27,510 nt of DNA, from the IMG/VR virus record IMGVR_UViG_3300001914_000028, positions 1 to 27,510 of that record; one strand, written 5' to 3'. Origin of the DNA: a virus. Taxonomy: Duplodnaviria; Caudoviricetes. The translations under genes and the position numbers were made by a program. Under the pieces are notes generated by a model that was not told the DNA's origin, did not search any database, and saw only the letters and a program-made list of their open reading frames with translations. Shown here piece after piece: positions 1 through 27,510 of the stretch (its first letter is position 1; each line of letters starts with the position of its first letter).

Positions 1-1
1 C

Positions 2-343
2 TCCGCCATCCTCAAGCTGCCGGTGGACCGCAAACTGGCCATGACCGGCGAGATTACCCTGCGTGGCCGGGTACTGCCCATCGGCGGGCTGACCGAAAAA
101 CTGCTGGCCGCCAAGCGGGGCAACATCACCAACGTGCTGATCCCCAGGGAAAACGAGCGCAACCTCCGCGACGTGCCCCAGAAAATCCGCAACAGTCTGG
201 CCATCGATCTGGTGGACGATGTCGACGAGGTGTTGCAACGCGCCCTGATCTTGAAGACAGGGGAAACCCTGTTCAAGGATGTGCCGTTGGATTCCATTTT
301 CAGCGACTTCACCATCTCGGCGCACAACACCCCGGCGCACTGA
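2..343 (+). CDS. lon: ATP-dependent Lon protease, C-terminal proteolytic domain (5' truncated by window)
   Basis: AMTGEITLRGRVLPIGGLTEKLLAAKR is the Lon_C catalytic-Lys motif; the frame is open to the window start. Confidence 0.96.
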   Translation, partial: SAILKLPVDRKLAMTGEITLRGRVLPIGGLTEKLLAAKRGNITNVLIPRENERNLRDVPQKIRNSLAIDLVDDVDEVLQRALILKTGETLFKDVPLDSIFSDFTISAHNTPAH

Positions 344-415
344 TCAGGAGACCTTTCAGGTGCCGGGAAAGAGGCGGGGAAATTGCTAATAGTCCAGGGA
401 GGCTCTGTTTTTTTC

Positions 416-444
416 TTGACGGACAAGGGCGCACCTGATAAATA
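416..444 (+). promoter_or_regulatory. Probable sigma70 promoter for the tRNA pair
   Basis: TTGACG at 416-421, 17-bp spacer, TG-a-TAAATA at 436-444, just upstream of tRNA-Val. Confidence 0.6.
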
Positions 445-459
445 GACCGTCACCTTTTG

Positions 460-535
460 GGGCGAATAGCTCAGCTGGGAGAGCATCGGCCTTACAAGCC
501 GAGGGTCACAGGTTCGATCCCTGTTTCGCCCACCA
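460..535 (+). tRNA. tRNA-Val (anticodon TAC)
   Basis: Acceptor GGGCGAA/TTCGCCC, D arm AGCTCAGCTGGGAGAGC, anticodon loop CTTACAA (TAC 493-495), GGTTCGATCC T arm, encoded CCA. Confidence 0.98.
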
Positions 536-545
536 CGCACATGCT

Positions 546-622
<77 letters not shown>

Positions 623-628
623 GTATAT

Positions 629-665
629 ACGGGTAGTTGGAGAAATCCAACTACCCGTTTTTTTT
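629..665 (+). terminator. Rho-independent terminator of the tRNA operon
   Basis: 13-bp perfect stem ACGGGTAGTTGGA/TCCAACTACCCGT, GAAA loop, T run to 665. Confidence 0.93.
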
Positions 666-717
666 GCCGGGGGCTTCTCAAGGGGCTCGTCTGTAAAAAA
701 GAAAAGCGGATTCCAGT

Positions 718-791
718 TATAGGGGGGCACATAAACGTAGAAACTTTGAATGGCTATAGGGGGGCACATAAACGTAGAAACTTTGAATGGC
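718..791 (+). repeat. Exact 37-bp tandem duplication near the prophage left end
   Basis: TATAGGGGGGCACATAAACGTAGAAACTTTGAATGGC at 718-754 and 755-791. Confidence 0.97.
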
Positions 792-961
792 GTGGAATGA
801 TGGTACTTTTGAGGTACTTTTTCCAAACGCTATAGAGACTTGCGGGAAATTGAGAAAAATTTTCCGGACAAATTCTTAAAACAAGAAACTTTTCGGTTTT
901 GGGCCTGGAATAGGTCAGATTTGCAGATAAACCGAGAAAGTTAATAGGACCTGAACCAGCT

Positions 962-1699
962 TTATTCAGTGGCGAAGGTTCGGCAGAAAAAGATGATCTG
1001 GCCGATGATGTGCAGATCCCTCATTTCGACTTCGTAGGGTTCGTATTCGTGCCGATTATCTGAAATTATCAAGATTCGCCCGCCAGGGCGAAAAGCCAGC
1101 CGTTTGATCATCACAGTGGAATCAAAGCGGATGGCGTAGATCATTCCCTCCTTTATCGATCTTTTCCCGATATCGATCATAACGGTGTCGTCTTCCTGGA
1201 TGGTTGGCGACATTGAGTCTCCCAGGACACGCATGAGCACCAAGTTCTTGGCGCTGGATGCGACCCTGTTCAGCCAGCTTTTTCTAAATGCATAATACCC
1301 TTCGATCTCTTCCGAGATGACAAAGGCGCCGCCTCCAGCGGACAGTTGTGTTTCCGCCATGGGAATGTAATCGAACATCTCCGGATCGGGGTTTTGCCAT
1401 TGGGGAATAAAGATTTGGCCGTTCCCGTCGCTGACTATAGATTGCGGCTTATGCTCAGGCAAAGGCATCGAAGATGGGGCATCCTGGCCCTTGTACATGG
1501 GACCTTCGCCAACGAGCAGCCATGAAGGATTGATGCCATATTCTTTGCAGACCGATGCAATAAAATCCCCAGTTGGAGAAGTTGCCCCTGCTTCATAGCG
1601 ACCGATGGTATTCAGGTTCACGCCAAAACGAGAACCAAAATCTTTTTGAGATTCATCTTTTCTGATTATTCTCAATCTTTCGCCAATTCCAGTGTCCAT
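962..1699 (-). CDS. Prophage repressor, XRE HTH plus S24 peptidase (CI/LexA-like)
   Basis: N-terminal IGERLRIIRKDESQKDFGSRFGVNLNTIGRYE HTH; C-terminal GDSMSPTI and MIKRL S24 Ser/Lys motifs; divergent from the early operon; start chosen at MDTG (ORF extends to 1723). Confidence 0.93.
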   Translation of the reverse strand: MDTGIGERLRIIRKDESQKDFGSRFGVNLNTIGRYEAGATSPTGDFIASVCKEYGINPSWLLVGEGPMYKGQDAPSSMPLPEHKPQSIVSDGNGQIFIPQWQNPDPEMFDYIPMAETQLSAGGGAFVISEEIEGYYAFRKSWLNRVASSAKNLVLMRVLGDSMSPTIQEDDTVMIDIGKRSIKEGMIYAIRFDSTVMIKRLAFRPGGRILIISDNRHEYEPYEVEMRDLHIIGQIIFFCRTFATE

Positions 1700-1716
1700 A
1701 AAATTCACCAAATTTG

Positions 1717-1897
1717 CGTGCATCGCTTAAGGAATGAAAGCGATGCGGAAGCGATGCGTTTTTTTCGGGCGCATCTCTTTCCGTATCGCATTGATTTAAC
1801 GGTAGTTACAGAGAATGGTTTGATACGTTCACTAAAAATAAAGCGATGCACGATTTTTCGAATTGACAATTCACTAAAAAACGATAATTATCGTCAA
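1717..1897. promoter_or_regulatory. Divergent promoter/operator region (immunity switch)
   Basis: AAGCGATGC at 1738, 1749 and 1841, inverted copy at 1720-1728; TTGACA at 1863 (+); TTGACG at 1897-1892 (-); palindrome ACGATAATTATCGT at 1881-1894. Confidence 0.75.
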
Positions 1898-2016
1898 TAA
1901 TAAAGAAACAAAAGTTCCTTTTTTGCATCCTATCAAGGCAGGCTCATTTTTACAACGTCCACTTGCCACCAAAAATAGGACAAACAGTGCCACAGAGGCG
2001 GACAGGAGCACGAATT

Positions 2017-2439
2017 TTGCGACCCACCCAACTCACAATTTTCAGCAATTCCGGACTGCACACGGTTGTCCGTGATGTTAAGGAGGCCTTGAACCAAGCG
2101 ATCAAGGCTTCCGGCCAGTCACGGGATCAGGTGCTGGACCGGATGAACGAGTTGGCATGTCGGCATAATCTGCCCATCAATGGCAAGGCCGGGGTGAGCA
2201 AGGACCTGTTCGAGAAATGGCTCAACGTAGAAGATGACAGCCGAGTGCCGGGTATCAAGGCACTGGCGCTATTGTGCGCAGCCTTGGGCACGGTGCAACC
2301 GATGGCGGTGATGATCGCTGCTTTGGGTGGCTTGGCGATCGATGGCGAAGACGTGAAACTGCTCGAGTGGGCCAGGGTGTACCACAAGACCAAGGCACTG
2401 CGGAAAAAGATGAGGAAGATCGAAGAGGAGCTGGGATGA
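2017..2439 (+). CDS. Putative phage regulatory protein (CII-like), first early gene
   Basis: SD AGGAG 2004-2008 before TTG 2017 (ORF open from 1963); helical DNA-binding-like sequence; ATGA overlap with the next gene. Confidence 0.6.
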   Translation: MRPTQLTIFSNSGLHTVVRDVKEALNQAIKASGQSRDQVLDRMNELACRHNLPINGKAGVSKDLFEKWLNVEDDSRVPGIKALALLCAALGTVQPMAVMIAALGGLAIDGEDVKLLEWARVYHKTKALRKKMRKIEEELG

Positions 2440-2648
2440 GGAATTCGACCGAAATACGGATATGGATGCTTCGCAACCAGTTGACTGTCGAATCAATCAG
2501 GCGAGATCTTGGCTACCGCAACCACACGCCTGTTTCCCTGACCATCGACGGCAAGAGGAACCAGCAGAAGGTACTGCAGTATCTGAAAGACCATGGCTGC
2601 CCGGAGCAATATCTGCACCTTCCAAAGAATATGAAGAAGGCGGCATGA
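2436..2648 (+). CDS. Ner/Cro-like small HTH regulator (70 aa)
   Basis: MRNSTEIRIWMLRNQLTVESIRRDLGY..VSLTIDG; directly upstream of the transposase; ATGA overlaps at both ends. Confidence 0.75.
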   Translation: MRNSTEIRIWMLRNQLTVESIRRDLGYRNHTPVSLTIDGKRNQQKVLQYLKDHGCPEQYLHLPKNMKKAA

Positions 2649-4825
2649 CAATGGAACCGGTGACGATCAACGAAATTGCCAGGGCTCTGGGTGTGCATAA
2701 AACATCGGCACAACGAAAGGCCAACAAAGAAGGATGGTTATTCGAGGAAAGAAAAATCATCGGCGGTAAGGAACGGCGCTACCTCGTCGCCCAACTCCCC
2801 AAAGCCATCCAAATCGCTCTCGTCGCCAAAAGATCGGCGGGCGATCTCCTGCCCGTGACCTCCTCACCGATCCCGACCACCAGCGATAGCACCCTCAATG
2901 CTGACGTCATCGTTGCCCAGCCATCACCCCCCGCCATGACCCAACGCATGGAAGAGAAGATGCAGCACAAGGCAGCGCTGCTCGGTCTCTACAACCGGGC
3001 ACTGGCCGCCGCCGGGTGGGGCAACAAGGTCCAGGCCCGGATCGAGTTCGAGCAGGCCTACAATTCCGGCCTTGCCTGGCCGCATCTCCATGAACAACTC
3101 GGCCCGGTGAGTTGGAAGACCATCGAGAGCTGGGCGGTCAAGGTGCGCAAGCACAACAACGACTGCTTCTTCCTGGCCGACCGGCGCGGCGCCCACCTGC
3201 GCGGCAAGTGCAGCTTGACGGAACAGCAGACCGAGATCTTCCTCCGCTGCGTGCTGCGGCCGAACAAACCCCGGATCTCGGAATCCTTCCGGGTGGCCAA
3301 GGCGGTCATGCGGCAACAAGGCATCGAGAACAGCCACAGCGAGGCTACCTACCGCCGCTGGCTCCACCATTGGAAGGAGCGCAACCATCACCTCTGGGTT
3401 TTCGCCCGCGAAGGTGCCAAGGCCTGGAACGACCAGTGCGCGATGTACATCGAGCGCGACATGAGCCTCTTGAATGTCGGCGACGTCATCGTGGCCGACG
3501 GCCACAACCTCAATTTCGAGATCCTCAACCCCTGGACCGGAAAGCCGCAGAATCACATGACCCTCATCCTGTTCTACGACATGGCCTCCAACATGCCGCT
3601 GGGATGGGAAATCATGCCGACCGAGAACACGGCTGCCATCTCCAGCGCCCTGCGCCGGGCGGTTCTGCGCCTGGGCATGTATCCCCGCGTGGTTTACCTG
3701 GACAACGGCCGGGCTTTCAAAGCCCGGTTCTTCAAGGGCTCACAAAACTTTGACGAGGCTGGTTACGCCGGCCTCTACGAACGCATGGGTTGCCAGACCA
3801 TCCATGCCTGGCCTTATCACGGCCAATCCAAGACCGTGGAGCGCTTCTTCGGTTCCTTCGCCGAACTGGAACGGCTGGTCCCCGGCTATACCGGCACCAG
3901 CATCGAAAACAAGCCTCCCCGGATGATGCGCGGCGAGAAGCTGCACCGCAAGGTCCACGAACAACAGTTCGGCAACCGCTGCCTGACCCTGGAAGAAGCC
4001 CACATCCTGATTGCCGCTTGGTTCGACGAGTACGCCAAACGGTCGCAGCGGGGCCACCTCGGCGGCAAGTGTCCGATGGAAGTGTTCCTCCAAGGCAAAG
4101 GTCCCGGTGTCGACAAGGCCGAATTGATCTGGCTGATGATGAGCCTGGAAATCAAGACCATCCACCGCAACGGCATCACTTTCCGGGGGCAGAACTATTA
4201 TCACCCGGCCCTCTACGGCCGCCGGCACAAGGTTTCCATCCGTTACGACCTCCAGGATACCAGCTCGATCTGGGTGATGGACCAGCAAGGCGAACTGCTC
4301 TGCGAGGCTTCCCCGGTGGAGCAAATGCACCCGGCGGCGGCCCAACTTGGCACCGAAACCGACAAAGAGAAACTGCGGCAGCACATCGCCCAAAAAAGGG
4401 ATCAAGAGAAGTTGGCCTCGGCCTCGGCCAGGGCCTTGCTCCGGGAAGAGATCCTGCCCGAGCACCGGCGGCAGATGGCAGAAATCGGGGTGCTGACCGA
4501 TGACCGGCAGGCCATCGAGGCTCCCAGCCAAAAAATGATCAGCCTGGACGCCGAAAAGTTCCGCCGTGAGGTGGAAGAAGCCACGCGGTTACACGAGGAG
4601 GCCGAAGCGCAAGCCCTGAAGGATGAACTGCTCCGGCTCGACGAAAGCGATCGCTACGAACGACTGGTCGAGATGGAGGCCCAGGGGATCGAACTCGGCC
4701 CGGAATGGACCGGCTTCATGACCTTCTTTGAGCAGACCAAGGCCTACACGGATTTTCCGGACTACTGGGAGACTTGTCGGATGAAATACGGCCTGATGTG
4801 GCGTCAATCGGCCGACGCGAGGTAA
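2645..4825 (+). CDS. Mu-like DDE transposase (MuA)
   Basis: N-terminal Mu-type HTH, catalytic VADGH / YLDNGRAF / SKTVERFF, Mu transposase C-terminal region (IRYDLQDTSSIWV). Confidence 0.95.
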   Translation: MTMEPVTINEIARALGVHKTSAQRKANKEGWLFEERKIIGGKERRYLVAQLPKAIQIALVAKRSAGDLLPVTSSPIPTTSDSTLNADVIVAQPSPPAMTQRMEEKMQHKAALLGLYNRALAAAGWGNKVQARIEFEQAYNSGLAWPHLHEQLGPVSWKTIESWAVKVRKHNNDCFFLADRRGAHLRGKCSLTEQQTEIFLRCVLRPNKPRISESFRVAKAVMRQQGIENSHSEATYRRWLHHWKERNHHLWVFAREGAKAWNDQCAMYIERDMSLLNVGDVIVADGHNLNFEILNPWTGKPQNHMTLILFYDMASNMPLGWEIMPTENTAAISSALRRAVLRLGMYPRVVYLDNGRAFKARFFKGSQNFDEAGYAGLYERMGCQTIHAWPYHGQSKTVERFFGSFAELERLVPGYTGTSIENKPPRMMRGEKLHRKVHEQQFGNRCLTLEEAHILIAAWFDEYAKRSQRGHLGGKCPMEVFLQGKGPGVDKAELIWLMMSLEIKTIHRNGITFRGQNYYHPALYGRRHKVSIRYDLQDTSSIWVMDQQGELLCEASPVEQMHPAAAQLGTETDKEKLRQHIAQKRDQEKLASASARALLREEILPEHRRQMAEIGVLTDDRQAIEAPSQKMISLDAEKFRREVEEATRLHEEAEAQALKDELLRLDESDRYERLVEMEAQGIELGPEWTGFMTFFEQTKAYTDFPDYWETCRMKYGLMWRQSADAR

Positions 4826-4827
4826 TG

Positions 4828-4855
4828 AAAAAGGCCGGTGCGCGAACACCGGCCT
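4828..4855. terminator. Hairpin between A and B; terminator geometry on the minus strand
   Basis: AGGCCGGTG/CACCGGCCT 9-bp stem preceded by AAAAA. Confidence 0.5.
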
Positions 4856-4891
4856 CGTACAGCCATAAATAGATCAAAAGGGGAATGACCT

Positions 4892-5626
4892 ATGGGTTCC
4901 ACAGTAAAGTTCAAGCCAACCTTTGTCCAGACCAAAAACGTGCGGTCCTTTGAAACCCTGATGCAGGGCCTGATGATCGGCAAGGGCGGGGCAGGGGAAG
5001 GCGACGAGCGGCTCGGCTGCATCTGGGGCCGGGCTGGCCGGGGCAAGACCCGCACCGTCCAGACCTGGGCGGCCCGAAACGGCTGCGTCTATATCGAGAC
5101 GGTCTCGGTTTGGTCCGAACTCGATTTCTTGCAGAAACTCTGCCAGGAATTTGGCCTCCGCCAGATCCCCGGCCGTCGTGGCCGCTGCTTCGATGCCATC
5201 ATCGAGGCCATGACCATGAGCAACCAACCGGTGTTCATCGATGAGATCGAGCGGTTCGGCCAGAAGTTTCTCGAAATCATCCGTGATCTGGTCAAGATCA
5301 CCGGCGGCATCATCGTCCTCATCGGTGAGGAGGAACTACCGCACCTGATGAAGCAGAATCGCCGGGTCTGGTCCCGGACCTACCGGGCCATGGAGTTCGA
5401 GCCGGTGAGCCCCACGGATGTGGGATTGTATGTCAGCCAGTGTACCGGCCTGCACTTGAGCCCGCCAGCCACCGAGATCATGCACCGGGCCTCGGGCGGC
5501 GACCTGCGAATTGTCCGGCGCGATACCATCAACCTAGCCCATGCCGCCACCAGCCTCCGCCGCACCGGCGAGGTAGATGCGGAACTGGCCGCCATCGCCT
5601 GCAAATGCGGGCTGAAAGGGGACTGA
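4892..5626 (+). CDS. MuB-like AAA+ ATPase (transposition target-capture protein)
   Basis: Walker A GRAGRGKT, Walker B VFIDEIE, VWSR arginine-finger region, GDLR sensor; follows the transposase. Confidence 0.92.
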   Translation: MGSTVKFKPTFVQTKNVRSFETLMQGLMIGKGGAGEGDERLGCIWGRAGRGKTRTVQTWAARNGCVYIETVSVWSELDFLQKLCQEFGLRQIPGRRGRCFDAIIEAMTMSNQPVFIDEIERFGQKFLEIIRDLVKITGGIIVLIGEEELPHLMKQNRRVWSRTYRAMEFEPVSPTDVGLYVSQCTGLHLSPPATEIMHRASGGDLRIVRRDTINLAHAATSLRRTGEVDAELAAIACKCGLKGD

Positions 5627-5628
5627 TC

Positions 5629-6210
5629 ATGACGTTGCTCTCGTATAACCAGCAGATTCTGGCCAAGGCCCTGGAGCTGATTGCCGAGAGGGGTGAAGTG
5701 ACGGTCACGGAGCTCTCCCATGAAATGCATTTGCAGACCTACAAGGAACACAAGCGCATGCTCGATGGGCTGAGTGAACTGTTCAAGGCAAAAAGCCTCA
5801 GCCGGTTACGCCAAGGGGTCTATGGCCGTCCCCAAGAACAGAAACAAGAGGACAAGCGGGCGGTGATGTGGCGGATCCTGCGAATGCGCCGCCGGGTGGC
5901 GGTGGATGATTTGGTGGAAATGGCCGACGTCGCCCCCGATTATGCCAAGGAATGGCTTCGGATGCTGGTGCAGCGGGGCGTGGTGCGGAAACACCAGCAA
6001 CCGGGAATGAAGGGCTCTTGGCAGTTGATCAACGATCCCGTCGACATGCCCGAAGACGACACCAAGGCCAATCGGCTGCGGGAATTGCGAAAAAAGAAAA
6101 AAGAGGCGGCGGTCAGCGTGATCGACGGCGCCCTCAAGCAGTTACAGACCATCGGCGAGGCCCTGTCCAAGGCTAGATACGCCATCACCACCATGGAGGA
6201 AGGAGAATGA
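5629..6210 (+). CDS. Putative DNA-binding protein with two winged-helix-like domains
   Basis: VTVTELSHEM..LSRLRQGVY and AVMWRILRMRRRVAVDDLVEMA..EWLRMLVQRGVV patterns; coiled C-terminus. Confidence 0.65.
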   Translation: MTLLSYNQQILAKALELIAERGEVTVTELSHEMHLQTYKEHKRMLDGLSELFKAKSLSRLRQGVYGRPQEQKQEDKRAVMWRILRMRRRVAVDDLVEMADVAPDYAKEWLRMLVQRGVVRKHQQPGMKGSWQLINDPVDMPEDDTKANRLRELRKKKKEAAVSVIDGALKQLQTIGEALSKARYAITTMEEGE

Positions 6211-6575
6211 ACGCATTACGGATCAACCGCAGTCTGGCAGAAATCAGCAAGCACGTCCACAACCTGCGCATCGGCACCCTGGGCGGCAACGTCGACCTGT
6301 TGGCCATTGCCCGCACCACCAAGGCTATGCAGGCCGAACTGACCTCGGAAAAGATCGTCAGTGGCTACCGCACCGACGCCATCGCCCAGAATCTGCGGGT
6401 GCATGAGCTGATCGAAAAGGCCGGTCCGTCGCCGGATCACCAGGCCCTGCTCGCCATCGGCATGGCGACGGAATTGGCGGTCAAGAAGCTGAACGATTAC
6501 CGCGAGATGTGTAACTTCGCCGCACAGCTCAAAACCACAGGTGGGCAGGATGGATTGGATCAGCTTGCTGCGTAG
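6207..6575 (+). CDS. Hypothetical phage protein
   Basis: GGAGG/AGGAG SD, ATGA overlap, in-operon position. Confidence 0.7.
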   Translation: MNALRINRSLAEISKHVHNLRIGTLGGNVDLLAIARTTKAMQAELTSEKIVSGYRTDAIAQNLRVHELIEKAGPSPDHQALLAIGMATELAVKKLNDYREMCNFAAQLKTTGGQDGLDQLAA

Positions 6576-7332
6576 GGCGGTGCAGGTCGAGGGCAGCCAG
6601 GCGGCCGTGGCCGGCAAGCTCAATTACAGCCCAGCCACCATTTCCCAGGTCCTGAACGATAGTTACAACGGATCGACCGATGCGATCCGCGATAAAGTCC
6701 TGATCACTTATGGAGGAAAAACCATGCAAGCCATACCCGACGGCTACAAACAGAACGCGATCGGCCACCTAGTGCCGATCGAGAGCATCAAGGAGATCGA
6801 CCTGGCCCGAGACGAGTTCGTGAAGGAAGTGGTGACCAAGGCTCAGGCCCTGGCCGCCACGGTGGCCGAGTTCAAGCAACGGATCGCCGCCGACATGCAG
6901 GCCTTTCTGGACCTCAGCGCCGAGAAATACGGGGTCACCCTGGGCGGTGCCAAGGGCAACATCAACCTGGTCTCCTTCGACGGTCGCTACAAGGTGCTGC
7001 GGGACGTGTCGGAGCGGCTCGATTTCGACGAGCGGCTGCAGACAGCCAAGGCCCTGATCGACGAATGCCTCCGCGAGTGGACCAGGGACTCGGGCGCCGA
7101 GGTCCGCACCCTGATCGAGGATGCCTTCCAGGTGGACAAGAAGGGGAGGATCAACACCAAGCGGATCCTGGGATTACGGAAGCTGGAGATCAAGCATCCC
7201 ACCTGGATCAAGGCCATGGAGGCTATCAGCGACGCGGTCACCGTTACCGGCTCCTGCACCTATTACCGGGTGTATGAACGGAACGAACAGGGCGAATACC
7301 GGCAGGTGAACCTGGATTTTTCGGGGGTGTAA
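6550..7332 (+). CDS. XRE-type HTH fused in frame to a DUF3164-family Mu-like protein (internal start at 6724)
   Basis: SQAAVAGKLNYSPATISQVLN HTH, then MQAIPDGYKQNAIGHLVP..GGAKGNINLVSFDGRYKV..FDERLQTAKALIDEC typical of DUF3164; GGAGG at 6712-6716 before ATG 6724. Confidence 0.85.
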   Translation: MDWISLLRRAVQVEGSQAAVAGKLNYSPATISQVLNDSYNGSTDAIRDKVLITYGGKTMQAIPDGYKQNAIGHLVPIESIKEIDLARDEFVKEVVTKAQALAATVAEFKQRIAADMQAFLDLSAEKYGVTLGGAKGNINLVSFDGRYKVLRDVSERLDFDERLQTAKALIDECLREWTRDSGAEVRTLIEDAFQVDKKGRINTKRILGLRKLEIKHPTWIKAMEAISDAVTVTGSCTYYRVYERNEQGEYRQVNLDFSGV

Positions 7333-7333
7333 G

Positions 7334-7678
7334 ATGGCCACCTTGAAGAAATTGATCAACCAGTTGTGGCAGCGCATTTCTGCGCAGGGCGGGGTGGTCC
7401 CGGAACGGATCGCTCCCTTGGCAGAGGGCCGTGTCTACGAGGTGCCGGAAGGATTGCTACCGCGCTTTTTTGAGCTGTACGTGGACCTATGCAAGGCGGA
7501 GCGGATTGGCAGAGGCGCTGCCGAGGCATACAGGATGTGGCGGTTACTGAAGCAGCGCTGTCCAGAGATCAATGAGGGACACTGGAAGGTAGTGGTTCAC
7601 GGCTGGACGCGTGTCGAGGTGATTGAGGTGTTGCCATGGATGGCGGCACCTATCACCGAAACACAACGCTTGGATTAA
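7334..7678 (+). CDS. Hypothetical phage protein
   Basis: Starts 1 nt after the upstream stop, same strand. Confidence 0.65.
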   Translation: MATLKKLINQLWQRISAQGGVVPERIAPLAEGRVYEVPEGLLPRFFELYVDLCKAERIGRGAAEAYRMWRLLKQRCPEINEGHWKVVVHGWTRVEVIEVLPWMAAPITETQRLD

Positions 7679-7781
7679 GCGAAATTCCGGCCGGTGGCTG
7701 GTCTGCATGGGGCAGACCCGCCTGTTGACAACGCCGGCCGGGATCATCCAGAGGTGGCGCTCCGGATCTGATGAGCAGCCA
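7679..7781 (+). ncRNA. Type II hammerhead ribozyme with loop I pseudoknot
   Basis: GC-GAAA (7679-7684); stem III ATTCCGGCCGG/CCGGCCGGGAT; cleavage triplet ATC 7743-7745; stem I ATCCAGAG/CTCCGGAT; core CTGATGA-GC (7768-7776); loop TGGC pairs with tail GCCA. Confidence 0.88.
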
Positions 7782-7792
7782 ACAAGATACTG

Positions 7793-8074
7793 ATGAAAAT
7801 TGTTGATGGACACCCAACGCTGGTTTTCGAGCGAAAAAGGAGCAGAGACGCTTGTCGGCATCTGAAGATCCTTGTCGATCCAGCGTTGACCTATGTCGAG
7901 TGCGAAAGTTGTGGTGAAAAACTCAACCCGGTGTGGGTGCTCGAACGAATGATAACTCAAGCGAGCCACTGGAAGTACAGGCTCGAAGAGATTAGAAAAA
8001 CCCTTGAAAAACTTGAGAAAAAGAAGCGCACCAAGTGCGAACACTGTGGAAGATTCACAACGGTCAACACTTGA
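7793..8074 (+). CDS. Small zinc-finger phage protein
   Basis: CRH..CESCGEKLNPVWVL..CEHCG; lower GC than neighbours. Confidence 0.75.
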   Translation: MKIVDGHPTLVFERKRSRDACRHLKILVDPALTYVECESCGEKLNPVWVLERMITQASHWKYRLEEIRKTLEKLEKKKRTKCEHCGRFTTVNT

Positions 8075-8097
8075 TGAGCAGCCATAAGGAGAACCAC

Positions 8098-8436
8098 ATG
8101 AGCAAGCACCATAAGCTGCGGCACCTGGGGCAGCCCACGAGCCTGATAGCCCTGGCAATTGAACATGACATACCCTACAGCACCTTGAATCGCAAGTGGG
8201 CGGATGCGGGCAAGCCGGAGGATATCCCGCCGGAGATGATAGAGCAGGTGCGGAAGGTGCGGCGCGGACGGCGTGCTCCAGGGAAGCGGCCAGGGATGTC
8301 AGCGATCAAGGCCCGGCAATCCGGGTTGAGCCTGCAACAACTGTATTCCGACCCCAATTACCTGCCCCATATCCCGCATGGCGATCTCGCCCACCTGTCG
8401 GACAAGGGGAACACGGGCGCGGCTCGAACATCATGA
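8098..8436 (+). CDS. Hypothetical protein, possible HTH
   Basis: AAGGAG SD before ATG 8098; SLIALAIEHDIPYSTLNRKW HTH-like segment. Confidence 0.65.
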   Translation: MSKHHKLRHLGQPTSLIALAIEHDIPYSTLNRKWADAGKPEDIPPEMIEQVRKVRRGRRAPGKRPGMSAIKARQSGLSLQQLYSDPNYLPHIPHGDLAHLSDKGNTGAARTS

Positions 8437-8461
8437 GTGGCCCAAAGCAAGGAGAACAGGC

Positions 8462-8704
8462 ATGAAAAACCGATTGACCGACCTCAACAATCATCTGTTC
8501 GAGCAGTTGGAGCGACTGAACGATCCCGACATCAAGGGCGAAAAGCTCAAGGAAGAACTCGCCAGGGCTCAGGGGATGACCTCCATCGCCGGACACATCA
8601 TCCAAAATGCCGCCGTGGTGCTCAAGGCCCATGTGGCGATGAAGGAACGGCTGATCGACGGCCCCATGCCGGCCATGCTCACACAAGGCCCTGAAAAACA
8701 ATGA
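8462..8704 (+). CDS. Conserved small phage protein (MKNRLTDLNNHLFEQLERLND type)
   Basis: Recognisable phage N-terminus commonly paired with the downstream HNH gene; AAGGAG SD. Confidence 0.8.
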   Translation: MKNRLTDLNNHLFEQLERLNDPDIKGEKLKEELARAQGMTSIAGHIIQNAAVVLKAHVAMKERLIDGPMPAMLTQGPEKQ

Positions 8705-9279
8705 GGCACAAATGGGCCAAAGAACATCTTTCCTGGGTCAGGGCAAATCTGCACCTGACCAAAGATGAGATGGCAAAGGGGCTCCATAAAGAGTTCGGCT
8801 TCACCTGCACTAAAGGCATGGTCGTCGGGGTGTTTAAAAACCACGGTATTGTTTGTGGCCGGACGGGACGTTTCGAGCCAGGTAACGTCCCGTTCAATAC
8901 CGGCAAAAAAGGGGTCAATGGCAGATCGACGACAACTTTCAAAAAAGGGCACCGGCCGCACAATTGGGTTCCCGTGGGATCGGAACGCGATAACACGGGC
9001 ATCATCGAGATCAAGATCGGCGAACCGCATCAATGGCGGAGCAAGCACGTCCTCCTGTGGGAGGGTTCCAACGGGCCGGTTCCGCCTGGGCACGTGGTCA
9101 TATTCGCGGATGGGGATCGGAGAAACTTTGCCGCCGAAAATCTTATGCTTGTGTCACGCGCGGAACTGGCGGTCATGAACAAAAAGCGGCTGGTTACCGA
9201 CAACGCCGATGCGACCAAGGTGGGCAAGACGGTGGCGCAATTGGTGATTGCCTGCGGACGCAGAGCCAATCGCAAGTGA
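8701..9279 (+). CDS. HNH endonuclease-signature protein (HNH_3-like)
   Basis: GRFEPGNVPFNTG..FKKGHRPHN repeats; HVLLWEGSNGPVPPGHVVIFADGDRRN..ENL. Confidence 0.85.
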   Translation: MRHKWAKEHLSWVRANLHLTKDEMAKGLHKEFGFTCTKGMVVGVFKNHGIVCGRTGRFEPGNVPFNTGKKGVNGRSTTTFKKGHRPHNWVPVGSERDNTGIIEIKIGEPHQWRSKHVLLWEGSNGPVPPGHVVIFADGDRRNFAAENLMLVSRAELAVMNKKRLVTDNADATKVGKTVAQLVIACGRRANRK

Positions 9280-9294
9280 TAACAAGGGTTGATC

Positions 9295-9375
9295 ATGATC
9301 CACCAACTGAAAATTCTGTCCAGGTTCTACAATGACATCGAGGTCAGCGGGAAGCGCTTCGAGGTGCCGGCTTGA
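9295..9375 (+). pseudogene. Truncated ASCH/DUF3850-like N-terminal fragment (26 aa)
   Basis: MIHQLKILSRFYNDIEVSGKRFEVPA resembles the HxLKIxxxYF...GxKxFE start of DUF3850 proteins, then stops. Confidence 0.6.
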
Positions 9376-9920
9376 TCCTCACCTGTCCATCCTGCGGAGC
9401 AATCGCATCGGCATCAGCCTGGGAGAACGATATGGCGGCGAGGGAAGCGCTCCAGTCAATGATTACCCTGCCCGCCCCTGTGGCCAAGGAAATCCTGGGT
9501 TACCTGGGGCTGTTCCGGCCGTCGGCGCGGGCGTTGAGTTGGAAAAAGGCCAAGAAGATCACCGCCGACCTCGCCGCCCTGATCGCACCCGGGTGGGTGC
9601 AGATCCAGGGCAAGCCGGCCCGGCCCTGCCCGCCGCACCTCTGGGCCATGGGCATGGAACAGATGGTCGCCCGCGCCGACACCCTGCAGCGGCCGCTGAA
9701 GAATCACAACTATCTTCGTCAGGTGACCTGGCACCTCGCCGATCAGGCCGACGCCGGCCGCGAGCAGCAGCAACGCCGGGCTGAGACCGACGGCAGCCAG
9801 CGGGTGATTCGACCGGCGTCCAACCAAGACGATATGAGTGAGGCCATGCGACGATACATCGCAGAATATGGCGACCCATTGGACAAAATGGAGCAGCAAG
9901 GTGAAATCAATGGCGAATAA
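9372..9920 (+). CDS. Conserved Mu-like prophage protein with N-terminal CPxCG
   Basis: MILTCPSCGA..YLGLFRP..LSW..PLKNHNYL; TTG start overlapping the upstream stop. Confidence 0.8.
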   Translation: MILTCPSCGAIASASAWENDMAAREALQSMITLPAPVAKEILGYLGLFRPSARALSWKKAKKITADLAALIAPGWVQIQGKPARPCPPHLWAMGMEQMVARADTLQRPLKNHNYLRQVTWHLADQADAGREQQQRRAETDGSQRVIRPASNQDDMSEAMRRYIAEYGDPLDKMEQQGEINGE

Positions 9921-10302
9921 TACCAAAAAGCCCACCAGGGACGAACTTGTTGAGCAGGTCAAGGCATTGAGCAAAGAGGAGTTGCTGGCGTTGATCTTTA
10001 TGGATGGTGTCTTCTTTTGGAGATTTGCGCTCAACCAGCGGAACATCAACATGGCCAAAGGTCATGTGATCCGAGCGAAGGCCGATGCTGCTTTTGCGAA
10101 ATGGGAAGAGTTGGTCAACAAAAGGGCAACAGATCCGCCGCATGATAATAGCCTTGAAGGGCAAATCGCCTTCCTCAAGAGCGTTCAGGAGTCCGAAGGA
10201 TGGTACAAAAAGTACCAGGTTCTGAGCTCAAAGGCCGACAAGCTTCAATTTGGTCACCTGGACCATATTCTCAAACAGGAGACCGACCATGCCGCCGAGT
10301 AA
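9910..10302 (+). CDS. Hypothetical phage protein
   Basis: AAGGTG SD, overlaps both neighbours, lower GC. Confidence 0.65.
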   Translation: MANNTKKPTRDELVEQVKALSKEELLALIFMDGVFFWRFALNQRNINMAKGHVIRAKADAAFAKWEELVNKRATDPPHDNSLEGQIAFLKSVQESEGWYKKYQVLSSKADKLQFGHLDHILKQETDHAAE

Positions 10303-10717
10303 AAGCGCCCTGGCCCGGATCCACATCGCCAGGAAGGAACTGGTCATCACCGAGGATGCCTACCGCGATATGTTGCGGCTCAACTTCCGGGTGGAGTCTG
10401 CCAAGGAGCTGACCGAGCGGCAGGCCCTGGAGTTGATCGGCATGTTCCAGGCCAAGGGCTGGGAGCCCAAGGTGAGCGCCAAGCCACGCAAAAATCCGAA
10501 TTACATCAGTATCAAGCCCGGCCCGGCGGCCAAGCAGCAGAAGAAGGTGCTGGCCCTGTGGCACGCTCTGGGCTACGACATGGCCAAGTTGCACGCCAGG
10601 GTCAAGAAGCAGTTCGGGATCGACCGGTTCGAGTGGCTGGAGAACGGCCAGGCCCTGCACATCCTGATCACCGATCTGGAGCACCGGCTGGAAAATCGAG
10701 GAGCGAAGAAAAAATGA
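10289..10717 (+). CDS. gemA: GemA / DUF1018 Mu-like regulatory protein
   Basis: LARIHIARKELVITEDAYRDML..SAKELT; directly upstream of the mor-like gene. Confidence 0.9.
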   Translation: MPPSKSALARIHIARKELVITEDAYRDMLRLNFRVESAKELTERQALELIGMFQAKGWEPKVSAKPRKNPNYISIKPGPAAKQQKKVLALWHALGYDMAKLHARVKKQFGIDRFEWLENGQALHILITDLEHRLENRGAKKK

Positions 10718-11037
10718 GCAAGACCTTCGATATCATCAACCTGCCCGAGGATGCCCTGCCGGCCATCGACACCCTCAGCGGCGACATGCGCCTGGTGGCC
10801 GAGATCGTGGGGGTGCGCGCCGCCCTGCTCCTGGCCCAGCGGTTCGACGGCACGCCGATCCGCATCTGGGGCTATCGGCGGTGGCTGCAAAACTATCGCG
10901 ACCGGTGTATGCGGGCCGAATACGACCGGGGCGGCATTGCCGGGGTGGACCTGTTCCGCAAATACGGAGTGTCCGAGAGCTGGGGCTGGAAGATCCTCGG
11001 CCGAACCACCGACGATCGGCAGATGAGTCTGTTCTAG
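10714..11037 (+). CDS. mor: Mor/C-family transcription activator
   Basis: VAEIVGVRAALLLAQRFDGTPIRI..RDRCMRAEY..LFRKYGVSESWGWKIL; follows gemA. Confidence 0.88.
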   Translation: MSKTFDIINLPEDALPAIDTLSGDMRLVAEIVGVRAALLLAQRFDGTPIRIWGYRRWLQNYRDRCMRAEYDRGGIAGVDLFRKYGVSESWGWKILGRTTDDRQMSLF

Positions 11038-11055
11038 GGATAACGGCACGGGGAT

Positions 11056-12123
11056 ATGATGAAAGACGCAGCAGGGAATGTTCCAAAAGAGCTGACCACA
11101 TTTGAAAAGAAGTGGCGCGATTCCGTGCAGTCTGGAGCAGCAAAGGACAAAATGCAGGAGTTGCAGGTTTTGCAATCATTGCCATTGGACCAAAAGATCG
11201 AGCTGACCATTGCAAAAATCAAATGTTGGTACGAATCATTTAACGGCCAGGTCGCGGTCTCTTTTTCAGGTGGAAAAGATTCGTCGGTTCTGTTGTGGCT
11301 TGTGCGCCGTATTTATCCAGAAGTGCCTGCGGTGTTCTGCAATACGGGCCTGGAATATCCGGAGCTGGTCCGGCATGTGAAGGCTATGCCAAACGTGATC
11401 ATAATGCGGCCCAAAATTCCGTTCAACATCGTGTTGCTGAAACACGGCTACCCTTTAGCGAGTAAGAAGGTGGCGAGAGGAATATCCATTCTTCGCCATC
11501 CAACCGAGAACAATCAAAACGTCTATCGCTTGTATGACCAGGGCATCAATCGTTTTGGTGAGCAGGTCAATGGATTTCGGATTGCTGATCGATGGCGCTT
11601 TCTGGTCGACGCTCCTTTTGAGTGTAGCGACAAGTGCTGCTCGATAATGAAAAAGGAGCCAATGGCAAGGTATCAGCGAGAACATGGTCGTCGCCAATAT
11701 GTTGGCACCATGGCTGCAGATTCCAAAGCCAGGCAAAAGGCTTACCTCCAGCATGGTTGCAATGGCTACGACATGAAAGACCCCAAATCCATGCCAATGG
11801 GATTTTGGACCGAACAGGATGTTTTTAGGGCCATTGTCAAGTATCAGATCAAAATTCCGTCTGTCTATGGGCAGGTCAGGAGCAAGAGCGATGGCACCAT
11901 GTATTGTACTGGAGTCAAGCGCACTGGCTGTGTCTTCTGCATGTTCGCCATCCACATGGAGCCCAGCCCAAACCGTTTTCAAAGGCTTTATCACAGCCAC
12001 CCAAAGCTTTACCGATACTGCATGGATAACCTTGGTTTAGGGGATGTTATGGCCTACGTGAGAAACAATTGCCCGGACAAGGCTGTCGCACATAAATTTT
12101 CAGGGCAGATGACACTGTTCTGA
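11056..12123 (+). CDS. Phage PAPS-reductase-family (PP-loop) protein with Cys clusters
   Basis: VSFSGGKDS PP-loop, FCNTGLEYPE, CSDKCC, RTGCVFC. Confidence 0.88.
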   Translation: MMKDAAGNVPKELTTFEKKWRDSVQSGAAKDKMQELQVLQSLPLDQKIELTIAKIKCWYESFNGQVAVSFSGGKDSSVLLWLVRRIYPEVPAVFCNTGLEYPELVRHVKAMPNVIIMRPKIPFNIVLLKHGYPLASKKVARGISILRHPTENNQNVYRLYDQGINRFGEQVNGFRIADRWRFLVDAPFECSDKCCSIMKKEPMARYQREHGRRQYVGTMAADSKARQKAYLQHGCNGYDMKDPKSMPMGFWTEQDVFRAIVKYQIKIPSVYGQVRSKSDGTMYCTGVKRTGCVFCMFAIHMEPSPNRFQRLYHSHPKLYRYCMDNLGLGDVMAYVRNNCPDKAVAHKFSGQMTLF

Positions 12124-12146
12124 TTGACGCCGGCACCTCCCTCATG

Positions 12147-12605
12147 TCACTTGCCGGCTTCGATCCGCTGCTTGATCTCGTTCAATTTGGTTTGGTACCA
12201 GAGGGTGTCGGGATTGTTGTCCAACGGTGTGACTCGTTCAAATGCCGACCCCGGATTTGTGATTGCCGCGAACGACGCGACAATCCTCGTCGAGTCCCCG
12301 ATCTCAAAGACATTGTAAGTGATCCTGGCATAAGGGGTGACATCGTATTGGCTGGCAAACAAGACCGAGGCCATTGCGTTGTCAAAGGGCTTCTCGAAAA
12401 CAAGGATATTGGGCGAGGATGATTTGACGGAATACCGCCTGTTCAACATCAGATTAGCAATCTCTGCCTGGACTTGGTTGCCGACCTTGCCCCTTATTGT
12501 CACTTCCGGCCGTCCGCTGGCGGTTTCGTGCCGGACAGGGGCGGCGCAAGCGCCGAGCAGAATGGTCATCAACGAGAGCAACAGGCATTTTGTGGCCAAT
12601 TTCAT
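12147..12605 (-). CDS. Putative lipoprotein
   Basis: MKLATKCLLLSLMTILLGAC lipobox; AAAGGAGAA SD. Confidence 0.8.
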   Translation of the reverse strand: MKLATKCLLLSLMTILLGACAAPVRHETASGRPEVTIRGKVGNQVQAEIANLMLNRRYSVKSSSPNILVFEKPFDNAMASVLFASQYDVTPYARITYNVFEIGDSTRIVASFAAITNPGSAFERVTPLDNNPDTLWYQTKLNEIKQRIEAGK

Positions 12606-12625
12606 ACGGTTTTCTCCTTTCGTTA

Positions 12626-13057
12626 TCATTTGCAGGCGCTGTTCCAGACTTTTTTGATATCGTCCTGGCCTTCGAGGATGACAGTCTTCCCGTTGGAAAC
12701 GAAAGCCCTGAAACCCGTATAGGCACCGAAGCTGTTTTTGGCGTTGACGCGCCCGCAGGCCACCAGGCCAACAGCCTCGGTGTAGTTGGCGTATACATCC
12801 TTGAATTCAGCGGAATTTGGGTCCTTGAGAGAGTTTTTCACGGCGCGCTTGGCGTCAACAATAGTGTCAGTCCCAAACCATTTCTCCTGCTGGGCCTTCT
12901 CCTCTGCTGGAGTGAGAGGCTTGCGCTCTACTGGCTTTGCCGCTGGCGGCGGAGGCGTAGCGACCTTGGCATTGGCACCGGTGCTTGGACCGTTAATTTT
13001 CGTGCCAATCCAAGCCAAGCCGAACAAAATGGCCAACAAAATGGCGATGCGCTTCAT
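12626..13057 (-). CDS. Membrane-anchored or periplasmic protein (LKDPxSA..CGxVNAKNSFGAYTG type)
   Basis: N-terminal hydrophobic segment, Pro-rich linker, conserved C-terminal motif; GGAGG SD. Confidence 0.82.
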   Translation of the reverse strand: MKRIAILLAILFGLAWIGTKINGPSTGANAKVATPPPPAAKPVERKPLTPAEEKAQQEKWFGTDTIVDAKRAVKNSLKDPNSAEFKDVYANYTEAVGLVACGRVNAKNSFGAYTGFRAFVSNGKTVILEGQDDIKKVWNSACK

Positions 13058-13093
13058 CGAGGGGTCCTCCAGGAATGGTGATGGTTACCCACC

Positions 13094-13122
13094 ATCGTAG
13101 CACAAGGAGCCAGGCGGTTGAA
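13094..13122 (-). promoter_or_regulatory. Putative promoter for the two reverse-strand envelope genes
   Basis: Minus strand TTCAAC (13122-13117), 17 bp, extended -10 TGc-TACGAT (13099-13094). Confidence 0.55.
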
Positions 13123-13291
13123 GGGTGATTGACAAAATCATTGACACCAGGGGCGTTTTCGGGCAAAGCTACCCGTGCAGCCGCAAAAAAACGGTTGCCG
13201 GGTTTGGTCGCCCGAACGGTTACAGGGGACACACCGCCCCCTTCTTTTGTTGGCGGTTTTTTTGTGTCCACAGTTCAGCGCGCACTCTCTT

Positions 13292-13364
13292 GGGCGGGCT
13301 GGGCAGGGAGCCTTCGGGCTCGCCGGGTCCTGTACCTCGGTCGACCAACCTGCTCGGTCCGCCC
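13292..13364 (+). ncRNA. C4-type antisense RNA with flanking target sites
   Basis: 16-bp closing stem, GAGCC-TTCG-GGCTC hairpin, loop TCCTGTAC and linker CGACCAA; complementary TTGGTCG at 13204 and 13372, TACAGG at 13221, GTACAGGA at 13403. Confidence 0.85.
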
Positions 13365-13418
13365 TTTTTGTTTGGTCGCAAGGGGCGGGAACTTCTATCA
13401 TTGTACAGGAGTAACGCT

Positions 13419-14078
13419 ATGAACCAACGCCAGATTGACATCCTCAAGCAAACCCTCATCATCAAGGACGGTCACCCCGTCGCCACCTCGCTTAAGGTCG
13501 CCGAGGCATTCAACCGCGAGCACCGTACCGTTCTGCAAGCCATAAGGGACATGGAGTGCAGCCCCCAGTTCCGACAGCAGAATTTTCTGCAGATGGCGCA
13601 TTTTCGGGCTAACCCGGTCACCGGCGGACAAACAGAGTCCCCTTGTTACGAGATGACCAAAAACGGCTTCCTTTTCCTGGCCATGGGGTTCACTGGTCAA
13701 AAGGCGGCCCTGTTGCGCGAGGGATACATCCGCGCCTTTGACGAGCTGGCGACTGAGATCGCCTCCGGCATGGCCCGCACCCGCGAAGAGTTGACCGACC
13801 GGCTGATGATGGTCGTCTCCGAATCGGCCCGGTTCGGCTACGATGCCTCTTTCATCCCCGAGTTGGTGCGGTATCGGCGGTTGGGGTTGACCCAGGAGGA
13901 AATCGGCCGGTTGTTCGGCATGCCGGCCCGGACGGTGGCCAATTGGACCAAGAAGATCGCCGACGCCGGCGTGGTCCTGCCGGTGCAGCACACCAGAAAA
14001 ACAAAGACCTTCTTCAAAAATTTGCACGCAAACGCAGAAAAACAGCTCCAGCTCTTCCCGGTGGGGGCGCTGCGATGA
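13419..14078 (+). CDS. rha: Rha-family phage regulatory protein with C-terminal HTH
   Basis: ATSLKVAEAFNREHRTVLQAIR..YEMTKNGFLFLAMGFTGQKA; C-terminal GLTQEEIGRLFGMPARTVANW; AGGAG SD; in-frame upstream extension to 13125 spans the C4 region. Confidence 0.9.
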   Translation: MNQRQIDILKQTLIIKDGHPVATSLKVAEAFNREHRTVLQAIRDMECSPQFRQQNFLQMAHFRANPVTGGQTESPCYEMTKNGFLFLAMGFTGQKAALLREGYIRAFDELATEIASGMARTREELTDRLMMVVSESARFGYDASFIPELVRYRRLGLTQEEIGRLFGMPARTVANWTKKIADAGVVLPVQHTRKTKTFFKNLHANAEKQLQLFPVGALR

Positions 14079-14272
14079 CCGCGGTGTCGCCCTCGGCCGA
14101 CCCCGCCGACCAACTGGAAGACGTCGCCGCCGTGCTGGAGTTCCTGGCCGACGCCACCCCGGCCCTGGCCGCGCCCGGCGCCGGCGGCCTCACCGACCGC
14201 TCGGCCCACGGCCTCCACCTGATCCTCCGCGCCGTGGCCGAGACCATCAACCGCGCCCGCTCGATGCTGTAG
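14075..14272 (+). CDS. Small hypothetical protein co-transcribed with rha
   Basis: ATGA overlap; strong GC3 codon bias. Confidence 0.7.
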   Translation: MTAVSPSADPADQLEDVAAVLEFLADATPALAAPGAGGLTDRSAHGLHLILRAVAETINRARSML

Positions 14273-14280
14273 CGGTAGCG

Positions 14281-14311
14281 GTAGGTTGGGTTAAGCGCAG
14301 CGCAACCCAAC
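14281..14311 (+). repeat. Single GTAG-family REP-like palindrome
   Basis: GTAG followed by GTTGGGTT-11 nt-AACCCAAC. Confidence 0.75.
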
Positions 14312-14326
14312 AGAGTTTTACCCACC

Positions 14327-14360
14327 GCCCCTTGCCGCCAGGCAAGGGGCGCTCTTCTTT
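14327..14360 (+). terminator. Terminator of the rha unit
   Basis: GCCCCTTGCC/GGCAAGGGGC 10-bp stem, then GCTCTTCTTT. Confidence 0.65.
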
Positions 14361-14362
14361 CC

Positions 14363-14408
14363 ACTGTAGTCCCGCAGTCTTACCCCCTCCCCTTCATTCG
14401 CCTATATT
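14363..14408 (+). promoter_or_regulatory. Putative Mor/C-activated late promoter
   Basis: Dyad ACTG-8 nt-CAGT at 14363-14378, TATATT -10 at 14403-14408, no consensus -35; upstream of the lysis gene. Confidence 0.55.
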
Positions 14409-14517
14409 CCCCTCATCAACATGGCTCGGACAGGCCATGCATTCTCCTTTGTGCTGGGCGGGGCTCACAACCCCGCCCGTTTCAAGGTTTGGTTAAATCG
14501 AAGCAAGCGGGGGGCCT

Positions 14518-15054
14518 ATGAGTTTCGAACACGCCTTTGCCACCACCATGCAGGATGAGGGCGGCTACGCCAATAACCCCAAGGATAAGGGTGGCGAGAC
14601 CTACATGGGTATCGCCCGCACCATGCATCCCGACTGGCTCGGCTGGCCGCTCATCGACGAGTGCCTCCGGCATGGCGATCCCCTGTCCCTGGACCCCGAC
14701 CTGGTGCGCGAATTTTATCACACCGAGTTCTGGCAGCCGCTGCGCTGCCACCTGATCGATCCGGTCAGCGCGGCCGTGGCCGCGGAGTTGTTCGAGGCCA
14801 GCGTCAACTGCGGCCCAGGCAACGGGGTCAAGTTCCTCCAGCGGGCACTTAATGCCCTCAACTCCCACGAGCGCCTGTACCCCGACCTGGTCGAGGATGG
14901 CGCCATGGGAGCCAAGACCCTGCACGCCACCATGACCTGCCTGACTCATCGGCCGCCGCGCCTCCTGGTCCGCTGCCAGAACGGCGAGCAGTACCTCCAC
15001 TACAAGAACTGGAGCCAACACGAGGATTTTCCGGGCGTATTCGCCCGCACCTGA
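14518..15054 (+). CDS. Endolysin, glycoside hydrolase family 108 with peptidoglycan-binding region
   Basis: EGGYANNPKDKGGETYMGI catalytic motif; LQRALN..DGAMGAKT. Confidence 0.93.
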   Translation: MSFEHAFATTMQDEGGYANNPKDKGGETYMGIARTMHPDWLGWPLIDECLRHGDPLSLDPDLVREFYHTEFWQPLRCHLIDPVSAAVAAELFEASVNCGPGNGVKFLQRALNALNSHERLYPDLVEDGAMGAKTLHATMTCLTHRPPRLLVRCQNGEQYLHYKNWSQHEDFPGVFART

Positions 15055-15096
15055 TTCAGGCCCCTCAACCGATAATCCGAGCATCAGAGGTCATCC

Positions 15097-15591
15097 ATGC
15101 AGCACTTCTTCACCGCGCAGAACATCAGGCAATTCGTGCCCATCCTGGTCATTCTCCTGCTCCTCGTCACCGAGGTCGCCTGTTTCGGCCCCAAGGGGGC
15201 CAGTACCCTGGGCAATGGCCAGGTGGACGCAGTCGAGGCGGCCACCATCCGGGTGGCGGTGGGGCTGGCCTTCAGTGCCCAACCCGAGACCGTTGCCCCG
15301 GCCTATGCGGTAGCCACCGCTGTGCTGGCAGTGCTGACCGACACCAAGGAACCGGTACCGGCCTCGGTCATCGATCGGGTCATCGGCGCCCGAGTCGATA
15401 GCCTCAACCTGGATCCGGCGACCCGGCAATCGTTCAACGACCTGGTCCTGCTGGTCCAGGCCAAGATCATGGAACAGTTGGGTGCCGGCACCGAGGTGGC
15501 GAATAAGGTCGTGGTGATCCGCGACATCGTCGCCATCGTCCGGGAGACCGCTGCCGCCCGGCTCGGCGTTGCCCAGGCCGCCAACCAATAA
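15097..15591 (+). CDS. Membrane or lipoprotein-like protein in the lysis region
   Basis: Hydrophobic FVPILVILLLLV followed by EVAC; GAGG SD. Confidence 0.65.
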   Translation: MQHFFTAQNIRQFVPILVILLLLVTEVACFGPKGASTLGNGQVDAVEAATIRVAVGLAFSAQPETVAPAYAVATAVLAVLTDTKEPVPASVIDRVIGARVDSLNLDPATRQSFNDLVLLVQAKIMEQLGAGTEVANKVVVIRDIVAIVRETAAARLGVAQAANQ

Positions 15592-15839
15592 TGGATGAGG
15601 CCGATCTCGCCCAGCGCGATCAGGAGCGGTTCCAGAAAATGGCCCTCAAACACCACTTGGACAGCATGCCCCAGGGCGAGTCGGCCTTCGAGTGCGAGGA
15701 CTGCGGTGAGCCGATCCCCGATGGTCGGAGAAAAGCGGCCCCCGGCTGCACCCGTTGCGTGTTCTGCCAACAGCTATTTGAGTCAGCCGGGGACAGGTTT
15801 AAACCTGTCCCACGGGAAGATAAAAGGAGGTTCCGTTGA
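15591..15839 (+). CDS. TraR/DksA C4-type zinc-finger protein
   Basis: MDEADLAQ..CEDCGEPIPDGRRKAAPGCTRCVFCQ. Confidence 0.92.
   Translation: MDEADLAQRDQERFQKMALKHHLDSMPQGESAFECEDCGEPIPDGRRKAAPGCTRCVFCQQLFESAGDRFKPVPREDKRRFR
15790..15811. repeat. Late-operon palindrome, copy 1
   Basis: GGGACAGGTTTAAACCTGTCCC, perfect 22-bp palindrome. Confidence 0.92.
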
Positions 15840-16273
15840 TCGAGGGCTTGTCGTTGAGCGTGATTATGTCGGCGGTGTCCGTGCTGGGCTTGCCCGGCCT
15901 GGTCCTGATCTTCTGGTACGTGGACCAGCGGCGCTACGAACGCGACCGCAAGGAGCGGATGGAACGCGAGGCCGAGGAACAGTTGGAGCGGCTGGAGTGG
16001 GACCAGAAGCGAGATCAGCAGCATCTGGCAGAAATCACGCTGATGAAGGAACATTTCGCCGCTGCCACCACCCTCTATGACAAGCGGTTCGAGAGCGTGG
16101 TGCGGATGTACGAGGACAATGTGCTGCTGGTCAAGGGGTACGATCGGGTGGCCGGGGAGCTGCTCGGCGCCGTCGCCCTGAACACGCAGGTCAGCACCAG
16201 GCTGGCTGAACGGATCGACAACAATCTCTTTTGCCCGATCATCAAGAAGGGGGGCGTGGATGGGCTTCGATAA
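15836..16273 (+). CDS. Single-TM coiled-coil phage protein (possible lysis accessory)
   Basis: AGGAGG SD before TTG; hydrophobic N-terminus then charged coiled coil. Confidence 0.7.
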   Translation: MIEGLSLSVIMSAVSVLGLPGLVLIFWYVDQRRYERDRKERMEREAEEQLERLEWDQKRDQQHLAEITLMKEHFAAATTLYDKRFESVVRMYEDNVLLVKGYDRVAGELLGAVALNTQVSTRLAERIDNNLFCPIIKKGGVDGLR

Positions 16274-16553
16274 TGAACGATTGACCCGGCGCGGCATGCT
16301 GGCCGAAAAAGAGGCCCGGCTCCGCGAGCTGGAGAACTCCATGCAGGGCGACATCTTCGCCGTGCGGGCCGCGCTGGAGCCCTATGCGCCACTCCACGAG
16401 ATCAAGCCGGAGCAGGCGGCGATCCAGGCGGTCGAACTCGCGGGCAAGCACGCCGAGTACATGGGGCTGCGCGGCGAGATCGCGGCCTTGAAACGAGCCC
16501 TGGGGATCTCGTCCAGTCAGCCGGGGACAGAATTAATTCTGTCCCGCGGGTAG
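16260..16553 (+). CDS. Hypothetical coiled-coil protein upstream of terminase
   Basis: In-operon overlap; GC3 bias. Confidence 0.7.
   Translation: MGFDNERLTRRGMLAEKEARLRELENSMQGDIFAVRAALEPYAPLHEIKPEQAAIQAVELAGKHAEYMGLRGEIAALKRALGISSSQPGTELILSRG
16524..16545. repeat. Late-operon palindrome, copy 2
   Basis: GGGACAGAATTAATTCTGTCCC, perfect 22-bp palindrome. Confidence 0.92.
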
Positions 16554-16558
16554 TTAAA

Positions 16559-17170
16559 ATGCCCGAATCCTACGGCTGGGAGACCATCGAGGCTACCGAG
16601 GAACTCTACATCCTCGACGGCCTCACCTTCGAGCAGGTGGCCGGGCGCACCGGCGTCTCGGTCTCCCAGCTCAAGCGCTGGTCGTCGGATTCGGATCCGA
16701 CCTGGCCGGACCGCCGCCGCGAGTACCGCCAGGCCCAGACCTCGGTCCGCAGGGGCGTGATGCTGGCCAAGGCGAAACTGATCGAGTCGGTGATCGCCAC
16801 CGAGGACCCGCAGAAGGCCTACGCCTTCGGCGCCCTGGTCAGCTCCGGCAAGCTGGTGGAACAGGAGGCACGGGAACGGTCCGGTGCCGCAAGCATGGGC
16901 GATCCGGCCCAACCTGCCGGACGCGAGATCCGGACGCCCCAGGATGCGGTCGAAGCGCTGCGGGAGGCGGTGCAGATCAAGCTGAACTCCATGCTGACCC
17001 GGCCCGGAGAACTGTCCTTTGCCGCGATCAAGGACACCAAGGCGGCCCTGGAGATGATCGAGCAACTCCAGGGCAAATACAAACCCGAAGACGAGCCTGC
17101 CCGGAAGGGCGGCCTGTCCGATGAGGCGGCCGAAGCGATCCGCCGCCAGATCCTGGGACTCAACCGATAA
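16559..17170 (+). CDS. Putative terminase small subunit (Mu gp27 position)
   Basis: N-terminal HTH LTFEQVAGRTGVSVSQLKRW; C-terminal GGLSDEAAEAIRRQILG; directly before TerL. Confidence 0.8.
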   Translation: MPESYGWETIEATEELYILDGLTFEQVAGRTGVSVSQLKRWSSDSDPTWPDRRREYRQAQTSVRRGVMLAKAKLIESVIATEDPQKAYAFGALVSSGKLVEQEARERSGAASMGDPAQPAGREIRTPQDAVEALREAVQIKLNSMLTRPGELSFAAIKDTKAALEMIEQLQGKYKPEDEPARKGGLSDEAAEAIRRQILGLNR

Positions 17171-18696
17171 TGGCCGAATTCGTCAAGGAAGACCGAACCC
17201 GACGCACCCCCATGGCCCTGTTGCCCTACCAGCAACGGTGGCTCGAGGACGGGGGCGAGGTCAAGATCATCGAGAAGTCCCGGCGGATCGGTCTCTCCTG
17301 GGCGGAGGCGGCCGACGATGCCCTGCTGGCCGCCAGCCAGAACGGCATGGACGTCTGGTACATCGGCTACAACAAGGACATGGCCCAGGAGTTCATCGAG
17401 GACTGCGGCGACTGGCTGGGGCACTTCAACAAGGCGGCCTCGGCGGTGGAGGAGTTCGTCCTGGAGGATGAGGACAAGGATATCCTCGCCTTCCGGATCC
17501 GCTGCGCCTCGGGCCACAAGATCGTGGCCCTGTCCAGCCGTCCTTCCAACCTGCGCGGCAAGCAGGGCAAGGTGGTGATCGACGAGGCGGCCTTCCACGA
17601 CGACCTGGGCGAGCTGATCAAGGCGGCCATGGCCCTTTTGATGTGGGGTGGCCGGGTGGTGATCATCTCCACCCATGACGGCGACACCAACCCCTTCAAC
17701 GAGGTGATCAACGAGGTCCGGGCCGGCAAGAAACCATACAGCCTGCACCGGGTGACCATCGACGATGCCCTGGCCGAAGGACTGTATGAACGCATCTGTC
17801 TCCGCCTGGGCAAGGAGTGGAGCCCGGAGGCCGAGACCGAGTGGCGGGACAAGCTGATCGCCCAGTACGGCAGCGGCGCCGACGAGGAGCTGTTCTGCAT
17901 CCCCAGCCAGGGCTCGGGCGCCTTCCTGCCCAGGGTGATCATCGAGCACTGCATGCGGGAAGATATCCCGATTCTGCGCTGGTCCTGCACCAACGAGTTC
18001 ACCTTGCAGCCGGATCATATCCGCCAGGCCGAGGCCCTGGAGTGGTGCGAGGAGCATCTCGCGCCGCTGCTCGAAAAGCTGGATCCGAAGCACCGGCATT
18101 ACGCCGGGGAGGACTTTGCCCGCCTGGGCGACCTGACCGTGCTCTCGCCCTTGGAAGAGCGGGAGGACCTGACTTATCGCCAGCCTTTTGTGGTGGAGTT
18201 GTCCAACGTGCCCTTCGAGGAGCAGAAGCTGATCGTCTTCCATGTACTCGATCGTCTGCCCCGGTTCAGTTTCGGCAAGTTCGATGCCCGTGGCAATGGG
18301 CAGTACTTGGCGGAGCGGGCCATGCAGCGCTACGGGGCCGGCCGGATCGAGCAGGTGATGCTTTCCGAGGCCTGGTACCGCGACGAGATGCCCCGGTTCA
18401 AGTCATTCTTCGAGGACGGCACCGTGGAAGTGGCCAAGGATGCCGATCATCTCGATGATTACCGGGCGCTCAAGATGATCCGAGGCGTGGCCAAACTGCC
18501 GGAGACCAAAACCAAAGGCTCAGACGGCCGGCAGCGCCATGGTGATGCGGCCATTGCCCTGGCCATGGCCATCTCGGCTACCAGGATGGAGGTCACCGAG
18601 TACGCCTACCATCCGGTGGGCAGACGAAACGATGATCGGATCGAACGGCCGATTCGGGTGACGGCCGGGCTCGGCGCCGGCAAGGGGTTGTGGTGA
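17170..18696 (+). CDS. terL: Terminase large subunit (Mu gp28-like)
   Basis: LLPYQQRW, EKSRRIGLSW, VVIDEAAF Walker B, GEDFAR and HGDAAIA nuclease motifs. Confidence 0.95.
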   Translation: MAEFVKEDRTRRTPMALLPYQQRWLEDGGEVKIIEKSRRIGLSWAEAADDALLAASQNGMDVWYIGYNKDMAQEFIEDCGDWLGHFNKAASAVEEFVLEDEDKDILAFRIRCASGHKIVALSSRPSNLRGKQGKVVIDEAAFHDDLGELIKAAMALLMWGGRVVIISTHDGDTNPFNEVINEVRAGKKPYSLHRVTIDDALAEGLYERICLRLGKEWSPEAETEWRDKLIAQYGSGADEELFCIPSQGSGAFLPRVIIEHCMREDIPILRWSCTNEFTLQPDHIRQAEALEWCEEHLAPLLEKLDPKHRHYAGEDFARLGDLTVLSPLEEREDLTYRQPFVVELSNVPFEEQKLIVFHVLDRLPRFSFGKFDARGNGQYLAERAMQRYGAGRIEQVMLSEAWYRDEMPRFKSFFEDGTVEVAKDADHLDDYRALKMIRGVAKLPETKTKGSDGRQRHGDAAIALAMAISATRMEVTEYAYHPVGRRNDDRIERPIRVTAGLGAGKGLW

Positions 18697-20261
18697 TGCT
18701 CTACGATTATCTCGGCCGACCGGTCCGTACACGGGACCTGACGCGGGAACAGGCGGCGCCGACCCTGACCGGCATCCGCACCATCTGGAACGACAGCTAT
18801 GCCTCGGGCCTGACCCCGGCCGGGCTGGCCACCCTGTTGCGGGCCGCTGCCGACGGGGACCACCATGCCTACCTGACACTGGCCGAGGAAATGGAGGAAC
18901 GGGATCTCCACTATGCGGCTGAGCTGGGCAAGCGCAAGCTGGCGGTGTCCCGACTGCCGCTGACCGTGGAAAGTGCCAGTGATACTGGCCGGGACAAGGA
19001 GCTGGCCGATGCGGTGCGGACCCTGATCCGCACGCCTGGCTTCCGGGGCCTGCTCAAGGATCTGCTCGATGCCATCGGTAAGGGTTTTTCGGTGGTGGAG
19101 ATCCTCTGGCAGACCGGGACCCAGTGGCGCCCGGCCAACTACGAGTGGCGAGATCCCCGCTTCTTCCAGTTCGACCTGGTCAGCAGGAGGGAGATCCGGC
19201 TGCGGGACGAAGCCGACCTGATGAACGGCCTCGAGCTGGCGCCCTACAAGTACCTGACCCATGTCCACCGGGGCAAGGCCGGCATCCCCATCCGGGGCGG
19301 CATCGCCCGGCTGGCCGCCTGGGCCTACATGTGCAAGGGCTACACAGTCAAGGACTGGCTGGCCTTTGCCGAGGTCTTCGGCATGCCGCTGCGGTTGGGC
19401 AAGTACGGCTCCTCGGCCAGGGAAGACGAGATCCGGATCCTCAAGACGGCGGTGGCCAACCTGGGTACCGACGCGGCGGCAGTCTTCCCCGAGTCGATGC
19501 AGGTGGAGTTGATCGAGGCCGGCAACAAGGGCGGCTCGGCCGACTTCTTCGAGCGGCTGGCCAACTACCTGGACGACCAGGTGAGCAAGGGCATCCTCGG
19601 CCAGACCGCCTCCAGCTCGGGCACGCCGGGCAAGCTCGGCAACGAGGACTTGCAGGCCGAGGTGCGCGACGATATCCGTGACGATGACGCCGAGGCCCTG
19701 GAAGAGACCCTCAACCGCGACCTGGTCCGGCCGTTTATTGACCTCAACTTTGGCCCGCAGGAGCAGTACCCAGAGATCCAGCTCCGGGCCACCCCGCCGG
19801 AGGACGTCAAGGCCCTGGTCGACGCGGTGGAGAAGCTGGTGCCGCTGGGCCTAAAGGTGGAGCAATCGGTGATCCGCGACAAGCTGGGTCTCCCGGATCC
19901 TGACCCGTCTGCTAAGCCCGAGGACCTGCTACGGCCCCAAGGTGAACCCCGGCAACCTGCCGTGGGCCAGGATGAAAAGAAACCGGTCCCGCCGGCCATG
20001 GCCACCAACAGCATGGCAAAGCCGCAGGGAGCGCCGGTGGAGACGGTGCTCTTCAATTGGGCGAAGGAGGCAACAGCACATCCGGCGTCCGGATTGATTG
20101 ACCAGGCTGAGGCCTTGCTCGGTCAAGCGGAGAGCCTAGCCGAGTTCCGGGAGCGACTGATCGATCTGTTGGCCGATTCCAAGCCTGAAGAGTTGGGCGA
20201 GATCATGGCCCGGATGGAGTTGCTGGGCAACCTGGCCGGCCGGATGGAGGTGGCGGGGTGA
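18696..20261 (+). CDS. Portal protein (Mu gp29, DUF935)
   Basis: LLDAIGKGFSVVEI..WLAFAEVFGMPLRLGKY..ILGQT; start may be GTG 18690 or 18693. Confidence 0.94.
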   Translation: MLYDYLGRPVRTRDLTREQAAPTLTGIRTIWNDSYASGLTPAGLATLLRAAADGDHHAYLTLAEEMEERDLHYAAELGKRKLAVSRLPLTVESASDTGRDKELADAVRTLIRTPGFRGLLKDLLDAIGKGFSVVEILWQTGTQWRPANYEWRDPRFFQFDLVSRREIRLRDEADLMNGLELAPYKYLTHVHRGKAGIPIRGGIARLAAWAYMCKGYTVKDWLAFAEVFGMPLRLGKYGSSAREDEIRILKTAVANLGTDAAAVFPESMQVELIEAGNKGGSADFFERLANYLDDQVSKGILGQTASSSGTPGKLGNEDLQAEVRDDIRDDDAEALEETLNRDLVRPFIDLNFGPQEQYPEIQLRATPPEDVKALVDAVEKLVPLGLKVEQSVIRDKLGLPDPDPSAKPEDLLRPQGEPRQPAVGQDEKKPVPPAMATNSMAKPQGAPVETVLFNWAKEATAHPASGLIDQAEALLGQAESLAEFRERLIDLLADSKPEELGEIMARMELLGNLAGRMEVAG

Positions 20262-20464
20262 AAAGGCCATCCGTCTGGGAGATCGCCATGACCGTGGGCC
20301 TGCTTGTCCTTGCCGGCTTGATCGTGCATGTCGCCAGCAACCTCAGCCATGGCCAGGCCGTCGAGGTGCCGGCAGCCCGGATGCTGGCCGATTGGCAGGA
20401 GTTGCAGCGGCTGGCCAGGGAACACCCATACCGGGAACAATCGGACCGCGATGGATGCCGCTGA
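20258..20464 (+). CDS. Small single-TM protein between portal and gpF
   Basis: GGAGG SD, GTGA overlap with the portal stop, hydrophobic IAMTVGLLVLAGLIV. Confidence 0.6.
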   Translation: MKRPSVWEIAMTVGLLVLAGLIVHVASNLSHGQAVEVPAARMLADWQELQRLAREHPYREQSDRDGCR

Positions 20465-21197
20465 GTTCGAACGGGTATTTCGTCTGCCCTTTGCCGAGGC
20501 CACGGCCTGGTTTCGCGCCAAGCTCGACATTCCCACCACCAGATGGGACGAGTTGGAAGGTCTGGCCCACGGCAAGGGATTCATGTCCGCCGGGGCCTAC
20601 CAGGCTGACCTGCTCGCCGAGTTGCGGCAGTTGGTGGACAAGGCGATTGCCGGCGGCACGGACATCCGTGAGTTCCGCCAGCAGTTTCGCCCCCTGGTGG
20701 AACGCTACGGCTGGCAGTTGCAAGGTGGTGGCCCGGCCTGGCGGAGCGACCTGATCTGGCGGACCAACATTACCTGCGCCTATCAGGCCGGCCGCTGGCA
20801 GCAGTTCGAGGCCGCCGGGATCGAGTATCTCAAGTACGTGCACAACGACGGCGTGCGCAACCCCCGGCCCAACCACTTGGCCATGGATGGCCTGATCCTG
20901 CCCCGGACTGACCCGTTCTGGCAGGTCAATTACCCACCCAACGGGTTCGGGTGCAAGTGCCGGGCAGTAGCCGCCACCAAGGCCGAGTACGAGGCGGCCC
21001 GGCCGGATCAGCGGACCCGGCCCGAGAACTGGCAGGAACTGCCTGACAAGGGCTGGGACTACAACGTCGGCACTGCTGGCAAGCAGCATCTGGCCGATGC
21101 CATGCTGGAGAAGATGGACCGGATGCCGTTGGAGATCGGCCAGGCTTGGATGCGGCTGATCACAACGATGGGGTTGGAAGAGTGGACCCAGCGATGA
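20451..21197 (+). CDS. Head morphogenesis protein (Mu gpF/gp30, short form)
   Basis: LPFAEATAWFRAK..IWRTNITCAYQAGRW..RPNH..DG..DPFW..YPPNGFGCKC. Confidence 0.92.
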   Translation: MDAAEFERVFRLPFAEATAWFRAKLDIPTTRWDELEGLAHGKGFMSAGAYQADLLAELRQLVDKAIAGGTDIREFRQQFRPLVERYGWQLQGGGPAWRSDLIWRTNITCAYQAGRWQQFEAAGIEYLKYVHNDGVRNPRPNHLAMDGLILPRTDPFWQVNYPPNGFGCKCRAVAATKAEYEAARPDQRTRPENWQELPDKGWDYNVGTAGKQHLADAMLEKMDRMPLEIGQAWMRLITTMGLEEWTQR

Positions 21198-21214
21198 GCA
21201 GGAAGAACGGGCAC

Positions 21215-21444
21215 AAAAACAACTCGCTAACCGGAGATTCGCCAACAACACCTCCCTTGCGCTCAACAAATGACCAATAGGCCTGAGCGTCGGAGAGCTT
21301 GGTCGATCCGGTTAACGAGGACCATAGGTAGGTTATGGAATTCGTTGACCCAGGTGGGAGGAGAGAACCCGCCTGGTCCTCATCACCTACAAAAAAGCCG
21401 ATGAGGTCGGTTCCCTGGGAGTGGAACCAATCAACGAACCCTGC
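21215..21444 (-). ncRNA. Candidate structured antisense-oriented RNA (four-way junction, kissing loop, long 3' hairpin)
   Basis: Six helical elements tile the intergenic region; upstream promoter; TTGTTTTT after the last stem. Confidence 0.7.
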
Positions 21445-21450
21445 AATTTC

Positions 21451-21479
21451 AATATAAGGCCGATGAGCTTGACCGACAA
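21451..21479 (-). promoter_or_regulatory. Sigma70-type promoter facing against the late operon
   Basis: Minus strand TTGTCG (21479-21474), 17 bp, TATATT (21456-21451). Confidence 0.65.
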
Positions 21480-22015
21480 TGGAGCTGCTACTCCAAACCG
21501 ATGACCGCGAAGTGGTCAACCTGTTCAACCGATTGCTGCGCCGGGCCGTCGACCTGACCCCGACCATGCAGGCCATCGGCGCCTTCTATGAGCGCAGGGT
21601 GATCGAGAATTTCAAGAACCAGTCCGCACCGGACGGCACGCCCTGGCAACCGCTCTCCGAGGTGACCCTGCACATGGGCCTCGCGCGGAACAAGGGATGG
21701 AAGAAGAACGGCTATCTATCAACCAAGGGCAAGCGCTACCTGACCGGCAAGCGGATCCTGTGGGAACATGGCGACCTGGAAGGTTCGGTGCACAGCCAGG
21801 CCTCCAAGGACAGTGTCACCATCGGCGCTGGTGGCCATGTGGCGCCTTATGCGCCCGTGCATCAGCGCGGCACCAAAAGGGCTGGCCGGGGCCGTAAGGT
21901 GACCATCCCGGCCCGAGAGTACCTGGCCATGAACCGGGGCACGGAGATGCAGTTGGCAGAGAGAGACCGAACCATGGTGCTCGACCTGATCCGGGAGCGG
22001 CTGCTTGGCCCCTGA
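21479..22015 (+). CDS. Virion morphogenesis protein (Mu gpG/gp31)
   Basis: DLTPTMQAIG..F..Q.APDGTPWQPLS..YAPVHQRG..IPAREYL. Confidence 0.92.
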   Translation: MELLLQTDDREVVNLFNRLLRRAVDLTPTMQAIGAFYERRVIENFKNQSAPDGTPWQPLSEVTLHMGLARNKGWKKNGYLSTKGKRYLTGKRILWEHGDLEGSVHSQASKDSVTIGAGGHVAPYAPVHQRGTKRAGRGRKVTIPAREYLAMNRGTEMQLAERDRTMVLDLIRERLLGP

Positions 22016-22145
22016 TGGGCGAGGCCGCCAAACGCCCGCATTCTGGAGTTGCGAGTGCTGCGCCCCCGAGTGCAGCCGTGGGCAGGAAAATCAAATACAG
22101 GGAATTTTAAACGGTTTTTAAACGGGGTTCTGCAAAAGGAGCAGC

Positions 22146-23147
22146 ATGAACAAAAAAGCGGTCATGGGCCAGGGGGGAATCGGGCGGACTATCCTTCCCC
22201 TGGCTCTCAATTTCCAGGCAAACGACTCGGGTCTGCCCGAACGCATCGAGCTGTTGCCGGCAGGTGAGCGGATAACCGGCCGCGATGGTCGATCATGGAA
22301 CAACCCCAGCCCGGACAAGGTGGTGCAGCAGGTCAATGATCGAGGCCTCGACCTGGTGCTCGATTTCGAGCATGCCAGCGAACTGCGGGCACCGAAAGGT
22401 GAACCAGCTCCGGCGGCGGCCTGGTTGAACGATCTACGGGTCGAGGAGGATGGCCGCATCACGGCAGCGGTCAATACCTGGACCCCGGCCGGAGAGGCGG
22501 CGGTGAGGAACAAAGAATACCGCTACCTCAGCCCGGCCGTGCTCTACGACCAAAAAACCATGACCATCGTCGGCATCGCCAGTGCCGGCCTGACCAATAA
22601 ACCGAACCTGCCGCTTGCGGCACTCAATCACGAGCAACAGGAGGAAGACACCATGCTCAAGAAGATTTTGGCCAAACTCGGCCTGGCCGAGGACGCCACC
22701 GAAGAGACCGCGCTGAACGCCCTCGGCAAACTGCAAACCGATTTGCTGACCGCGCTCAACAGTGCCCGGACCCCGCCCATGGACAAGTTCGTCCCTCGGG
22801 CTGACTACGAACTGGCCCTCAACCGGGCCACCACCGCCGAGGCCAAGATTGCCCAGGACGAACAGGACAAGCTGGAAACCGAGATCGCCACCGCCATCAA
22901 CCAGGCCTTGATCGAGGGCAAGATCGCCCCGGCCAGCAAGGACTACTACACCGCCATGTGCCGGACCGAAGGCGGGTTGGACCAGTTCCGCACCTTCATC
23001 TCCTCGGCGCCGAAAATCGTGCCTGATTCCGGACTCGGCGGCAAGACCCCGGAAGACAGCCAGCAGACCGCCTTGAACGCGGACCAGACCAAGATCATGC
23101 GGATGCTCGGCAACACCGCCGAGGATCTCGCCAAGTACGGCAAATAA
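22146..23147 (+). CDS. Mu-like prohead protease (gpI)
   Basis: IELLPAG..GRDGR..LVLDFEHAS..APAAAW..WTP..EYRYLSP..LTNKPNL. Confidence 0.93.
   Translation: MNKKAVMGQGGIGRTILPLALNFQANDSGLPERIELLPAGERITGRDGRSWNNPSPDKVVQQVNDRGLDLVLDFEHASELRAPKGEPAPAAAWLNDLRVEEDGRITAAVNTWTPAGEAAVRNKEYRYLSPAVLYDQKTMTIVGIASAGLTNKPNLPLAALNHEQQEEDTMLKKILAKLGLAEDATEETALNALGKLQTDLLTALNSARTPPMDKFVPRADYELALNRATTAEAKIAQDEQDKLETEIATAINQALIEGKIAPASKDYYTAMCRTEGGLDQFRTFISSAPKIVPDSGLGGKTPEDSQQTALNADQTKIMRMLGNTAEDLAKYGK
22653..23147 (+). CDS. Nested in-frame scaffold protein (gpZ-like)
   Basis: AGGAGG SD before the internal ATG (MLKKILAKLGL), as in Mu I/Z. Confidence 0.75.
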   Translation: MLKKILAKLGLAEDATEETALNALGKLQTDLLTALNSARTPPMDKFVPRADYELALNRATTAEAKIAQDEQDKLETEIATAINQALIEGKIAPASKDYYTAMCRTEGGLDQFRTFISSAPKIVPDSGLGGKTPEDSQQTALNADQTKIMRMLGNTAEDLAKYGK

Positions 23148-23170
23148 CCGGAAACATCCGGCCGATTATC

Positions 23171-23214
23171 AGCAAGCTGGGGACAGAATTCAATTCTGTC
23201 CCACAGGAAACTTT
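23171..23214 (+). repeat. Late-operon palindrome, copy 3 (44-bp unit)
   Basis: AGCAAGCTGGGGACAGAATTCAATTCTGTCCCACAGGAAACTTT. Confidence 0.95.
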
Positions 23215-23228
23215 AAAAGGAGCACACC

Positions 23229-23633
23229 ATGGCACTGACTTCAGACCGCAACACCCCACGCCGGGACGGAACCGAGTTCAACCTCGGCGTCGCGGCGAGC
23301 ACCAAGATCTACGGCGGCTCCATTGCCTGCCGTAACGCCGGCGGCTACGCCGTGCCCGGATCGACCGCCACCACCCTCAAGGCGCTGGGGATGGCTACCC
23401 AGCAGGTCGACAACTCGGCCGGAGCAGACGGGGCCAAAAAGGTGCAGATCCGCAAGGGCACTTTCCGGTTTGCCAACTCGGCTGCCGGCGACCTCATCAC
23501 CATCGTCGACATCGGCAACGACTGCTACATCGTCGACGACCAGACCGTGGCCAAGACCAACGGCACCAACACCCGGTCCGTGGCCGGCAAGGTCCACGAC
23601 GTGGATGCCGATGGCGTCTGGGTGACGTTCTAA
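23229..23633 (+). CDS. Putative capsid cement/decoration protein
   Basis: Ala/Gly/Thr-rich beta protein (MALTSDRNTP..CYIVDDQTV..GVWV) between protease and capsid; AAGGAG SD. Confidence 0.78.
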   Translation: MALTSDRNTPRRDGTEFNLGVAASTKIYGGSIACRNAGGYAVPGSTATTLKALGMATQQVDNSAGADGAKKVQIRKGTFRFANSAAGDLITIVDIGNDCYIVDDQTVAKTNGTNTRSVAGKVHDVDADGVWVTF

Positions 23634-23640
23634 ACTTTAA

Positions 23641-23684
23641 AGCAAGCTGGGGACAGAATTCAATTCTGTCCCACAGGAAACTTT
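23641..23684 (+). repeat. Late-operon palindrome, copy 4 (identical 44-bp unit)
   Basis: Identical to 23171-23214. Confidence 0.95.
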
Positions 23685-23716
23685 CAAAATCCATTTCAAT
23701 TCAGGGAGAACACACC

Positions 23717-24760
23717 ATGAAATCGAGAATCACCACGCTGTTGCTGTGGATCGGCCTGCTCTTTGTGCCCTGCGTGGCCGGTGCGCTGCTGGGCACCCAG
23801 GAGGCCTTCGCCGGCTTTGATCCATCCCTGGTCCCGCTCATGGGCCTCGGCGGCCTGATCGTCAACAAGGCCAACCTGGAGGCGGTCTTCCTCAACCTGA
23901 AGACCATCTTCAACAAGGCCTTCGAGGCGGCACCCTCCATCTGGCAGCAGACCACCATGCTGGTACCGTCCGGCTCGAGCCAGAACAACTACAACTGGCT
24001 GTCCCGTTTCCCCAAGATGCGGCGCTGGATGGGCGAGAAGTTCATCAAGCAGTTCGAGGCATTCAAGTATGCCATCGTCAACGAGGACTGGGAAGCCACC
24101 GTGGCCGTGAACCGCAACGATATCGATGACGATACCCTGGGTATCTATGCGCCCATGGCCCAGGAGGCCGGCTATTCTGCCAAGCAGTTGCCGGACGAGA
24201 TCGACGCCGAGCTGAAGAATGGGGCCTTCACCGCCCTGTGTTATGACGGTCAGTATTTCTACGACACCGATCATCCGGTGGCCGGGGCCAGCGTGAGCAA
24301 TAAGGGGACGGCCGTACTGTCGAACGCCTCCCAGGCTGCGGCCGCCGCTGGATACGGCGCCGCAAGATTGGCCATCATGTCGTTCAAGGATGAGGAAGGG
24401 CGACCCCTTAACCTAATCGGCGACACTCTGGAGGTTCCGCCGGCCCTCGAGACCATAGGCCGCATGCTGATGGAGAACGACAAGCTGGCCGACGATACTC
24501 CCAACCCCTATAAGGGCACGGCCAAGCTTCTGGTCAACCCCCGCCTGGAATCGACCACCGCCTGGATGCTCCACGTGACCACCAGGCCGGTCAAACCGTT
24601 CATCTACCAGGAACGCAAGGCCCCGGTTTTTGTCCAGCAGACCGATGCCCAGGCCGACGACGTGTTCATGCGCAAGGAGTTCAAGTTCGGCGCCGAGGCA
24701 CGGGCCGCCGGCGGCTATGCCTTCTGGCAGTTGAGCTACGGATCCACCGGCTTGGGTTGA
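23717..24760 (+). CDS. Major capsid protein (Mu gpT-like) with hydrophobic N-terminal extension
   Basis: YNWLSRFPKMRRWMG..NEDWEATV.V.RNDIDDD..CYDGQYFYDTDHP..KPFIYQER..GYAFWQL. Confidence 0.95.
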   Translation: MKSRITTLLLWIGLLFVPCVAGALLGTQEAFAGFDPSLVPLMGLGGLIVNKANLEAVFLNLKTIFNKAFEAAPSIWQQTTMLVPSGSSQNNYNWLSRFPKMRRWMGEKFIKQFEAFKYAIVNEDWEATVAVNRNDIDDDTLGIYAPMAQEAGYSAKQLPDEIDAELKNGAFTALCYDGQYFYDTDHPVAGASVSNKGTAVLSNASQAAAAAGYGAARLAIMSFKDEEGRPLNLIGDTLEVPPALETIGRMLMENDKLADDTPNPYKGTAKLLVNPRLESTTAWMLHVTTRPVKPFIYQERKAPVFVQQTDAQADDVFMRKEFKFGAEARAAGGYAFWQLSYGSTGLG

Positions 24761-24782
24761 TAACCGAGACACCATCAAGATA

Positions 24783-24808
24783 GGGGGGCTGGGCGACCAG
24801 CCTCCCTT
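24783..24808 (+). terminator. GNRA-loop hairpin or weak terminator after the capsid gene
   Basis: GGGGGGCTGG-GCGA-CCAGCCTCCC-TT. Confidence 0.55.
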
Positions 24809-24831
24809 GCTGACAACCAGTGAGGAAGGAC

Positions 24832-25146
24832 ATGATCATTATCACCAGTAAGAAAGACGGCTTCCGTCGCTGCGGCATCGCCCATCCGGCAACGACGACC
24901 GAGTATCCGGACGACCGGTTCACCGAGGAAGAACTGGAAGTGCTCCGGAAAGAGCCCATGCTCGTGGTGCTCGAGGCCGCCGAAGCAGAGGCTGGCTCGC
25001 CCGCTACACCGACAGCGGCAAGGGCCAAGATAGCTTTTATCAGCAAGGTAGCCATCCTTGAGGAGTTGGAAAAGTTGGTCGAGGGCGAGACCCGCAAGGC
25101 GGTCCTGGATGCCATTGCGGCCCGCCGCCAGGAGCTGGAGGCATAA
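24832..25146 (+). CDS. Mu gp35 / HI1506-like protein
   Basis: MIIITSKKDGFRRCGIAH..FTEEELEVLRKEPMLVV. Confidence 0.85.
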   Translation: MIIITSKKDGFRRCGIAHPATTTEYPDDRFTEEELEVLRKEPMLVVLEAAEAEAGSPATPTAARAKIAFISKVAILEELEKLVEGETRKAVLDAIAARRQELEA

Positions 25147-25149
25147 GCC

Positions 25150-25584
25150 ATGCCCTACACGACCCTGACGAGGCTGCTGGAGCGGATGCCCGAAAGCGTG
25201 CTGATTGACCTGACTGATGACGCCGGTACCGGTGGCATCAACGAACAGGCGATCGACCGGGCCATCGCCGATGCCGACACCGAGATCGACAGTTATATCG
25301 GCCGGCGCTACGTCACGCCGGTCGTACCGGTGCCCGACCTGCTCGGTCGGCTTTCCCTGGATCTAGTAGCGGAGATCCTCTACGCCCGCCGGGCACATGC
25401 CACCACGCCGGAGGCGGTGACCAGGGCGGCCAAGACGGCCCGCGCCATCCTGGTGGACATTGCGGCCAACAAGGCCGACATCCCCGGACTCGCGGAAACG
25501 GACACCAGCGGCACCTCGGCCTGTGGCGCCAGTTTTGACGCCGACGAGCGGTTATTCACCCGGTCAACGCTGCGGGGGATGTGA
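25150..25584 (+). CDS. Head-tail adaptor (Mu gp36, DUF1320)
   Basis: LIDLTDD..AIADADTEIDSYIGRRY..P..L..DI. Confidence 0.88.
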   Translation: MPYTTLTRLLERMPESVLIDLTDDAGTGGINEQAIDRAIADADTEIDSYIGRRYVTPVVPVPDLLGRLSLDLVAEILYARRAHATTPEAVTRAAKTARAILVDIAANKADIPGLAETDTSGTSACGASFDADERLFTRSTLRGM

Positions 25585-25979
25585 TGCTGAAGACCCTCGG
25601 GGAGGCCATCAAGGCCCGGCTGGAAGGTTTGGAGGTATTCAAGGCGGTCGAGCAGGGGTTCAGCAAACGGGCGCTGCAATCCCCACCCTCTGCGGTTTTC
25701 TTCCTCTATGACGACGAGGAGGTGGCCAACAAACCGGTGACCCGCAAGCTCACCTGGGAGATCGCCCTGTTGGTCAGCTATCTGGATCAGGTCAAGGGGC
25801 AAGCCTTGATGCATGACCTGATCGACACGGTCCGGCCGGCATTCATTGGTTGGCTGCCGGTGACGGCGGGCTGCCTGCCCACAGCCGCGCCCCGATTCCG
25901 CTACGAGGGCGTGGAAGATACCCTCTTGATTTACACCGGCCGGGTGACCATGCAGGTCGTGCCGGAGAAGATCTTATAG
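25584..25979 (+). CDS. Putative tail completion/terminator protein (gp37 position)
   Basis: Synteny between gp36 and the tail tube; size and PSAVFF pattern. Confidence 0.65.
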   Translation: MLKTLGEAIKARLEGLEVFKAVEQGFSKRALQSPPSAVFFLYDDEEVANKPVTRKLTWEIALLVSYLDQVKGQALMHDLIDTVRPAFIGWLPVTAGCLPTAAPRFRYEGVEDTLLIYTGRVTMQVVPEKIL

Positions 25980-25982
25980 CTG

Positions 25983-26062
25983 GCTGGGGACAGGGATAGA
26001 GCAAGCTGGGGACAGAATTCAATTCTGTCCCACAGGAAGATTTAACGCTGTCCCACAGGAAG
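25983..26062 (+). repeat. Late-operon palindrome, copy 5, nested within a split outer copy
   Basis: Full unit 26000-26038 flanked by GCTGGGGACAG (25983-25993) and CTGTCCCACAGGAAG (26048-26062). Confidence 0.9.
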
Positions 26063-26096
26063 CTTAACAAAACGGCTGCAAGGCCAGGAGAAACCT

Positions 26097-26834
26097 ATGG
26101 AACGCACACAACAAGGCATGATCCTCGGTGGGGATCTGTACTTCGACTTTTTGTCCGCTGCCGGCGTCTCGACCGGCTTTGAACTGGTCGGCAACGCCAC
26201 CAAGCTGGTCCCCAAGGTCGAGACCGAGACCATCGACGCCAAGCTTAACGGCAAGCTCACCCTGGGCCAGACCGGCAAGTCCTACACCAGGATCTCGGAT
26301 GCCACGATCTCCTTCTCGATGAACATCTACGATCCCAAGATCGTGGCCGCCTACTTCATGGGCTCGGCGGTGGATATCACAGCGGCCTCCGGGGCCTACA
26401 CGGCGACGATCACCGGCATCCTCGACAAGTGGGTGGATCTCGGTCACCTCGACCTGACCACCTGCACGGTCAAGGATGCAACCGACACCACCACCTACGT
26501 TGCCGGCACCGATTACGAGGTCAACACCGGCCTGGGCATGATCAAGGTGATCAGCGCGGCCATTGATGGGGATGAACTGCACATCAGTGGTAACAAGGCG
26601 GCCCAGTCCGGGGTCAAGATCACCGGCGCCACCTCGCCGATCATCAATGTCGGCCTCTACCTCGACGGACGGAACTATGTCGAGGGGACAGACGTCAAGC
26701 TGCGGGTCTGGCAGGCCCAGATCCGGGCCGAGGGGGATTTTGACCTGCTTGCCCAGGGCGGCTTCCCCGAGCTGTCCTTTGCCGGCAAAATGCTGACCCC
26801 TGCCGGCAAGACGTCCCCGTTCGAACTGCGGTGA
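26097..26834 (+). CDS. Major tail tube protein (siphovirus type)
   Basis: GGDLYF..GNAT.L..YVAGTDYEVN..G.I; no sheath gene between gp37 and tape measure. Confidence 0.82.
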   Translation: MERTQQGMILGGDLYFDFLSAAGVSTGFELVGNATKLVPKVETETIDAKLNGKLTLGQTGKSYTRISDATISFSMNIYDPKIVAAYFMGSAVDITAASGAYTATITGILDKWVDLGHLDLTTCTVKDATDTTTYVAGTDYEVNTGLGMIKVISAAIDGDELHISGNKAAQSGVKITGATSPIINVGLYLDGRNYVEGTDVKLRVWQAQIRAEGDFDLLAQGGFPELSFAGKMLTPAGKTSPFELR

Positions 26835-26873
26835 TCTGACCGCCACAACCGTATTCCTTCATAAGGAGACACC

Positions 26874-27263
26874 ATGCAGAAAGTGAAAACCATCCAGATC
26901 GGCCCCCGATCCTTCACGTTGAAGGAATTGCCGGTGCGGGTGATCTGGGACCTGGTCAACAATGGCCAGGCCGGGCAAGCGACCGGCATGCTCGGCCGGT
27001 GCGAGGAGTTGCTCAAGCTGGCCTGCCCGGAACTGACCCAGGAGGTCCTGCTCGATCTTTACCCATCGGAGATCGAGGAGCTGTGGCAAGCATTCGAGGA
27101 GGTGAACGCCGCTTTTTTGGGGCTGATCCGCCGGATCGGGTTGGACACGGCCCTGATCGGGGCGGTGAGCGAGGCGATCGCGACTTCGATCGGGCAATTT
27201 GCGGCCTCATTACCAGCGGTCACGGTTCCAGGGTCTGGGACTACGGCTACGGTTTCTTCCTGA
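26874..27263 (+). CDS. Tail assembly chaperone (with probable -1 frameshift product ending at 27292)
   Basis: Between tail tube and tape measure; EEVNAAFL with T TTT TTG at 27113-27119. Confidence 0.78.
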   Translation: MQKVKTIQIGPRSFTLKELPVRVIWDLVNNGQAGQATGMLGRCEELLKLACPELTQEVLLDLYPSEIEELWQAFEEVNAAFLGLIRRIGLDTALIGAVSEAIATSIGQFAASLPAVTVPGSGTTATVSS

Positions 27264-27292
27264 CCGCGCTTTCAGCTTTAACGGGCGATTAA

Positions 27293-27510
27293 ATGGGCAA
27301 TCAATCCAAGGTTGAAATCATCCTCTCGGCGGTCGACCGGGGCTTGACCGCCGGTTTCAACCGCGCCCTGGGCAGGATCAAGTCCTTTGTCGCCGGGGCC
27401 AGGGAGGCGGAAACCGGCGTCATGGGCCTGACCGGGGCGGTCTCAGGACTGCTCGGCCCCCTGCTGGGGGCGGTGTCGGCGGCGGCCGGCTTGCAGAAGC
27501 TGGTGGGGGT
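27293..27510 (+). CDS. Tape measure protein, N-terminus (truncated by window)
   Basis: MGNQSKVEIILSAVDRGLT.., Ala/Gly-rich, open to the window end. Confidence 0.85.
   Translation, partial: MGNQSKVEIILSAVDRGLTAGFNRALGRIKSFVAGAREAETGVMGLTGAVSGLLGPLLGAVSAAAGLQKLVG

Follow-up and report, generated by a model that had tools for sequence, protein, structure and literature searches.

A type II hammerhead ribozyme in the early operon of a Mu-like prophage and its probable role in early mRNA processing

The window, a 27,510-nucleotide stretch of viral DNA (IMG/VR record IMGVR_UViG_3300001914_000028), contains at 7679–7781 what its sequence and its covariance-model match identify as a genuine type II hammerhead ribozyme with a short stem II and a pseudoknotted layout. 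We consider it fairly probable that this ribozyme cuts the long early mRNA of a Mu-like prophage after C7745, serving as a built-in processing site between two genes.

The ribozyme and the prophage that carries it

The window comprises the left part of a Mu-like prophage adjoining the host lon gene and two tRNAs. A prophage was regarded as Mu-like on the basis of a divergent repressor together with a DDE transposase, an AAA transposition protein, DUF3164, GemA, Mor and head genes, and matches to phrog_4, phrog_310, phrog_296 and phrog_846, the domains PF09299, PF11363, PF06252 and PF08765, and Mu-type head genes were all found. The early operon runs in the order transposase, transposition ATPase, two genes of unknown function, DUF3164, ORF 7334–7678 and the ribozyme, on the 3′ side of which lie a gene for a 93-aa zinc-ribbon-like protein, small genes, HNH, GemA, Mor and, later, head genes. 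Between the promoter candidate at 1863–1891 and position 12191, a single weak terminator-like match (5411–5424) was detected on the plus strand. The features of the region are as follows.

962–1723, minus strand: repressor, divergent from the early operon
1863–1891, plus strand: candidate early promoter TTGACA-17-AATTAT for the transcript predicted to include the ribozyme (sigma-70-like; consensus match only)
7334–7678, plus strand: gene of unknown function, 114 aa, with homologues upstream of the ribozyme in the related loci L002–L005 and L010
7679–7781, plus strand: type II hammerhead ribozyme (RF02276), from the stem II 5′ strand to the pseudoknot tail (Rfam, sequence)
7679–7684, plus strand: stem II 5′ strand GC and core GAAA, 0 nt from the upstream stop (sequence)
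7685–7743, plus strand: extended stem III (folding; common to L003, L004/L005, L117, L183 and L414, with covariation)
7743–7745, plus strand: AUC triplet, predicted cut after C7745 (Rfam alignment)
7746–7767, plus strand: stem-loop I, seven of eight pairs, loop GTGGCG (sequence, folding)
7768–7781, plus strand: core CTGATGA, stem II 3′ strand GC, linker A and tail GCCA (sequence, Rfam)
7793–8074, plus strand: zinc-ribbon-like protein, 93 aa, phrog_4865, with a weak ribosome-binding site
8072–8084, plus strand: TGATGAGCAGCCA, 13 nt identical to the 3′ end of the ribozyme, beginning at the stop of ORF 7793–8074

The Rfam scan returned a match to RF02276 (Hammerhead_II) at 7677–7784 with a score of 45.5 bits, above the gathering score of 37, and an E-value of 1.8e-6, covering model positions 1–66 of 66. 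The first-pass annotation had called a complete type II hammerhead at 7679–7781 and had proposed a scan with this model as a check; the scan agreed with the call over the whole model, and every element listed was found in its place. The TAA stop of ORF 7334–7678 occupies 7676–7678 and the ribozyme begins directly 3′ of it, as had been noted, with GC and the core GAAA (7681–7684). G7679-C7680 and G7775-C7776 form the 2-bp stem II (G7775 with C7680, C7776 with G7679), which has an open end, and A7684-U7744 corresponds to the core pair A15.1-U16.1. In folding, the 11-bp basal helix of stem III (7685–7695/7733–7743) had a pairing probability of 1.00 and its side hairpin (GGTCTGC at 7700–7706 and GCAGACC at 7712–7718, loop ATGGG) one of 0.99, in agreement with the earlier description of this stem, and the upper helix is followed by a 10-nt 3′ bulge (7723–7732). 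The stem I strands (7746–7753/7760–7767) enclose the loop GTGGCG, the core CTGATGA occupies 7768–7774, and the cleavage base C7745 is non-G, as the family requires. Stems I and III are looped and stem II is open, starting at G10.1-C11.1, as in the type II permutation. The tail GCCA (7778–7781) is complementary to TGGC (7755–7758) in loop I, giving a putative 4-bp pseudoknot, at one pair of which U-A is replaced by C-G in two of six aligned copies; the ATC triplet, loop I, CTGATGA, the 2-bp stem II and the GCCA/TGGC complementarity that had been read from the letters are thus all present. The fold z-score of the window ribozyme was −3.0 and none of 200 shuffles folded as well, indicating, together with the RF02276 score, that the match is not due to chance. 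Furthermore, a contig of run X3, which was not flagged as a possible source, covers 7465–8130 with 0 differences, and the ribozyme is thus not an assembly error.

Other features of the window were also recorded. On the plus strand, a gene of the phosphoadenosine phosphosulfate reductase family (11056–12123, phrog_424) lies between mor and a C4/Rha module (13164–13367, plus strand), in which a C4 antisense RNA (51 bits) stands ahead of a Rha/antirepressor-like gene, with a c4-a1b1 match of 32 bits (below the cut-off) and an isrK-like match of 49.9 bits upstream of C4; the C4/isrK-like/Rha module also occurs in L003 and L009. At the left end of the prophage (719–790), a direct repeat of about 37 nt (719–755 and the 756–790 region, TATAGGGGGGCACATAAACGTAGAAACTTTGAATGG) was recognized by eye and is possibly part of a transposase-binding end region. 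A short frame that starts with MIHQLKI at about 9297 appears to break off near 9370, ahead of a gene at about 9432. Over 9373–9770, the window and L002 are 71% identical, and the interruption at 9300–9440 is possibly a deletion scar.

Anatomy of the family and its distribution among related loci

In total, 184 distinct copies of the family were extracted with a descriptor that required stem pairing, and the pairing rates reported for them are therefore inflated. The triplet was GTC in 167 and ATC in 11 of the 184 copies. The element started within 3 nt of the upstream stop codon in 105 of 178 copies and within 15 nt in 154 (counted without a shuffled control), a start codon with a Shine–Dalgarno (SD)-like word followed within 25 nt of the tail in 113 of the 178 copies with flanks, and an SD-like 4-mer was found within 20 nt after the tail in 131 of 183 copies, compared with 20% of random 20-mers. 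As judged from these positions, members of the family occupy the space that separates a stop codon from the ribosome-binding site after it. The window gene at 7793 failed the SD test applied to the family copies. In six aligned copies of the clade to which the window belongs, 13 of 37 pairs change on both sides, and 95.5% of cells pair, compared with 21–42% in slid controls; two-sided changes were found at seven of the eight stem I pairs and at one pseudoknot pair. None of 500 shuffles reached the covariation score, a control that related sequences can beat.

Eighty viral loci were collected by their DUF3164 protein and all of them were scanned with Rfam. Hammerhead_II was present at the gathering score in 28 loci, two of which have two copies, and L003 adds one hammerhead by descriptor, making 29 of 80; all 11 of the nearest loci carry the hammerhead. 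Every hammerhead in these loci lies downstream of DUF3164 on the same (sense) strand, and it lies between DUF3164 and gemA in all nine of the nearest loci where gemA was detected, though its distance past DUF3164 in relatives ranges from about 10 nt to more than 1 kb, with changing neighbours. About 51 of the 80 loci were without such a ribozyme within the DNA retrieved, and it is thus dispensable. A loop and core pattern matched 131 stretches in 15 of the 64 parts of the viral collection, from which about 530 are estimated overall. Of 80 pattern loci with flanks, some of which overlap on one contig, 63 had a tblastn match to MuA, MuB, DUF3164, GemA or Mor of the window within 3 kb. Mu-like early operons are thus the commonest setting of this type II subtype in the sample and its usual home. 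The surprise implied in the first-pass annotation is, on these counts, not supported, and prophage-borne type II hammerheads had already been published (Perreault, 2011; PMC3088659).

The window ribozyme is sense-oriented and belongs to the variable early block. Four genes (5629–6210, 6207–6575, DUF3164 and 7334–7678) separate it from MuB, and gemA and mor lie downstream. The earlier proposal that cleavage separates the transposition genes from the accessory genes is thus too neat, for the cut lies inside the accessory block.

On a 57-kb viral contig (IMGVR_UViG_3300017605_000570), one strand carries at least 21 type II hammerheads (L248:233–5956 and L246:2997–3082), 20 of them Rfam matches within 6 kb, mostly one per small gene of unknown function; the copies start 0–5 nt after a stop and end 13–17 nt before an ATG, with no Mu marker nearby. 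This array has far more copies than the triple arrangements described by Perreault (2011; PMC3088659). L117:1275–3275, on a related metagenome contig, shares both tRNAs and the flank with the window (80% identity to window 1–1222) and retains a repressor fragment, the extended hammerhead with AAC for AUC and gemA, without MuA, MuB or DUF3164; it resembles the decayed remains of a prophage at this host site. The hammerhead at L001:3890–3957 (41 bits) has the core TTGACAA for CTGAnGA, a paired U3/A8 change.

Processing of the early mRNA and alternative readings

Hammerhead cleavage leaves a 2′,3′-cyclic phosphate on the 5′ piece and a 5′-OH on the 3′ piece. The type II layout would place the cut between two hairpins, with the products joined by stem II alone, and since stem II has only 2 bp, we infer that the pieces would part and not rejoin. 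The upstream piece, which carries MuA, MuB, DUF3164 and further genes, would have the stem III hairpin (about −40 kcal/mol) at its 3′ terminus, and the downstream piece would open with a 5′-OH, stem-loop I and the core, followed by the ribosome-binding site. Each half of the early message would thereby get its own protected end and decay rate, as a stabilizing role of such ends may be expected from what is generally known of bacterial RNA decay, and any gene landing behind the ribozyme would receive the same 5′ leader. Tandem hammerheads of prophages cleave in vitro and in Escherichia coli, and mRNA processing was proposed for the three prophage clusters shown to cleave, while 4 of the 18 consensus hammerheads tested were inactive (Perreault, 2011; PMC3088659); the purpose of self-cleaving ribozymes in bacteria and phages has been called undefined or open (PMC6765202, 2019; PMC6155905).

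Stem I of the window copy contains a mismatch, A7750·C7763, that was absent from the first-pass annotation and leaves seven pairs; in L003 and L183 this stem is fully paired. The energy of stem-loop I is −7.1 kcal/mol, compared with −13.3 kcal/mol with a G-C pair there, and the window copy may be slow because the mismatch weakens stem I. Nested folding, which ignores the pseudoknot, gave stem I a probability of 0.01–0.35 depending on the ends chosen, where the family median is 0.93 when flanks are included and 0.98 when they are not, and placed the native fold, without pseudoknot energy, about 5 kcal/mol above the minimum for 7670–7800; a rival helix (7754–7761/7772–7780) pairs loop I with core and tail and so occupies part of the core. 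These values would suit a copy that is a decaying relic, largely misfolded or inactive and drifting in the prophage while the family at large is functional. Consistent with such decay, 157 of 164 canonical copies pair at the mismatch position (a figure inflated by the selection on stem pairing), G stands at 7750 in other contigs from the same runs, and decayed copies occur in relatives, namely AAC for AUC in the heavily deleted L117 prophage and partial copies in L240 and L267. However, the core residues, stem II and the 4-bp pseudoknot complementarity are all intact, A·C occurs at the same position in 4 of the 164 copies, and the neighbouring Mu genes look intact. L005 and L414 were also low in nested folding (0.00 and 0.32) despite a fully or nearly fully paired stem I, which, with the pseudoknot left out, makes this score a weak guide. 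We regard a relic as unlikely; the window copy is likely slower than the family norm because of its stem I mismatch, and the folding values point to reduced speed without demonstrating that the ribozyme is dead.

Stem III is another local peculiarity. An arm of at least 50 nt was found in only 5 of 184 copies, and that of the window has 58 nt compared with a median of 17. In the clade, the arm begins with a lower helix, carries some 10 bulged nt on its 3′ side and continues into an upper helix whose GC-AUGGG-GC tip is invariant, and it is common to the window, L003, L004, L005, L117, L183 and L414 (seven contigs, about five lineages). RNAalifold likewise recovered this arm, with covariation at 6 of its 23 pairs. 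The extended structure is under selection, though in a clade of few and closely related members. Several other readings of this region were rejected. Only the hammerhead matches Rfam over 7677–7784, which leaves neither a known RNA family nor a C4 antisense target; the TTGACA within the extension was not called as a promoter; and the frame of an ORF through the ribozyme is not kept in L004. As for a free-standing repeat, the matches without a hammerhead look like chance (16 of 19 extension-pattern matches in viral contigs; for a second pattern, 7 of 10 by strict core and 6 of 10 by eye; 114 of 117 in metagenomes, from a scan of 28 of 64 parts).

The exact copy of the ribozyme tail at 8072–8084 lies 303 nt downstream, and about 1e-3 exact matches of this sequence would be expected by chance in the window. 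It is followed by AAGGAG and then ATG at 8098, as with a normal ribozyme tail, and the stop of the 7793 gene is natural, its homologues ending at the same place. A whole second hammerhead at 8037–8084 was rejected: the segment reads GAAC in place of GAAA, carries U where C3 should stand and lacks a stem I, it gave no Rfam match at E up to 10, and it is the coding sequence for KCEHCG, a conserved motif of the 7793 protein. Nor would the tail at 8072 complete the real core from afar, for by eye the bases before 8071 cannot pair with 7746–7753. Family copies often begin TGAT-GCGAAA or TGA-GCGAAA, and a deletion between such a start and the core TGATGA would therefore drop a second ribozyme and leave this tail; L240 and L267 are partly deleted copies that keep tail and SD. 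The repeat is thus, to judge from the sequence, likely the remnant of a lost second ribozyme, a reading we favour over one in which the 7793 gene was inserted and the tail thereby duplicated, although such an insertion fits the repeat as well. Searches for relatives of the 8098 gene with DNA context yielded two marginal matches only.

The repeat also bears on the idea that the ribozyme is chiefly an anchor for gene exchange, in which repeated ribozyme DNA would provide homology at gene borders, genes would move as ribozyme-bounded cassettes and cleavage would be secondary. ORF 7793–8074 does lie between direct repeats. When the window was compared with 10 near loci and L117 by crude ORF calls, the downstream gene was shared by L007 and L008 only; L052 and L054 each have single genes flanked by tandem copies, and one array runs to 20 copies. 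However, none of the 62 loci that hold relatives of the 7793 gene had a hammerhead tail nearby, though these relatives are distant (20–49% identity); closer relatives of its protein, at 68–77% (P0002–P0004), were found without DNA context. No contig joint skipping 7782–8084 was found in four runs, in which contigs show presence only. Moreover, stems kept by compensatory change in copies of diverging sequence point to selection on RNA structure and not on DNA identity, and this region varies among Mu-like phages whether or not they carry a ribozyme. Gene exchange as the main function is, on this evidence, improbable. Somewhat more doubtful still is a regulated ribozyme, whose cleavage would be switched by a factor on the stem III extension or by a ribosome terminating at the adjacent stop. 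The rarity of long arms, the retention of the extension across seven contigs while stem I sequence diverges, and a start at a stop codon where upstream coding bases can pair with the 5′ part of the ribozyme would all suit such control. Yet 11 very stable base pairs part the extension from the core, making it a poor place for allosteric control; GCATGG also tips five ordinary short stem III hairpins and may have been inherited and not selected; the clade has few members, and these are close relatives; the upstream rival pairing varies with the ends chosen; and with flanks included, stem I retains a probability of at least 0.2 in 160 of 182 family copies. We give just as little credence to a combined version in which a stem III domain binds a protein or metabolite and switches cleavage or the fate of the transposase-mRNA 3′ end, with the tail acting as a junction for swapping accessory genes. 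If true, this version would mean that a small clade of Mu-like phages has a naturally regulated hammerhead timing phage transposition, and the 13-nt repeat at 8072–8084 would record accessory-gene swapping. A protective 3′ end is a simpler reading of the extended stem III than a switch.

Comparison with known systems

The window copy is one more member of a catalogued family, with two small local features. The concentration of the subtype in Mu-like early operons, from stop codon to ribosome-binding site, is testable in a culturable Mu-like phage; for such a test, the uncultured window copy and its weak stem I would be a less than ideal choice. The family, the type II layout, the 2-bp stem II, the pseudoknot, the prophage setting and the processing idea are already published (Perreault, 2011; PMC3088659). 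Neither the association with Mu-like phages nor the extended stem III was the subject of any paper that our literature search returned, though Figure 3 and Dataset S1 of Perreault, or the comparative-genomics ribozyme papers of 2014–2015, may hold both.

As far as RF02276 and Perreault (2011; PMC3088659) describe the family, the window copy shares its full core, its open 2-bp stem II, its looped stems I and III, the complementarity for its 4-bp pseudoknot between loop I and the 3′ tail, and its intergenic position in a prophage. It differs from a typical RF02276 member in its AUC instead of the usual GUC, in its 58-nt stem III with a bulge and an AUGGG-capped upper helix, and in the single A·C mismatch of stem I. 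The clustered prophage hammerheads of Clostridium scindens, Azorhizobium caulinodans and Agrobacterium tumefaciens, as described in PMC3088659, flank single genes. Like them, the window ribozyme marks the border of a gene within a polycistronic prophage transcript, its neighbours vary, and a second 3′ tail follows the next gene; unlike them, it is the only complete ribozyme there, and the second site consists of 13 nt that cannot form stem I or stem III. RiboJ, a synthetic hammerhead with an added hairpin (PMC8942793), offers a comparison in manner of working and not in sequence membership. In both, the cut falls 5′ of a ribosome-binding site and would give the downstream message a uniform, hairpin-led 5′ end, whereas RiboJ is placed after a promoter and the window copy is natural, of type II and located within an operon.
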